Counted from the first letter of the stretch, positions 1 to 64,000 are shown. The stretch is 64,000 nucleotides of DNA from an uncultured Candidatus Saccharibacteria bacterium (GCA_964544225.1 CAZIZK010000004.1:883-64882), one strand, 5' to 3'. The notes: generated from the sequence alone by a model not told the origin. Program-made: numbers and translations.

Positions 1-1936
1 CCCTGATCAACGCCTTCTCGTCATTGAACATGAACTGGGCCAATGCCTTTGTCAACTCTGTCTTACCCACACCTGTTGGGCCTAGGAATATGAATGATCC
101 AATAGGCTTGTTTGGGTCTGATATACCTGCGCGACTACGTCGAACAACATCGGCAATTTTCCCTATTGCAATATCTTGGCCCACTACACGCTTGCGAAGT
201 TCGTCTTCCATATTTGCCAATTTCTCCCTCTCCTCCTCGAGCATCTTTACGAGTGGTATACCTGTCCATTGTGATACAACACTTGCTATATCTTCGGCAG
301 TGATCTCCTCCTTCAATATTCGGCGTGACTTTTGAAGCTTTTTTAATTTCAACAATCTTGCATCCAAATCCTTCTTTAGTCTTGGGATTTTATCATAACG
401 TATTTCCGCAGCACGAGTTAGGTCCGCGCGCATTTCAGCATTCTCACCCTCCAGCCTCAAAGCTTCGAGCTCCTTCTTTATACTTCTGATATCACCCACT
501 ACATCCTTCTCGTTCTTCCATTTCAATTCTAATTCACGAGTCTTTTCTTTTAAATTTGCTATTTCTTTTTCTATTTCTTTTATACGAATCTTTGTATGCT
601 GATTCTCCTTACTTGTACGAGAGTCGCTTGCAATCTCTTTTGTGAGAGCTTCCTTCTCTATTTCATAGCGCATGATCTTCCTATGTGCGTCTTCTAGTGG
701 TTGTGGCTTGTTCTCGAGTGCTATGCGTAGTGCAGATGAAGCCTCGTCTACCAAGTCCACAGCTTTGTCTGGCAAGTAACGATTTGTAATATATCGAGTA
801 GACAAATTAACAGCAGAAACTATCGCATCATCGGTGATACGGATACCATGGAACAATTCATACTTCTCCTTTAAACCACGAAGTATTGCAATAGTGTCCT
901 CTGGACTTGGCTCGTCTACGAACACTGGCTGGAAGCGTCGTGCAAGGGCTGGATCCTTCTCGATATGCTTCTGGTACTCCTTCAATGTTGTAGCACCAAT
1001 AGCGCGCAACTCACCACGGGCAAGCGCTGGCTTTAGCATATTGGAAGCGTCCAGGGACCCCTCGGCACTACCTGCACCTACGATTGTATGTATCTCGTCG
1101 ATAAACAATATTATCTTGCCATCGGCCTTCTCTATCTCCTTCATTATTCCACGAAGGCGTTCCTCGAACTCACCACGGTATTTTGTACCAGCAAGTAGTA
1201 ACCCTAGGTCCAGTGACACTACCTCCTTGTCCTTCAATGACTCTGTTACATCACCCTTTGCAATACGCTGGGCCAGGCCTTCTACTACTGCTGTCTTTCC
1301 AGTACCGGCCTCACCTATTAGTATTGGGTTATTCTTTGTACGGCGTGATAGTATCTGCATGATACGCATGATCTCGGTATCACGGCCTATAACTGGGTCG
1401 AGCTTGTCTTCACGAGCAAGCTTTGTCAGGCTACGAGTAAACTTTGTTAGCAAACGAGGTTTTTTATTTGGAGTTGTGTCTGCCATATTTTCATTCTTGA
1501 ACAAATCTAAAACACTTAGGACCCTTTCGCGGTCTATTTTAAATCTTGCTAGTAAGTCATGAGCCTCGCCTGGCACTTCGAGAAGTGATAGGAACAAATG
1601 CTCGGTAGACACGAACTCGTCCTTTAATATTGCAGCTACTTTGCCAGATTGTTCGATAACCTGGGCCAAGTCTGGAGTCAGATATATCTGGTACGATGGT
1701 GATACTGTATTCCTGTTCTCTGGTGACTCAATACCGTCGATAACATTGTCTGAAAGTAGCATTGTATCTATATCCATCTTTTCCAATACAGATATGATCA
1801 TAGAGTCCTCTTGTATTAGGAGTGCTGTGAGCAGGTGCATACAGTTCACATGGTTCTGACCACGTTCTATAGCCAGCTCGTGAGCTTTGCGGATGGCTTC
1901 TTTTGCTTTAGTTGTAAAATTATTGAATGGAGGCAT
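1..1936 (-). CDS. clpB: ATP-dependent chaperone ClpB (partial, C-terminus runs off window start)
   Basis: Minus-strand translation from ATG at 1936 gives [36 protein letters not shown] (Clp N-domain). Near position 1-150 it reads [27 protein letters not shown] (AAA+ D2 Walker A). No stop before window edge, so it is absent from the ORF track. Plus-strand ORFs 24..1562 are low-complexity antisense artefacts. Confidence 0.85.
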
Positions 1937-1981
1937 ATATTTTCAAATTAAATTAACAATTACAACTATCAGTATACAATA

Positions 1982-2518
1982 TTATTGCTTTACGTCAACA
2001 GTTGTGTTAGATGCACCTGAAGTATCTTTTTTTACTTCCGAAGATTTTGGAATGATTTGCAACAATGTAATACCGTTACCGAACTTCTTTAGAATTTTCG
2101 CTTCGAAATATTTGGTGTCGAGCTTTACAGTATATATTTCAAAACCATTTAATAATACAGAATCTATCATGATAAGCCCCATATCCGACACTACTACACC
2201 CTGACCTAGTGGGGTTGGCTCCTTTTGGGTTGTTGCATTTATATCGTATCCATCACTTGTAAAGTCGGAGTAGATATTTACCAGAGCATTGTTATCGGAT
2301 ACAGATACAATATTATCACCAGTACTAGTATTTGTTGTATCAGGGTTAGAAACATTCTGTATTGTACGTTCGATAATCCTATTTATAGTTTGCGGTACTG
2401 TCTGTGGCATCTTCTGCATGAGTGATACAGTCACTATACCGGTTGCAATAGATACAACAAAGCATATTAGCAATGTTAAAAGGACCATTTGTTGTTTATT
2501 TAAATCTTTTATTTCCAT
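1982..2518 (-). CDS. hypothetical membrane-anchored protein (N-terminal TM, Thr/Asn-rich)
   Basis: 178 aa ORF with a single N-terminal hydrophobic helix. No recognisable motif. Confidence 0.4.
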   Translation of the reverse strand: MEIKDLNKQQMVLLTLLICFVVSIATGIVTVSLMQKMPQTVPQTINRIIERTIQNVSNPDTTNTSTGDNIVSVSDNNALVNIYSDFTSDGYDINATTQKEPTPLGQGVVVSDMGLIMIDSVLLNGFEIYTVKLDTKYFEAKILKKFGNGITLLQIIPKSSEVKKDTSGASNTTVDVKQ

Positions 2519-2547
2519 ATATTTTTATTATAGCATAACTTATAAAT

Positions 2548-3753
2548 CTATTTCCAATTCTTGTATTTATTTAAAATATTTTCCAATATTTTAATAGTCT
2601 TCTTTATGTCAGACTTGGCTGTGTATCTACCAAGTGAGAAACGAATTGATTCAGAAGTAAATTTATCACCATTACGTATAGCGTTGATCACGTGCGAGTT
2701 CCCCTCTTCTTCGCTCTTGCACGCACTCTTGTTTGATACTTCGACCCCATGGGCATCGAGCTCGATCACGAGTAATTCGTGCGAGATACCTAATATAGAA
2801 ATATTTATATTATTTGGTAATCTATTTACCTTGTCGCCATTTATTTTTATTTTATAATCAACTCTGTTGCTTAGACTTTCTAATTCAGTAAAGAAATAAT
2901 CACGCAATACAGTTAACCGTGCCACTTCTTTATCTTTCATATCTTCTGTTATTTTCAACGCATGTGCCATACCCACAATACCTGGCACGTTCTCGGTGCC
3001 AGAACGTAGGCCATATTCCTGCCCACCACCTGCATATATTGGTGCAAGTTCCACACCCCTCTTCTTGTACAAGACTCCAACACCTTTTGGGCCGTATATC
3101 TTTGAGCCATTGAACGACATCATATCTACACCTAGCCTTTCAACATTGGAAATGTCTAGATAGTTCACAGCCTGACATGCGTCAGTGTGTAAGTATATTT
3201 GCTGTCCACCCTTCCTAATATTTCTTATTACTTTTGCTATTTCTTGTATTGGCTGAACAGTCCCTATTTCATTGTTGGCATACATTACTGAAACCAATAT
3301 TGTATTTTCTTTTATAGCATCACGAACTTTCTTTGGGTCTACTATGCCATCTGATTCCACTTCTATATAAGTTAATTCTGCCTTACCTTGCTTCTCCAGC
3401 ATTTTACAATTCTCAAGTACGGCTGAATGCTCGATATTAGTGGTAACAATATGAGGGATTTTAGTAGTATGTAAAAAGTAGTAATTAGCAAGCCCTATTA
3501 TAGCCAATGCATCGCTCTCGGTACCGCTTCCGGTAAAGATGATCTCGTCTGAATGGGCAAATATCAACTTTGCTATTTTGTTACGAGCATCACTTATAGC
3601 TTTTGATGCCTGAAGCCCGCTTTTGTGTATGGAACTTGGATTTGAAGACTTTTTGTTGAAGTACGGCAACATCGCTCGCAGGACCCTTGGGTCTTGCATA
3701 GTGGCAGAAGCATTGTCCACATATATTGTTTTATTAAAACCTCGCATATACAA
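2548..3753 (-). CDS. cysteine desulfurase (class V aminotransferase, IscS/NifS-like)
   Basis: IYVDNASAT start, HTDACQAV, FNGSKIYGPKGVG PLP-lysine region, GLRSGTENV; 401 aa. Confidence 0.85.
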   Translation of the reverse strand: MYMRGFNKTIYVDNASATMQDPRVLRAMLPYFNKKSSNPSSIHKSGLQASKAISDARNKIAKLIFAHSDEIIFTGSGTESDALAIIGLANYYFLHTTKIPHIVTTNIEHSAVLENCKMLEKQGKAELTYIEVESDGIVDPKKVRDAIKENTILVSVMYANNEIGTVQPIQEIAKVIRNIRKGGQQIYLHTDACQAVNYLDISNVERLGVDMMSFNGSKIYGPKGVGVLYKKRGVELAPIYAGGGQEYGLRSGTENVPGIVGMAHALKITEDMKDKEVARLTVLRDYFFTELESLSNRVDYKIKINGDKVNRLPNNINISILGISHELLVIELDAHGVEVSNKSACKSEEEGNSHVINAIRNGDKFTSESIRFSLGRYTAKSDIKKTIKILENILNKYKNWK

Positions 3754-3804
3754 AATATACCATATATTGTAAAAAACGCTCTTTTGCTATATACTCTTTA
3801 TCAT

Positions 3805-4251
3805 ATGAGTCTCCAACTAATCATATTCGCTATACTCGGTCTTTTTGTACTATTACTCATAGTACTAGTTATCAGACTCGAGGTACGATTCAAGAGATTG
3901 TTGATGGGTACAGGTGCAAAAGACCTAGAAGGTGTCATGAATACACTAGGCCACCATGTAGACAATTTACAAAAGACTCAAATAGAAATAAATAAACACC
4001 TCGAAGTTGTAGATAAAAGATTGGCAAAGAGCGTTCGCAACATAGAGACGATTCGATTCAACCCATTCCCCGACGCAGGGTCAAACCAGAGCTTTGCTAT
4101 TGCTATGCTTAACGATGAAGGCGACGGAGTTGTTATATCTAGCCTGTATGCTCGTGACCGTATGAGTGTATTTGCAAAAGAGATAAAGAAGGGTGCCTCT
4201 GTACAAGAACTTTCCGAAGAAGAGAGTGACGTATTAAAGAAAGCAAAATAA
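3805..4251 (+). CDS. DUF4446-like small membrane protein
   Basis: In-frame ATG at 3805 (MSLQLIIFAILGLF..., one TM) then RFNPFPDAGSNQSFAIAMLNDEGDGVVISSLYARD, matching my recollection of DUF4446. The track ORF starting at 3694 overlaps the upstream gene and is likely an extension. Confidence 0.45.
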   Translation: MSLQLIIFAILGLFVLLLIVLVIRLEVRFKRLLMGTGAKDLEGVMNTLGHHVDNLQKTQIEINKHLEVVDKRLAKSVRNIETIRFNPFPDAGSNQSFAIAMLNDEGDGVVISSLYARDRMSVFAKEIKKGASVQELSEEESDVLKKAK

Positions 4252-4256
4252 ATTAT

Positions 4257-5792
4257 ATGCAAAAAGAAGACACTACACACAATACATCTGTGCGTTCACC
4301 TGTTGTTGTTATCATGGGGCATGTTGACCATGGCAAAAGTACGCTACTAGACTACATAAGAAAGACAAATATTGTCGCAGGCGAGGCTGGTGGTATCACA
4401 CAGCATATTTCTGCATACGAGGTAAGTCACAAAGACCCCGAAGCAAAGAGTACTTCCAACGGGGCAGGTGAAAATGGTATGAGGAAGATCACATTTCTAG
4501 ACACACCAGGGCACGAAGCATTTTCCAAGATGCGTACTCGTGGTGCAAACACTGCCGATATTGCGATATTGGTTGTGTCTGCCGAAGATTCCGTAAAAGC
4601 TCAGACCATGGAAGCTTGGAATACTATCATTGAAAGTAAGATTCCGTATATAGTAGCTATCAATAAAATAGACAAGCCAAATGCAAACCTAGAAAAGACA
4701 AAGATGGACCTATTGGAAAAAGGTATCTACCTCGAGGGCCTAGGTGGTGATGTGCCATTTGTGCCGATCTCTGCAAAGGTGGGTACAGGGGTAGATGAAT
4801 TGCTAGACATGATCCTGCTTGTAGCAGACTTGTCAGCATTTACTGGTAACAAGAACATACCAGCCGAAGGTGTTATCATCGAGAGTCACCGCGACCCAAA
4901 GCGTGGCATATCTGCAACAGGTATTATAAAGGATGGTACTGTGAAGAACGGTATGTTCGTAGTGTCTGGCACATCGATAGTTGCGACACGCATTATGGAG
5001 AACTTTATGGGTAAGGCGGTGAAAGAACTCTCCTTCTCGTCACCTATTTGCCTAACAGGCTTCGACAGTGTACCTGAAGTGGGTAATGCTTTTAAAACTT
5101 TCGACAATAAAAAAGATGCCGAGAAATATATCGAAGAATATAAAGATGGTCAGGAAAAGAACTCGAACATATCTGAATCGAAAGCAAACAAGACTATCCC
5201 TATCATAATCAAGACCGATGTGTCAGGAACTATCGAAGCATTGGAAAAAGAGATCGAAAAGATGGCGACCGATGATATTGCTTATCGTATTATCAATAAA
5301 GGCGTAGGCAATATTGGTGAGAGCGACTTAAAGAGTGCTGGTATAGACACCGAGTGTGTAATAGTAGGCTTCAATGTAAAGCTTGAACCAAATGCCCGCG
5401 ACCTGAATGAGTCACTTCATATCAATGTGCAGACTTTTGATATTATTTATAAACTTACTGATTACTTGAAAGAATTGATCGAGGAGCGTCGCCCTCGCCA
5501 CGAGACACTAGATATACTAGGCAAGTTAAAGATACTAAAGACATTTAGTACTACAAAGACTATCCACGTAGTGGGTGGCCGTGTTACAGAGGGTCGTGTA
5601 GGTGATGGCAACAATGTGCGTATAATGCGTGCAGATGAAGAAATAGGTCGTGGCAAGATATCGGGCCTACAACAAGGCAAGATCAAAGCAAAGGAGGTTC
5701 TAGATGGCACAGAGTGTGGTGTATCTGTAGATACAAAGATAGACTTGCAAGGCGGTGATGTATTAGAAGCTTTTAATATAGTAATAAAATAA
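4257..5792 (+). CDS. infB: translation initiation factor IF-2 (short form lacking N-terminal domains)
   Basis: [18 protein letters not shown]1, DTPGHEAF G3, NKID G4, C-terminal beta-barrel; 511 aa. Confidence 0.9.
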
Positions 5793-5795
5793 TTT

Positions 5796-6119
5796 ATGTC
5801 AGAATATAGAAATGAAAAAGTAGCCAACCATATCCGTGAACTTGCAGCCACATTTATCGAGCGCGAGGGTGGTAACACGTCCATAATCACAGTGACTCGT
5901 GTCATGCTTGCCCCAGGTGGTAAACATGCAACTATAATGATATCGGTATTACCGAGGGATAAGGAAAAGGCGGCCTTTGGCTTCATAAAGCGCAACCTAG
6001 GTGAGATGAGGAAATATGTTCAGAAGGGGCTAAAGATAAACCCAATTCCCTACTTGGATGTAGAGATAGACGAAGGTGAAAAGAATAGACAGAGGGTAGA
6101 TGAGTTGTTGAGGGAATAG
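5796..6119 (+). CDS. rbfA: ribosome-binding factor A
   Basis: 107 aa directly downstream of infB in the conserved order. KVANHIRELAATFIERE and ITVTRVMLAPGGKHATIMISVLP. Confidence 0.8.
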   Translation: MSEYRNEKVANHIRELAATFIEREGGNTSIITVTRVMLAPGGKHATIMISVLPRDKEKAAFGFIKRNLGEMRKYVQKGLKINPIPYLDVEIDEGEKNRQRVDELLRE

Positions 6120-6168
6120 TTGATAAAGGTTGCAACTTGCGATATAGTTAAAAAACGTGTAATATAAT

Positions 6169-6240
6169 GGCGTGGTGGCGAAGTGGTAACGCTTCGGTCT
6201 GCAAAACCGACATGCGCGGGTTCAATTCCCGCCCACGCCT
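6169..6240 (+). tRNA. tRNA-Cys (GCA)
   Basis: ggcgtggtggcgaagtggtaacgc...ctGCAaa...gggttcaattcccgcccacgcct. 7-bp acceptor GGCGUGG/CCACGCC, anticodon loop cuGCAaa. Confidence 0.85.
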
Positions 6241-6261
6241 CAGGTTTTTGTTTTTATATAT

Positions 6262-6344
6262 GCTGGAGTGGCGGAATTGGTATACGCGCTAGTCTTAGGA
6301 ACTAGTACCGAAAGGTTTAGGAGTTCAAGTCTCCTCTCCAGCAC
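6262..6344 (+). tRNA. tRNA-Leu (TAG), long variable arm
   Basis: gctggagtggcggaattggt...ctTAGga...long variable arm...ggagttcaagtctcctctccagca. Acceptor GCUGGAG/CUCCAGC. Confidence 0.85.
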
Positions 6345-6461
6345 ATTTACAAGAGTAAAATTTTGTAAAAAAGTTTTTAAAAATATTTGCCCTGTTATGC
6401 TGTTTTGGTAGATAACAGAATATGTGGTAAATGGTTTAGATAATGTAGAATAATTAAATAC

Positions 6462-6534
6462 GCCCTGTTAGCTCAGCTGGTAGAGCAGCTCCCTCTTAAG
6501 GAGAAGGTCGTAGGTTCGATCCCTACACGGGGCA
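6462..6534 (+). tRNA. tRNA-Lys (CTT)
   Basis: gccctgttagctcagctggtagagcagctccctCTTaaggag...ggttcgatccctacacggggca. Canonical D and T loops. Confidence 0.85.
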
Positions 6535-6562
6535 CAAAGAAAAAGTGTGCTTTTTCTTCCTT

Positions 6563-6646
6563 GCCCGAGTGGTGTAATTGGTAGCCACGAGAGACTTAAA
6601 ATTTCTTGACCTTACGGTCGTGTGGGTTCAAGTCCCACCTCGGGCA
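6563..6646 (+). tRNA. tRNA-Leu (TAA), long variable arm
   Basis: gcccgagtggtgtaattggtagccacgagagacttaaaatttct...gggttcaagtcccacctcgggca. Anticodon loop cuUAAaa. Confidence 0.85.
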
Positions 6647-6653
6647 CAATACG

Positions 6654-6680
6654 AAACCCTTATCGGGTTTTTTATTTTGT
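6654..6680 (+). terminator. rho-independent terminator after tRNA cluster
   Basis: aaaccc-ttatc-gggtttttt hairpin plus T-run immediately 3' of tRNA-Leu. Confidence 0.6.
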
Positions 6681-6742
6681 CTAATACAATAATTACCTCA
6701 ATATTATCCTTATTATATAAGGTTAATTCCCCTATTTTATAC

Positions 6743-6771
6743 TTGACTTTTCTACCGTTTTGGTGTATAAT
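6743..6771 (+). promoter_or_regulatory. sigma70-type promoter (TTGACT-17-TATAAT) upstream of 6794 gene
   Basis: acTTGACTtttctaccgttttggtgTATAATatg; 17-bp spacer, about 20 nt before ATG 6794. Confidence 0.5.
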
Positions 6772-6793
6772 ATGTAAAAATTGATAAAAGAAT

Positions 6794-8044
6794 ATGACAA
6801 CAGATCATGAACACGATGACCACGGCCACGGAAGTGGGACGACATCAAACAGCTTTAAAAGAGATACTTATGATATCTTTATCATAGTATTAATCTTCGG
6901 TATTTCAATACTTATGGTTTTATTTGGCAACTTTGCCTTACAAATCAGCGGTATTGGATTCTTTATTATCTCGGGCATATGTTATGCACGAGATTTCGTA
7001 CAGGTGCCTAACCACCCACCATACCTATTCCTAATCACACGATTAGGAAAAAAAATGTGGAAGGAAAAAGATGGCAGGTTAGTACCTGCTTATCTAGGTG
7101 AAGGTCTAGGCAAACTTCGACTCAAAGGTATCCTTGAAAGTGGTATTTTAATTAGTACCAAAAAAGAGGATATTGATTTTGACTCTCAAAAGTTAATGAC
7201 ACCAGATGACGGTGAGGTAAATGTTTCCTTCTCTCTTTCTTATAAAGTCGACAAGGATAACTTGGCGAACTTTATCAATATCGGGGAACAGAAAGGTTTC
7301 CGTGATATGATCCAACAAATCAAAGATGAGAAGCTCCGTACTTGGAGTGGAAATGCTCACGAAGGCCCCCAAACATGGGAAGAGTTAAAAGAGTCCGGTG
7401 ACATTGCTATTGCTATTTTAGTAAAAGGTATCTGTGGTGATTCTATGGGTCGTGTACATACAGAAATTCCAACTTCGGAATTAATCATGTATAAGACGGG
7501 TAGGATTCCATCAAACCCAAAAATGCGTGAGAAGTGGGGTGACGGTAGAACTGAAGGCGATTATGAATCTGCTGAAAAATGGCAAGGGCTTTTAACAAAA
7601 GTACATGCCCTTCCTGAAACAGAACAGGACGCTTTATGGAAAGCTGTAGACGAAAGGATTGAACTCATTAAAAAGATCCGCGGTGGAAGTGGTTCATGGC
7701 CTATTCCCCACATGGGAGTATTACTAACCAGAGCAAATCTGGGTGAAATGCTTCCTGTGATGGAAAACAAAGTAGTTCAAGCTTCTCTTAAACTAAAAGA
7801 AGAAGAACGTGAACGTCAAGCCGAGAACTATGAGATTCAAACAGATCTTAATAAAGCAGCAGCTTTGCAAAAGAAAATCAAAGATACATCTGGTGAAGAT
7901 GTGTCCATTGATGCTTGTATGAACCAAATCATGAAATGGAAGATGATCCGCGAGGGCCATGGATACGTTTATGATGGTTCCATGGGTTCTATTGCGGGTT
8001 TTGCTGACATGTTCAGTTCTATTATGAAAGGAGCCAAGTCATGA
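6794..8044 (+). CDS. membrane protein with N-terminal His/Asp-rich tail, 2 TM helices, SPFH/band-7-like domain and C-terminal coiled coil (tentative)
   Basis: MTTDHEHDDHGHGSG... then two hydrophobic helices. ITRLGKKMWKEKDGRLVPAYLGEGL...VNVSFSLSYKVDKDNLANF resembles SPFH beta/alpha core. EEERERQAENYEIQTDLNKAAALQKK coiled coil. The SPFH call is recollection, not a search result. Confidence 0.3.
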   Translation: MTTDHEHDDHGHGSGTTSNSFKRDTYDIFIIVLIFGISILMVLFGNFALQISGIGFFIISGICYARDFVQVPNHPPYLFLITRLGKKMWKEKDGRLVPAYLGEGLGKLRLKGILESGILISTKKEDIDFDSQKLMTPDDGEVNVSFSLSYKVDKDNLANFINIGEQKGFRDMIQQIKDEKLRTWSGNAHEGPQTWEELKESGDIAIAILVKGICGDSMGRVHTEIPTSELIMYKTGRIPSNPKMREKWGDGRTEGDYESAEKWQGLLTKVHALPETEQDALWKAVDERIELIKKIRGGSGSWPIPHMGVLLTRANLGEMLPVMENKVVQASLKLKEEERERQAENYEIQTDLNKAAALQKKIKDTSGEDVSIDACMNQIMKWKMIREGHGYVYDGSMGSIAGFADMFSSIMKGAKS

Positions 8045-8496
8045 GTGGCGGTCACGACGATCATGGGCATGATGATCATGCAGCACCAGCATCTACAGCA
8101 AGTGCTACACCTACTCTTGGTGGAACACCGAAGTGGATTGGTTGGATTATCGCAGTAGCTGTTATACTCCTTTTACTGGTACTTCTTTTTACTTGGAAAC
8201 CTTGGAATAATTCTGAATCCGAGTCAAAAAAAGAAGATTCAAAAAAGGAACAAGTGTTAAAAAGAAAAGTGGAATCTATCAGCATAGATCCTCTTGGAGA
8301 AAGAACATTTGATGTCCCTTTTGGTTGGAATTATCACATAGAAAGTGGTGATTACAATTACGAGGACAACCTCACTGATAGTGGCCTAGACGGAACTTCA
8401 GAAAACAAACGTGGACAATCTGTAAAGTGGTTTAAACTACAGAACAGAACATCTAACGTGTTGGAGGTTACAATCATTTGGAATCAACAATTCTAG
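8041..8496 (+). CDS. small membrane protein with His/Asp-rich N-terminus, translationally coupled (ATGA overlap) to the upstream gene
   Basis: MSGGHDDHGHDDHAAP..., one TM (WIGWIIAVAVILLLLVLLF), Lys/Glu-rich linker, beta-rich C-terminal domain. Start overlaps upstream stop (ATGA at 8041-8044). Confidence 0.5.
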   Translation: MSGGHDDHGHDDHAAPASTASATPTLGGTPKWIGWIIAVAVILLLLVLLFTWKPWNNSESESKKEDSKKEQVLKRKVESISIDPLGERTFDVPFGWNYHIESGDYNYEDNLTDSGLDGTSENKRGQSVKWFKLQNRTSNVLEVTIIWNQQF

Positions 8497-8555
8497 CTCT
8501 TTCGAACCATACCAATTATCAGTTTGGTATAGGTGGTAAACAAATTACTGATAGC

Positions 8556-8588
8556 AAAAAGGCGCCCCGTATGGAGCGCCTTTTTTTA
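8556..8588. terminator. bidirectional rho-independent terminator
   Basis: aaaaaGGCGCcccgtatggaGCGCCttttttt between convergent genes (8496 end, 8599 end). Confidence 0.7.
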
Positions 8589-8598
8589 TACCTGCATA

Positions 8599-8916
8599 TT
8601 ATTTATTGATCTGTATCTGTCCTGTGTCGTTTATGTTTATCCTCTTCTCGCCTACTGTGTTGAGTATTATTCGCATAATACCGAACACTGCAATCATGAT
8701 AAACAATCCGACAACACCCCACATCATATGGCTCTTGCTAGTCTTACGAATTTCTTCACTATCGGGGTTCATAAGGTACTGCACTATACCGTATAGGAAT
8801 ATTACCAGCGCCAATGCAAACAGCAGGAATATAATAGGGTTTATTATTACCCTCTCGATACTGGACATAAGAGTTCCAATACTAGCCTCTGCTTGTGGTA
8901 CAAAACCAATATTCAT
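8599..8916 (-). CDS. TrbC/VirB2-like (T4SS-pilin-like) small membrane protein, paralog 1
   Basis: Two hydrophobic helices flanking a short charged loop: ...LVIFLYGIVQYLMNPDSEEIRKTSKSHMMWGVVGLFIMIAVFGIM. Same module as the five upstream paralogs. Confidence 0.5.
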   Translation of the reverse strand: MNIGFVPQAEASIGTLMSSIERVIINPIIFLLFALALVIFLYGIVQYLMNPDSEEIRKTSKSHMMWGVVGLFIMIAVFGIMRIILNTVGEKRININDTGQIQINK

Positions 8917-8921
8917 TATCT

Positions 8922-9284
8922 TTAGCAGTATATACCTGCAGCTGGGTTAGGGATACAAGGAATCTGTGATGGGTCAAGGCGTGTAGCACCAACACCAAAT
9001 GTGTTAGTTACCAAGTTCACGATACCCCAGAAAGCGATGATAACGAACAAACCGATAAGGCCCTGGATTATCTTGCCACGAGCACCCTTCTTTGCTTCTT
9101 CGTCTGATGATACAGTGTACTGTATAACACCCCAGATAAAGTAAACCACAGCAAGAGTTATAAGAACTGGAATGATGTAGTTTAGTAATGTCTGGATTTG
9201 CAATATAACACTACGTGCGTCTGCAGCAAATGCAAGGAACGGTGTAAATGCCAAAACAGAACCAAATGAAATAACTTTTTTCAT
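8922..9284 (-). CDS. TrbC/VirB2-like pilin paralog 2 (signal peptide + pilin module + Cys-containing tail)
   Basis: MKKVISFGSVLAFTPFLAFAADA signal. ...AVVYFIWGVIQYTVSSDEEAKKGARGKIIQGLIGLFVIIAFWGIV. Confidence 0.55.
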   Translation of the reverse strand: MKKVISFGSVLAFTPFLAFAADARSVILQIQTLLNYIIPVLITLAVVYFIWGVIQYTVSSDEEAKKGARGKIIQGLIGLFVIIAFWGIVNLVTNTFGVGATRLDPSQIPCIPNPAAGIYC

Positions 9285-9371
9285 ATTTATAAATTTAAAA
9301 CTTAATAATAAACGCGACCTAATAATAATATTGATTCTTTCTGCAAATGCAGATAAAATTTTACCCTCTTA

Positions 9372-9695
9372 TTATACCATATAACCTGGTATGAAAGACA
9401 ATATAGAGAGCTGTGGAATAAAGGTATTCAGGCCAAATGTAGCTGCCAGTATCTTCACTATACCCCACACTGCCACCATGAAGAATAGTGATATAAGTCC
9501 CCACATTACAAAGGTTTTACCCTTCTTGCGGGCCTCCTCATTGGTCGGGTTCAGTAGTGTCTGAACTATACCCCATATAAATGCTGCTACCGCAAGGGCA
9601 AACAGCATCGGTACTATATAGCCGACGAGTGAACAGCTAATAAAGTTGATTATTCCATGCAAGGCACTGAAGCTATTTACGGCGCAATTAGGCAT
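9372..9695 (-). CDS. TrbC/VirB2-like pilin paralog 3
   Basis: ...AVAAFIWGIVQTLLNPTNEEARKKGKTFVMWGLISLFFMVAVWGIVKILAATFGL. Shares a 44-bp identical DNA block with paralog 4. Confidence 0.55.
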   Translation of the reverse strand: MPNCAVNSFSALHGIINFISCSLVGYIVPMLFALAVAAFIWGIVQTLLNPTNEEARKKGKTFVMWGLISLFFMVAVWGIVKILAATFGLNTFIPQLSILSFIPGYMV

Positions 9696-9741
9696 TTTAG
9701 AAATTTATTTTAAAATATTAATAATACAATTATATCACAAC

Positions 9742-10299
9742 TTATTGCGACAATGGTGGCAGATATGTGTCCAGGCCAAAAGTGCTAGTAAATATCTTCA
9801 CTATCCCCCATATAGATGTGATCACTACTAGTGCTATAAGGCCCCACATTATAAATTCTTTACCCTTCTTGCGGGCCTCCTCATTGGTCGGGTTCAGTAG
9901 TGTCTGTATTACTCCCCACATAAATGATACTATAGCAAGCGTTACAATAGCTGGTACTATGAATCCTGTGATAGTACATGTCACAAGGCTCACCACCTCG
10001 TTTACATTGCTCGATTTTAGGTTCGAACATAGTGGCATCTTTGCTACACTCAATGACTGCTGGCCTGGTTGCAATGTACCTGTACCATTAGGTGTGCCAT
10101 CCGCATTTAGAAGTGCAGTCCCATTTGCTTGCCCATCGGCATTTATAGTTCCATTCTTTTGAACCTGAGTTGCTGTACCACTGCGTATAGTCGATGGACC
10201 AGGAAGTATCAGGGCCTGTGCATCATACACAGGCAATACACAAGACCCTACAACTAATACGAGGGCAAGTGCTATAGAAAGTTTTTTGAAAGTTTTCAT
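9742..10299 (-). CDS. TrbC/VirB2-like pilin paralog 4 with signal peptide and Gly/Asn/Thr-rich repeat region
   Basis: MKTFKKLSIALALVLVVGSCV signal. NGTINADGQANGTALLNADGTPNGTG repeats. ...FMWGVIQTLLNPTNEEARKKGKEFIMWGLIALVVITSIWGIVKIF. Confidence 0.55.
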   Translation of the reverse strand: MKTFKKLSIALALVLVVGSCVLPVYDAQALILPGPSTIRSGTATQVQKNGTINADGQANGTALLNADGTPNGTGTLQPGQQSLSVAKMPLCSNLKSSNVNEVVSLVTCTITGFIVPAIVTLAIVSFMWGVIQTLLNPTNEEARKKGKEFIMWGLIALVVITSIWGIVKIFTSTFGLDTYLPPLSQ

Positions 10300-10300
10300 A

Positions 10301-10777
10301 TTATGCTGTGCGAGTTATCTCATCGACAGTACCTTTTATAGCATTGGCTATTACGAATGAACCTAGTAATAGTGCAGCCCCGATGAGTGTGTACATGAAC
10401 GCCTTCTTTGCTTTAGATATCGCCTCGGCATTACCCTGAGCCTTCACAAATAGGAATCCAGAGTAGATAATAGCAAGTACCACAATAGGCACACCTACAG
10501 TCAATACAATATTGAGTATAGCTTCAATAAATGCTGGAATGCTGTCGATACCACCTTTTAGAGGATTGTTGATCTTTGCATCAATAGATACACCATTACT
10601 TGTACCTGTTGTATTGCCACCAGAAGTCCCTGTTGTATTGCCACCAGAAGTCCCTGTTGTATGATTATTCCCTAATACAACAAACGGCATAGCTATTGCA
10701 AATACAATAGCAAATACAGATACGCATGAAGCGAGTTTATTTATAATAAAGTATTTCTTACCAGTGTTGATTTTCAT
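10301..10777 (-). CDS. TrbC/VirB2-like pilin paralog 5 with tandem TTGTSGGN repeats
   Basis: N-terminal TM, HTTGTSGGNTTGTSGGNTTGTSNG encoded by a 24-bp tandem DNA repeat. C-terminal two-helix module ...GVPIVVLAIIYSGFLFVKAQGNAEAISKAKKAFMYTLIGAALLLG. Confidence 0.5.
   Translation of the reverse strand: MKINTGKKYFIINKLASCVSVFAIVFAIAMPFVVLGNNHTTGTSGGNTTGTSGGNTTGTSNGVSIDAKINNPLKGGIDSIPAFIEAILNIVLTVGVPIVVLAIIYSGFLFVKAQGNAEAISKAKKAFMYTLIGAALLLGSFVIANAIKGTVDEITRTA
10605..10668. repeat. 24-bp tandem direct repeat (2.5 copies) inside pilin paralog 5
   Basis: cctgttgtattgccaccagaagtc repeated back-to-back, encoding GGNTTGTS units on the minus strand. Confidence 0.8.
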
Positions 10778-10812
10778 ATTATATATTGTACCTTATGCCC
10801 TAATAATTACAA

Positions 10813-12522
10813 CTAACCCAACAGGTCCATACCATTGAAGCCGAGGGTGGTTAGGATGGTCTTTATTATTAGCCATGCTGCTAACGCTATTATATAACCC
10901 ATAATCATGTTGCCTAGCATATGCTTTGCTTTTGAAGTCTTCTCCGAGCTACCACCAGATGTAAGGTACAAGAACCCAGCGTACACAAGCACGATAGCTG
11001 CCAATGGTGTAGCAAAGTATATAAGCATAAAGTCAATAATATTGTTCACCAACTCGATCAATTTATTAAAATCACAAGGGTTTGCAAAGTTGTCACTGAC
11101 AGTCTCTCCTTTGCTATTTACATAACTATTTAATCTACCAGTAACATTACAATCAGGAACAATACCACCCTTTGGTTTTGGTAGCGTTAGGTTCGCCCCA
11201 CTACCAGAACCGGTATTAGGTGCAGGTGTTGGGGTCACAGCACCTGCATCACGGATAGTTATCTTATCATTTGCAAATATTTTAAAATCTTCATTATTTA
11301 ATATATTTATTGTATAAGCACCTGGCGCAAAATCATTTGGTATATATACCTGCAGTTTCGTATCATTTACTATATCCCAATTCACCTCTGCTGGACCAAC
11401 AAAAACTTTCTTTACTGTATCCTTTGTAAACCCTGCTCCGTTAATATAGAAAGACACATCACCTCTTGCGCTCTTTGTAATATCACTCGGGTCAATAGAG
11501 TTAATAGTCATATTAGCTATCGTAATCTTCTTTGGTGATGCATACATTTTTCCATCTATATCTTCGATAGTTACGTCATATTCACCATTCTTGAAGTCTT
11601 TTGGTACTTTTACTGTTATCTCGGTTGGACTAACTAATGTATATGACACTATTATGTCACCGATAAATAAATTTTTTATCTTGCCAACCACAAACCCAAG
11701 ACCCTTTATAGTAATATTTGTATCCTTCAGTGGGTTCAGTGGAGTGACAGATTGTATGATCATATCCACAACACTTATCTCATCTTTCGCATAAATATCA
11801 AACAATCCATCTACCGATGTAATATGCAATGCGTAACTACCAGGCTTGATAACTAGTGGTATTTTGGCCTCTATTTGTTTATCGTTCAGTATGGTAAATG
11901 GTACCCCCACAGTATATAGGTATACATTCTTTACATTGTCTTTGGTAAAGCCAGATCCATTGATAATAAACTTACCACCCAGCTCCACCATGCTCGGAGC
12001 ACTTTCTATAGAAAAAGGTTTGTCATAAGTAAACAACTTAAATTTATCAGATTCAAAATAAAGTTTCTTTGTGACAGAACCCGTAATAAAAACTTTGACC
12101 AAGTTGCCTGATACATCTGGATCCGGAAAAGCTTTATAATAATCCTTCTTGTCTATATAACTTGGCAATTCTAAAACTAGGCTTGTTGCATTTGGAGTGT
12201 TTGTTGTAATACCTACAGAATTCTGCATCCAAACTTTCTTGCCTTCAGAATCATAAACAATAACATCAATACTCGTGTCTGTTGTACCGTTAGGTAATGT
12301 AAACTTACTAGAAGCATTGCTACCAGAAAAAGTAACTTCTACACCTACCGACATTTTATTATCTGTGGTTATTTTTGATTGATTTTTTACAACAACAGTA
12401 CCCGTTGCCCCGCTATACAGTATCCCATCGGCACGAACCATGAACCCGACAACAGAAACTATCGCAAGCGCAGATAGGAAGCTAACTATTCGAATACTGA
12501 AGATTTTCTTTAAAGTTTGCAT
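10813..12522 (-). CDS. large surface protein: signal peptide + repeated Ig-like (IPT/TIG-type) beta domains + Pro/Thr/Gly linker + C-terminal TrbC/VirB2-like pilin module
   Basis: Repeated ...ITIKGLGFVVGKIKN..., INGSGFTKDNVKNV, INGAGFTKDTVKKVFVGP segments. Linker AVTPTPAPNTGSGSGANLTLPKPKGG. C-terminal ...AAIVLVYAGFLYLTSGGSSEKTSKAKHMLGNMIMGYIIALAAWLIIK matches the paralog module. Confidence 0.5.
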   Translation of the reverse strand: MQTLKKIFSIRIVSFLSALAIVSVVGFMVRADGILYSGATGTVVVKNQSKITTDNKMSVGVEVTFSGSNASSKFTLPNGTTDTSIDVIVYDSEGKKVWMQNSVGITTNTPNATSLVLELPSYIDKKDYYKAFPDPDVSGNLVKVFITGSVTKKLYFESDKFKLFTYDKPFSIESAPSMVELGGKFIINGSGFTKDNVKNVYLYTVGVPFTILNDKQIEAKIPLVIKPGSYALHITSVDGLFDIYAKDEISVVDMIIQSVTPLNPLKDTNITIKGLGFVVGKIKNLFIGDIIVSYTLVSPTEITVKVPKDFKNGEYDVTIEDIDGKMYASPKKITIANMTINSIDPSDITKSARGDVSFYINGAGFTKDTVKKVFVGPAEVNWDIVNDTKLQVYIPNDFAPGAYTINILNNEDFKIFANDKITIRDAGAVTPTPAPNTGSGSGANLTLPKPKGGIVPDCNVTGRLNSYVNSKGETVSDNFANPCDFNKLIELVNNIIDFMLIYFATPLAAIVLVYAGFLYLTSGGSSEKTSKAKHMLGNMIMGYIIALAAWLIIKTILTTLGFNGMDLLG

Positions 12523-12523
12523 A

Positions 12524-13825
12524 TTATTTACCTAACAATATTTCTAATTGACCTTGGGCTTTTGATATTGCATCACTCATAGATAACTTGTTCGATAGGA
12601 CATTTTGTATTAACTCACCAAATATAGAGTTAGTAAGTCTTGCGTCTGGATCCAGGAATGATCGGGTAACAATAGCCGAATTATAAAATGTACTTAGGTA
12701 TGGGTCAGCAGGCTTCGCAGACAGTAGTGCACGTGTTGCAGGTGGTAGTGATAGTGCGTTGGCTACAGGCTGTGCATTTATTCCAGATGACATGAGTCCT
12801 GCTACTCCAAATGCAGCTGTTGCATTTGTGGATTTATTGTTTACAGCCAGGGCGTATATATTGCCATAAGTCCTCTTTAGATTAGAGTTCTTTGTTTGGA
12901 ATATGTCGTGCACGTCAAAGCTCAGGTTCGGATTGATAGATTCGATACCGAACAATTCAGATGCAAATCCTAGGTAGAAGGCAGATCCCCCACCAGTAAA
13001 GAAATCTTTGGAATTCAGTAACCCCCTGTTCCATGAATACGATCCCGATGTTGGGTCAGAAAAGTCGGTATAGTATGACAATACTTGCTCAGTCGGGCGC
13101 ACAGGTGAAGTACTGACACTTACCAGAGTCGGAACAACTTTATCACCGGATCGTATGGTGATAGGTGTACCACTTTGCATAAGTAGTGTAGCCAGTATCC
13201 CCTTTGCATTGTTGATATTGTCATATGATCCGAGTGCTATCATGCTCTGACTGAGAGTTCCGTCTACCTTCTTGATAGTTAAAGATTTGTTTAGGTCAGA
13301 CAACTCATCCCAGAATGTTGGGACTTGGGCAATACCGGCATTGGAAAGTAAGTTCTTGTTGTAGTACAGGACCATAGGGTCGATAACGACAGGCATAGCT
13401 ATCACACCCAGATTCCCTAGGTATATATCTGCCCCATCTATAAATGTGTCACGAAATGCCTTCTCTGGGTAACTTGCGTATGGCATTTGATATATAAAGT
13501 TCTTGTTCTTTAGTATCATATCGGGTGTTATAAAGAACAAGTCTGGTCCTGTACCTGAGGCAAATGCTGTTACCAATTCCTCCTGATAATTTTCAGGAGA
13601 CTTCTTCATATAAGTTACTGTCAGGTTCTTGTTGGTAGAGTTCATGTCGTCGAAAACCTTTTGGAACTCAGAACTATTGAAAGTTCCCCAGACTACCACT
13701 TTGCCCTGTGGAGTATTGGCAGTGTTACTGGACTTACCAATAGGTAATATGCCCGAGAATATGAGTACAGCAAAAACAAAGAATGCTAGAAATATAGATA
13801 GAAGAATTGTTTGAAAGTTATTCAT
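12524..13825 (-). CDS. membrane-anchored extracellular solute-binding-protein-like protein (ABC SBP family 1 fold)
   Basis: N-terminal signal anchor, VVVWGTF, QEELVTAFASGTGPDLFFI, VIAMPVVIDPMVLYYNKNLL, VPTFWDEL. Stops 2 bp before the next gene. Confidence 0.5.
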   Translation of the reverse strand: MNNFQTILLSIFLAFFVFAVLIFSGILPIGKSSNTANTPQGKVVVWGTFNSSEFQKVFDDMNSTNKNLTVTYMKKSPENYQEELVTAFASGTGPDLFFITPDMILKNKNFIYQMPYASYPEKAFRDTFIDGADIYLGNLGVIAMPVVIDPMVLYYNKNLLSNAGIAQVPTFWDELSDLNKSLTIKKVDGTLSQSMIALGSYDNINNAKGILATLLMQSGTPITIRSGDKVVPTLVSVSTSPVRPTEQVLSYYTDFSDPTSGSYSWNRGLLNSKDFFTGGGSAFYLGFASELFGIESINPNLSFDVHDIFQTKNSNLKRTYGNIYALAVNNKSTNATAAFGVAGLMSSGINAQPVANALSLPPATRALLSAKPADPYLSTFYNSAIVTRSFLDPDARLTNSIFGELIQNVLSNKLSMSDAISKAQGQLEILLGK

Positions 13826-13828
13826 AAA

Positions 13829-14353
13829 TTATTTGTATAACAATATTATACCATAATGATGCGCGCCTGCATCCACATCGTTCACATATTCATAGCCTTT
13901 TGACTTGAATAGGTCTGATACATAGTCCTTTGTAACGATAGACTTCTTCGCAGGACCCATATTGTTGTACGATTCGGACCAGTCCACTACACATACCTTG
14001 CCACCCTTCTTCAATATTCTTGTAATTTCTTTTATAAAAATATCTTTGTGTTCCACTTGGAAAAGTATATTACAAGCAAGGACCATATCGATACTATGGT
14101 CAGCGAGTTTGGTTCCACCATATACCTCTACATCACCTCGGATGTATTCAATATTTGTAAGTTTCCTTTTGTGAGCTTCGTCTTTGATACGGCCTAGCAT
14201 GCCGTCTTGAACCTCGACAGCATATACATGGCCACTGTGTACACGCGGTGCGATAGCTGTCGTATACAGGCCTATACCTGCGCCCAAATCTGCTACCTTC
14301 ATATGAGGTTCGAGCGGTAACTGCGCAACGATACGTTGTGGGTCAATAAACAT
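13829..14353 (-). CDS. class I SAM-dependent methyltransferase
   Basis: VADLGAGIGLYT motif I, 174 aa; 4-bp gap to the SBP-like gene. Confidence 0.7.
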   Translation of the reverse strand: MFIDPQRIVAQLPLEPHMKVADLGAGIGLYTTAIAPRVHSGHVYAVEVQDGMLGRIKDEAHKRKLTNIEYIRGDVEVYGGTKLADHSIDMVLACNILFQVEHKDIFIKEITRILKKGGKVCVVDWSESYNNMGPAKKSIVTKDYVSDLFKSKGYEYVNDVDAGAHHYGIILLYK

Positions 14354-14375
14354 ATTTTAATTATAACATTTAAAA

Positions 14376-14412
14376 ATAAAAAATGTAGTATCGAGTACTA
14401 CATTTTTTATTT
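14376..14412. terminator. bidirectional terminator between gyrA and methyltransferase
   Basis: aaaaATGTAGTAtcgagTACTACATtttttatttt perfect 12-bp stem. Confidence 0.65.
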
Positions 14413-14419
14413 TATTTTT

Positions 14420-16885
14420 TTATAAACAAGTAATTGATGCGATAGAGTCACCAGGGCGCAACTTCATGATAGTTACACCTTGAGTCTGGCGACCAGATGT
14501 AGGGATAGATTTCAGATCAACACGAATGACCTGACCCTTTTGTGATACGGCAATGATCTCGTTCTCGTCACCTACTATCTTTGCCACGATCAATTTACCA
14601 GTCTTTGGTGTTACCTTTGCAGTCTTGATACCTGAGCCTCCACGCTTCTGGACTTTGTATTCCTTTATACCAGTCTTCTTACCGAGGCCTTGTGATCCGA
14701 GTATTAGGAATGCCTTTTCATTGTCGCCTTTTGCTATCCTGTCTACACCTATAACTGTATCAGCTTTTGACAATTTGATAGCGCGTACTCCACCTGCAGA
14801 GCGACCCATCTCGCGAACGTCGTTCTCCTTGAAGCGGATAGATTGTCCAGACGCTGTTGCAAGCATTACATCGTCACCCTTTGTTATTGGTAGTACTGCT
14901 TGGAGTTCGTCACCTTTGTCGAGCTTGATAGCTATCAATCCACTTCGGCGTACGTCCTTGAATGATTCGGCGGCCACCTTCTTTGCTACACCTTGGGCTG
15001 TTACAAGCATTAGGCTCTCTACACTCTTCTTTGTCTCTTTATCTATTGGCAATATTGAAGTCACCTTTTCATCACCTTCCAGCGATATAAAGTTCATGAT
15101 AGATTTACCTTTTGTAGCACGCTTGCCTTCGGGGATCTCATACATCTTGATCTGGTACGCCTTGCCACGGTTTGTAAAGAATAGTAGGTCACTATGAGTA
15201 TTGGCATTTAGAAGCATTGTTACAAAGTCCTCTTCTTTTGGTTCGATATCTATCACACCTACACCACCACGCTTCTGAGTGCGGTATTCACTTGGGTCTG
15301 TACGCTTTACGTATCCACCGGCTGTGTATACAAGTACTGATTCCTTCTCGGGTATTAGGTCCTCTTCATTGATAGCTTTTACACCACCCTTTACCACACG
15401 AGTACGACGATCGTCACCATACTTCTCTTTTATTTCGCCCAATTCTTTTGAGATAACTTTCATCATTAATTTTGCACTTGCAAGCAATGCTTCGAGTTCC
15501 TTTATCAATTCTTGCTTCTCCTTTAGTTCAAGCTCTACGTTCTTACGTTCCAAACCTGCCAACTTTTGCAAACGCATTTCCAATATTGCAGTTGCTTGCA
15601 AGTCAGAGAACTTGAACTCTTTCATCAAGTTGAGTTTTGCACCAGCTGTGTCCTTTGAAGCACGAATAACCGAGATAACTTTATCAATATGGTCCAGTGC
15701 CTTCTTCAAACCTAGCAATATATGTTCACGGTCCTTCGCCTTCTGCAAGTCGAACTGTGTTCGGCGCTTTACCACCTCTTGCCTGTGGCCGATGAATTCG
15801 GAAAGCATGCTCTTTAGTGAAAGTGTCTGTGGTACTCCCTCTACAAGTGCCACTATGTTGAAGTGGAATGTAGATTCAAGCTGTGTATGTTTGTATATAT
15901 AGTTCAGTACCTTTTGTGGGTGAACACCACTCTTCAGATCAATAGCGATGCGAATATCCTTTGCAGATTCATCACGCAAGCCTTTTACACCTTCGAGCTT
16001 CTTCTCTTGCACAAGTGCTGCAATAGATTCGATAAGAGTAGATTTATTTACACGGTATGGGATAGATGTGATTATGATCTGGAACAATCCGGACTTTAGC
16101 TCGACTATCTCGGCCTCACCACGTGTTACCACACCTCCACGGCCTGTAGAGTATGCATGCACTAGATCTGCCTGACCATATAATACTCCACCCATTGGGA
16201 AGTCTGGGCCCTTTATGTATTGCATTAGGTCCTCGGTAGTTGCGTCTTTGTTGTCTATTAGGTGGATGGTAGCGTCTATAACTTCAGTCAGGTTGTGTGG
16301 CGGAATATTGGTTGCCATACCTACGGCAATACCAAGAGTTCCATTGAGTAATAGACTTGGAACAGCTGTTGGTAATACCGCTGGTTCTTTGCGAGTTTGG
16401 TCATAGTTGGCACGGAAGTCTACTGTCTCCTTTTCCAAATCACGCAATATCTCGGCTGATATACGAGCCATCTTTGCCTCGGTATAACGCATAGCCGCTG
16501 CACCATCACCGTCGATAGATCCAAAGTTACCTTGGCCAAATATTAGTGGGTAACGATAAGAAAAGTCTTGGGCCATACCTACCATAGCATCGTACACAGA
16601 AGCGTCACCGTGCGGGTGGTATTTACCGAGCACGTCTCCAACTACTGCCGCACTCTTACGGAAACGGCCACCATGTGTCAGACCCATCTCGTGCATGGCG
16701 TACAATATACGTCGGTGCACAGGCTTCAAACCATCGCGTACATCTGGCAATGCACGTGAAGTGATCACACTCATCGCATAGTCTAGATACGCCTCTTTCA
16801 TTTCTGTCGAGATATTTACTGATATTACATCTTGCCTTGGGATATTTTCCTCTGGTTCTTGAATAACTTGTTTTGTTTTTGCCAT
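14420..16885 (-). CDS. gyrA: DNA gyrase subunit A
   Basis: [58 protein letters not shown]-terminal beta-pinwheel repeats; 821 aa. Confidence 0.95.
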
Positions 16886-16886
16886 A

Positions 16887-17216
16887 TTATTGTGTCTTTT
16901 CTACTGGTATAAGATCGATAACTTTGTCTGGTGTTGGTGTTACTATATTTGATTCATCTGTCGTGGTCTTACCTAAAGATGCATTACCGATACTTGCAGA
17001 AATATTGGAATACGTATTAGATAAACTCTTACCTAGAAGTGAAAAAGGTTTAATGTCTTCTTTTGCTTGTACAGATACTTTTGAATCGAATCTTTCTGAC
17101 ATTGAATATATCCAGATACTACCTACTACTGCCATCGATACTATAGTCCACAGCATTGCGTATTGTTTACGCTCCTGCTCTGGCTTTGATCTGATTTTTT
17201 GAATATATTGCTTCAT
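16887..17216 (-). CDS. hypothetical small membrane protein (coupled to gyrA start)
   Basis: [37 protein letters not shown]... one TM. Stop abuts gyrA ATG. Confidence 0.4.
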
Positions 17217-17223
17217 ATTTGTA

Positions 17224-17841
17224 TTATGATTGTAGCACAACTATCTCACCTTCACGACCTACTAATTCTTTTGCTTTTATTGTTAGCTTCTCGATTGCCT
17301 TTACATCCTGGCCTCCTTCCTTTAGGAAAGCTTTCAATAATTTATCGTCGTAGTCCATAGGGATGATCAATTTAGCATCAAGTGTCACTGCCAATTTATA
17401 TGCCTCAGCAGGACCGATAGTACCTGCCTCACCGATCGGTACGAATACGATATCGGGTGTTTCGATCTTCTCGATTGTCTCGGCTGTTAATTTTGGGTTC
17501 GTGATAGGGCCCAGGAAGCAGATAGATATACCTTCGATAGCAAGTGAATAAACGGTATTGATATATTTCTTGCCACCGAGTTCAGCCTCGGTCATAACAC
17601 CTTTTATAAATATGTCTTGGACTTCATAATCCCCTGGGCCTGATATCTCAAGTGGCACAGTGTCACCATGTGACACATTTTCAAAGCCATTATAATCTGG
17701 GTGGTTTGTTGTCGATAGTGCAATGCGTGCGCCAAAGCGTGATTGCTTCTCTTTTGAGTCTTTACTAATAGGGTTGCAGGCTACAACCAGTTCGCCTTGT
17801 TGGATCTTGAAAAATTCTTTTCCGAGGTATGTGATAATCAT
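17224..17841 (-). CDS. metal-dependent hydrolase, MBL fold (UPF0173-like)
   Basis: MIITYLGKEFFKIQ... HGD, ...IPMDYDD. The longer track ORF (to 17919) reads through a hairpin/terminator and is probably an extension. Confidence 0.55.
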   Translation of the reverse strand: MIITYLGKEFFKIQQGELVVACNPISKDSKEKQSRFGARIALSTTNHPDYNGFENVSHGDTVPLEISGPGDYEVQDIFIKGVMTEAELGGKKYINTVYSLAIEGISICFLGPITNPKLTAETIEKIETPDIVFVPIGEAGTIGPAEAYKLAVTLDAKLIIPMDYDDKLLKAFLKEGGQDVKAIEKLTIKAKELVGREGEIVVLQS

Positions 17842-17868
17842 GGGGGTATTATACCAAATATCGTATAA

Positions 17869-17916
17869 ATAAAAAAGCACCCTTACTACGACCTGGCAGG
17901 AAGTAGGGGGTGCTTT
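17869..17916 (-). terminator. rho-independent terminator (minus strand) after the 17975..18286 gene
   Basis: On minus strand: gaaAGCACCCcc...(24-nt loop)...GGGTGCTttttt. Confidence 0.5.
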
Positions 17917-17974
17917 CAAAAATTACGCTCCACTTGCAGGCAAATGCAAACCGGAGGGTGTGGAACGTAAGGTC

Positions 17975-18286
17975 TTAGGCGTGGGCCGAATTTTTTTCAA
18001 AAAATTGCTTTACAGTAATTTCTTCCGAGGTGATCTCTTCTGAAATTTGTTGTGGTTTTTCTATACCATACTTTATCCTTAGTCCATATACTAAAGATTG
18101 GTATTTTAAAACCTCATTTGTAACTTCAGAAAGTTCGTCTTCTTCCGAGATTTCTCTCTTCATTAGTCTTTCTTCCGCCAACTCAGTAGCAATTCTGATT
18201 TTTTTAATTGCTTTTTCTTGCAATTCACGAAATTCAATTTCGTAAGTAAGTTCTGGTGCTGATGCACTAATTCCATTTTGTGTCAT
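17975..18286 (-). CDS. hypothetical coiled-coil protein
   Basis: 103 aa, Glu/Lys-rich, heptad-like. No known motif. Confidence 0.35.
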   Translation of the reverse strand: MTQNGISASAPELTYEIEFRELQEKAIKKIRIATELAEERLMKREISEEDELSEVTNEVLKYQSLVYGLRIKYGIEKPQQISEEITSEEITVKQFFEKNSAHA

Positions 18287-18374
18287 ACTTCAATGTATTT
18301 AATTTTGCCAAATTATACTCCCGTACATATCAAAAGTCAATACTGGGCCATATATATGTGGATAAGTCAAAATA

Positions 18375-18403
18375 TTGCAAAATATACATATATATAGTAT
18401 AGT
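18375..18403 (+). promoter_or_regulatory. candidate promoter TTGCAA-17-TATAGT for rpsA
   Basis: attTTGCAAaatatacatatatatagTATAGTaacg, about 125 nt upstream of the rpsA ATG. Confidence 0.35.
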
Positions 18404-18472
18404 AACGACATTATTAGCAGATCGGCGTGAGGATAGCCCTGTAAAAGAAATCCATTTTATAGAACCCACCCC

Positions 18473-18520
18473 GTACCGCTTCCCTTTCCATTTGGATAGG
18501 TTAATAAGCGGTTTTTTTAT
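18473..18520 (+). promoter_or_regulatory. leader hairpin + U-run (terminator-like) 10 nt upstream of rpsA start; possible attenuator
   Basis: tACCGCTTccctttccatttggataggttaatAAGCGGTttttttat. Confidence 0.35.
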
Positions 18521-18529
18521 TGCAAAATT

Positions 18530-19657
18530 ATGACAACAAAAGAAGAGACAAATACAATAATCGACTCTATAGCATCTGGCGCAAAGGCCGAGCTTTCAAG
18601 CGTTGGTAAAATGTTAGAAAAGACAGACATGCCAAAGGATGTCGAGGCATTAGTAGAAGGTAAAGTTCTTGCTATCGAGAAGTCAGCAGTGTATATCGAC
18701 CTTGCTCCATTTGGAACAGGTATTATATTCGGCCGTGAATTCATCAATGCAAAAGACATTATCCGCAAAGTTGCTGTAGGCGACGTAGTAAAGGCAAAGA
18801 TCGTTAGTAAGGAGAACGAAGACGGTTATGTAGAACTTTCACTAAAGGAGGCAAAGCAAGCACTAATATGGAGTGAAGCTGAAAAGGTTATCAAGAGCAA
18901 GCAGATCCTTGAAATAATGGTAAAGGAGGCTAACAAAGGTGGTCTTATCCTAGAGTGGCAAGGTATCTCTGGTTTCCTACCAGCAAGTCAGCTTGCGAGC
19001 GAGCACTACCCACGTGTAGAAGACAGTGACAAGGACAAGATACTCAAAGAGTTGAAGAAGCTAGTTGGTCAACGTATCAATGTAGTTATGATCTCTGCAC
19101 TTCCAAAGGAAGGCAAGCTTATCTTCTCTGAAAAGGACAATAACCCAGAAGAACGCCAAGAAATAATCGGAAAGTATCATGTTGGTGATGAAGTATCTAC
19201 AACTGTTGCTGGAATTGTTGACTTCGGAGTATTCCTAAAGGTAGAAGAGGGGCTCGAAGGTCTTGTACACATATCTGAGATCGACTGGGGTCTAGTAGAG
19301 GACCCTCGCTCAATGTTCAAAGTTGGCGATGCTATAAAGGCAAAGGTTATTGAAGTAAAGGATGGCAAGATATCACTATCTATCAAAGCATTGAAGGAGA
19401 ACCCTTGGAAAGAGTTCGAAGACAAGCTAAAGAAGGGTGACATCATATCTGGTGTTGTGATCAAGTTCAACAAGCACGGCGCCTTGGTGTCTATCAAGCA
19501 GGGTGTTGCAGGTCTAGTACACAACTCAAGCTTTGGATCTGAGGAGAAGTTGAAGCAAGCATTGGAATTAGGTAAAACATATGACTTCCAAGTTACATTG
19601 TTCGAGCCAAAGGACCAGCGCATGACTCTAGTACACCTAGACAAAGAAGCAAAATAA
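18530..19657 (+). CDS. rpsA: 30S ribosomal protein S1 (short, 4 S1 domains)
   Basis: Repeated S1 OB-fold signatures (GKVLAIEKSAVYIDLAPFGTGIIF, GDVVKAKIVSKENEDGYVELSLKEA, GDEVSTTVAGIVDFGVFLKV, GDIISGVVIKFNKHGALVSI). Confidence 0.85.
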   Translation: MTTKEETNTIIDSIASGAKAELSSVGKMLEKTDMPKDVEALVEGKVLAIEKSAVYIDLAPFGTGIIFGREFINAKDIIRKVAVGDVVKAKIVSKENEDGYVELSLKEAKQALIWSEAEKVIKSKQILEIMVKEANKGGLILEWQGISGFLPASQLASEHYPRVEDSDKDKILKELKKLVGQRINVVMISALPKEGKLIFSEKDNNPEERQEIIGKYHVGDEVSTTVAGIVDFGVFLKVEEGLEGLVHISEIDWGLVEDPRSMFKVGDAIKAKVIEVKDGKISLSIKALKENPWKEFEDKLKKGDIISGVVIKFNKHGALVSIKQGVAGLVHNSSFGSEEKLKQALELGKTYDFQVTLFEPKDQRMTLVHLDKEAK

Positions 19658-19676
19658 TACAAAATTATTTTAAACT

Positions 19677-19705
19677 AAAAATCCCCCATCTCTGGGGGAT
19701 TTTTA
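19677..19705. terminator. bidirectional terminator rpsA/pth
   Basis: aaaaTCCCCCatctctGGGGGAtttttag. Confidence 0.7.
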
Positions 19706-20260
19706 GTTATACATAGTCATAGCTTTTTGGTGGCCGGATAAAGTGATGGTTTCTATTATCTTCCCTACTTTTTGTGAGACAGTATCTATCTGTGTCATTT
19801 CGTCTTGTGAGAAGTTGCCCAGCACATCTGGCTTGCGCAATACACCTTCGGTATCTAGTATCGATACTCCCACACGAATACGAACAAATTCTTTTGAATC
19901 GAGTTGGTGCATGATGCTCTTTATACCATTGTGCCCACCGTCACCCCTGTCATGCGATATTTTAATAATCCCAAGTGGCAAGTCGATATCGTCTTGCAAT
20001 ACAATCAAGTTATCGACAGTAGTTCCATATGTCTTCATCAAGTACGGCAGTACTCTACCACTTTCATTCATAAAAGTTAATGGCTTTACCATCAATATAT
20101 CTGTGTCAGCAATACGAGTTGAGGCCAAGTCGCTCTCGGCATATTTGTTCTTCTGCCATCGATCTTCTGAAATAAGAGTGTTGAAAATAATCCAAGCAAC
20201 ATTGTGCCTAGTATTTTTATATTCTTCACCTACATTACCGAGCCCTATAATAGTTATCAT
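19703..20260 (-). CDS. pth: peptidyl-tRNA hydrolase
   Basis: MITIIGLGNVGEEYKNTRHNVAW, MNESGRV, HDRGDGGHNGIKS. Confidence 0.9.
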   Translation of the reverse strand: MITIIGLGNVGEEYKNTRHNVAWIIFNTLISEDRWQKNKYAESDLASTRIADTDILMVKPLTFMNESGRVLPYLMKTYGTTVDNLIVLQDDIDLPLGIIKISHDRGDGGHNGIKSIMHQLDSKEFVRIRVGVSILDTEGVLRKPDVLGNFSQDEMTQIDTVSQKVGKIIETITLSGHQKAMTMYN

Positions 20261-20360
20261 GGAAATATTTTAACACAAAACATGACATCACCCCTAATAA
20301 TACCACAACACAACAAATCCTATTCCGTCAATGGTATTTTTATGGTAAAATAGCGCCTAT

Positions 20361-20969
20361 ATGGAACAAAATAATCAAACACCAGAAAGTGTATTGGAAT
20401 CAAAGCCTCAAAATAAGATAAAGAAATACAAGAAAGATATCATTGATATCTTGAAATTCGCTTTTATTGCCCTATTGATAGTACTACCTATACGGATGTT
20501 TATCGCTCAGCCATTTATCGTTAGTGGTTCATCTATGGTTCCCAACTTCCAAGACAAAGAATATTTGATTATCGATGAACTTTCTTACTACCTACATTCA
20601 CCACGTCGTGATGATGTTGTTGTGTTCCACTACCCTTACAATACATCAAAGAAGCCTTTGTACTTTATAAAACGTATTATCGGACTACCAGGCGAAACAG
20701 TTATTCTAAATGAAGGTAGGGTAACAATAAAAAATGCTGACAACCCAGAAGGCTTCAAAAAAGATGAGTTCTACATAAACGAACCCTTCACCACTAGTGG
20801 TACTTATACACTAGGTACCGACGAATACTTTGTTATGGGAGACAACCGCAATGCAAGCTCTGACTCACGAGTATGGGGAGTGTTGGAAAAGAAACACATA
20901 GTAGGCCGTGCTTATGTGCGACTATTTCCATTATCAAAAATGTCTTATTTACCAGGGGCTATTAAATAA
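20361..20969 (+). CDS. lepB: signal peptidase I
   Basis: VSGSSMVPNF (Ser box), KRIIGLPGETV (Lys box), YFVMGDNRNASSDSRVWG. Confidence 0.85.
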   Translation: MEQNNQTPESVLESKPQNKIKKYKKDIIDILKFAFIALLIVLPIRMFIAQPFIVSGSSMVPNFQDKEYLIIDELSYYLHSPRRDDVVVFHYPYNTSKKPLYFIKRIIGLPGETVILNEGRVTIKNADNPEGFKKDEFYINEPFTTSGTYTLGTDEYFVMGDNRNASSDSRVWGVLEKKHIVGRAYVRLFPLSKMSYLPGAIK

Positions 20970-20980
20970 ATTTTAAATAT

Positions 20981-22279
20981 ATGAATACAAAAATAAAAAA
21001 AGTAAATAAAGAACCTCTTACATCTGTAAAGGGCATGCGTGATATTATCGGCGACCGATATTACAACTTCCAAGGCTTCTTTGAAAAGGCTCAGGAGATA
21101 TCGGTATACTACGGCTTCAAGCCGATCGACACTCCAATAGTCGAGAATGAAGAAGTATTTACATCATCTATCGGTATCGGTACCGATATAGTGGACAAGG
21201 AGATGTATACACTGAAAACCAAAGGTGGCGACCACCTAGCTATGCGCCCAGAGCACACAGCCGGCACAATGCGTAGCTATATAGAGAACGGCATGCAGTC
21301 ACAGCCACAGCCAGTATTGTTCTACAATTATGGACCAATATTCCGCCACGACAAACCTCAGAAGGGTCGCTATCGTCAGTTCTGGCAGTTCGACATGGAT
21401 GCTCTAGGTAGTGAAAAGAGTATCCTCGATGCACTTGTTATAAAGACTGCTTGGACCATACTCGAGGAAGCAGGTGCTACGAACTTGTCTGTAGATATCA
21501 ACTCTATTGGTGACAAAGATTGTCGCAATGGGTACCTAAAAGAACTTGTAAATTATTACAAGAAGCATATCAATGTACTACCAGCAGTAGATCGCGAGAG
21601 GCTAAAGGTCAATCCCCTACGCATACTCGACTCAAAAGAGGAAAAGACTATCGAGCTGAACCAAGGTGCCCCAGACACACTGTCACACCTATGCCCGGCT
21701 TGTAAGAAGCACTTCAAAGAAGTTCTAGAATACCTAGAACAGATGGAGATACCATACACACTGAACAAATGTCTAGTACGCGGTTTGTCATACTACACAC
21801 GCACTGTGTTTGAGATAATGATCCCAAATGAAGAGGATGGCAAGATGATCACTATCGCCTCAGGTGGACGATACGACTACCTAGGCCGACAGCTTGGTAG
21901 CAAGAAGGATATCCCAGCAGTAGGTTCCAGTATCGGAGTTGACCGTGTAGTTGAAGCCCCATGGTTTGCTAACTTGGCACCTCGCATATCAAAGAAGCCA
22001 AAGATGTATTTCATCCAGCTAGGCTTCGATGCAAAGTTAAAGTCACTCAATGTTATTGAGATCCTTCGCAAAGCAAAAGTTCCAATAGCACAATCAATAT
22101 CCAAAGATAGTCTTGGTGCACAGCTAGCAATAGCTGAGAAAATGGGTGTAAAATATACAATCATATTCGGCCAGAAGGAAGCTCTGGAGAACTCGGTAAT
22201 AGTCCGCGACATGAGCACCCGATCCCAAGAAACAGTTCAGATAAAGAAATTGTTAGATTATATAAAAGAATTGAAATAA
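20981..22279 (+). CDS. hisS: histidine--tRNA ligase
   Basis: MRDIIGDRYY, LAMRPEHTAGTMRSY, FYNYGPIFRHDKPQKGRYRQFWQFDMDALG class II motifs. Confidence 0.9.
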   Translation: MNTKIKKVNKEPLTSVKGMRDIIGDRYYNFQGFFEKAQEISVYYGFKPIDTPIVENEEVFTSSIGIGTDIVDKEMYTLKTKGGDHLAMRPEHTAGTMRSYIENGMQSQPQPVLFYNYGPIFRHDKPQKGRYRQFWQFDMDALGSEKSILDALVIKTAWTILEEAGATNLSVDINSIGDKDCRNGYLKELVNYYKKHINVLPAVDRERLKVNPLRILDSKEEKTIELNQGAPDTLSHLCPACKKHFKEVLEYLEQMEIPYTLNKCLVRGLSYYTRTVFEIMIPNEEDGKMITIASGGRYDYLGRQLGSKKDIPAVGSSIGVDRVVEAPWFANLAPRISKKPKMYFIQLGFDAKLKSLNVIEILRKAKVPIAQSISKDSLGAQLAIAEKMGVKYTIIFGQKEALENSVIVRDMSTRSQETVQIKKLLDYIKELK

Positions 22280-22281
22280 AA

Positions 22282-22821
22282 ATGGTAAAGATAGTACAAG
22301 ATGGCCACAAAGTACTAAGGCAGATAGCCATGGAGGTCCCAATAGCTGATATAAAAACTCCAAAGATTCAAAAAGTACTAAAGGATATGTCCAAAGCTCT
22401 GTCATCGCAAGACGATGGTGTAGCTATCGCTGCGCCTCAGATAGCCGTACCTTTGCGTATATTCGTGATTGCCGGCAAAGTATTCGACGACGACTTTATA
22501 CGTGGTGCACAAATAGATAAAGACAAGCCAACTTCACACAAGGATATGGTGTGTATCAACCCAACATTCAAGAAGGTGTCTAGCGATAAGAAATTAATGC
22601 AAGAAGGTTGCCTATCAGTGCGCCCACTGTATGGAAAGGTCCGCCGTGCTACACGCGCAACTATCGAGGCCTACAATGAAGAAGGGGTACAGTTTACTCT
22701 ATCTGGTAGTGGACTACTTGCCCACATATTCCAACACGAGATAGACCACCTCGAAGGTATCTTATTCATAGATAAAGCCCAAAACATACATGAATCAACA
22801 AGTGAAGAAGAATATAAATAA
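22282..22821 (+). CDS. def: peptide deformylase
   Basis: GVAIAAPQI, EGCLSV, HEIDHLEG metal-binding motifs. Confidence 0.9.
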   Translation: MVKIVQDGHKVLRQIAMEVPIADIKTPKIQKVLKDMSKALSSQDDGVAIAAPQIAVPLRIFVIAGKVFDDDFIRGAQIDKDKPTSHKDMVCINPTFKKVSSDKKLMQEGCLSVRPLYGKVRRATRATIEAYNEEGVQFTLSGSGLLAHIFQHEIDHLEGILFIDKAQNIHESTSEEEYK

Positions 22822-23638
22822 TATAAATTTTGCATTCTGGGGTACACCCGAAGTAGCAAGCACCACCCTGCAATTGTTAATCGATGCGGGTTATATGCCA
22901 TGCGTAGTTATAACGAACCCAGACAGGCCTGCAGGCCGTGGCCTTGCCCTGACCCCAAGTCATGTAAAAATACTCGCTGAAAAATACAATATAAAAGTAC
23001 TCCAACCAGAAAAGATTACAGAGGAATTCGTAAATGAATTTTCAAACTATTCTATAGATCTAAATATTGTTGTGGCTTATGGCAACATATTACCAAAAAG
23101 TATTATCGATATGCCTGTATATAGCACGCTCAATATCCACTATTCCCTACTTCCTAAATACCGCGGTGCAGCACCCCTGGAAGGCGCATTACTCTCTGGT
23201 GACAAAGTCACAGGCGTAACTATTCAAAAGATGGTCTACAAGCTCGACGCGGGTGACATAGTAGCCAGTAAAGAAGTAGCTATCGATGACAGTATCGACA
23301 AAGAATCCTTACGTACAATATTGATCGACACAGGGGCACAACTCCTCATAGATACATTACCAGACTATACAATAGGCAATATAACACCAACCCCCCAGGA
23401 CGAAAGTATGGCTTCGCATATCGGCAAGATAAAAAAGGAAGACGGCAAGATAGATATCGGTGATGATGCAATTGTAAATTACAATAAATATCGTGCATAT
23501 AGTGGCTGGCCTGGAATATACTATTTCGATGAAAGTGGCAAAAGGGTCAAGATAACAAAAGCCCGCCTTGAAGGTGGCAGGTTTGTTATCGAACGTATCA
23601 TACCCGAAGGTAAAAGTGAGAGGGATTATCTATTGTAA
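22790..23638 (+). CDS. fmt: methionyl-tRNA formyltransferase
   Basis: NIHYSLLPKYRGAAPLEGALL, VTGVTIQKM; overlaps def end, the conserved def-fmt pair. Confidence 0.9.
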   Translation: MNQQVKKNINNINFAFWGTPEVASTTLQLLIDAGYMPCVVITNPDRPAGRGLALTPSHVKILAEKYNIKVLQPEKITEEFVNEFSNYSIDLNIVVAYGNILPKSIIDMPVYSTLNIHYSLLPKYRGAAPLEGALLSGDKVTGVTIQKMVYKLDAGDIVASKEVAIDDSIDKESLRTILIDTGAQLLIDTLPDYTIGNITPTPQDESMASHIGKIKKEDGKIDIGDDAIVNYNKYRAYSGWPGIYYFDESGKRVKITKARLEGGRFVIERIIPEGKSERDYLL

Positions 23639-23994
23639 CTCTTTATACCTTTTAGCAATTTCTTTACGCTAGAGGCTCCGCGCTTGAACAGTGTCTGCCC
23701 GCGGTCTTTTGAGTGTGTAAGCTTGCGGACCACTTCATCACGAACTTCATCGATAGTTGCATACAGATCCTCGCCTGTTGCGTCGGCGAAGAACTTCTTG
23801 CCAGCTGATAATACATTAAACTCGGCTTTGTATACATCACCATTCTTGTGGTGATTAGTTGTCTTGCCGACTTCTACGTGGATAGTATAGTCGCCTTCCT
23901 TTAGGAATTTAGTAACATTGTCCATCCTTTTGTTTACATAATCCTCTATTGCACTTGTAAGTTCTATGTTTGTTGCTTTTATATTTATACTCAT
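23626..23994 (-). CDS. hpf: ribosome hibernation promoting factor / RaiA family
   Basis: MSINIKATNIELTSAIEDYVNKRM...VEVGKTTNHHKNGDVYKAEFNVLSAGKKFFADA. Confidence 0.8.
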   Translation of the reverse strand: MSINIKATNIELTSAIEDYVNKRMDNVTKFLKEGDYTIHVEVGKTTNHHKNGDVYKAEFNVLSAGKKFFADATGEDLYATIDEVRDEVVRKLTHSKDRGQTLFKRGASSVKKLLKGIKSYNR

Positions 23995-24015
23995 AAATAT
24001 ATTATAACAAAATTA

Positions 24016-24918
24016 TTGGAGATAAGAAAAGGAATACGGTATAATGAATGTATGAATAAAATGTGGCACATAATGAAAGGTATGTTAGTGATGCTGTACT
24101 TGGCATTACTTTTAAATATAATGCTCAATAATACAAGCATAGCTATGCTATACGACTTCCCTATATGGTTCCTACCCGTTATTGCCTTTGCTAGTGTATT
24201 TATTATCAGTATTCGGTACATCCAAGCTAGTCTCGCAAGTGACGAGATCGAGCATGAGTTCGTATCGATAGTAAATCATACATTCCGTACCCCACTGACC
24301 AGCATGTCATGGTTCGCCAAGGAGCTGGAAAAGGAACTGCCTCGCGAAGAACGTATCAACTACCTTCAAGGCATGATCAACTCTACCGATAGGATACTGG
24401 GTATTGTCGACTTACTAGCAGGTATAAAGAATGTAAACGATATTTCCAGTTATGCATTCGAAGCCGTGTCACTTCGTGAAATGGTGGAAAAGTCGCTAAT
24501 GAAGCATCGCGACCAGATTAGTAAAAAAGGTATCAATCTGCAAGTCGCCGTATTCAATGATATACCATTCCTTACTGCTGACCTGAAGAAGATATCACTC
24601 GTTATTGATGTCTTGGTAGAGAATGCCATATTCTATACACCAGAAAAAGGCAATATCACAATAGGCTGTGAAAAGAAGAGGCGCAAGATAGTATTCTTTG
24701 TAAAAGACACTGGCCTAGGGCTCACTTGGACTGACAAGTTTAAACTATTCTCCAAGTTCTATCGCTCAAGTTCCGCAAAGAAGATGAATACCGACGGTAT
24801 GGGCCTGGGCCTCTACCTTGCTCGGATTATCGTTGAACGTCACCATGGGCGTATATATGCACGCTCCAGTGGCCGCAACACTGGGTCAACATTCTACGTA
24901 GAATTACCATTACACTAA
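24016..24918 (+). CDS. sensor histidine kinase (membrane, orphan; no response regulator adjacent)
   Basis: H-box HEFVSIVNHTFRTPLTSMSW, N/G boxes VLVENAIFYTPEKG...KDTGLGL...GMGLGLYLARIIVERHHGRIY. A likely alternative start is 24052. Confidence 0.8.
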   Translation: MEIRKGIRYNECMNKMWHIMKGMLVMLYLALLLNIMLNNTSIAMLYDFPIWFLPVIAFASVFIISIRYIQASLASDEIEHEFVSIVNHTFRTPLTSMSWFAKELEKELPREERINYLQGMINSTDRILGIVDLLAGIKNVNDISSYAFEAVSLREMVEKSLMKHRDQISKKGINLQVAVFNDIPFLTADLKKISLVIDVLVENAIFYTPEKGNITIGCEKKRRKIVFFVKDTGLGLTWTDKFKLFSKFYRSSSAKKMNTDGMGLGLYLARIIVERHHGRIYARSSGRNTGSTFYVELPLH

Positions 24919-24926
24919 TACAAAAT

Positions 24927-24950
24927 TAAAACACCCCATTGGGGTGTTTT
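24927..24950. terminator. bidirectional terminator
   Basis: aaaACACCCCattgGGGGTGTttt. Confidence 0.7.
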
Positions 24951-24970
24951 AATTTTGTTAATCTTTCAGA

Positions 24971-25516
24971 TTATATACTTACCTTGTCAGATTCTGCTTT
25001 TGGTTCTGAATCTGTAGATGTTGTACCACAAGCTTTTGCATCTGTCTTAAATGTAGCATATGCAGCTTTGCGAGCAGTCTTCATTGTACTGTGTGCAGAC
25101 TTTGAAGCAGTGTTAAAAGCTTTCCATGCATCGTTGCGAGCTTTTACGCGAGTTGATTTGTCTGTCTGGTCATATGCAGCCTCAAGAGCAGCCTTGCGAG
25201 TTGTAAGTGCTTGCTTCATTGAAGCTGTAAGTGTATCAAATGCAGTTCCAAGAGCTTCTTCGCGCTTTGATACAGCAGTCTTTGTACAAGCGATATCTTC
25301 AGTTTTTGATACCTTTACCTTGTTCTGACGTTCCTTCATATCCTTTAACTTGTCCTCCATGTACTTTACGCGATCCTCAACTTTTTTACCATTATTTGCT
25401 GTATTAGCACTTGTTGTTGTAGGTGTTGCTGTTGTAGTTGTTGTAGAAGTCTCTGCCATTGCAAGAGGTGCTACGATAAACATAAATGCTGCTAAGATAA
25501 ATGCGAATTTTTTCAT
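24971..25516 (-). CDS. secreted Thr-rich / Ala-Lys-rich helical protein (hypothetical)
   Basis: Signal peptide MKKFAFILAAFMFIVAPLAMA, TTTTTATPTTTS stretch, AKxA helical repeats. Confidence 0.45.
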   Translation of the reverse strand: MKKFAFILAAFMFIVAPLAMAETSTTTTTATPTTTSANTANNGKKVEDRVKYMEDKLKDMKERQNKVKVSKTEDIACTKTAVSKREEALGTAFDTLTASMKQALTTRKAALEAAYDQTDKSTRVKARNDAWKAFNTASKSAHSTMKTARKAAYATFKTDAKACGTTSTDSEPKAESDKVSI

Positions 25517-25631
25517 ATTTTTTAAATAATTAAACTTTTAATAGACCTAATTATAGCACATTTCAATAAACCTCTATGCTATACATATTATGACGTACAG
25601 ATACCTCACTTGTTACAAAGAAATGTATTGA

Positions 25632-26198
25632 CTACTTTGTCTTTCGTGGTCTCAATATTAGCCCTGTCATTATAGAGTTCATGATTATCATAACTATCGA
25701 GTGCAACATCGTGGCTATATTATAAGCTTGGATCGAGAACAGTATCATAATATGTCGAACCACGTTCATACTATAAAGTATGGGTGTTTCTGTCTCTGGA
25801 TGATAGGCTGTTTTGCGAAGTGTAGGGATAAATGCAACCAGATCAATACACACAACAATTATCACTGATATTGTTGGGTCTTTTGTCAGGGCCCAAGGTA
25901 TCAGGCCAAGTAATGCTATCACCAGGAAGTATGTATCCTTGCGGACTATATCCTTGAAGCCGTATTGGAGCGAGAAGAAGAATATAACAATAGTAAATAT
26001 CTCAGACATAGCGATAGGCAGTGCCCCGATCCCTGCACCTTTTGCTAAAGCTCCAAAGAATGTTACCGCCGACACGATACTCCACACGAGCCATGTATAT
26101 GGGTGTGGTTGTATACGCCTTTTTATTACGTCACGCAAGTATGGTACATTACCGATGATAGCTATGACTCCGGCTATGATTGCAATAGTTTCTTTCAT
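25632..26198 (-). CDS. integral membrane protein (5-6 TM), hypothetical
   Basis: 188 aa, hydrophobic throughout. No recognised motif. Confidence 0.4.
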   Translation of the reverse strand: MKETIAIIAGVIAIIGNVPYLRDVIKRRIQPHPYTWLVWSIVSAVTFFGALAKGAGIGALPIAMSEIFTIVIFFFSLQYGFKDIVRKDTYFLVIALLGLIPWALTKDPTISVIIVVCIDLVAFIPTLRKTAYHPETETPILYSMNVVRHIMILFSIQAYNIATMLHSIVMIIMNSIMTGLILRPRKTK

Positions 26199-26220
26199 TA
26201 TTATTTAATTATAACATATA

Positions 26221-26249
26221 AAAATACCCCGCCGTAGGCGGGGTATTTT
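26221..26249. terminator. terminator after csp
   Basis: aaaaTACCCCGCCgtagGCGGGGTAtttt. Confidence 0.7.
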
Positions 26250-26267
26250 TATTAATCTTTTTATAGA

Positions 26268-26465
26268 TTATGCACGTTCAACGTTTACAGCACTTGGACC
26301 CTTTGGAGACTCTTCAGTCTGAAAAGATACAGTGTCGCCTTCGCGAAGTTCATCGAATGCTACTCCAACTAGAGAGTTGCTATGGAAGAAAAGATCCTTT
26401 GCCATACCATCAGCAGTGATGAAACCGAAACCTTTGTCAGTAAGCTTTTTTATAGTACCTGTCAT
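26268..26465 (-). CDS. cold-shock protein (CspA family)
   Basis: GTIKKLTDKGFGFITADGMAKDLFFHSNSL RNP1/RNP2 motifs; 65 aa. Confidence 0.9.
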   Translation of the reverse strand: MTGTIKKLTDKGFGFITADGMAKDLFFHSNSLVGVAFDELREGDTVSFQTEESPKGPSAVNVERA

Positions 26466-26583
26466 AAAGTTTTTTTTACTTATTTAATAATACAAAATAA
26501 AGATATAAAAAACCGACTCGTTCTATAATAGCTCTTTTGTCTATGTACTATAATAGTACATTTGAGATATTAAGTCAATAACC

Positions 26584-26730
26584 CTATTTTACAAGGCGTG
26601 ATATGCCCTTTCTCTTCTTGCCTTTTGACTTACTTGCCAACATTACCTTCTTAGCTGCTAGGCGCTTCTTTGTCTTTGGAGAACGCTTTGATTTTGGGTT
26701 TGGGCCCAATGTGTTACCTCTTTTTGCCAT
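26584..26730 (-). CDS. small highly basic protein (48 aa), absent from the ORF track; possible ribosomal-protein-like or nucleic-acid-binding
   Basis: Minus-strand ATG at 26730 gives MAKRGNTLGPNPKSKRSPKTKKRLAAKKVMLASKSKGKKRKGISRLVK, stop TAG at 26584. Confidence 0.35.
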   Translation of the reverse strand: MAKRGNTLGPNPKSKRSPKTKKRLAAKKVMLASKSKGKKRKGISRLVK

Positions 26731-26797
26731 ATAATTTAAAAAATTTATTAATTAATACTTGTATTTTACCCTAAAAGTGTCAAAAGTCCTAAGATAT

Positions 26798-27202
26798 TTA
26801 CTTGAACCAAGCCTTTTGCCAGCCTTTCATCATGTCTATCTCTTTTGTTTGAGCTGTGATTATTTCATTGGCCAATTTAATCAATTCTGGCTTTTTGGAA
26901 GTTTTTAATACAGCTTGTGCCATAACTACGGCACCTTCATGGTGCATAATCATTTCAGAAAGGAAAGCTTTGTCGAATTCATCGCCAACTTTTCCATCTA
27001 GACTTGCCATCATGCCCTTCATCATGTCGTCCATATTCATACCCACATTATGCATCATTTCACCATTTGGCATTTGGTGCATGCTACCCTCGGATGAATA
27101 CTTTCCATAACCTTTCATACCGCAATTACCCCAGATTAAAAATCCAACAACCAATCCAATAATAACCAACCCAAGAGAGTAAAAAACTTTTTTATTTTCC
27201 AT
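26798..27202 (-). CDS. DUF305 family protein (membrane-anchored)
   Basis: FDKAFLSEMIMHHEGAVVMAQAVL DUF305 signature with N-terminal TM. Confidence 0.65.
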   Translation of the reverse strand: MENKKVFYSLGLVIIGLVVGFLIWGNCGMKGYGKYSSEGSMHQMPNGEMMHNVGMNMDDMMKGMMASLDGKVGDEFDKAFLSEMIMHHEGAVVMAQAVLKTSKKPELIKLANEIITAQTKEIDMMKGWQKAWFK

Positions 27203-27259
27203 AAATTTTATAAATTAAATTAATAATTGTATATTTATACTATCATAAACCCTATCCTA

Positions 27260-29875
27260 TTACCTATATTTCATCTGTAATCTAAACACCCACTTTGCAA
27301 ACTCGACCAACAGTAGGTTAAAGATGCTCCACCCTACCACTAACCATAGCCATGATTTTGGCATTGGTGCTATGTCTAGAATATTCCTCATAAATGGTAC
27401 AGACATTGTAACAATGAGCAATACAATACCTGTAAAGATAGCTATATTTAATTTTCGATTTGCAAATGGATTATATGCAAATATTGGCTTGTGTAAACTT
27501 CTAAATGAAAAAGCGACAACCAATATATATACAGAGAAACATACAAAGAACACCGACCGTGCCACTTCCACCTGTACATTTAAACGTAATAGAAAGTAGT
27601 ATAGTAAAAATACCAGCAATGAACTAATAGTACCTATACCAAATGACAACGCCTTTACTTCTTTTGTTAGTAACTCTTTCTTTGAAGAACTCTTGCCTAG
27701 ACCTTTGTCTAGGTTTTCATCATATGCAAAGGCAAGTGCTGGCAAGCTACCAGTAAATAGATTTACCCATATTATTTGTAGGGCTGTAAGTGGTAGTGTT
27801 ATATTCATAATAAGGCTACCTCCTATTACAAATACTTCATCTAGTGAGTTGGACATCAGATATGTAAATGTCTTTCTGATATTTACCAATATACGCCTAC
27901 CTTCATCAATAGCCATACTTATAGTCTGGAAATTGTCATCCAACAATACAAGATCTGCGGCACTTTGTGCAACATCACTTCCAGAACCAAGTGATATGCC
28001 TATATCCATAGCTTTTAGTGCTGGAGCGTCATTGACACCGTCCCCTGTCATTCCTACGACTTCACCCAATTTGCGATACAACATTCCAATACGCAACTTG
28101 TCCTCGGGTGTAACACGAGCAAATATTTTTATCCTATTTATAACTTCCAAAAGTTGTATATCGGACATTGTGTGGATATCCTCACCAGTTAGCACCTCGT
28201 CATCGGCAATACTCCACCCGATACTACGTGCTACCGATATAGCAGTTCCCTTCAGATCACCTGTTATGATAACTACACGCACTCCATGTGACTCTATATT
28301 GGCAACAGCTTCCGGCACCTCCTCGCGTATAGGGTCAAAGAAAGATAGTATACCTTGGAATTTTATTTTCTCTATTGCATCTACTTTTATATCTGCAACA
28401 CTATTTTTGGGTAGAGTAGCTATAGCCACCAGTCTTTTACCATCATTACTTGCATTTTGAATCCAAGACATTATTTGGATATAAGTGTCCTTGTTCACAT
28501 CGGATCGTGCCAAGAGTATATCTGGAGCCCCCATAATTATTAGGCTATCTCCAGATACAGCTACTGAAAATTTATTAGTAGAGTTAAATGGTAAATTCAA
28601 AGAATTTTCTCTCAACACAATCTCTTGCAAGTTTATGCCATGCAAGACAGACGCTTTTGCAATATTAACTTCAAAGGGTCGCCCTGTAAATTTCCAATCT
28701 TTTTGATCATCATCTGGATTTTGTACTATTACATCAATATTCTTGAGTGACAACTTTAATATTTCTTTTTGTTCATCTGACAAGAAATTTATATTTTCTT
28801 CTGTATAATCTTGTTTTGCTAACGATTCAAATGAGTGCACCCCTGTTAATTGCATATCTGCCTTTGTCAGAGTTCCTGTTTTGTCGGTCATTATAAGTGT
28901 GGCCGAACCCAATGTTTCTGCTGCAGATAACTTACGAACGATACCCTTTTTCATTGCTATGCGCTCAGCACCTACGGACAATATAATAGTTAGTGCTATA
29001 GGCAACGATTCAGGCACTGCCCCTACTGCAACTGCTGCTGAAAGTATTAGCATTTCAAATATTGGTTCACCACGATATATACCGAGTGCAAATATACATA
29101 CTACAATAAGCATAACAATAAAGAATATGTACCAAGCCAGTCTGTTTACGCCCTTTTGTATTGGAGTGATCGCACGCTCTGTACTAGATACCAAGTCTGC
29201 TATCTTACCTATTTCGGTATTTATACCAGTAGCTACAACGACTGCAGTAGCAAACCCTTCAACAACAAGAGTTCCTGCATACACCATATTTATATGATCG
29301 GCTGTTATAGTATGCTCGGCAACTGTTTCAATTATCTTTGTTTCTGGAACCGACTCACCAGTCAGTATCGCCTCATCAACTTTAAAATTATTGACCGATA
29401 TAATACGTGCATCAGCTGGTACACGTGAGCCATATGAGAGCTTTATAATATCACCTGGTACAAGATATGAAGCATCTATCTCCTGTTCATTACCATTACG
29501 CAACACACGTGAGCGGTCCTTTATATATGTTGTCAATTTCTCTAAAGTATTTTCGGCTTGGTATTCACGGTAAAGCCCGAGGCCTACATTGATCAGTATT
29601 GCACCGATAATAACCGACATATTGACCCATTCATTCAGTATTCCAGTCAGGACTGATGCCGCCATCAATATAAATATAAGAGGACTTGCAAACTGTTTGA
29701 GAGCTAGCTTTGGTAAGCTTATACTGCCCTTACTTCTTAGGTTATTTGTTCCAAATAATTTTAATCGAGTTTGTACCTCTTTGTCTGACAATCCTTGTTC
29801 CGATGCTTGGAGCTCCTTCATAACATCATCAACAGTCAAGAACCAAGGGTTTTGTATCTTTATTTTTTCGTCCAT
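27260..29875 (-). CDS. cation-transporting P-type ATPase (P2-type, Ca2+/Mg2+-like)
   Basis: LIMTDKTGTLT phosphorylation motif, TGES, MTGDGVNDAPALKAMDIGISLG, 10 TM; 871 aa. Confidence 0.9.
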   Translation of the reverse strand: MDEKIKIQNPWFLTVDDVMKELQASEQGLSDKEVQTRLKLFGTNNLRSKGSISLPKLALKQFASPLIFILMAASVLTGILNEWVNMSVIIGAILINVGLGLYREYQAENTLEKLTTYIKDRSRVLRNGNEQEIDASYLVPGDIIKLSYGSRVPADARIISVNNFKVDEAILTGESVPETKIIETVAEHTITADHINMVYAGTLVVEGFATAVVVATGINTEIGKIADLVSSTERAITPIQKGVNRLAWYIFFIVMLIVVCIFALGIYRGEPIFEMLILSAAVAVGAVPESLPIALTIILSVGAERIAMKKGIVRKLSAAETLGSATLIMTDKTGTLTKADMQLTGVHSFESLAKQDYTEENINFLSDEQKEILKLSLKNIDVIVQNPDDDQKDWKFTGRPFEVNIAKASVLHGINLQEIVLRENSLNLPFNSTNKFSVAVSGDSLIIMGAPDILLARSDVNKDTYIQIMSWIQNASNDGKRLVAIATLPKNSVADIKVDAIEKIKFQGILSFFDPIREEVPEAVANIESHGVRVVIITGDLKGTAISVARSIGWSIADDEVLTGEDIHTMSDIQLLEVINRIKIFARVTPEDKLRIGMLYRKLGEVVGMTGDGVNDAPALKAMDIGISLGSGSDVAQSAADLVLLDDNFQTISMAIDEGRRILVNIRKTFTYLMSNSLDEVFVIGGSLIMNITLPLTALQIIWVNLFTGSLPALAFAYDENLDKGLGKSSSKKELLTKEVKALSFGIGTISSLLVFLLYYFLLRLNVQVEVARSVFFVCFSVYILVVAFSFRSLHKPIFAYNPFANRKLNIAIFTGIVLLIVTMSVPFMRNILDIAPMPKSWLWLVVGWSIFNLLLVEFAKWVFRLQMKYR

Positions 29876-30004
29876 ATTTTAATATTATACACTATAGTTA
29901 GTAATTTACTCGGGGCTATTGTGGACTGAGTTTGCATAGATAGGTGGGTTTTAAAATAAAAAAGCCGTACCAAAGTACGACTTTTTGTAAATATAAAGTT
30001 AATT

Positions 30005-30925
30005 TTATATCTTCTTTGGAAACAGGATAGATAAGACAATAGACGAAACAAGAGCAAACATTATAATACCCAGAGATAGTACAGAAGATAGGTGTATACC
30101 AAATATTCCAGCTACCATCTTGAGCCCTATAAATATCAGTATAAAAGCAAGGCCTTTCTGTAAATGATGGAACTTGTGCAAGACATTTTCAATCAGGAAG
30201 AACAATGCTCGCAAGCCCATAATAGCAAATATGTTGGATGTAAATACTACGAACATATTCTGAGAGATACTGAATACGGCTGGGATAGAGTCCACTGCAA
30301 AGATAATATCGGTAGCCTCTACCAGAAGAACGATCATAAATAGTGATGTAAAGTAAAATTTACCATTTTGCCTTACAAAGAACTTGCCACCATGATGAGA
30401 GTCGGTAAATGGCAGTATCTTGTGTGCAAATTTTACAACCTTGTTTTTCTTGAAGTCGATATGTTCCTCTTTCTTATTACTTAGCAATTTGATACCAGTA
30501 TATAGCAACAATGCGCCGAATACGTACAATATCCAGTGGAACTGGCTGATCACATACGCCCCTACTCCTATGAACAATGCGCGGAATATTATCGCCCCGA
30601 TAATACCCCAAAACAGGGCTTTGTGATGATACTTCTCCTCCAAGTTAAAGTAGCTAAATATCAGCAATATAACGAACAAGTTGTCTACTGACAACATCTT
30701 TTCAGTTATATATGCACTGAAGAATTCAACACCAGTATTCTTGTCTATAAAGAAGAATATGAGTGCCCCAAAAACCAAGGATATCCCTATCCAAAATAGT
30801 GACTGGTAAAGTGCAGGCTTGAACGCTATCTTGTGGCTCTTTTTATTAAAGAATCCGAGGTCAGCAACCAGGAACCCTACAACAATAACGCCAAATAATA
30901 CCCAGAGACTCGTTTGTGCTTCCAT
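30005..30925 (-). CDS. TerC family integral membrane protein
   Basis: MLSVDNLFVILLIF and downstream hydrophobic repeats. Confidence 0.7.
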   Translation of the reverse strand: MEAQTSLWVLFGVIVVGFLVADLGFFNKKSHKIAFKPALYQSLFWIGISLVFGALIFFFIDKNTGVEFFSAYITEKMLSVDNLFVILLIFSYFNLEEKYHHKALFWGIIGAIIFRALFIGVGAYVISQFHWILYVFGALLLYTGIKLLSNKKEEHIDFKKNKVVKFAHKILPFTDSHHGGKFFVRQNGKFYFTSLFMIVLLVEATDIIFAVDSIPAVFSISQNMFVVFTSNIFAIMGLRALFFLIENVLHKFHHLQKGLAFILIFIGLKMVAGIFGIHLSSVLSLGIIMFALVSSIVLSILFPKKI

Positions 30926-31028
30926 ATAATGTTTATAATATATTATTTAATATAGATTATATACTAACAGATAATTAAAATAAACCAAAACTCATTCTAA
31001 TATGGTTTGTTGTCTCGACAATAATATA

Positions 31029-31826
31029 TTAAATCTTTAATGTTGCTATAAATCCTTTATGATCACTCACCCCTTCGAGGACCTCAAAACTTTCTACCAC
31101 CACATCAGAGCTGGTCATTATAGTATCTACCATTAGTTGCAAGTTTGGATTTCTGTGTAATTTTGGATCAATACTAGAAATTAAATCTTTCGGAACAATA
31201 TCTATCAATTCTTCGGCCAAAGCATCATATATTTGTTCCCCGCGTGGATTATTTAAATCTGAAGTGAAAATAATAGGATTATTTATCCCCTTAATTAAAG
31301 CAAGCATTCTGTCAAAATACCCAGATAATATTAGAAATTCTTTTACATATTCAGGATCTTTTTGAAAATGATTCTCCTCCCCTGGTAAATTATGATCGAT
31401 GACAGGAAAATGTGCAGTACAGATATTTACATTTTTAGTACCAACTTGAACATTTATTACAACAAGTGGTGCAAAAAAGCTGAATCTTTCTTTTAATCTT
31501 TTACCGTATGTTGAATCTAAATATTCTTTATTAAAAATGGGTAGTTCTTCTAATCCATTACCATCATAACGCAATATATCTTTTGAATTAATTTTTAGCC
31601 TTGAAAGGATCGCTGGACCCTCTTTGTCGATCAAATCACCATCTTTTATACCCAGCATTGGCGCAAAAATTAATTCATACCCTGCATCTTTTGCCAACTT
31701 TTCTATCTCATTTTGCATAGCTTCCTCGAAGCATGCGATGTCTGGCTGAATTTCTTGTAGCAACTTTCGGACTGCGTCGAGATGTTTATTACCTTCTATA
31801 TTTAAATGTAGAATTTTTAAACTCAT
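31029..31826 (-). CDS. endonuclease/exonuclease/phosphatase (EEP) family protein
   Basis: MSLKILHLNIEG, CFEEA, TAHF, SDHKG catalytic motifs. Confidence 0.65.
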   Translation of the reverse strand: MSLKILHLNIEGNKHLDAVRKLLQEIQPDIACFEEAMQNEIEKLAKDAGYELIFAPMLGIKDGDLIDKEGPAILSRLKINSKDILRYDGNGLEELPIFNKEYLDSTYGKRLKERFSFFAPLVVINVQVGTKNVNICTAHFPVIDHNLPGEENHFQKDPEYVKEFLILSGYFDRMLALIKGINNPIIFTSDLNNPRGEQIYDALAEELIDIVPKDLISSIDPKLHRNPNLQLMVDTIMTSSDVVVESFEVLEGVSDHKGFIATLKI

Positions 31827-31855
31827 TAATATTGATATTCTATCATATTCTTTAG

Positions 31856-32077
31856 TTAAGTATGTATAGTCAGTAACTTACTCGGGCTATGGTGGCCATT
31901 GAATATCTTTACCTTGTTTATAGGTACTTTGTACAGTTCAGCTACTATCTCAATTACTTTCTTATTGGCCATGTTCCTTTCCGCCTTCTCCTTTATCTTT
32001 ATTTCATACCTATTGTCCCCTACTTCTTTTACAGATTCGGTTCTGGCCCCTGCTGTTACTTTTACCTTTACATACAT
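31856..32077 (-). CDS. DUF167 (YggU/UPF0235) family protein
   Basis: MYVKVKVTAGARTESV...ANKKVIEIVAELYKVPINKVKIFNGHHSPSKLLTI. Confidence 0.55.
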   Translation of the reverse strand: MYVKVKVTAGARTESVKEVGDNRYEIKIKEKAERNMANKKVIEIVAELYKVPINKVKIFNGHHSPSKLLTIHT

Positions 32078-32079
32078 AA

Positions 32080-32628
32080 TTATTTAAAGATTACTGAGCC
32101 ACTGTCATACTTCAACAGCAATACCATCTCGCCTTTTGATGTGAACATGAATCCGTCTGTCTGATCCAACATTTTACTAAACTCCTGTTCTTGGGAACCT
32201 TCGCAATACATCAGTGTTGACATCATCTTCGTAAGAGTTATTTTATTATCCACCACCTTATACTCGCCACCCACACCATTACAGTCAGTAGTAGCCGAGA
32301 AGGTCTTGTCCTTCTTGAAAGTTATAGTAAACTTCTTTGCTACCTTTGGTGTTACCACCTTGCCATCACTATATATTGTATTGATCCATGTCCAGGTCTG
32401 CATAGATAACGTCATACGTGCAGGGTCGGCCTCGCCTTCGAAGTCTTTTACTATTATAGGCTCGGGTTCTTTTGTTACATTTTTAATACCAACATTTTCT
32501 TCTACCTCTCCAACCTGAATATTTTGATTCTCTGACAGAGTATCGGTTTGATTAAAGTTCGTCTTATAAATACCAAAGCCAATAATTATCAGAGCCACAA
32601 TTCCTAAAGATATGTATGTTTTTTTCAT
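32080..32628 (-). CDS. META/HslJ-like domain protein (membrane-anchored)
   Basis: N-terminal TM. ...KKFTITFKKDKTFSATTDCNGVGGEYKVVDNKITLTKMMSTLMYCEG META-domain pattern. Confidence 0.6.
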   Translation of the reverse strand: MKKTYISLGIVALIIIGFGIYKTNFNQTDTLSENQNIQVGEVEENVGIKNVTKEPEPIIVKDFEGEADPARMTLSMQTWTWINTIYSDGKVVTPKVAKKFTITFKKDKTFSATTDCNGVGGEYKVVDNKITLTKMMSTLMYCEGSQEQEFSKMLDQTDGFMFTSKGEMVLLLKYDSGSVIFK

Positions 32629-32708
32629 ATACTAAGTATACACTATGTAAAATAAAAAAATAACTACACTTGTGGTGTAGCTATTTATCAAAATTTATTT
32701 GTTTTATC

Positions 32709-33086
32709 CTATTCCAAATAAGACTTGAGCAGATCAATCTCTGCTTGTGGTAATTTGTGGATAGGTCCATCGCCGAAAATGAAGTGGTCTTTATTGTAAA
32801 AGAAATCTACCGGATAACCTAGGGATTTTATATCTTTTAAAAATCCAGGAGATACCGACATTGCCACAATTTTTGCATTAGGATTTGTTCTCTTTACCCA
32901 GCTTAGATCCATATCTCCGTCCAATATTACTTGTCCAGAAATAAAATAGAGGTCAAAGTAAGATAGTGGTAAGATTTCTGTATTTTCACCACTGAACACT
33001 TTGACTTCGTCACCATAGACCCCCTTTAAGATATCTACAATTTGCTCTGTGTAGAAGCTATCTTTTACGAAAACTCTTTTTGTCAT
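32709..33086 (-). CDS. hypothetical protein
   Basis: 125 aa ORF, no motif. Confidence 0.35.
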   Translation of the reverse strand: MTKRVFVKDSFYTEQIVDILKGVYGDEVKVFSGENTEILPLSYFDLYFISGQVILDGDMDLSWVKRTNPNAKIVAMSVSPGFLKDIKSLGYPVDFFYNKDHFIFGDGPIHKLPQAEIDLLKSYLE

Positions 33087-33206
33087 AATAATAGGTTTTA
33101 TTTGTTTCTTTCACATTACCTTATTTGAAGAATAAGTCAAATTGAACATATACGAACCTATTTACAAATAGGTATAAATGTATTATAATAAAAGAAAAAA
33201 ATAATA

Positions 33207-33611
33207 ATGACACGTAATTTTATACCTAAAAACCGTGGGATCGTTGTTTTAAAACGACACCTACCAATGATAACAATACCTGCTATGATAGGAATTGTTA
33301 TTGTATTATTGTGGAGATTTATAATATTTCCTTTGGATTGGAATTTTACAAATCTTTCTGACCCAGTGCTATTTATTGCCCTACCTCTTGCTTGCTTAAT
33401 ATATGTGCTTTTTGCAACTATCGCAATTAGTTCTGTATTTCAGCAATACAAAGAGGTTTCAAAAAGTGTTATATTGTTGTTGGAATTGTCAACCGGGTCT
33501 TTTGTGCAAGATGCAAGAAACGAAATAAACGCTGCACATGAGAACAGCATGATGGTGAGGGTGATTTTTTTGTTCATTTTTATTTTTGTTAGTGTTAATT
33601 TTATCTTTTAG
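33207..33611 (+). CDS. hypothetical small membrane protein (uncertain)
   Basis: 134 aa, 3 hydrophobic segments, AT-rich codon usage; overlaps the next minus-strand gene. Confidence 0.25.
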   Translation: MTRNFIPKNRGIVVLKRHLPMITIPAMIGIVIVLLWRFIIFPLDWNFTNLSDPVLFIALPLACLIYVLFATIAISSVFQQYKEVSKSVILLLELSTGSFVQDARNEINAAHENSMMVRVIFLFIFIFVSVNFIF

Positions 33612-34542
33612 GGTTGCTTTGTCTGTTTTCGCTGATGGTAACAACCCCCCGATCGGTTTCTTTTTTGGTTCGTACCAAAGAACCTTCTTGATCATATTCA
33701 TACAAGGTTGCGTAATTGTTTTCATCAAGAACAGCAGTCAGTTTAAGGCTCACAGGATCATATATATAGCTTTTCATACTCCCGTTTACTGGGTATATGC
33801 GAATGTCATCAAAATAAGCTGTTCCACTTCCACTAAGCAATTCCACAGTAATATCGGTGGCACCAGAAGGAATTGTAAATTCTTCGTATATGCGCTGCCA
33901 GCCTTCAATAATCTTACCTTTACCATAGTAGGGCGCAGGGTCGGTAACTGGGCCAGTGTAATCTATTTGTATTGTTGCATTATAATACCCCGTCGCTGTA
34001 TCAGGTGCACTTGCCTCTTTTATCCATGCACTGATGGCATAGGTAGCACCAATATCAGGGACAAACCCACCTATACAATTTTCGCAATCAAATGTAGGCA
34101 TAAAACACGGGGCAGGTGCTTCAATTTCCTCGGTTTGGATGCATAGGGCTCTTGCCGTACTTATATAATCATCTGCATACAAACTTATTGTTATAGTGTG
34201 CATAAGCCCGTCAGCAGGTAAATTATTTAAACGGAATGTAAACGTAGCAATAATGGTGTGACCTATATATTCACTTAAGTCCACAGGCATGGTATCCCAG
34301 TCCATGAATTTAATGCCACTTTCAGGTTCTACATATTGGAATTTAGAACTTCCATAAATTGGATCTTTATTGTCTGCATATACACGGTACCGGTGTGTGA
34401 GGTACTTCCTGTTACTGACGTTCCATGTGGTCTGTAAGCGCAGAGCATCAGAAATAATTAGATTTACTCGACCTAACGAGACACAAAGACATACGGCTAT
34501 AAAAGAACCTTTAGGTGGAATTATTAAAGCTGCAATTAACAC
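33601..34542 (-). CDS. beta-sandwich (carbohydrate-binding-like) domain protein ending in a YD (RHS-type) repeat; possibly a truncated remnant
   Basis: GKGKIIEGWQRIYEEFTIPSGATDITVELLSGSGTAYFDDIRIYP then SYIYDPVSLKLTAVLDENNYATLYEYDQEGSLVRTKKETDRG (Y-x-YD-x-x-G-x-L). No signal peptide. The N-terminal 60 codons overlap a plus-strand ORF, so the true start is probably internal (MDWDTMP...). Confidence 0.35.
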   Translation of the reverse strand: MLIAALIIPPKGSFIAVCLCVSLGRVNLIISDALRLQTTWNVSNRKYLTHRYRVYADNKDPIYGSSKFQYVEPESGIKFMDWDTMPVDLSEYIGHTIIATFTFRLNNLPADGLMHTITISLYADDYISTARALCIQTEEIEAPAPCFMPTFDCENCIGGFVPDIGATYAISAWIKEASAPDTATGYYNATIQIDYTGPVTDPAPYYGKGKIIEGWQRIYEEFTIPSGATDITVELLSGSGTAYFDDIRIYPVNGSMKSYIYDPVSLKLTAVLDENNYATLYEYDQEGSLVRTKKETDRGVVTISENRQSNPKR

Positions 34543-34671
34543 ATTTAAACAGCTGAATGAAAATAATATAACACCTGGGAAATCTTTTGATTGGTGGGAG
34601 TTACTTGGAGAAACAGCAAAAGGGGCTGCGATAGGAGGAGGTGCAGGACTTGTGTTGGGTGCAGTTGAGGA

Positions 34672-35988
34672 TTATGAAAATTCACAGCAAAATCCTATAA
34701 ATACTGATGCTTTTTTATTTGCAGTAATAAATGATATAAGGTTAGATAAAAATGACCCTGAATTTAAATGGTTGGATAATAAAGCACACCGATTACCCTT
34801 ACTTCGTAAAGAATAAATTGAATAATCTCCTTTATAAAACTGTAGGTCTTGACTGCTCCTCTTATATTTTTCAATTAAGTTAGAATCTTCAATGTATCTT
34901 TGTTCTTGGGTAAAAAATTCATAAAAATGTGTCCTACTACTGTTTATATCTTTTCTTTTAAAAAGATTATTTACGACGTATTCATCTTTTAAATCAGATG
35001 GCTTATATTTTTTATTTGTAAGAAATTTATCCTTAATGTTACTTACTAAATTAGGATCTTGAATTGTTTCAATTTGGTAAAGGATCATTCGGCCAGCTAC
35101 AGGCATGTGGTTAAATGCTGGATTTGTTCCAGCATAAATTCCTTTTAAATATTTATCTGTTTGAACTTTTCTTTTACTTATGTCAAATACAAATAAAAAC
35201 TCATCTTTCTTATTTTGTGGTGGATTAAAGTATAGTGAAATAGAGTCTTGATTATTTCTTTTAATTTTACCATCATAATAATTATTTTCAGATTTATTGG
35301 AATTTTCAATTCCCGTTGTGCGCATGAATACATGTTTGTCGGTATTAATTAATAGGTAAAGCCGAGAAATGCTACCACTTTTAGCTTCTTCTTTTGGTCT
35401 AATAAAATACCCTTCATATATGCCATAAAAATGTGGTGGTATTTCGAGATTATTGATAGGCTGATTATCGGTGTTATTTTCTTGATTATTTGGACTCTTC
35501 TGAGCACTAGTTTCCTTTTGATTATTTAGTTCTAATTGTGCACTTTTTAGAGGATCTTCTAGAGAATTTATAAAATCTCTAAAAGCCTTCATAATATCTT
35601 TAACTTGGCAAATTTCACTAAAAATAATATATGCATTGACATAATGTTCTGGTATTGTATGATTGTTTCTGTTATTATATGGATTGCCTTTTTTGGAACG
35701 AATTGGTTTGATATTGTCGGAATATTGTTTGTGGTTGAAGACTATTTTGTCAGTTTGCTTGTCAAATCTTAAGTCCTGATCTAAATAGGCTTTTACATTT
35801 GTATCTTCTTGCATTTTTTTACTAAGAGAATTTGAGCCATAATTTCCGTAAATGTCTGTATCCTTATAATCTGTTGCTAAAAGTCCAGTTATTTTTTCCC
35901 ATTTTTTAATTACGGCAATATGTATAAATTCAGCAACTTTGGGATGAAGTTTTATCTGTAAACTTTTTAACTTTTTACTTGCACTCAT
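34672..35988 (-). CDS. hypothetical Asn/Lys-rich protein (orphan, AT-rich)
   Basis: 438 aa intact ORF, strongly AT-skewed codons, no recognisable motif. Confidence 0.4.
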   Translation of the reverse strand: MSASKKLKSLQIKLHPKVAEFIHIAVIKKWEKITGLLATDYKDTDIYGNYGSNSLSKKMQEDTNVKAYLDQDLRFDKQTDKIVFNHKQYSDNIKPIRSKKGNPYNNRNNHTIPEHYVNAYIIFSEICQVKDIMKAFRDFINSLEDPLKSAQLELNNQKETSAQKSPNNQENNTDNQPINNLEIPPHFYGIYEGYFIRPKEEAKSGSISRLYLLINTDKHVFMRTTGIENSNKSENNYYDGKIKRNNQDSISLYFNPPQNKKDEFLFVFDISKRKVQTDKYLKGIYAGTNPAFNHMPVAGRMILYQIETIQDPNLVSNIKDKFLTNKKYKPSDLKDEYVVNNLFKRKDINSSRTHFYEFFTQEQRYIEDSNLIEKYKRSSQDLQFYKGDYSIYSLRSKGNRCALLSNHLNSGSFLSNLISFITANKKASVFIGFCCEFS

Positions 35989-37363
35989 ATTGTACTAAAT
36001 AAATCTTTAAAATATCCTCAATATTTTTTAAAGATATTTTGAGGATTAATACTGCGAGATTAAGTAATCTTTAAGAAATAAAATAAGGAGAAGAACTTTT
36101 GTGAATAAGTTGTATATAATTGTTATTTGAGGTAAATCTTCTATAGCTTTGTATCATGCGCAATAACATTCATATATTAAGAGTTTTGCAAATCTTCAAA
36201 ATTGGATGTGATCAAATAATATTTTCAAAGTTATCCGTGAGTTTTTTTATTCATGCTACTGGCTTTCAAAGGTACACAGATTATGTATCGTTCATTAATT
36301 TCGATTTTGCCTTAACATTAGGCAGATTTACAAATAATTCTGGCAGATCTCCACCATAAAAAATGGGCATAGACTTGGTTAAAAGGCTACACCCACTTAA
36401 AATTTTTAATTATCCCAGTAAGGATTATTGATTTTAAGAACAAATGTTATAAATGTTCATCTAATATCATAGCATTTTTGGATTTATTTTTACAAGTTTT
36501 TTGCCCAAAAGTCGCGTATTGTTAGCTATAATGCAACAGTGTGGCGGGTTTGTCAATTTTATTTCCCAGAAAAATTGATGTGATTCTGTACTACTTATTA
36601 ACAAGTTAATAGATACGACATGACAAACATTTACATCAAATTCTTGTTCGCTTTTGTAGCTATCTTTCCCACGGCAAGTCACCTGGAGGTAATTTGCAAG
36701 AGTTTCTCGGAAAACATTATTGAACTATGTGCTCTTTCATTACTTTTTATTGTAATTCTAATATTTATAATATTCTATCAAGTTGGATATTATAAATGTG
36801 GTAAGGACTTAAAAATGAGATATCATATAATTCACTGGTTTATTTTCCTTTTATCAATATTTTCTTTAAAGTATATTTGTAAAAACCAATAATGAAGATA
36901 AATAAGATTTATTACTTTCAGGAATGTCTTAACATAATTAATAGAATTTCTCACACAATAGCGGCGGTTTGAAAGATATAGCATCTGTTTTACCGAGGGT
37001 TTGTGCTTCTGATTTTCCTTGCAAATGGTTAGATGCAATGTGCCCATCCAACTCTGGGATGGAGAAGGATGGGATTTGATATTCTTTAAGTTGGTTTTTC
37101 ATGTTATTTTCTGGTTTTAAGTTTGTTTAAATAGTTACGGCAGCCTTCCATTTGTAAATCGTCCATATTGGGGTGAATCCAAGATAATTCATCAATAATC
37201 ACTGAAATTATTAACGGATTACGGAGTGATTTTCGACCACCAAAGGCCGAAATCAGGCGTTTTAAATTTGAAATAAACGGGGTAATCTTTTTGTTTTTCA
37301 TGGCATTTGTTTTAGGTTAACAAATGCCCCAAACGAGTCTAGATAGCCTAGTAACTCAGGGTA

Positions 37364-37391
37364 TTGACATTATATCCCTTTTGTGTATAAT
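37364..37391 (+). promoter_or_regulatory. near-consensus sigma70 promoter TTGACA-16-TATAAT with no ORF downstream
   Basis: gtaTTGACAttatatcccttttgtgTATAATgta. Confidence 0.55.
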
Positions 37392-37397
37392 GTATCT

Positions 37398-37509
37398 GAG
37401 TTTGAGTTCTTTACAAGCAATTTGGGTTGTTTTCCGACGTAGCCAGATTGCATTGTTTTTCAATCTCTTTTAAGGCTCCCATGACTTCTGTCATGGGGCT
37501 TTTATTTTG
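37398..37509 (+). ncRNA. candidate small RNA (about 110 nt) from promoter 37364 to intrinsic terminator 37474-37509
   Basis: No ORF >25 codons. Terminator aaGGCTCCCATGACttctgTCATGGGGCttttatttt (11-bp stem with one G-U). Confidence 0.4.
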
Positions 37510-37791
37510 GCTTTTGTGCCTCATTTAAAGGTTGAAAATTTGGCTTTCCTTGGGCCGTTACTTTAGACACTTTTCTGCATTCCGCAGAAAGGTCAAGGGG
37601 CTGTTTTGAGTTAATTTTTCTGTAATTCATACAGACAAATCTCCATCATGACTTCTAATAACATCCACCAGTAGAATGACCATTTCCTCCAACAATTCCT
37701 CCATTATTTGAATTAATTAGTAATTTTATTGCTAAAACTTGGACTGAAAAGTATTTTTATCCTACTTTGCAAGAAAAATAAATCTAAAGCC

Positions 37792-38367
37792 ATGAATCGT
37801 ATTGATAAAATTTCATATGATGAATTATCAGCAATTAGGGCAGGGATAATTGAAGCATATTCATTAATCTCTAAAATGGAATTTAAGCCACCAGGCAGCA
37901 AGGATAACTTGGCTTATAAAAAACTAAAAGATGCAATTGAAGAAATAACAACTCATGAAATTTCTGAATCTAGTTTATTTGAATTGTTTTATGATGACAC
38001 AAAATCAGCTTTTCGGAGAATTAGATTAGATGCTTTTTATAAATTTATTTCAAGTCAGGTAAAACCTAGAAAAAGAGAAATAAATCAAGATGAAATAATT
38101 GCAATTGAAAAGTATTTCAATGAAAGATACAAACTGCTTATCAAATTGCCAGAAAGTGAATTAAATAGGGTATATCTAACACTTTTAGATATAGAGAAAC
38201 TTCAAAATTTTAAATTATTGTCTTATAAATTAGGAGACATAAAATGGGACAGAATTCTAGAAAGATTTAAAGCAAACAGTAAAATTATTTCAGGAATTCG
38301 CCTTACTGCAGATGCAATATACTTCCTGCCCTACCCCAACTGCGAGCAGAAGTCTTTTTTATTGTAA
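37792..38367 (+). CDS. hypothetical protein (orphan, AT-rich region)
   Basis: MNRIDKISYDELSAIRAG... 191 aa from the internal ATG; track ORF starts at 37729. Confidence 0.35.
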   Translation: MNRIDKISYDELSAIRAGIIEAYSLISKMEFKPPGSKDNLAYKKLKDAIEEITTHEISESSLFELFYDDTKSAFRRIRLDAFYKFISSQVKPRKREINQDEIIAIEKYFNERYKLLIKLPESELNRVYLTLLDIEKLQNFKLLSYKLGDIKWDRILERFKANSKIISGIRLTADAIYFLPYPNCEQKSFLL

Positions 38368-38549
38368 TGTTTACTGTTTCCCCAGCCTTAATCACAATTC
38401 TACCTGAATCTCCATGTATGTCTTTGCCGACATATGCTCTTATCTGATCGTTCCAGTCACTACAGATTGTATGAGTAAAAATAATTGGAACTAATGTTCC
38501 TCCTGAAAGAATGTCGGTTTTCTGAGCAAAAAGTTGAGTTGCACAGGTA
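38314..38549 (-). pseudogene. start-less ORF fragment adjacent to tRNA-Asn (possible gene remnant)
   Basis: Minus-strand frame SNTCATQLFAQKTDILSGGTLVPIIFTHTICSDWNDQIRAYVGKDIHGDSGRIVIKAGETVNITIKK... has no ATG/GTG/TTG start after the upstream stop. Confidence 0.2.
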
Positions 38550-38746
38550 TTGGATTACGTTATTTCTTTCTCAGCTTTGGTTAAAAGAATATCCGACTAT
38601 TTTAAAAATGCCTTAGATTCTGAAAAAAATCTAATTGTAATAAATGTGTTTTCCGAACTTTATTTAAAAGATGGAGAATTGGAATATGTAGCAAAAGATG
38701 GGATTGAAGCACTTTTAAAGCGATTTGACACTCAATATTCGCAATC

Positions 38747-38821
38747 TGGCTCCCCGGGTAGGGATCGAACCTACGACCTTAGAATTAACAGTTCTCTGCT
38801 CTGCCGCTGAGCTACCGGGGA
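38747..38821 (-). tRNA. tRNA-Asn (GTT)
   Basis: Minus strand: tccccggtagctcagcggcagagcagagaactGTTaattctaaggtcgtaggttcgatccctacccggggagcca. Acceptor UCCCCGG/CCGGGGA, anticodon loop cuGUUaa, encoded CCA. Track ORF 38550..38810 runs through it and is not credible at its 3' end. Confidence 0.85.
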
Positions 38822-38968
38822 ATATTTACCTACAAAACATGCTCTAAAAGAGCTTCTGTCATACTACCAAAAATGAGCCAAAAATGCAAAATGTCTGTTT
38901 ATATAACAAGGTAATAAAAAACTGTTCCAAGCATAGCCTGAAACAGTTCTCAAATCAAATTCTAAAAA

Positions 38969-40282
38969 TTACTTCCACATGATTACTTCATCCTTTCCCG
39001 GACCAACAGATATCATGTACAGCATGACACCCAATTCTTTGTAAATGTATTCGAAATACATAAACGCATTATGAGGTAAATCTTCATGACATGTACAGCC
39101 TTTTGTAGGGCCTTCATTACACCAACCATCGAAAGTCTTATATATTGGTTTAATATTGTCCGTTTCGCGAACCATATCAAAATCCAAAATATATTTCTCT
39201 TCATCGTTTAACTCATAATGAGTACATACTTTTATGTTTTCAAATGTTGGTATGTCTAAAATATCAGCTTTAACAATCACAAGGTCGGTAACACCATTTA
39301 TCATGCAGGCATAACGTAGTGCAGGTAGATCCAGCCATCCAGTAGAACGTGCGCGCCCTGTACGGGCACCAAATTCGTGTCCAGCTTGGCGGAGCTTTTC
39401 GTCCAACTCTTTATCAAGTTTTGTTGGAAAAGGTCCATTACCCACACGCGTAGTATAAGCCTTGGTCACACCGAACACTTTGCGTACACTTTGTGCAGGT
39501 ATTCCTAACTCGCCTGGTACAGCAGATGCTAAACATCGTGAAGATGTAGCAAATGGATATGTACCAAATTGGATATCAAGCATTGTAGCCTGAGCCCCTT
39601 CGGACAAAACATCTTTACCTTCGCCTAAAACTTCATTTACAAAGGCTGGTGTGTTTACACAATTGTCTTTGTAATTCTCTAGGATAAAATCTACGGCTTC
39701 AAAGAATTTATGAAGTGGATTATTGATTTCCTCTTCATAATTTATTTTATAACCAAACAACATTTCAGCATGCTTGATATGCTTTTCTACCAGAGCATGA
39801 ACTTTGTCAGAAAAATCTGGATAAAACATATCACCAACTCTTATACCAACGCGACCAGCTTTGTCACGATAAACAGGTCCTATACCTTGGCAGGTTGATC
39901 CGATAGCGTCTTTGCCTTTACTTGCTTCTTCGGCTTTGTCGAGCATGATATGTGAAGGTAGTATAAGGTGTGCACCTTTACCTAAAAAGAAATTCTTTTT
40001 AGTATTGGCGCCATATTTTTCTACCTTTGCAATTTCATCCACAAGTAAACTCGGGTTAACAACCATACCACAAGCTGAAAGCGACGGTATAGAAAAGATA
40101 GTACAAGGAATAGTGTTCAATACCACCTCATCACCACCTATATAAAGTGAGTGTCCAGCATTCGGTCCACCATGTGGCCGAACACCAAGTGCATAATTAG
40201 GGGCCAGACCGTGAACGATCTTTCCCTTTCCTTCGTCACCCCATTGTAGGCCAACGACAATATCTACGTGTCCTTTTTTCAT
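38969..40282 (-). CDS. purA: adenylosuccinate synthetase
   Basis: VVGLQWGDEGKGKIV, GHSL, GIGPVYRDK, TTRVGNGPFPTKL. Confidence 0.95.
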   Translation of the reverse strand: MKKGHVDIVVGLQWGDEGKGKIVHGLAPNYALGVRPHGGPNAGHSLYIGGDEVVLNTIPCTIFSIPSLSACGMVVNPSLLVDEIAKVEKYGANTKKNFFLGKGAHLILPSHIMLDKAEEASKGKDAIGSTCQGIGPVYRDKAGRVGIRVGDMFYPDFSDKVHALVEKHIKHAEMLFGYKINYEEEINNPLHKFFEAVDFILENYKDNCVNTPAFVNEVLGEGKDVLSEGAQATMLDIQFGTYPFATSSRCLASAVPGELGIPAQSVRKVFGVTKAYTTRVGNGPFPTKLDKELDEKLRQAGHEFGARTGRARSTGWLDLPALRYACMINGVTDLVIVKADILDIPTFENIKVCTHYELNDEEKYILDFDMVRETDNIKPIYKTFDGWCNEGPTKGCTCHEDLPHNAFMYFEYIYKELGVMLYMISVGPGKDEVIMWK

Positions 40283-40340
40283 ATTTTTTCAATTAAAGTT
40301 TTCTTCACTTTATGCTCATGCGCAAGTAAAGTCAATAGAG

Positions 40341-41828
40341 TTATTTTGTATAATTTGGAGCTTCTTTGGTAATAGTAATATTGTGTGGGTGACTTTCCTT
40401 CATACCTGAAGCAGTTATCTTGTTGAATTGGGCATTCCAAAGTGTCTTTATATCTTTCGCGCCAGCATAGCCCATACCTGATCGTAGTCCCCCAACATAC
40501 TGATAAATTATCTCAGACACTGTCCCCTTGTAAGGCACAATACCTACGATACCTTCGGGCACCAACTTGCTTGCCTCCTTCTCTTTGTCTTGGAAATATC
40601 TATCCTTTGAACCTTCTTGCATAGCCTCTACTGAGCCCATGCCTCGATAGCTCTTGAACTTGCGTCCATCAAGTAGTGTTACTTCACCCGGAGCCTCTTC
40701 AGTACCGGCAAATAGTGAACCTGCCATGATAAGTGATGCACCGGCTACGAGTGCCTTTACCATGTCGCCACTGTATCTGATACCACCGTCGGCGATCACT
40801 GGTGTGTCTAGTCGTGCTTTGCGAAGTGCGTCTACTGCATTCATCACAGCAGATAGTTGTGGCACACCAATACCCGATATAATACGTGTTGTACATATGG
40901 ACCCTGGGCCCACGCCCACCTTTACCGCGTCGGCACCGGCACGAGCAAGTGCTACTGCACCCTCGCCTATGGCAACATTACCTACTATTAGTTGTGCGTT
41001 CTTGAACTTCTTCTTTATAGTCTTTACTGCATCGATAATACCCTTTGAGTGGCCATGTGCACTGTCTAGCACCATGACATCTACACCTGCATCTATAAGG
41101 GCACTTACACGTTCCATCATGTCAGGGCTCACCCCTATAGCTGCACCTACGCGTAGTCGGCCACGAGTATCCTTGCAAGCGTTTGGATATATTTCTTTAT
41201 TCAATACGTCTTTGTATGTAATGAGTCCAACTAGTTTGCCAGCCTTGTCTACTATTGGCAATTTCTTTATACGGTTTGACTCCAAGATCTTCTTTGCTTC
41301 ATTCATTGAGCAACTCTGACCTGCTGTGATAAGGTCGCGAGTCATAACTGAAGAAACAGATTTTGATAAGTCAGATGTAGCGCGCATATCACGGCCTGTG
41401 ATAATACCTACGAGCTTGCCATCATTGTCTAGTATTGGCACTCCACCAATATTCTTGTTCTTCATTAATTTATTTGCGTCGGCTAAAGTTGCATTTGTGT
41501 TCAGAGTAAATGGGTCTTCGATAATTGCATTCTCGAACCTCTTTACTGTACGCACTTCGCTAGCTTGTTGGTCGATAGACATGTTCTTGTGGATAATACC
41601 CAGGCCCCCGTTCTGAGCTACAGCTATAGCAAGCCTGCTCTCGGTTACAGTATCCATAGCCGCAGATATAATAGGAATATTGAGTTCAATAGTCTTTGTT
41701 AATTTTGTCTTTATAGACACATCACGAGGCAGTACCTCGGAGTATGCAGGCACAACCAGCACGTCATCGAAAGTCAATGACTCTGCTATTGGAGTCCTCT
41801 TTGGGGCTCTTGGTGCTACCTTTTTCAT
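40341..41828 (-). CDS. guaB: IMP dehydrogenase (with CBS pair)
   Basis: Start at MKKVAPRAPKRTPIAESLTFDDVLVVPAYSEV (ATG 41828). CBS domains. GIGPGSICTTR catalytic Cys loop. GGIRYSGDMVKAL. The track extension to 42017 overlaps the next gene. Confidence 0.9.
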   Translation of the reverse strand: MKKVAPRAPKRTPIAESLTFDDVLVVPAYSEVLPRDVSIKTKLTKTIELNIPIISAAMDTVTESRLAIAVAQNGGLGIIHKNMSIDQQASEVRTVKRFENAIIEDPFTLNTNATLADANKLMKNKNIGGVPILDNDGKLVGIITGRDMRATSDLSKSVSSVMTRDLITAGQSCSMNEAKKILESNRIKKLPIVDKAGKLVGLITYKDVLNKEIYPNACKDTRGRLRVGAAIGVSPDMMERVSALIDAGVDVMVLDSAHGHSKGIIDAVKTIKKKFKNAQLIVGNVAIGEGAVALARAGADAVKVGVGPGSICTTRIISGIGVPQLSAVMNAVDALRKARLDTPVIADGGIRYSGDMVKALVAGASLIMAGSLFAGTEEAPGEVTLLDGRKFKSYRGMGSVEAMQEGSKDRYFQDKEKEASKLVPEGIVGIVPYKGTVSEIIYQYVGGLRSGMGYAGAKDIKTLWNAQFNKITASGMKESHPHNITITKEAPNYTK

Positions 41829-41856
41829 AACACGATTATAGACTTTTTCCGAGGAT

Positions 41857-41893
41857 ACGTCAAAGAAAACCCGGCCCGTGCTTAAGGCACGGG
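41857..41893. terminator. strong bidirectional terminator
   Basis: aaaACCCGGCCCGTGCttaaGGCACGGGCCGGGTttt (15-bp stem). Confidence 0.75.
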
Positions 41894-41923
41894 CCGGGTT
41901 TTCTGTTTTATATTTCAATATTA

Positions 41924-42847
41924 TTAGTGAGCTACTGCATGACCATGGTCTGCCTTTGGGCGGAGCTGGCGTATCAATAGTATGATCACAAGTATCAGGA
42001 AGAACACACATATCCACTCGAACACTGTGTCTGGTAGAAATGAATCTGTTCCAGATACTGACAATGCACTTAGACTGTTCGCTGATAGGCTTGTACCCTG
42101 TACAGAGTTAGAAGCTACATCGTTTGAAGTTGTGTTTGTATTGTTCGAAGTTGTTGTAGTATTACTTACAGTCGAGTTCTTTGTTGTAGAACTTACATTA
42201 CTATTTGTGTTACTTGTGTCCTTTGTAGAACCTGACACTGTACCACCTGTATTACCCCCAGTACTGCCACCTGTATATATAACCGGTGATGTAGTGATAG
42301 ACATAGTGTTACCTGTAGCACGGCCAGCCTGGTTGTCAGCCACAAGACGGAAGTAGTATGTAGTGTTTGGTAGCAAACCACTAATATTGTTCGTTACAGT
42401 ACCGTTACTTATTGACTGTGTTGTTGTCTGACGATTCATGTTCTGATCAGTACCGTATTGGAAGAATGCTGTTGTCGGAGTTGTACTTTGTACATAACCT
42501 GACAATTTCATAGAGTATGATGCCACCTGTTCTGGGTTGTTTGTTGTTACAGATGCAATAGTCGGATTGTTGTATCCGTTATTACCGTTGTTGTTACCAT
42601 TATTATAATTGTTGTTACCATTGTAGTAGCCATTGCCATTTGTATTCGAGTTGCCACCATTCCATGTTGTCCATGAACCACCTGTATTGTAGAAGTTTAC
42701 AGAACTACCAGGTCCAGAGCCAGTACATGTAGGTACTACTTCGTATTGGTCACAAATACCTGCATTTGCAGATGAGGCAAATCCAAATACTAGGGCCAAT
42801 GTTGCCACTGCCAAAAGTATTGAGTTTTTGTTTGATTTATTTTCCAT
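41924..42847 (-). CDS. secreted Fn3-like domain surface protein with Ser/Thr/Asn-rich stalk and C-terminal LPDTV-TM-basic tail (paralog A)
   Basis: Signal peptide MENKSNKNSILLAVATLALVFGFASSANA. Asn/Gly-rich region. Fn3-like YSMKLSGYVQSTTPTTAFFQYGTDQNMNRQ...ISGLLPNTTYYFRLVADNQAG. S/T/N-rich stalk. ...LPDTVFEWICVFFLILVIILLIRQLRPKADHGHAVAH. Confidence 0.6.
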   Translation of the reverse strand: MENKSNKNSILLAVATLALVFGFASSANAGICDQYEVVPTCTGSGPGSSVNFYNTGGSWTTWNGGNSNTNGNGYYNGNNNYNNGNNNGNNGYNNPTIASVTTNNPEQVASYSMKLSGYVQSTTPTTAFFQYGTDQNMNRQTTTQSISNGTVTNNISGLLPNTTYYFRLVADNQAGRATGNTMSITTSPVIYTGGSTGGNTGGTVSGSTKDTSNTNSNVSSTTKNSTVSNTTTTSNNTNTTSNDVASNSVQGTSLSANSLSALSVSGTDSFLPDTVFEWICVFFLILVIILLIRQLRPKADHGHAVAH

Positions 42848-42853
42848 GGGGGT

Positions 42854-42883
42854 ATTATAGCATACTTAATACCCTTTTGTCAA
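42854..42883 (-). promoter_or_regulatory. consensus promoter TTGACA-18-TATAAT, 6 nt upstream of ATG (leaderless-type) for 41924..42847
   Basis: Minus strand: cTTGACAaaagggtattaagtatgcTATAATacccccATG. Confidence 0.6.
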
Positions 42884-42912
42884 GCCCTGTCGCCTATAGG
42901 CGACAGGGCTTG
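42881..42912. promoter_or_regulatory. perfect 14-4-14 palindrome overlapping the -35 box in a divergent promoter region (candidate operator)
   Basis: CAAGCCCTGTCGCCtataGGCGACAGGGCTTG; left arm overlaps the minus-strand -35, right arm ends in TTGACC facing the plus-strand gene. Confidence 0.5.
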
Positions 42913-42953
42913 ACCACCCTTATTTTATAGGCTTTTTATGCTATACTACCCCT

Positions 42954-43385
42954 ATGGAAGAAATAGATAGATACGATAAAAAAGACAAGAAAGTACTAGT
43001 ATTTGGTGTATTCGACACCCTACATGCAGGGCACACATTCTTCATAGATGAGGCTTCAAAGTATGGAACCAGCCTTGTAATAGTCGTTACCGAGGATGAA
43101 GTAGTGAACAAGATGAAGGACCACTTCCCTAGGAACAACTTGTTCGAAAGAATGCAAACTCTAAAGAAAGCTTACCCAAAGGCCAAAGTCCGCGTGGGTG
43201 ATATGCGCATGGGTGCCTGGACTCCAATATACGAGGAGAAGCCCGATATAGTGGTATGTGGCTATGACCAGGACAAACTATTCCGATCACTTCGTGACCC
43301 CTCAAAGAAATACATATTTAAACGTGTTCAACTAGATAAAAGTCTGAAGAAGACAAAGCTCCATTCGAGTATCATAAACAAGTAG
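42954..43385 (+). CDS. cytidylyltransferase-like nucleotidyltransferase (HIGH-motif family)
   Basis: KVLVFGVFDTLHAGHTFFIDEA (HxGH), 143 aa. Confidence 0.6.
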   Translation: MEEIDRYDKKDKKVLVFGVFDTLHAGHTFFIDEASKYGTSLVIVVTEDEVVNKMKDHFPRNNLFERMQTLKKAYPKAKVRVGDMRMGAWTPIYEEKPDIVVCGYDQDKLFRSLRDPSKKYIFKRVQLDKSLKKTKLHSSIINK

Positions 43386-43455
43386 CCTCCCCTACTTCAT
43401 AACTTTATAAATAAGGTGTACAATAGTACCTGTACTAATTAATTTTTAATATTTT

Positions 43456-44679
43456 ATGCAAAAAAATCCTTTTGAGAATGCAATGATGCAGTTAGCACGT
43501 GCGCAAGCTGTGCAGAGTTTTAATCCAGAGTTCATGTCACGCCTTGCCCAACCTGAACGCGAGATCCGTATTTCTATCCCAGTAACAATGGATGATGGTA
43601 GTCTGAAGATGTACGAAGGTTACCGGGTAGAATACAACTCGGCTCGTGGCCCATACAAAGGCGGTATCCGATTCCACCAAGACACTGACATACATGAAGT
43701 GAAGGCCCTCGCCTTCTGGATGGCACTAAAGTGTGCTGTGGCCAATATCCCTATGGGTGGTGGTAAAGGTGGTATCACAGTGGACCCGAAAGTTCTTTCA
43801 AAGACAGAATTGGAAAAATTGTCTCGTGGTTGGGCCCGCATGATGGCTCCGAACATTGGCCCAGATAAAGATGTGCCTGCTCCAGATGTAAACACTACTC
43901 CAGAGATAATGACTTGGATGAATGACGAGTACATGAGTATCACAGGCGAGAAGACTGGCGCAACATTTACCGGCAAGCCATTGGACAAGGGTGGCTCTGA
44001 AGGCCGTGGCCCTGCTACAGGACTAGGAGGCTTCTACGTATTCGACGCTATCCGTGGCAAATACGGTGTACCTGACAATTCAAAGATAGTGATCCAAGGC
44101 TTCGGCAACGTAGGTGGTAACGCATTTGAAATATTTGAAAATGCTGGCCACACTATAGTCGGTATATCCGACTCAAAGAGTGCAATATACAAGGCCGACG
44201 GTATCACCTATGCCGAGGCAACATCTTGGAAGAAGGAACATGGCAGCTTCATAGGGTTTCCAGGGGCTGTGGAATTATCCAACATGGAACTACTCGAACA
44301 AGAGTGTGATGTATTGATCCCCGCAGCGTTGGAAAACCAGATCACTGAAAATAATGCTAACAATGTAAAAGCAAAGTTCATACTCGAACTTGCAAACGGC
44401 CCTATCACTCCAGAAGCCGACGATATACTACTATCACGTGGTATCCCAGTTGTGCCAGACATATTGGCCAACTCTGGTGGTGTAACAGTGTCTACATATG
44501 AATGGGAACAGAATCTAAAGGGTGAGCACTGGACTGAAGCTGAAGTCTTTGCAAAGTTGAAGGAGAAGTTGGATACCGAATCTAAACTCATCGATGACAA
44601 ATCCCGCACCCTATCTACCGACTTGCGCCGTTCTGCATTCATCGTAGCACTCGAGCGTATTGAGAAAGCTACAAAATAA
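43456..44679 (+). CDS. Glu/Leu/Phe/Val dehydrogenase family (glutamate dehydrogenase)
   Basis: KGGIRFHQD, NIPMGGGKGGITVDP, GFGNVGG NAD-binding loop. Confidence 0.9.
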   Translation: MQKNPFENAMMQLARAQAVQSFNPEFMSRLAQPEREIRISIPVTMDDGSLKMYEGYRVEYNSARGPYKGGIRFHQDTDIHEVKALAFWMALKCAVANIPMGGGKGGITVDPKVLSKTELEKLSRGWARMMAPNIGPDKDVPAPDVNTTPEIMTWMNDEYMSITGEKTGATFTGKPLDKGGSEGRGPATGLGGFYVFDAIRGKYGVPDNSKIVIQGFGNVGGNAFEIFENAGHTIVGISDSKSAIYKADGITYAEATSWKKEHGSFIGFPGAVELSNMELLEQECDVLIPAALENQITENNANNVKAKFILELANGPITPEADDILLSRGIPVVPDILANSGGVTVSTYEWEQNLKGEHWTEAEVFAKLKEKLDTESKLIDDKSRTLSTDLRRSAFIVALERIEKATK

Positions 44680-44706
44680 TTATTAATATAAAAAATAAAA
44701 ATCCCG

Positions 44707-44742
44707 AAGCGAAAGCTTGCGGGATTTTTTTAATTTGTGTTA
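44707..44742. terminator. bidirectional terminator
   Basis: aaaATCCCGaagcgaaagcttgCGGGATttttttaat. Confidence 0.65.
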
Positions 44743-44750
44743 GGTGTGGC

Positions 44751-45428
44751 CTAACTTTGTTTCAAAAGGAAATAGTGGTTTGCTTTGTATGTGCATGGAA
44801 TTTTGGTATGACGCAGATTATAATGCATCTTTCCATCAGATTTTTTACCCATACTTTCCAGGTATATCACATAAATGTGCGGACCTGTTTCGTCGGTCAA
44901 TTCGCAGTAACCGATGTTCAGGTTCTCCTGACCATCTTTTTCTACCTCATTAATCAATACACCCTCACCATAAGTATGATCCAAGATTACATCGTGTGCA
45001 GTCACCAATATTTCATCTAATGATGATAGGCTGCATACATCGAATTTATTGATTATATCAATATCCGACAAACCAGGGTTAATTATTTTATAATGCTCGT
45101 AGGATTGTGGTGCATCTGAAATATTAAAATCTTTTGTGCCGATTTGCATAGCAACAAGACGCTTTGCAATAATAGGATCAATGGAATCAATAACGTGAAA
45201 TTCGTTTGTTATTGTCTGAAAAAAGAAAGGTTCTACTATTGCGGCATCACGGATATATTCACCTATTTTTTTAAACTGAACTTTTTTGTTTTCGGTCAGT
45301 CCAATGTGGATTTGGGAGATTGCTTCCCTGTTTTCAGTAATTCTTTTTTCAAGCATCGCTATCTCGTTCAAGCGATTTCCAACCACTCTATCAAGGATAA
45401 GTGGTTTTACATTTTCTTGTGTGCTCAT
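44751..45428 (-). CDS. hypothetical protein
   Basis: Start taken at ATG 45428 (MSTQENVKPL...). The track ORF begins 16 codons upstream at a TTG. No motif recognised. Confidence 0.35.
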   Translation of the reverse strand: MSTQENVKPLILDRVVGNRLNEIAMLEKRITENREAISQIHIGLTENKKVQFKKIGEYIRDAAIVEPFFFQTITNEFHVIDSIDPIIAKRLVAMQIGTKDFNISDAPQSYEHYKIINPGLSDIDIINKFDVCSLSSLDEILVTAHDVILDHTYGEGVLINEVEKDGQENLNIGYCELTDETGPHIYVIYLESMGKKSDGKMHYNLRHTKIPCTYKANHYFLLKQS

Positions 45429-45533
45429 ACGTATTTTATTTTTTGTTTTGCTACACATTAACACATATTTATACAAAAGTAAATGGGTAAATTTTTAGTA
45501 AATACACACGGTCTGGTATAATACCCGGATGGA

Positions 45534-45653
45534 TCCCGTTAGAAGTCATGTATGTTATTCAGGCTACGGGAAGAATTTTACAGAAATAGTTATTTTATAT
45601 TTTATTATTTAATTTATGTACGATAATCTAAAGATTATCTACTTCTAACGGGA
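45534..45653. mobile_element. MITE-like element copy 1 (120 bp; 12-bp TIR TCCCGTTAGAAG/CTTCTAACGGGA; TSD TGGA), abutting the purH start codon
   Basis: ggaTGGA|TCCCGTTAGAAGtcatg...ctaaagattatctaCTTCTAACGGGA|TGGAaaaac. The purH ATG is formed by the terminal A of the element plus TG of the duplicated TGGA. Confidence 0.65.
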
Positions 45654-47140
45654 TGGAAAAACAAATCAAAACAGCATTAATATCAGTATTTAATAAAGAT
45701 GGCCTCGATGATATTATCCGACTCTTGGACAAAAGTGGGGTCAAAATTATCTCTACAGGTGGCACAGCCGATTTTATCAAAGGCCTAGGTGTAAGTGTGA
45801 CAACAGTAGAAAGTGTCACTGGCTTCCCTTCAGTTTTCGGTGGGCGTGTTAAAACTTTGCAACCACAAATATTTGGCGGAATTCTAAATCGTCGCGACAA
45901 TGCCGATGATATGAAGGAAAAGGCTGAACACAAGATAGAAGATATTGATCTGGTAATAGTGGACCTGTACCCATTCTTTGAAACATTAAAGGCTGGCGGA
46001 ACAGAAGAAGAGATAATTGAAAAGATCGATATAGGTGGAGTGTCGCTGATACGTGCAGCTGCAAAGAATTTTAATGACGTAGTGGTAGTCCCTTCAAAGA
46101 ACCAATACAGCTATCTGAAAAATATTCTAGATGGTGGCACAGTTACAACACTTGAACAACGTAAACACCTAGCTTCAACTGCATTCGAGGTAACAGGTGG
46201 GTACGATATGACTATCTGGTCATATTTTAGTGGAAGTGCGCTTCGCTATGGTGAGAACCCGCATCAAAGTGGCCAGTTCATGGGTGATATGAATAAAGTA
46301 TTCAACATACTGCAAGGTAAAGAACTTTCATACAACAACCTGCTGGACGCAGATGCTGCAATACGCTTAATAAAGGATTTCAATATGCCTGCATTCGCAA
46401 TATTGAAGCATACCAATGCCTGCGGTTGCGCAACTGGTAATATGAGTACATTGGAGCTTTTGAAGAAGGCATATACTACTGACCCAGTGTCTGCATTTGG
46501 TGGCATACTAGTAACCAATCAAAAGGTAGATGCCGACACGGCAAAATATTTGGTAGAAGAAGTTAAATTATTCTTCGAATTACTTATCGCCCCCGAGTTT
46601 ACACCTGAGGCTTTGGAAATATTGAGCAAGAAGACCGATGTCCGCGTATTGAAACTCAACGATTTCGAACTCCCTATGGGTGAGATACGCACATGTCTCA
46701 ATGGCTATCTTGCACAAGACCGTGATGCACAAACCGAAACTGCGGAGAACTTCACCACAGTTACAAAGCGTGCACCAACTGAACAGGAAGTAAGTGATAT
46801 GGTAATAGGTGCAACTATAGCAAAACACTTGAAGTCTAACTGTGTAGTAATAGTAAAAGACGGCAATATGGTAACTATGGGTGCAGGACAAGTGTCACGC
46901 GTAGATGCATTGAAGAATGCATTGGAAAAGGCAAAAGGCTTCGGCCTCGAAGTTGCCGGTGGCATACTTGCTTCGGAAGCATTCCTTCCTTTCCCTGACT
47001 GTGTAGAAATAAGTGGCTCCGCTGGCGTCACCGCTGTGGTACAACCAGGTGGTAGCAAGAAGGACCAGCTATCTATCGACAAATGTGATGAAATGAATAT
47101 GGCTATGGTAACAACCGGCTTCCGACATTTTAAACATTAG
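45653..47140 (+). CDS. purH: bifunctional AICAR transformylase / IMP cyclohydrolase
   Basis: MGS-like N-domain (ALISVFNKDGL...GGTADFI), AICARFT domain; 495 aa. Confidence 0.95.
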   Translation: MEKQIKTALISVFNKDGLDDIIRLLDKSGVKIISTGGTADFIKGLGVSVTTVESVTGFPSVFGGRVKTLQPQIFGGILNRRDNADDMKEKAEHKIEDIDLVIVDLYPFFETLKAGGTEEEIIEKIDIGGVSLIRAAAKNFNDVVVVPSKNQYSYLKNILDGGTVTTLEQRKHLASTAFEVTGGYDMTIWSYFSGSALRYGENPHQSGQFMGDMNKVFNILQGKELSYNNLLDADAAIRLIKDFNMPAFAILKHTNACGCATGNMSTLELLKKAYTTDPVSAFGGILVTNQKVDADTAKYLVEEVKLFFELLIAPEFTPEALEILSKKTDVRVLKLNDFELPMGEIRTCLNGYLAQDRDAQTETAENFTTVTKRAPTEQEVSDMVIGATIAKHLKSNCVVIVKDGNMVTMGAGQVSRVDALKNALEKAKGFGLEVAGGILASEAFLPFPDCVEISGSAGVTAVVQPGGSKKDQLSIDKCDEMNMAMVTTGFRHFKH

Positions 47141-47198
47141 ACCTCTCCTTATTTAAAAACTTTACCCAAAATGAACGATCGTCGATATCAGGTAAAAT

Positions 47199-47231
47199 AA
47201 AAAAAATCCCGAACATCAGTCCGGGATTTTC
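47199..47231. terminator. bidirectional terminator
   Basis: aaaaaaaTCCCGaacatcagtCCGGGAttttc. Confidence 0.6.
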
Positions 47232-47245
47232 AATTTGTTTTTTGT

Positions 47246-47533
47246 TTACATGTTTATGGCACGCATGAATTCCTCCTTCGAAGAAAACAATGTGCCGAAA
47301 AATACAAACATTCCTACAACCAAACTTATAATTGAACCGCCAACAAGAGCAACTTGGTCTTGTGTGGAAGCACGATTAAAATCGGCTGCAAAACTTGGAA
47401 AGTATGTGCTTGCACACATGTAAATTAGGAATGCGCCCAATGCCAGAGCAAAAGCTCTGAATAAGAAAGGTGCAACATGGTCAACGATAGTTTCGATGAC
47501 ACTGAAAACGATTTTTTTAAATTGAATGTTCAT
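47246..47533 (-). CDS. small membrane protein, hypothetical
   Basis: 95 aa, two TM helices. Confidence 0.35.
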   Translation of the reverse strand: MNIQFKKIVFSVIETIVDHVAPFLFRAFALALGAFLIYMCASTYFPSFAADFNRASTQDQVALVGGSIISLVVGMFVFFGTLFSSKEEFMRAINM

Positions 47534-47720
47534 GATGTTTTTTTGTTAGTTGGTTTAGCAGAAAGGATATAAATCCCCTCAACTAAACCAACTAAAAACA
47601 TCATCTTTCAAACAACTTAACTTTAGTATATTATAGCACAATATATGCCTATTTGTCAAGTAAAAATACGTTGATAAATAAGGGTTTAATTGGCTTTTAT
47701 AGGTATGATATAATGAACCA

Positions 47721-50396
47721 ATGCAAAAGAAAAATAATACAAAAACTAGTAAAAAACCAAAGAAAGAATCTGTTCGCCTAGTGCCACATATCAAGCCTGT
47801 TAAATACACACTAAAATTGAAGCCGGACTTAGAATCTTTTACCTTCGAAGGTAATGAGGTGATAGATATTGTGATAGACAAGGCTGTGAGTGAGGTAACT
47901 CTGCACTCAAAAGATTTAGATATCACAACTGTAGAAGTAACAAGTGGCAAGGCTTCACAATTTGCAAATAAAATTAAATACAATGAAAAGGCTGAGACAG
48001 CCACATTTACTTTCAAGAACAACATTCCGAAGGGAAAGTTAAAATTAAAAATTATTTTCTCAGGAATTATTAGCGAAGGATTGCGAGGATTCTATCGCAG
48101 TCGCTACACCCTCGATGGAAAGGTAAAGCATATTGCAACAACTCAGTTCGAAGCTACCGATGCACGTAGGGCCTTCCCCTCTTTCGACGAGCCGGCTCAC
48201 AAAGCAATTTTCGACCTATCGCTCATTATCCCTGGTACTCATACAGCAATATCAAACACTTTGCCAACAAAGATAAGTGAACACGAAGGTGGATACAAAG
48301 TAATCGAATTCGCATCTACTCCAAAAATGTCTACATACCTACTGGCATTTATAATCGGCGAATTTGAATTTGTGGAAGGGTACGCTTCTTCGGGGAAACA
48401 TTCTTCTAAAAATCGTTTATCCCTACCTCGTCCCGAGGGCGAGGCGCGCGCCCACACCTACGATTTTGATAAGAACATTTCCCCTACAAAAACACTCGTT
48501 AGAGTCTACACAACCGCTGGTAAAAAGCACCAGGCAAAGTTTGCCCTCGATGTAGCTATCAAGTCGTTGGAATTCTACAATGATTATTTCGGTATTCCCT
48601 ACCCACTTCCGACACTGGACCTCATTGCCCTACCGGACTTTGAGTCCGCTGCCATGGAAAACTGGGGCGCAGTTACATTCCGCGAGACAGCATTGCTCGT
48701 AGACGATGAACACACTTCATTTGCCAACAAGCAATGGGTAGCGATAGTTATCGCACACGAATTGGCACACCAATGGTTCGGCAACTTGGTTACTATGCAC
48801 TGGTGGACAGACTTGTGGCTCAACGAAGGCTTTGCCTCATACATGGAATACCTATGTACTGACCACATGTTCCCTGAATGGAAAGTCTGGGATCTATACC
48901 TTGCCGAGCGTTACTCACTAGCACTACGCCTGGACGCACTTGCTAACTCGCACCCTATCGAAGTCGAAGTTCACCACCCAAACGAGATCAATGAAATATT
49001 CGACATGGTGTCATATGCAAAAGGCTCGGCGGTGATACGTATGCTTGCGGAATACCTGGGCGCAGACACTTTCAAGAAAGGCTTGCAACACTACATGAAG
49101 AAGCACAGCTATGGCAACACTGTTACCATGGACCTATGGGATGCATTTGAAAAGGCAAGTAAAAAGCCAGTAAAGAAAATGATGCGCGAGTGGACAGGCC
49201 GTACAGGTTACCCACTGCTTAGTTTAGATAAAAATAAAGTAACTCAAGAAAGGTTCTTCTCGAGTCGTGTGTCTAAAGAGAATAATAAGGAGAAGACTAC
49301 TTGGCAGATACCTCTTTCATACAAAGATGGTGACAATACAAAGAAAGTTCTAATAGATAAAAAGTCTACAAATATTGTAGGTAAAAATATTGGCAAGTTA
49401 AATACTGGCGAAGTGTCTATGCTACGCGTAAAGTATGACGAAGCTACAATAGCCCGCCTAAAGTCTGAGATATCTTCTGGCACAATGAGTGTACATGACA
49501 GGCTAGGTATTGCCCGTGATATCTTTGCACTAGCTGAGGCAGGCTATACTAGTGCCACAGTCGCTATGGACTTTGCCCAATCATTCAAGAACGAGACCGA
49601 GTATATAGTCTGGGCAGAACTTGCCAGTGGTATCGACAAAGTATACAGCCTGATAGCCGAAGAAAGTTGGGCAGATAATTACAAGAAATATGCTTTGCAA
49701 CTATTCTCGCCTCTTGCACACCGTATGGGCTGGCACGCAAAAAGTGCAAGTAATACCGACACATTCCTACGCAACCTGGCCCTATCACATGCGGCACTTT
49801 ATGGCGATGACTTGATAATTAAATATGGCAAGAAATTATTTAAGGAATCTGGAAAGACAAAGATCCCTGCCGACATCCGAAGTGTTGTATATGGAATTGT
49901 AGCCCGCGATGGTAAAGAGACTGATTGGAATAAATTCAAAACTATGTACAAGTCTGCCACTCTAGATGAAGAGCGCGACAGATGTGGCCGAGCACTTGCA
50001 CAGTTCCGCGACAAGACACTGTTAGCAAAGACACTTACATTTGCAATCTCAAAAGAAGTTCGCATGCAAGATACGCCATTTATGATAGGCTCTGTATGGG
50101 GTAATAGTAAAGGTCGCGACTTGGCATGGCAATTTGTCCAACATAATTGGCCGACACTGCTGAAGAAATATGGCGAGGGTGGACACTTCCTAGGGCGATT
50201 ACTATCACCACTAGGTACACACACCAAAGTATCTGATGCAAAAGCTATCAAAATATTCTTCAAGAAGAATGAGGCCCCAGGGGCACAAAGAACTATCGAA
50301 CAGTCACTGGAACGTATATATTCCAATGCTTCATGGATTGCCTCGGACAAGAACAACATAAAAAAGTGGCTAGAGAAGTGGAATGAATCCCGTTAG
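47721..50396 (+). CDS. pepN: aminopeptidase N (M1 metallopeptidase)
   Basis: GAMENWG, HELAHQWFGNLVTMHWWTDLWLNEGFASYME (HEXXH-18-E), ERAP C-terminal helical domain; 891 aa. Its last three codons and stop (E-S-R-*) lie inside the left TIR of MITE copy 2. Confidence 0.9.
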   Translation: MQKKNNTKTSKKPKKESVRLVPHIKPVKYTLKLKPDLESFTFEGNEVIDIVIDKAVSEVTLHSKDLDITTVEVTSGKASQFANKIKYNEKAETATFTFKNNIPKGKLKLKIIFSGIISEGLRGFYRSRYTLDGKVKHIATTQFEATDARRAFPSFDEPAHKAIFDLSLIIPGTHTAISNTLPTKISEHEGGYKVIEFASTPKMSTYLLAFIIGEFEFVEGYASSGKHSSKNRLSLPRPEGEARAHTYDFDKNISPTKTLVRVYTTAGKKHQAKFALDVAIKSLEFYNDYFGIPYPLPTLDLIALPDFESAAMENWGAVTFRETALLVDDEHTSFANKQWVAIVIAHELAHQWFGNLVTMHWWTDLWLNEGFASYMEYLCTDHMFPEWKVWDLYLAERYSLALRLDALANSHPIEVEVHHPNEINEIFDMVSYAKGSAVIRMLAEYLGADTFKKGLQHYMKKHSYGNTVTMDLWDAFEKASKKPVKKMMREWTGRTGYPLLSLDKNKVTQERFFSSRVSKENNKEKTTWQIPLSYKDGDNTKKVLIDKKSTNIVGKNIGKLNTGEVSMLRVKYDEATIARLKSEISSGTMSVHDRLGIARDIFALAEAGYTSATVAMDFAQSFKNETEYIVWAELASGIDKVYSLIAEESWADNYKKYALQLFSPLAHRMGWHAKSASNTDTFLRNLALSHAALYGDDLIIKYGKKLFKESGKTKIPADIRSVVYGIVARDGKETDWNKFKTMYKSATLDEERDRCGRALAQFRDKTLLAKTLTFAISKEVRMQDTPFMIGSVWGNSKGRDLAWQFVQHNWPTLLKKYGEGGHFLGRLLSPLGTHTKVSDAKAIKIFFKKNEAPGAQRTIEQSLERIYSNASWIASDKNNIKKWLEKWNESR

Positions 50397-50505
50397 AAGC
50401 CACGATCACGATATTATGGTAATATCTATATATGAAAGAACATTTTAAAATTATTAATTTAACAAGTAAGGCACGTATATTGATCGTGACCTGCTTCTAA
50501 CGGGA
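50388..50505. mobile_element. MITE-like element copy 2 (118 bp; same 12-bp TIRs; TSD TGAA), between pepN and the next gene
   Basis: gaaTGAA|TCCCGTTAGAAGccacg...cgtgacctgCTTCTAACGGGA|TGAAcatac. The internal part has its own inverted repeat (cacgatcacgatat...atattgatcgtg). Confidence 0.65.
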
Positions 50506-51041
50506 TGAACATACACCCAATATTTGTGCACTTCCCTATAGCGTTACTAACCATATACGCTATGATGGAATTATTAAAATTCAAAAAAGTAAAAGAACTT
50601 CCATACTTCTTTTACACTAAGGCTATCATCCTTATCATCGGTGCACTTAGTTCATCTGTAGCATTGCAAACTGGTGAGATGGCTGAAGACGCTCTAAACA
50701 GCCCCGAATTACATAACCTTGTAGAAAAGCACGCTTGGTTTGCAGGATTTGCATCATACATATTTGCCGTACTTGCTATTGTGTATGCCGTATCATGGGT
50801 AAATAAATCAGATTTTGCAAAGAATATATTATCAAAAGTTACAAATATTGGCATAATCAACAAGCTTTGGATATTTGTATCGAGCATAGCAGAAAAGATA
50901 CTAGCAAGTGACTTATTAATGATAACCCTTGCCATAGTAGGCCTCGCAACTATCACTATTACAGGTGCACTCGGTGGCGCTATTGTATACGGCCCAAATA
51001 TAGACCCAATAGTACAGATCATATACAACTTGGTAATGTAA
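50505..51041 (+). CDS. DUF2231-like membrane protein
   Basis: MNIHPIFVHFPIALL N-terminal motif plus 4 TM; 178 aa. Confidence 0.45.
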   Translation: MNIHPIFVHFPIALLTIYAMMELLKFKKVKELPYFFYTKAIILIIGALSSSVALQTGEMAEDALNSPELHNLVEKHAWFAGFASYIFAVLAIVYAVSWVNKSDFAKNILSKVTNIGIINKLWIFVSSIAEKILASDLLMITLAIVGLATITITGALGGAIVYGPNIDPIVQIIYNLVM

Positions 51042-51047
51042 TATGAA

Positions 51048-51130
51048 TCCCGTTAGAAATTATTTATGTTATATTACTACTATTATCAAATTAATTACGA
51101 AAGTCTAAAGACTTTCTATTTCTAACGGGA
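51048..51130. mobile_element. MITE-like element copy 3 (83 bp; TIRs TCCCGTTAGAAA/TTTCTAACGGGA; TSD TGAA), abutting the rsmE start codon
   Basis: ataTGAA|TCCCGTTAGAAAttatt...cgaaagtctaaagactttctaTTTCTAACGGGA|TGAAgatac. The sub-terminal hairpin gaaagtCTAAAGacttt mirrors copy 1's gataatCTAAAGattat with compensatory changes. Confidence 0.65.
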
Positions 51131-51822
51131 TGAAGATACATCGATTCATAACTGCATATGAAATACGTGACGGTTCTGTAACCATACAAGACCCAGAACT
51201 AGTACACCAATTCCGCAATGTTTTAAAGTTCAAGACTGGCGAAGTCGTCATGCTTACAAATGATTCAATGCTCGAGGCCACTGTACGTATATCACATATG
51301 TCAAAAGACACTATCGACTTTGAAGTAATCGATGAAGGTGTAAACAACAACGAGCCAAAGAATAAAGTAACACTTTATCTAGCCATATTAAAGCGCGAGA
51401 ACTTCGAGCTAGTTGTCCAAAAAGCTACCGAGATAGGTATCGATAAAATAGTGCCGATCATTACAAAGAACACTGTAAAAACAGGCTTACGTTATGACCG
51501 CTTGGAAAAAATTGCAAAAGAAGCTTCCGAACTATCTGGCCGTAGTACAGTGCCTACTATTACCGAAGCCATCGAATACACAGAGGCAATTGAGCAAGTA
51601 AAAGATATTAAAGACAATATAATATTTGATATTTCAGGCAAAAAACTATCAGAAGTAAATATCAAACCAGCCAATGTATTTGTGGGGCCTGAAGGTGGCT
51701 TTACCCAAGACGAAATAAATCAAGCAAAAGATGCCAGTTTTACCGTCGCCTCCCTAGGCACCCTCACCCTCCGAGGCGAAACCGCCGCAATAGTGGCAAG
51801 TTACATATCTATAAGTAGTTAA
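51130..51822 (+). CDS. rsmE: 16S rRNA (uracil1498-N3)-methyltransferase
   Basis: MKIHRFI..., PUA-like N-terminus, SPOUT core ...GPEGGFTQDEI.... Confidence 0.8.
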   Translation: MKIHRFITAYEIRDGSVTIQDPELVHQFRNVLKFKTGEVVMLTNDSMLEATVRISHMSKDTIDFEVIDEGVNNNEPKNKVTLYLAILKRENFELVVQKATEIGIDKIVPIITKNTVKTGLRYDRLEKIAKEASELSGRSTVPTITEAIEYTEAIEQVKDIKDNIIFDISGKKLSEVNIKPANVFVGPEGGFTQDEINQAKDASFTVASLGTLTLRGETAAIVASYISISS

Positions 51823-51865
51823 TTTTAACAGTAAGGTTATAATTTGTGTTACAATTTATCTAATT

Positions 51866-52747
51866 ATGAAAGAGAATAATATAGAAAACTTCAAACAAAA
51901 CTCAAAATTTGAAGATTTGGAGACCAAAAAATCTAATGCAAAAATTAGTAATTTTTTAGGCAATTCTCTTGATAAACTTGATAAAATAGAGAAAAATATA
52001 GAAGATGGGCCATTAAAAAATAGACAAAAAATGGATATAAAGAAGCAGACAGGTAGAAATTTTATTGGGGTGGGGTCTAAATCAATAATTTTATCTGATT
52101 CCAAAGACAAAGTTATAGGATTAAATTATTATAATAAAGAATATAATGATAGACATTCTTATCAAAAACCTGAAAAAAATTACAAAGAATTAACAGAAGG
52201 AACATTTTTTCAAAAAAATAGATACTACTCAAACAAAATTCTTACAACTCTGTTCCCAAATAATTTTGCTAAACTTCACGCGACAACCGCAGGCATGAAC
52301 TTGTCAGAAAATGCTATACAAAGCGTAGAGCAGTCTCTTGGAGTTAAAATACCCAAAAATCTTTCTCCTTATAGTTTAGACAAACGTCAATTTATTCAAG
52401 AGCCAAAACTGTACGATAAAGCAAAATATTTAAAACCCAAAAGTAGGTTTATGGATATTGTAGACTTGCTAGGTAAAAAAATAGAATTTCAATATGATAG
52501 TACTCCAAGTAATGTAATAAAAAATCGTCAAGGTCACGAAGTCTACATAGACGATGCCCTTTTGGTAATAAAAAATCATGAAGACATTAACGAAATAGTA
52601 AATTTTATGAATTCTCAAAACGAAAAAACTCCTAGTATTTATTCAGACAAAGATATTGATATCGTTAAAAATTACGCAAATAGGATGAAGGAATTAAGTG
52701 AAGAATATAGCTCGATTATTGTAAACCAACTACCACCAAACAACTAA
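51866..52747 (+). CDS. hypothetical Lys/Asn-rich protein (orphan)
   Basis: 293 aa, AT-skewed, no motif. Confidence 0.35.
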   Translation: MKENNIENFKQNSKFEDLETKKSNAKISNFLGNSLDKLDKIEKNIEDGPLKNRQKMDIKKQTGRNFIGVGSKSIILSDSKDKVIGLNYYNKEYNDRHSYQKPEKNYKELTEGTFFQKNRYYSNKILTTLFPNNFAKLHATTAGMNLSENAIQSVEQSLGVKIPKNLSPYSLDKRQFIQEPKLYDKAKYLKPKSRFMDIVDLLGKKIEFQYDSTPSNVIKNRQGHEVYIDDALLVIKNHEDINEIVNFMNSQNEKTPSIYSDKDIDIVKNYANRMKELSEEYSSIIVNQLPPNN

Positions 52748-52779
52748 AAGTTAGTAAAAGTTTTTAAAAAAAATGCATT

Positions 52780-53454
52780 TTACTGAACCTTTTTTAAGAA
52801 ACTTTTACGGTGTAGTGGTGTGAGGCCGTGTTTTTTGATTGCTTCGTAGTGTGCACGGGTGCCGTAGCCAGAGTGGTTTTCAAAGCCATAATCTGGAAAT
52901 TCTTTCGAGTATTTTGTCATGATCTTGTCGCGGGAAACTTTCGCGACTATAGAAGCAAATGATATTACTGGGTGCAGTTCATCCCCTTTTATAACTGTCT
53001 CTTGGTTTATGTATTCCTTTGGTGCTTTTAGTCCACCGTCAAGAAAAATTTGCAACGAAGCAAAATGTTCAAAATCTGAGTCGTGTCGGAGCCCCCGTAG
53101 AGAGGGTAAAGCGCGAAGATTTTGAATATTTTGCGAAGTAATTTTTCCAAGAGAAGAGTCTAGTGCCTTTTGTATACATTTATTTATTCCAAATTTATCA
53201 ATATTCTCGGGTGAGACATAAGACACGTGGAAGTTGCATTTCCCCTCTTTCTTTAATTCATTTAAATACTTGTACCATTTCTCACGCTGGATCTTGGTCA
53301 ATTTCTTAGAATCCCTTACCGATAGGCCCAATTTATCCTGAGCATTTGATACTATTTCCTCTTGATCTTTGGGGTCTATACCAAAAGCACATACAGCCAC
53401 AGGCCCAGCTATCGGCCCCCTCCCCACCTCATCTATACCGACAATGTATTTCAT
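52780..53454 (-). CDS. rnhB: ribonuclease HII
   Basis: MKYIVGIDEVGRGPIAGPVAVCAF (DEVGRG), 224 aa. Confidence 0.9.
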   Translation of the reverse strand: MKYIVGIDEVGRGPIAGPVAVCAFGIDPKDQEEIVSNAQDKLGLSVRDSKKLTKIQREKWYKYLNELKKEGKCNFHVSYVSPENIDKFGINKCIQKALDSSLGKITSQNIQNLRALPSLRGLRHDSDFEHFASLQIFLDGGLKAPKEYINQETVIKGDELHPVISFASIVAKVSRDKIMTKYSKEFPDYGFENHSGYGTRAHYEAIKKHGLTPLHRKSFLKKVQ

Positions 53455-53532
53455 ACAAAGATTGTAACACAATACATGACACAAAAAGAAAAGGCCTCTT
53501 TATGAAGCCTTTTTTACTAAAAATATAACGTC

Positions 53533-54534
53533 TTATTTTGGTTTAAGGATTATATAATTCAATTTTCTCTGAATTAAAATATCCTCTATAAAACTTCCTT
53601 GAATAGTGGAGTTACCTGATTTAAAATGATTAATACCTAAAATCAGAACCGAACTAATAGTATCTGGAAGAACTTTAACAATCGGAATGTTCCGATCAAA
53701 CCGTGTTACCTTTAAAAACCGTTCATCAATATACTTACCTGTTTTCAAAAACATTGCAAACCAACCATCTGGATTATCTGGATAAGTTTTTTTAATAGCA
53801 TTAAGTTCGGTTTTCATTGCATTCATCTCATCATCGTATGCATTATAGATTAACCGATCTTTAAACAATGGATTATTTGTTCGATTATCAATTTGAAAAA
53901 AATTATCAAATTTATCTCTGAATATCCTAAGTGCTGCTATTTGTTGGTTTCTATCTGTAATTTGAACATACTGATCCCTTGTAAGACGATAAGTGTACCG
54001 TAAACTAAAGATTGCATTTGTTTGCGCAACCTTTTTAAAATCTTCTACTCCGTAAATATTTATTGTTTTTAAATTTTCCAATAAATAGTATGTGAGTGAT
54101 GAGTACATGCTTTCATCAATCAGCCGACTAAACTTTTCTTTTGAATCGATACGGCCATCTTTAATAAGAAAACCTTCTGAATAGATAGGTAGTTTAATAA
54201 AGTGTTTTAAGGAATTCAGGATTTCTATTTGAATTTCTTTAACAATTGTCTTTTCAGACTCATTTAAAGCCTCAATGTTATCATCCATCAAATGGCGCTG
54301 CATGTAACAAATAACAAAAGGTCGGCCTGGAAAACTATTACAAGTATCCGCAATAATTACATCAGGGTCATTCTGGAGGTTTTTTATAACCTTACCAAAA
54401 GATGACATTTGTGATTTGGTGTACGGGGTATCAACAGAATTAGATTTAATACTAGTTTCTGTGATTTCTTCTTTTGTTCTGCTATTACAAGCAATAACAA
54501 TAAGGATTGTCGTGATCAGTAGGTGGTATTTCAT
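53533..54534 (-). CDS. putative lipoprotein, hypothetical
   Basis: MKYHLLITTILIVIAC lipobox-like signal, 333 aa, no motif. Confidence 0.35.
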   Translation of the reverse strand: MKYHLLITTILIVIACNSRTKEEITETSIKSNSVDTPYTKSQMSSFGKVIKNLQNDPDVIIADTCNSFPGRPFVICYMQRHLMDDNIEALNESEKTIVKEIQIEILNSLKHFIKLPIYSEGFLIKDGRIDSKEKFSRLIDESMYSSLTYYLLENLKTINIYGVEDFKKVAQTNAIFSLRYTYRLTRDQYVQITDRNQQIAALRIFRDKFDNFFQIDNRTNNPLFKDRLIYNAYDDEMNAMKTELNAIKKTYPDNPDGWFAMFLKTGKYIDERFLKVTRFDRNIPIVKVLPDTISSVLILGINHFKSGNSTIQGSFIEDILIQRKLNYIILKPK

Positions 54535-54605
54535 TTTTTTTGTTTTTTCATACATTACTACTAATTTTAACTTTTGTCAAATAGAACTCATTACTGATAT
54601 ACTAT

Positions 54606-57600
54606 GTGCACATGAGCTCCAAGTTCACACATTTGCATACCCATAGTCACTATTCGCTACTAGACGGATTGTCGAAGATCGACGATATTGTTCGTATTGC
54701 AAAGGAGGCCGACATGACATCGATAGCCCTGACAGACCACGGCAATATGTACGGAGCGCTCGAGTTCTACAAGAAGTGCAAGAAGGCAGGTATCAAGCCT
54801 ATCATAGGGTGCGAAGTATACGTAGCCGAGAGGAAGATGACCGACAAAGAAGCCGGTATCGATAACAAACGTTACCACCTGATACTTCTTGCAAAGAACA
54901 AGGCAGGTTACAAAAATCTGATGAAGATAGTTAGTCGTGCAGCGACAGAGGGGTATTATTACAAGCCTCGTGTAGATATGGACCTGTTGCGTGAGTATAG
55001 TGAAGGTATCATAGCACTATCTGGCTGTATGGGTGGCAAGCTGTCACGTGCAGTATTGACAAAGAATAATGAAAAGGCCGAGGAATTGATAAAGGAACAC
55101 CAAGACGTATTCAGCAAAGACAATTATTTTATCGAGATCCAGTCACACCCGCATATCGAACATGACCGCGAACTTCGCGACGACTTAGTAAAACTGGCAA
55201 AGAAGTTCAACATACCTATCATAGCTACCCAAGACTCACATTACCCGTGTAAAGATGACCACAAGGCCCACCACACACTACTACAGGTGAACACTGGTGC
55301 CGATGGTCAGACAGGTAAATTCGAGTTCTCAGACGACGACTTCTCACTAATAGATGAAAAGACTGCATTGGAATATTTCAAAGATTATCCAGAATCTGTA
55401 GCAAACACACAGATCGTAGCCGACATGTGTGAGGACTACGATCTAGAGCTTGGGCGTGCATTCTTCCCTAACTATGTTATCGAAAACGGCAACTCGCCTG
55501 AAGACGAATTACGAGCTTTCATAAAGAAAGGTATCGAGAAACGTGGGTTAGAAGAAACAGAAGAATTGAAGACTCGCGTAGAATACGAACTAGATATTAT
55601 TATCAAAAAGGGTTACCCTTCATACTTCCTAGTAGTGTCAGACCTCCTAAAATACGCAAAGGAAAATGGCATCCTAACAAATACTCGAGGATCCGCGGCA
55701 GGGTCACTAGTGTCATATATTATAGGGATTACCAATATCAACCCGCTCGAGTTCAAGCTCCCCTTCGAAAGATTCCTAAACCCAGAGCGTCCATCATTAC
55801 CTGATATCGATATGGACTTTGCCGACAATAGGCGTGACGAAGTTATTGAATATGCAAAAAGGAAATATGGCGAGGATAAAGTCGCGCAGATCGGTACATT
55901 TGGAACTATGATGGCCAAAGGGTCTGTCCGTGATGTAGCACGCGCCCTAGGCTTTCCATATGTTGTAGGTGACCGTATATCCGGCATGATCCCTATGGGC
56001 TCACAAGGTTTCCCTATGACTATCGACCATGCGATGGAGATAGTGCCCGAGCTTGCAGAAGCGTATAAAAAAGAAAATGATACAAAAGAAATAATCGACC
56101 TAGCAAAGAAGATGGAAGGCTGTGTCCGCCATGTGTCGGTGCACGCTGCGGGTATTGTTATATCACCTACACCACTTTACGACTTTACACCTATACAATA
56201 CGACCCGCGTGGTGGAGGTATCATCACCCAATACGACATGTACAATATCGAAGAAGCCGGCTTGCCAAAGTTCGACTTCCTGGGTATCCGCAACTTGTCT
56301 ATATTGGCCGAGGCTATGAGGCTAGTGAAGCTACTTCACAATATTGAAATAGATATCGAGAAGATCCCAATAGATGACAAAAAGACTTATGCCATGCTTG
56401 CCCGTGGTGAGACTATTGGACTCTTCCAGCTCAATGGTTCTGGTATGACCAAATACCTAAAGGACCTGCGCCCTACCGATATCAACGATATCAATGCGAT
56501 GGTGGCACTGTACCGCCCGGGTCCTATGGCATTTATCCCCGACTATATCAAACGCAAATACAACAATAGGCTAGTTACATATCTGGACCCTAGGATGGAG
56601 CAATTCCTGAAGACTACCTATGGAATCCTAATCTACCAAGACGACATCTTGCTCATGGCTGTGCATATGGCTGGATACACCTGGGGTGAAGCCGACAAGT
56701 TCCGCAAAGCTGTGGGTAAGAAGATCCCCGAAGAAATGGAGGCCCAAAGAGAAAAGTTTATAAAAGGTCTGATAAAGAATGGCATGATAGAAAAGAAGGC
56801 AAAGGAACTATGGGCCATGATCGAAACATTCGCGGCCTACGGGTTCAACAAAGCTCATGCGGCAAGTTACGGTATGGTCGCGTACCAGACGAGTTATATG
56901 AAAGCCAACTTCCCTGTCGAGTATATGTGTGCCATACTCACTGCCGAGTCCGGTGATGTAGACAAGATATCTGAGATAGTCGACGAGTGTAAGAAGATGA
57001 AGATCGATATATTACCACCGTCTATAAATGAAAGCTTTGGTGGGTTTACTGTTATCCGAGGTACGAACCATACCGAGGGTCGGGCTATACGCTTCGGCTT
57101 GTATACTATCAAGAACTTGGGTACTGATATATCTGATTCGATAATAGAAGAGAGGGGTCGTGGTGGCAATTTTACTTCACTAGCCGACTTCTTTGAGCGT
57201 ATCAATCACAAGAATTTAAATAAAAAGTCAGTAGAAGCCTTGGCCAAGTCTGGGGCTATGGATGAATTGGGCGAGCGTAACAGTATCATCAACAACCTCG
57301 AGAAGTTGATAGAGTTCAACAAAGAGTCTCGTGGTACTAATACCCAAGACTCACTCTTTGGCAGTATTGGTGGGATACAAGCAACCCTAACACTCGAGCC
57401 AACCCCCGAAGCAACCATGAAGGAAAAACTGTCTTGGGAAAAGGAATTGTTGGGTCTATATATCTCGGGTCATCCACTGGGTGAATACAAAGACAAAATA
57501 AATAAAATAGGTAACTCCATAAAGAAGATCCGAATCGAAATAAGGAACAATATGCCTATAACCACAGCCGTAATCATCGACAATGTAAAGATAGTAATGA

Positions 57601-57794
57601 CAAAGAAGAACGATCGTATGGCATTCGTAAAGATATCTGACTTCACTGGGTCTATTGAGGCTGTCGTATTTTCTAAAACATTCGAGGCGAATAAGGACAT
57701 AATAGTTGAAGGTAATATCATAGCCCTCCAGGGTAAAGTCACCGAGCGTAATGGCGAGAAGAGTATCCAGATAGACAAGTTAAAGAAATTATAA
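54606..57794 (+). CDS. dnaE: DNA polymerase III alpha subunit
   Basis: PHP domain FTHLHTHSHYSLLDG, palm/fingers, C-terminal OB fold; 1062 aa. Confidence 0.95.
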   Translation: MHMSSKFTHLHTHSHYSLLDGLSKIDDIVRIAKEADMTSIALTDHGNMYGALEFYKKCKKAGIKPIIGCEVYVAERKMTDKEAGIDNKRYHLILLAKNKAGYKNLMKIVSRAATEGYYYKPRVDMDLLREYSEGIIALSGCMGGKLSRAVLTKNNEKAEELIKEHQDVFSKDNYFIEIQSHPHIEHDRELRDDLVKLAKKFNIPIIATQDSHYPCKDDHKAHHTLLQVNTGADGQTGKFEFSDDDFSLIDEKTALEYFKDYPESVANTQIVADMCEDYDLELGRAFFPNYVIENGNSPEDELRAFIKKGIEKRGLEETEELKTRVEYELDIIIKKGYPSYFLVVSDLLKYAKENGILTNTRGSAAGSLVSYIIGITNINPLEFKLPFERFLNPERPSLPDIDMDFADNRRDEVIEYAKRKYGEDKVAQIGTFGTMMAKGSVRDVARALGFPYVVGDRISGMIPMGSQGFPMTIDHAMEIVPELAEAYKKENDTKEIIDLAKKMEGCVRHVSVHAAGIVISPTPLYDFTPIQYDPRGGGIITQYDMYNIEEAGLPKFDFLGIRNLSILAEAMRLVKLLHNIEIDIEKIPIDDKKTYAMLARGETIGLFQLNGSGMTKYLKDLRPTDINDINAMVALYRPGPMAFIPDYIKRKYNNRLVTYLDPRMEQFLKTTYGILIYQDDILLMAVHMAGYTWGEADKFRKAVGKKIPEEMEAQREKFIKGLIKNGMIEKKAKELWAMIETFAAYGFNKAHAASYGMVAYQTSYMKANFPVEYMCAILTAESGDVDKISEIVDECKKMKIDILPPSINESFGGFTVIRGTNHTEGRAIRFGLYTIKNLGTDISDSIIEERGRGGNFTSLADFFERINHKNLNKKSVEALAKSGAMDELGERNSIINNLEKLIEFNKESRGTNTQDSLFGSIGGIQATLTLEPTPEATMKEKLSWEKELLGLYISGHPLGEYKDKINKIGNSIKKIRIEIRNNMPITTAVIIDNVKIVMTKKNDRMAFVKISDFTGSIEAVVFSKTFEANKDIIVEGNIIALQGKVTERNGEKSIQIDKLKKL

Positions 57795-57796
57795 TA

Positions 57797-57831
57797 ATAA
57801 AACAGCCCCGACATAGTCGGGGCTGTTTTAT
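57797..57831. terminator. bidirectional terminator dnaE / 57831 gene
   Basis: aaaACAGCCCCGACatagTCGGGGCTGTttt. Confidence 0.7.
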
Positions 57832-58403
57832 TATGCTATATCCTCTGAGTCATCGATCATCTTCATGATCTTCACAACTTCATTTGGATAGTTTTTAATA
57901 ACAGTGTTATATTTACGCAATATTTGAAGAGTATTCTTACCATCATAGTGATGGGCGGCACCTCCGCCATTACCACCAAGATTCATCGATACTACTTCAA
58001 TAGCTTGATCAACAGATTTGAAAGCTATCTTACAGCCTCCCCATCCGAATCCATTGTTCTTACCCTTTTCACTTTTACATGCATGACGGTAAGCAGTAGA
58101 TTCACGAGCAACGATAGCTGCAGTTAGACGCCAATCGAGGTCATTCTTCTCCGCTTCCTCTACGAACTTCTCACCGTATCCTACAAGTGGTGAGTTAAGC
58201 TTTGCAAAGAACGCATCGACTGCTTCGGCCTTCTCCTTACGTACTTCGGCTTCTTGTAGGGTTATTACAATAGCTTCCGGCACGTTGTTATTAAGACTTG
58301 GTTGAACAGTGTTTGCAACTACTCCTGTCATTGGCAAACTTGCCGCAAACAATGGTATAGCCACAAAAGACTGTAGGAACCTTGTAATTGTTTTTTTATT
58401 CAT
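57831..58403 (-). CDS. secreted lysozyme-like / glucosaminidase-like protein (tentative cell-wall hydrolase)
   Basis: Signal peptide. DWRLTAAIVARESTAYRHA...NNGFGWGG resembles the FlgJ/mannosyl-glycoprotein glucosaminidase core. Weak. Confidence 0.3.
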   Translation of the reverse strand: MNKKTITRFLQSFVAIPLFAASLPMTGVVANTVQPSLNNNVPEAIVITLQEAEVRKEKAEAVDAFFAKLNSPLVGYGEKFVEEAEKNDLDWRLTAAIVARESTAYRHACKSEKGKNNGFGWGGCKIAFKSVDQAIEVVSMNLGGNGGGAAHHYDGKNTLQILRKYNTVIKNYPNEVVKIMKMIDDSEDIA

Positions 58404-58589
58404 AGTGTTGCGGTTGTGCTCCGCAGAACTCATGTCTGGATTGGTATTACCTTACCTTTCGAGGGGTAAAATAAAAAGCCCTTATATATAATCAATGTGA
58501 TTGATAACATATCAGGGACTCCTATATAGTATCACAAACCAACATAAAAGTCAATAGTTATACTACATATTTTAGGTGTGTCAAATATA

Positions 58590-58740
58590 AAAAACCCTTA
58601 TTTTATAAGGGTTTTTTATCTATTATGGTTTGACAAAATATCTTAAAAATTGTCTAATCAGCCTATTTTATAAGGGTTTTACAGGTTTTTGACAAAAAGT
58701 ACCTATTGTCCTATAAAAACCCTTATTTTATAACGAAATT
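58590..58740. repeat. cluster of three CCCTTATTTTATAAGGG-type palindrome / half-palindrome repeats (first copy is a terminator-like hairpin) downstream of secA
   Basis: aaaaACCCTTATtttATAAGGGTttttt (58590-58617), ctattttataagggtttt (58664-58681), aaaaacccttattttataacg (58717-58737). Two TTGACAAAA motifs sit in between. Confidence 0.55.
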
Positions 58741-58743
58741 AGC

Positions 58744-61218
58744 CTATTCATTGATTCCGTGGCACTTCTTGTACTTCTTGCCGGATCCACAAGGACACGG
58801 GTCATTGCGCCCCACTTTTGGTCCTTCATTACGCTTTGTTTTTGCATCTGGCTCCTCCTTTCCACTGGTACTTAGGATCAATTTTGGTGTTTCCTCTACC
58901 ACTTCAGCTACAGGATCTGGGCCAACATTCATTGTTTTTACCAGGGACACCACCTGTTCACGGAACATAGCCTCCATTTCCTTGAATAAATGCAAGCCCT
59001 CCTTCTTGTACTCGATCAATGGTTCCCTTTGGCCATAGGCACGCAAGTTTACCGAGCTACGAGTATAATCCATGGTCTCTAGGTGTTCTACCCATAGGTT
59101 ATCAGTAACATGTAGTGCTATACGGCGAAGTGTCTCTAGGAACACCCCTTCTCCGAATGCTTTCTTCTTTTCTTCTGCTATACCAACTATCTCTGGGTAA
59201 TCAGTGGCTAGGTCTTGAATAAAGGCTTCCAATTCAGGTGCTTCACCTAAAAGCATTATCTTACGTCGTGCATATATAGTATTGCGCTGTTGGTTCATGA
59301 CATTGTCGTATTCCAGTGTATGCTTACGAGCGTCAAAGTTAAAGCCTTCGATCTTCGCCTGAGCATTCTCGAGTGACTTGTTGATCATGCCGTTCTGGAT
59401 AGGCTGGTCTTCGGGTATGCCGAACTTGCCCATCATAGTCTTTATACGATCACTACCGAATACTCGCATTAGATCATCTTCGAGTGACACATAGAACTGT
59501 GTCTCACCTGGGTCACCCTGACGGCCGGCACGTCCACGAAGCTGGTTGTCGATACGGCGAGCTTCATGGCGCTCGGTACCTAGGACGAACAATCCACCAA
59601 GATTCTTGATCTCTTCATATGCTTCTTCATTGTATGGCACACCGCCGAGTTTTATATCCACTCCGCGCCCAGCCATGTTGGTGGCAATAGTTACAGCACC
59701 ACGCTTGCCGGCATTGGCAGTGATGGCACCTTCGCTCTCGTGATTCTTTGCATTTAGTACTATATGTGGAACGCCCGCTTCTGTTAGATATGCAGATAGT
59801 AGTTCGTTGCGCTCTATAGACACTGTACCTATCAATACAGGCTGACCCTTTTCGTTCAGTTCTTTTACCTTTTGGGCGATAGCCTTGAACTTACCCTTCT
59901 CGGTTTGGTATATAAAGTCATTTCTATCGATACGAGCGATGGGTCTGTGTGTAGGTACTACTGCTACGTCGAGGCCGTACACCTTGGCAAACTCTTCTTT
60001 TGAAGTTTCGGCTGTACCTGTCATACCAGAAAGCTTTGTATAGAATCGGAAATAGTTCTGGAAAGTAATAGATGCTACAGAGCGTGTCTCCTTTTGGATC
60101 TTTGCACCTTCCTTCGCCTCGATAGCTTGGTGAAGGCCCTCGCTCCATCGGCGGCCTGGTTGCATACGGCCAGTAAATGGGTCCACTATCATTACCTCGC
60201 CATCCTTTACAACATAGTCCTTGTCCTTCTCGAAAAGTGCGCGGGCACGGACAGCAGTCTCTAAGTGGTGAACATATTTAATACCCTTCTCGGTATAAAT
60301 GTTGGAAATTCCAAGTAGAGTCTCGGCTTTTGTGATGCCAGAGTCGGTCAGTGATATAGCCTTTAGCTTCTCATCAACTGTATAGTCTGTGTCACGAGAT
60401 AGCTCTTTGGAAATATTGGCGAACTTGTAGTACAAATCCTCAGACTCTTCCGCCTCAGAAGATATGATAAGTGGTGTACGAGATTCGTCTATCAATATAG
60501 AGTCGACCTCGTCGACTATCGCATAGTGGTGACCACGCTGAGATATGTCATTTACACTACGAGCTAGATTATCCTTTAGATAGTCAAAGCCAAATTCGTT
60601 ATTAGTACCATATGTAATATCCGCGGCATATGCTTCACGGCGAGTACATGGGCGCAAACATTCGTAGCGAACTTTAAAAGCTCCCTCCTCGCTACCATCA
60701 TCATCGCGCGATACATGTGTATCATCATATAGGAAAGATGCTCCAACAGAGTTCACCACACCTACACTCATGCCGAGCATGGAGAACACTGGGCCCATCC
60801 ACACAGCATCACGACGTGAAAGATAGTCGTTCACTGTTACCACATGCACACCTTTATTTGTCAGTGCATTTAAATACGCTGGCAGTGTTGCCATCAATGT
60901 CTTACCTTCACCTGTACGCATCTCGGCGATCATGCCACGGTGCAATACGATACCTCCAATAAGCTGAACATCATAGTGCCTAGTACCAAGAAAACGCAGT
61001 GAAGCCTCACGCACCAATGCATAAGCTTCCGGCAACAGACTATCTAGGCTCTCCCCCTCACCTAATCTTGCTTTTAATTTATTTGTATAATCCTTGAAAT
61101 CTGAATCTGCCAATGATTTCATATCAGACTCGAGCGTATTTATACGCTCTATTATAGGCTTTGTTTCCTTTAATATTTTTGTTGTTTCGTCTCCGAAAAT
61201 TGATTTAAATAATGCCAT
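58744..61218 (-). CDS. secA: preprotein translocase subunit SecA
   Basis: DEAD-like motor domains. C-terminal Zn finger [14 protein letters not shown]. 824 aa. Confidence 0.95.
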
Positions 61219-61243
61219 AGTTGTTGTATTCTACCATAAAAAC

Positions 61244-61269
61244 AAAATCCCCGATAGAGAGGGGATTTT
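61244..61269 (-). terminator. terminator after small Lys-rich gene
   Basis: aaaaTCCCCgatagagaGGGGAtttt. Confidence 0.6.
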
Positions 61270-61298
61270 GTTAAAAAACTAGAACTCGAAGGGTGCTA

Positions 61299-61409
61299 TT
61301 ATGCGCGCTTCTTTGTTGTCTTCTTTGCTGCTTTCTTAACAGTCTTCTTTACAGTTTTCTTAACTGCCTTTTTTACTGTCTTCTTAGCTGCTTTCTTTTT
61401 TGCTGCCAT
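61299..61409 (-). CDS. 36-aa lysine/alanine-rich basic protein (histone-H1-tail-like repeats), absent from the ORF track
   Basis: MAAKKKAAKKTVKKAVKKTVKKTVKKAAKKTTKKRA. Own terminator downstream. Confidence 0.4.
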   Translation of the reverse strand: MAAKKKAAKKTVKKAVKKTVKKTVKKAAKKTTKKRA

Positions 61410-61724
61410 ATATTTTTTAAAAATTATTTTTTAAAGACGTGTGATACTACGACCTTACAAAAAGATTAAAAATATTTTTGTAAAATTTTTTTAATCACAC
61501 TTACATATATATTATCTTACATATTGAATACAACTGCAATATTTTTTTCAATAAAAGTGTGGATAACTTTCCAATTTTATTTTTTTGTAAAAAATTATAA
61601 AATTGAGAATCCCGTACTAAAATTTTACAAACTGAAATTTTACTTTAAAAAAAAATTTATAAAATAAAAAAATAATGTAATAAGAAAAGTTTTATTAAAT
61701 TTTTAGTATGGGATATAAATAGTA

Positions 61725-61762
61725 TTAATAAAAAAGAAAAACTCCAGCTTGCGCCGGAGTTC
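61725..61762 (-). terminator. terminator of RNase P RNA
   Basis: Minus strand: aACTCCggcgcaagctGGAGTttttctttttt. Confidence 0.55.
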
Positions 61763-61764
61763 TT

Positions 61765-62092
61765 CATATAATGACAGAGAATAATAAGCCGAATTCTGTA
61801 CCTCAGTAGATATTTATCTGGGCCTACAATTACTTGCAAGCTCTAGCGATTCTTCCCTCGATTACTCTTAGGACACGATCTTGCACACATGTAAGGATTT
61901 AGCCGTTTCACTTTTGTATTTCTACAAACTTCTCCCTAACGGGAGTCTAGCCTTTCGGCATTGACGTCACTGCTCGCACCTCTACCCTCACGGGCGATGG
62001 GTATTACCCACTACAATCCTCCTCTTACGAGGGTGTGTTCGGACTTTCCTCACCAAGTTTCCTTGGCGCATCTACTTCTTTTCTGTCACAAA
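61765..62092 (-). ncRNA. rnpB: RNase P RNA (bacterial type, divergent P4)
   Basis: Minus strand contains GAGGAAAGUCCGAAC (P4 5' strand) and, about 265 nt downstream, ACAGAAUUCGGCUUAU (P4 3' strand). GAA/UUC replaces the usual GGG/CCC, a compensatory pair. AGGGUAGAGG resembles CR-II AGGGCAGG. P1 is gacaga/tctgtc. A TATAAT -10 sits at + 62094-62099. Confidence 0.75.
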
Positions 62093-62093
62093 C

Positions 62094-62122
62094 ATTATAC
62101 CAGAAGAAAAGGTGCTTGACAA
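62094..62122 (-). promoter_or_regulatory. rnpB promoter (TTGTCA-17-TATAAT, minus strand); the same TTGACAA palindrome is also a plus-strand -35 (TTGACA-17-TATACT)
   Basis: + strand ggtgcTTGACAAccaccatactatttgaTATACTc. Minus strand TTGTCAagcaccttttcttctggTATAATg. Confidence 0.45.
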
Positions 62123-62346
62123 CCACCATACTATTTGATATACTCTTTGTGTGAGTTAATGATTCCAATAATTATTAAAAACAAATGCCTCACAAAACCC
62201 CCGCAAGGGGGTTTTGTGTTGGGTGGCGTTTTATCTATAGATAATATATAATATTTAGGCAGTCGCTTTTGTGTTTTCAGTCAGCGGCTGCGCTCACATA
62301 GGCATTTGTGTTGGGGTTAGCACCCGCTGACTAAAGGCACAAAAAC

Positions 62347-62377
62347 AAAAAGACCTCCGATTCCTCGGAGGTCTTTT
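62347..62377. terminator. bidirectional terminator after the 62388..63764 gene
   Basis: aaaAGACCTCCGAttccTCGGAGGTCTtttt. Confidence 0.7.
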
Positions 62378-62387
62378 TGTTTTTGTA

Positions 62388-63764
62388 TTAGTGATGCGCT
62401 ACGTGTGCAGACTTCTTCTTTGTTACTGTACGAACTATCATAGCTATAACAAGAATGATCAGTATCAGTATCAGCCAACCAAAGAATGTGTTCGGGAAGA
62501 AACTTCCACCTGATAGACCTACCGCTGCTGATAATGATGAAGAATCTGAATTCGAATTTGTTGTATTACTTGTTACAGTATTTGAAGATGAACTTGCATC
62601 CGCATTGTTAGTACCAGAGAAAGCACTTTTCACTTTATTGTAGATACGGTTAGTTGTACCTGTACTTGTATTACTACCACCGTTTGTACCATACATATAA
62701 TCATAAGTACGATATGTTGTACCACCACCTGTCGGATAGTATGGAGGGTTTGGTGGGTAATAAGGTGGGTTCGGTGGGTAGTAAGGATTTGGGTTTGGAT
62801 TGTATCCCCCATTGTTTGTAGTAATAGTTATATAACTTGTATCACTACTTGTACTGTTCGAAGCATACAATGTGTAAGTGTTTGTATTGGCTGATGGGTA
62901 CACAGCATAACTGGATGCTGATAGTGCATTGTAACCAGATGGTGACAGTGTCACATTTGTACAGTTGGTTGTATTCCATGACAAGTAAACAGTGTTACCA
63001 CGTGTTATGTAGTATGAATTTGCATTGAATGAACTAATGTAACACTTGTTACCTGTTGGTGTTGGTGGTGTGTAAGTACCAGCAAGTGTAGTAAATGACA
63101 GGACTGTAGTTGCACGTGTTGTGCCGTTGGCATTGACCCCTACTGCACGATAGTAATACGTAGTCAGAGGTGACAAGCCAGACAAGTTCGCTGAATAGTT
63201 ACCCGAGTTTGAACTTACAGAAATATTTGATGTAGTACTAGACAATGAGACACTGCTTGTGCCGTATTCGAAATACACAGAACCAAGATTATTGTTCATG
63301 TTGTAGAAGCCATTGAGTGTTGCAGAATATGAAGCAATATTTATAGCTGATGCTGTGCTCATAACAGGCATAACACTACTTGTAGTCTTTGTAGTAAAAG
63401 TAATTGTTGGATTACCCCATGTAGAACCGATACCGTTTGTACCTACAGCCTGTACATAATATGTTGTACCAGGTGTAAGGCCCGAGATTGTTACGCTATA
63501 GTTACCTGCTGTAAGTGCTGGCACTGTTGCAAGTGGTGACAAAGTACCCAAGATTGGAGATGTACCGTAGTCAAAGAATATCTGGGTCATACCTGATCCC
63601 CCATCGTTGTAGAAACCATTGAGTGTTGCTGATGTGGTAGTAACAGCTGTAGCAGAAGAAGTGCTCATAATAGGTGCAGTTGCAGCAAAAGTTGTGCCTG
63701 CAAAGCCAAATACGGCCACCAATGTAGCGATTCCAAGTATTAGTTTGTTTTGTATGTTTTTCAT
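62388..63764 (-). CDS. secreted two-Fn3-domain surface protein with Ser/Thr-rich stalk, PNPPYY proline repeats and C-terminal FPNTF-TM-basic tail (paralog B)
   Basis: Signal peptide MKNIQNKLILGIATLVAVFGFAGTTFA. Two Fn3-like repeats (...ATLNGFYN...FDYGTS...GLTPGTTYYVQAVGTNG... and ...ATLNGFYN...FEYGTS...GLSPLTTYYYRAVGVNANG). NPNPNPYYPPNPPYYPPNPPYYP. ...FFPNTFFGWLILILIILVIAMIVRTVTKKKSAHVAHH. Confidence 0.6.
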   Translation of the reverse strand: MKNIQNKLILGIATLVAVFGFAGTTFAATAPIMSTSSATAVTTTSATLNGFYNDGGSGMTQIFFDYGTSPILGTLSPLATVPALTAGNYSVTISGLTPGTTYYVQAVGTNGIGSTWGNPTITFTTKTTSSVMPVMSTASAINIASYSATLNGFYNMNNNLGSVYFEYGTSSVSLSSTTSNISVSSNSGNYSANLSGLSPLTTYYYRAVGVNANGTTRATTVLSFTTLAGTYTPPTPTGNKCYISSFNANSYYITRGNTVYLSWNTTNCTNVTLSPSGYNALSASSYAVYPSANTNTYTLYASNSTSSDTSYITITTNNGGYNPNPNPYYPPNPPYYPPNPPYYPTGGGTTYRTYDYMYGTNGGSNTSTGTTNRIYNKVKSAFSGTNNADASSSSNTVTSNTTNSNSDSSSLSAAVGLSGGSFFPNTFFGWLILILIILVIAMIVRTVTKKKSAHVAHH

Positions 63765-63816
63765 ATGTATTTATATGCCTATCTATACAGACGGGCCCTA
63801 TTAAATTAACTTACAG

Positions 63817-63846
63817 ATTATAGCATACTAGACCCCATTTTGTCAA
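63817..63846 (-). promoter_or_regulatory. consensus promoter TTGACA-18-TATAAT for 62388..63764, near-identical to the one at 42854..42883
   Basis: Minus strand: cTTGACAaaatggggtctagtatgcTATAATctg, then a 50-nt leader. Confidence 0.55.
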
Positions 63847-63910
63847 GTACTATCATTGACAAATGCCCTAAAATATGCTAATATACAGGCAAACAATAAT
63901 ACATCGAAAA

Positions 63911-64000
63911 ATGAAGAAAATCAGCTTGATTGCCCTTCTGGCGATCACAATCGGATCCTTGCACGCACAAGTAAAAAGCGTAACCTTAGATTCAACCAAA
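63911..64000 (+). CDS. secreted protein, 5' fragment (runs off window end)
   Basis: MKKISLIALLAITIGSLHAQVKSVTLDSTK, a signal-peptide-like start. Confidence 0.4.
   Translation, partial: MKKISLIALLAITIGSLHAQVKSVTLDSTK

Follow-up and report, generated by a model that had tools for sequence, protein, structure and literature searches.

An apparently undescribed family of short inverted-repeat elements on start codons of CPR/Patescibacteria and Omnitrophota genes

CPR/Patescibacteria genomes are tiny and gene-dense and nearly any insertion into them should harm the host, yet the short elements described here precede essential genes (SecG, SSB, aminoacyl-tRNA synthetases and MreB) in more than 100 species. 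How such DNA can sit on a start codon and be tolerated is the question raised by the window, a 64,000-nucleotide stretch of an uncultured Candidatus Saccharibacteria bacterium, where inverted repeats stand in front of purH, a gene for a DUF2231-type membrane protein and rsmE. The inverted-repeat elements reported by a first-pass annotation at three positions were borne out by the sequence and a window scan (Table 1). Their inverted termini are perfect as described, but they comprise 13 bp (TCCCGTTAGAARY) instead of the reported 12 bp. With up to one mismatch allowed, the terminal 12-mer is found in the window only at the six half-sites of elements 1 to 3, and the paired-terminus pattern occurs three times compared with none in 100 shuffles. 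The flanks (slashes marking element ends) read ATGGA/TCCCGTTAGAAGT...ACTTCTAACGGGA/TGGA for element 1, ATGAA/TCCCGTTAGAAGC...GCTTCTAACGGGA/TGAA for element 2 and ATGAA/TCCCGTTAGAAAT...ATTTCTAACGGGA/TGAA for element 3, in line with the proposed 4-bp duplications, all of which are of the form TGNN. Folding yielded stable terminal stems of 13-22 bp (z = -2.8 to -6.2), with a 22-bp stem and a 4-nt bulge (ACCU) in the 3' arm for element 2. It also agreed with the sub-terminal hairpins described for elements 1 and 3, which recur in other genomes with further compensatory changes.

All three elements end in ...CGGGA/TG, whereby the ATG of the downstream gene is rebuilt. As had been suggested, this codon consists of the element's terminal A and the TG of the duplication, and a long ORF starts there in every case. 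The leaderless-type promoters noted at purH and at the Fn3 gene both show TATAAT, 6 nt and ATG; the full Fn3 arrangement (TTGACA-N17-TATAAT-N6-ATGGA) has the same geometry as that of purH, where the functional ATG is now 124 nt away. The pepN stop, thought to be supplied by the left terminus of element 2, is indeed a TAG inside this terminus (50394-50396).

Table 1. Features of the three element loci and of a fourth candidate, in window coordinates.
Feature	Position	Strand	Details
Element 1	45534-45653	+	120 bp; sequence read directly, folded
Element 1, inverted termini, 13 bp	45534-45546 and 45641-45653	+	Sequence
Element 1, sub-terminal hairpin GATAATC-TAAA-GATTATC	45622-45639	+	Folding
Element 2, CGCG-bulge subfamily	50388-50505	+	118 bp; sequence, folding
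Element 3	51048-51130	+	83 bp; sub-terminal hairpin 51099-51116
purH	45653-47140	+	495 aa; ATG is last A of element 1 plus TG of duplication
DUF2231-type membrane protein gene	50505-51041	+	178 aa
rsmE	51130-51822	+	230 aa; ATG rebuilt by element 3
TATAAT -10 box of purH	45517-45522	+	6 nt before original ATG
Original purH start plus 2 nt (ATGGA)	45529-45533	+	Sequence; empty allele taatATGGAaaaac in L123
TGGA duplication, purH site	left 45530-45533, right 45654-45657	+	Sequence
Original membrane-gene start plus 2 nt (ATGAA)	50383-50387	+	Empty alleles in L125, L123, L128
TGAA duplication, membrane-gene site	50384-50387, 50506-50509	+	Sequence
Original rsmE start plus 2 nt (ATGAA)	51043-51047	+	1 nt past TAA of upstream gene
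TGAA duplication, rsmE site	51044-51047, 51131-51134	+	Sequence
Short ORF from original purH ATG into element 1 (MDPVRSHVCYSGYGKNFTEIVILYFII)	45529-45612	+	Stop 45610-45612
Mini-ORF MYDNLKIIYF, element 1	45616-45648	+	Stop is right-terminus TAA, 4 nt before purH ATG (45653)
Mini-ORF MKEHFKIINLTSKARILIVTCF, element 2	50432-50500	+	Stop is terminus TAA 50498-50500, 4 nt before ATG 50505
Fourth candidate (TCCCGTACTAAAA...TTTTAGTATGGGA)	61610-61723	.	Palindrome between rnpB and secA

The empty sites predicted from the window have exact matches in related genomes for all three elements, and these confirm the elements as real mobile insertions on start codons. The rsmE site is empty in L125 (gtaatgtaatATGAAagtt), the membrane-gene site in L125, L123 and L128 (...ATGAAcatacaccc) and the purH site in L123 (taatATGGAaaaac), each empty allele carrying a single copy of the target word. 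L128 has a decayed element copy at the rsmE site. Occupied, empty and decayed alleles are thus found at the same sites, representing presence/absence polymorphism among related genomes. Element 3 and the L123 copy at the same site are identical at 83/83 positions while their flanks are only 79-81% identical, which requires parallel insertion or lateral spread. Near-identical copies precede different genes within one genome in both L082 and L097, and the contig of L001 breaks within element 1.

Further copies were expected beyond the window and proved to be numerous: a genome search identified the same termini in at least 120 stretches, drawn from 109 or more species assemblies, and a metagenome search did so in at least 120 contigs. 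The family is large and spread over a superphylum (CPR/Patescibacteria classes, with Omnitrophota as additional hosts) and is not private to the source genome. Copy density ranges from 3 in 64 kb here to as many as 3-4 per 8 kb elsewhere. Most copies have perfect 13-bp termini (76/122 genome and 60/100 metagenome copies), with positions 12 and 13 covarying (G:C or A:T; T:A or C:G). Element lengths span 50-202 bp, and the interiors contain junk ORFs of up to 41 codons and no transposase gene. Since most interiors share no sequence relationship (38 similar pairs among ca. 210), copies count nearly independently. Duplication of the flanking 4-mers, anticipated by the first-pass annotation for other copies, holds for 81/136 copies in a flank-unbiased genome scan and 89/100 in a metagenome scan, all with an exact TGNN preceded by A. 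The NN differs from copy to copy independently of subfamily. The duplication is 4 bp long, rarely 3 or 5 bp, and whatever its length it opens with the T of the ATG; at two sites the left codon is GTG and the right one ATG, and a minority of copies lies at non-ATG duplications (TTGA three times, TAAA, TTTA, CTTA). One subfamily shows a 62:1 orientation despite its symmetric termini while the other is found both ways. At gathering thresholds, Rfam 15 gave no match anywhere in the elements, and around element 1 only noise was returned at E values up to 10. No record of the family was found in the literature or Rfam, and it is apparently undescribed.

With terminal inverted repeats, a target-derived duplication, small size and many polymorphic copies, the elements show the features by which MITEs are recognized. 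The earlier statement that the window lacks a transposase could be upheld and extended to the surroundings of every copy: 1.72 Mb around 250 copies contained no transposase or autonomous element with matching termini, and no cognate IS was found among 125 left-terminus matches. The elements are therefore non-autonomous. Because these searches returned neither transposase nor autonomous element, it is the anatomy that suggests non-autonomous cut-or-copy DNA transposons (MITE-like) living on start codons, whose movement would depend on a trans-acting transposase recognizing the TCCCG...CGGGA tips. The 62:1 orientation is not predicted by a simple symmetric transposase. Membership of the fourth candidate copy was not supported: though a real palindrome with a 14-bp stem, it lacks a duplication, neither an ATG nor a gene start adjoins it, and its termini differ at 4/12 positions. 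No exact relative was found among 251 fetched loci, and it is at most a decayed relative of a TCCCGTAC-type sister family.

Around 85% of family copies are located on start codons of ordinary housekeeping genes. The rebuilt ATG heads an ORF of at least 80 codons in 108/136 cases, compared with 20% of all ATGs. Matches to 160 Pfam families were obtained for 114 downstream proteins, among them SecG, SecD/F, SSB, trigger factor, aminoacyl-tRNA synthetases, L29 and MreB, with no recurrent family. The target is ATG-R-R and insertion takes place at the DNA level, directly 3' of ATGRR, leaving the original ATG upstream and a new one, made from the terminal A and the duplicated TG, before an intact gene. 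Upstream of the original ATG, TANNNT peaks at a distance of 6-7 nt (59 of 187 sites at those two spacings) while SD-like motifs precede it at only 13/187 sites. Both promoter-proximal and intra-operon start codons have been struck.

It is possible, if doubtful, that the transposition machinery itself recognizes gene starts, beyond any filtering by selection. Such machinery might sense, for instance, where transcription starts or the open complex forms at leaderless genes, or else the initiation region, and would place the element in a set orientation, one of the cuts always falling between A and TG. Not quite an even chance can be given to recognition of no more than a short DNA motif (ATGRR, or even TGNN alone), with selection and survivorship producing the restriction to starts: intragenic copies would be lethal, neutral intergenic copies would be quickly deleted in streamlined genomes and copies at essential-gene starts would be lost only via precise excision. 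The short, purine-biased target word, the non-ATG minority and the use of promoter-proximal as well as intra-operon starts are all consistent with this explanation. However, of the 99 ATGRR sites outside gene bodies in the window only 34 are gene starts, well below the ca. 85% of copies at starts, and most copies look young (89% exact duplications, intact termini), leaving little time for differential loss. A single-strand (HUH/Y1) mechanism of the IS200/IS605-PATE or REPIN/RAYT kind, with insertion in one orientation 3' of a fixed short word, would fit the hairpin shape, the invariable position directly 3' of ATGRR, the strong orientation bias of one subfamily and the conserved stem bulge. 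We nevertheless regard it as very improbable. IS200/IS605-PATE and REPIN/RAYT families make no target duplication, whereas here the flanking NN is target-derived and varies within a subfamily, empty sites are single-copy and the other subfamily is found in both orientations.

How host genes are still expressed may be read from the reading frames. Depending on frame, the right terminus provides UAA-CGGG-AUG, an AUGA overlap or an in-frame fusion. The frame of the original ATG is open through the whole element in 85/187 copies compared with 28-42 in controls. For metagenome copies, 54/100 frames are open while shuffles gave 17 (maximum 28 of 300), the +1 frame 19/100 and the reverse complement 25/100 (Fisher 4e-7 and 4e-5); for genome copies the figure is 31/87 vs 11/87 and 17/87. 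In 61/122 copies the element length is divisible by 3. In-frame copies (L = 50, 65, 68, 71, 83, 101) add an N-terminal peptide of the form M-N-P-V-R...S-N-G-M. In 52/122 copies the terminus TAA closes an ATG-initiated ORF of at least 15 codons, about half of these ORFs starting within the element, compared with 6/122 in reverse orientation. Only 38/187 copies (20%) offer no translational path whatever to the host ATG, against 83-86 in controls. In window elements 1 to 3 the original-ATG frame stops early, leaving short internal ORFs as the only ones that run to the terminus TAA, an internal-ORF arrangement that is no commoner across the family than in controls. The family-wide frame signal, absent from the three window copies, points to read-through and re-initiation rather than occlusion, and a translational relay is statistically supported for the family though not by those three.

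Taken together, we consider it fairly probable that these are non-autonomous, MITE-like start-codon transposons which are tolerated because translation is relayed from the old to the rebuilt ATG. Because host genes would mostly be leaderless or translationally coupled, ribosomes would still begin at the original ATG and carry on across the element, the left terminus of which contains no stop in this frame (M-N/D-P-V-R-...). On arriving at the right terminus they would terminate either at a UAA that precedes the rebuilt AUG by four nt (UUC UAA CGGG AUG) or at the UGA of the AUGA overlap, or else continue in frame (..S-N-G-M..). The host ORF would therefore be translated via termination-reinitiation or as a fusion with an extended N-terminus, and the passing ribosome would also melt the long terminal stem that otherwise holds the rebuilt AUG at its base.

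Tolerance might instead arise at the RNA level, either through an RNase that recognizes the terminal stem and removes the hairpin, giving a leaderless mRNA from the rebuilt AUG, or through an initiating ribosome that slides from AUG to AUG over the folded stem (70S scanning or a gene-60-like hop). The stable terminal stems, the identical AUGNN on both sides of the stem, the leaderless appearance of host genes and the early stops in the read-through frame of about half of the copies, including those of the window, would suit this idea, which we hold to be unlikely: so strong a surplus of open frames and of multiple-of-three lengths is unexpected if the element is removed or skipped, and the interiors have no conserved catalytic or structured core and no Rfam family match. 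Less likely still is a mobile promoter, in which case the host gene would be expressed from inside the element by its own outward promoter and a leaderless mini-ORF. Element 2 resembles this layout, with TAATAT, 6 nt and the ATG of a mini-ORF whose 22 codons run up to the terminus TAA, and upstream of this element the native promoter spacer of the empty alleles is missing; the 52/122 ORFs running to the terminus TAA point the same way. Nonetheless, few internal mini-ORFs have a suitably spaced -10-like box, a sigma-70 scan found no excess of promoter-like sites and internal-start arrangements are at chance level. Finally, the constant position relative to the start codon and the conserved terminal stem could suggest a vertically inherited cis-regulatory RNA leader instead of an insertion. 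This is ruled out by the empty sites in close relatives and has next to no probability given, in addition, the target duplications, at least 160 unrelated downstream gene families and unrelated interiors that lack an Rfam match.

If the relay model is true, it represents a novel means by which selfish DNA spares its host, with the element occupying the one position where host initiation signals are reusable and handing the ribosome back via a terminus that serves each of the three frames. If gene-start recognition is true, the element would be a 'harmless-by-design' start-codon parasite across CPR/Patescibacteria and Omnitrophota, the same start codon being struck independently in diverged lineages and GTG starts being turned into ATG. 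For genome analysis, the elements break assemblies, mislead CPR gene prediction into falsely extended N-termini and wrongly placed starts, and give many genes a hairpin leader of 50-120 nt. They also provide indirect evidence for many leaderless CPR genes and a strain-level marker for population studies. In synthetic biology the element could serve as a natural re-initiation cassette, and an enzyme that finds A/TG at gene starts would be a potential targeting tool.

Several known systems share individual features with the family. IS1380/piggyBac elements have 4-5 bp target duplications and tips beginning with CC(C), and the piggyBac target is TTAA. The duplication length (3-5 bp) and tips of our elements fit these features, and the piggyBac terminus CCCTAGAAAG resembles (T)CCCGTTAGAAG, a likeness which may be due to chance; the target, however, differs from TTAA and no such transposase was found beside any copy. 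Integron attC sites were rejected based on reversed polarity (5'-GTTAGAA ... TTCTAAC-3' on both strands vs 5'-RYYYAAC ... GTTRRRY-3') and on context, as attC sites form cassette arrays beside an integrase while our elements precede core housekeeping genes. Programmed bypass in phage T4 gene 60 and yeast mitochondrial 'byp' elements depends on a nascent-peptide signal and on a stop codon immediately following the take-off codon. A mobile-looking insert, identical take-off and landing codons (here AUG and AUG) and a hairpin at take-off are shared, but our elements have no stop after the first AUG codon, the frame reading M-N/D-P-V-R, and no apparent nascent-peptide signal, and the open-frame excess speaks for reading of the insert rather than skipping.

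Bacterial MITEs such as Correia/CREE in Neisseria, RUP/BOX in pneumococcus and MITEAba12 (PMC3184786, PMC2229807, PMC6382973) are likewise short (50-200 bp), transposase-free, multicopy and strain-polymorphic, with terminal inverted repeats, a short target duplication and long hairpins once transcribed. In contrast to our family, known ones insert between genes, at targets that are short palindromes or AT-rich (e.g. TA). No parent IS was found for the start-codon elements. To our knowledge, no MITE sits on start codons or rebuilds an ATG with its own terminal base, and we know of no MITE terminus that stops or fuses translation in three frames beside a host start; literature searches found none with any of these traits. 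Termination-reinitiation coupling is described at overlapping or adjacent stop and start codons (ATGA, TAATG; PMC6728339, PMC12548453), comparable to an element terminus that stops 4 nt before the host AUG (UAA CGGG AUG) or overlaps it (AUGA). Here, however, the upstream 'cistron' is a junk ORF of a mobile element, the coupling signal lies within an inverted repeat and its function is deduced from frame statistics. Rickettsia palindromic elements (RPE) are palindromic selfish elements that survive in expressed genes by staying translatable. Our in-frame copies, adding an N-terminal peptide, would be translatable in a similar way, whereas RPEs insert in frame inside ORFs, without the start-codon specificity or re-initiation design of the family described here.

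The three inverted-repeat elements of the window (elements or copies 1 to 3; positions and contexts are listed in the table) are insertions. On reading the window sequence, we confirmed all three together with the 4-bp repeats flanking them, and found perfect inverted termini in each, with a length of 13 bp in place of the 12 bp given by the first-pass annotation. The six half-sites account for all occurrences of the terminal 12-mer at up to one mismatch in the window, and the paired terminus pattern occurs three times there and in none of 100 shuffles. As had been proposed, the ATG rebuilt from the final A of the element and the TG of the right repeat opens a real gene in each case, and the pepN stop is supplied by the left terminus of copy 2, in the form of a TAG. 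The original ATG of the host is retained in the left flank of each window element. RNA folding of the elements gave terminal stems of 13-22 bp.

Positions of the elements and of further features in the window and in fetched loci (L numbers) from other genomes or metagenome contigs
Feature	Source	Positions	Strand or orientation	Details
Element 1	window	45534-45653 (120 bp)	+ relative to downstream gene	ATGGA-TCCCGTTAGAAGT...ACTTCTAACGGGA-TGGA; purH
Element 2	window	50388-50505 (118 bp)	+ relative to downstream gene	ATGAA-TCCCGTTAGAA(GC/AT)...TTCTAACGGGA-TGAA; DUF2231-type membrane protein
Element 3	window	51048-51130 (83 bp)	+ relative to downstream gene	ATGAA-TCCCGTTAGAA(GC/AT)...TTCTAACGGGA-TGAA; rsmE
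rsmE-site element	L123	7919-8001		
Sub-terminal hairpin	window	45622-45639; 51099-51116		7-bp stem, loop TAAA, then TAYTTCT
Left flank of element 2	window	50360-50387		
Empty alleles compared with this flank	L125; L123; L128	4230-4268; 7340-7374; 1365-1390		
241-aa ORF	window	44751-45476	-	between glutamate dehydrogenase gene and purH
purH start	L123	2400-2470		directly after dehydrogenase stop (TAAtATGGA)
Promoter of Fn3-like gene	window	42848-42895	-	TTGACA-N17-TATAAT, 6 nt before ATGGA start
Fourth candidate	window	61610-61723		
Sister-family loci	L115; L094; L233; L088	2973-7887; 5852-5961; 3097-3175; 5397-5496		
Five-tRNA cluster	window	6169-6646		
Single further tRNA	window	38750-38821		
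RNase P RNA	window	61769-62087		bacterial class A; 110.8 bits, just above threshold 100

Occupied, empty and decayed sites were compared on related contigs located via RsmE homologues (91-74% identity). In L127 (RsmE 91%), both the rsmE and the membrane-gene sites are occupied. In L123 (85%), the rsmE site is occupied while the membrane-gene site (..aaacacATGAAcataca) and the purH site (taatATGGAaaaac) are empty. L125 (83%) is empty at both rsmE (gtaatgtaatATGAAagttcatcga) and the membrane gene (...tataatatATGAAcatacaccc), and L128 (74%) has an empty membrane-gene site and, at rsmE, a decayed copy which is longer, has its left ATG changed to ACG and shows eroded termini. The purH site was seen in L123 and not in L127, L125 or L128. 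In the alleles read from these relatives, removal of the element and one repeat yields the empty site exactly, as predicted from the window alone. The rsmE-site elements of the window and L123 are identical at 83/83 positions, whereas identity in the flanks is no more than 79-81%, even immediately beside the repeat. With L125 empty and L128 decayed at this site, this hints at repeated independent hits on one start codon or at lateral, homing-like spread.

Two of the sites also differ from those of relatives next to the element. To the left of element 2, ca. 30 nt common to all empty alleles are absent. They carry the final codons of pepN with its stop codon and a spacer that contains TATAAT, and pepN consequently ends ...WNESR* in the element terminus. 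The 241-aa ORF which precedes purH in the window does not intervene in L123, so that in the window the surroundings upstream of purH are different and the gene has a promoter to itself. Further, an independent assembly of the same organism (L001) is broken inside element 1, its position 1 corresponding to window position ca. 45601, and several metagenome contigs likewise terminate within elements. The family therefore fragments short-read CPR genome assemblies.

The family extends well beyond this genome. Scanning a single genome of each species for TCCCGTTAGAA and TTCTAACGGGA separated by 51-111 nt, with flanks not used as a criterion, gave at least 120 stretches from at least 109 assemblies. 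The closed genome of Parcubacteria RAAC4_OD1_1 (L087; a contig of 693,530 bp) is among those carrying copies. Among the matches listed, ca. 38 are from Saccharibacteria and many from Paceibacteria/Parcubacteria (Nomura-, Kaiser-, Yanofsky-, Jorgensen-, Taylor-, Zambryski-, Vogel-, Lipton-, Sungii- and Moranbacteria), together with Kerfeld-, Levyi- and Doudnabacteria, Kazan, four Omnitrophota and a few bins labelled Planctomycetes or Gammaproteobacteria. Host GC ranges from 28% to 60%, and the GC of element interiors follows it (r = 0.53, slope 0.89). A second, independent scan, for ATGRR followed by the left terminus in metagenomes, gave at least 120 contigs, with many matches in the Hainich and Rifle groundwater sets. 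Phages are not the main vehicle, since IMG/VR phage contigs gave only two matches.

The adjacent ATG allowed 122 of 136 elements in the genome sample to be oriented, and 81 of the 136 showed an exact 4-bp TGNN repeat with an A before the left copy; in the metagenome sample, an exact repeat was present in 89/100 and the rebuilt ATG in 99/100 (all among the matches listed). The flanking 4-mers are thus duplicated in other copies, as the first-pass annotation's reading of target duplications implies. NN is purine-rich in the exact-repeat genome copies (position 1: A57 G19 C3 T2; position 2: A62 G18 T1 C0), which gives ATG-R-R as the target. Of the copies in which the repeat is not exact, most show a single mismatch or a repeat length of 3 or 5 bp, with the repeat starting at the T of ATG in every such case. 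At two sites a GTG stands to the left of the element and an ATG to its right, indicating that the terminal A belongs to the element. NN is copied from the target, as it is independent of element subfamily; the idea that the element carries the repeat was rejected, since any association with subfamily is at best marginal (chi-square p = 0.048) and different NN occur within subfamilies. A minority target class has non-ATG repeats, namely TTGA, shared by different genomes (aTTGA-..-TTGAc; L037 2074, L041 1795, L096 1986), TAAA, TTTA and CTTA.

Interiors are very diverse, with 38 similar pairs among ca. 210 elements, and lengths cluster at ca. 50, 63-72, 78-83, 94-109 and 112-124 bp. The sub-terminal hairpin of copies 1 and 3, flagged as terminator-like in a scan, is kept with compensatory changes in many genomes and adjoins either terminus. 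A right-terminus variant with an extra A (TTCTAAACGGGA-TG), found in 7/125 metagenome copies (L132, L146, L148, L165, L174, L235, L242), shifts the stop of the terminus so that it lies 5 nt ahead of the host ATG. Seven elements (L111 6141-6364, L025 ca. 1040-1192, L029 1-99, L055, L017, L115, L054) have AC(T/C)TG instead of ATGNN as left flank. In three of them this flank comes after the right terminus of a further element, which is often eroded (..CGGGA-CTTG-TCCCG..), making a tandem dimer in which the spacer is always 4 nt. In L111 the dimer is flanked as one unit by TGCAA.

With respect to mobility, a DDE-type transposase that would move the elements in trans is compatible with their inverted termini, with the 3-5 bp repeat derived from the target and with the polymorphism in occupancy. 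A single-strand HUH system is disfavoured because such systems make no duplication and the elements here have one. The 62:1 orientation of the 'CGCG-bulge' subfamily (including copy 2) relative to the host gene speaks against a simple symmetric mechanism. The hairpin subfamily, to which copies 1 and 3 belong, is found in both orientations. No transposase was found near any copy in genome loci or metagenome matches, and unpaired termini or termini paired over a long range, looked for in the genome loci, revealed no autonomous element. Where metagenome matches had a long ORF from the original ATG, it was due to a chance 16-mer match (L184, L137, L168), to in-frame fusion with the host gene or to a variant right terminus. 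Generic CCCG...CGGG pairs spaced by 250-4000 bp belonged to short elements lying next to each other near SecE/NusG/L11 and comparable genes. A RAYT-like transposase as the usual downstream gene was also discarded, the downstream genes being diverse housekeeping genes.

Among the matches listed, an ORF of 80 codons or more begins at the rebuilt ATG in 108/136 cases compared with 20% of all ATGs, and 114 downstream proteins match 160 Pfam families, whose functions are ordinary and often essential. Shine-Dalgarno motifs are rare at host sites (13/187). Hexamers resembling a -10 box peak sharply 6-7 nt before the original ATG, a leaderless geometry also present at purH and the Fn3 gene of the window; other host sites, e.g. 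rsmE, are coupled to the stop of the upstream gene. Judged by its promoter, the Fn3-like gene clearly appears leaderless, with its ATGGA target unoccupied. The window contains 557 ATGRR sites, of which 458 lie within genes, 65 between genes and 34 at called starts. If only in-gene copies were purged, about a third of copies would be expected at starts, compared with the ca. 85% seen. Either other intergenic insertions are likewise selected against or quickly lost, or targeting reads more than the ATGRR 5-mer.

How the host gene could stay translated is suggested by the termini. Read from the original ATG, the left terminus contains no stop (M-N/D-P-V-R-). The right terminus reads ..UUC UAA CGGG AUG in the first frame, ..GGA UGA in the second, where an A as first N gives an AUGA overlap, and ..UCU AAC GGG AUG, an in-frame fusion, in the third. 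A ribosome starting at the original ATG and meeting no interior stop would therefore always reach the host ORF. The original-ATG frame is open much more frequently than chance would give, in 54/100 metagenome copies (+1 frame of the same strand 19/100, reverse complement 25/100, shuffles mean 17 and maximum 28 of 300) and in 31/87 genome copies (+1 frame 11/87, reverse complement 17/87), among the matches listed. Controls used the interior only, as flank-read +1 and +2 frames are unfair owing to the built-in TGA and TAG. Pooling the copies among the matches listed, a direct path exists in 85/187 compared with 28-42 in controls and no path in 38/187 compared with 83-86, while element length is a multiple of three in 61/122. 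In-frame copies predict N-terminal extensions such as MNPVRNSTEYKLTDKLKSVRISNG-M.... The original ATG, being left in place, would keep the host initiation signal, and we infer that the open frame may render insertion harmless. The three window copies are a weak spot of such a relay: they have early stops in the original-ATG frame, and only short ORFs reach the terminus TAA. Relay via short internal ORFs was rejected, such arrangements occurring at chance level, and an internal promoter was not supported as a general feature. At the RibD-C-like genes of L134 and L177, all of the element but its left terminus is gone, and this terminus reads in frame into the host gene (MNPVRN...); here an old copy seems to have become part of the coding sequence, extending the protein at its N-terminus.

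Sister families share the TCCCG...CGGGA tips, the ATG target geometry and the 4-bp repeat but have other inner termini (TCCCGCACC... or TCCCGCACCTTTAGAGGAC; TCCCGTACGAAG; TCCCGTTAAAT), with at least three copies of one such family in L115. As our scans required the termini and sister families differ in them, we withdrew terminus invariance across phyla as evidence for a host factor. Family membership of the fourth candidate, suggested by the first-pass annotation, is not supported: it is a palindrome without repeat, ATG or relatives among the fetched loci, and resembles a TCCCGTAC-type sister family.

Rfam returned nothing in the elements, either at gathering thresholds for the whole window or at E up to 10 around element 1. 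No description of the family was found in full-text literature, terminus sequence included, a scope outside which most subscription-journal papers lie. In kind, the elements are MITEs, which are known; what is new is their start-codon niche, the rebuilt ATG, the terminus that would act as a three-frame coupler and the superphylum-wide spread.
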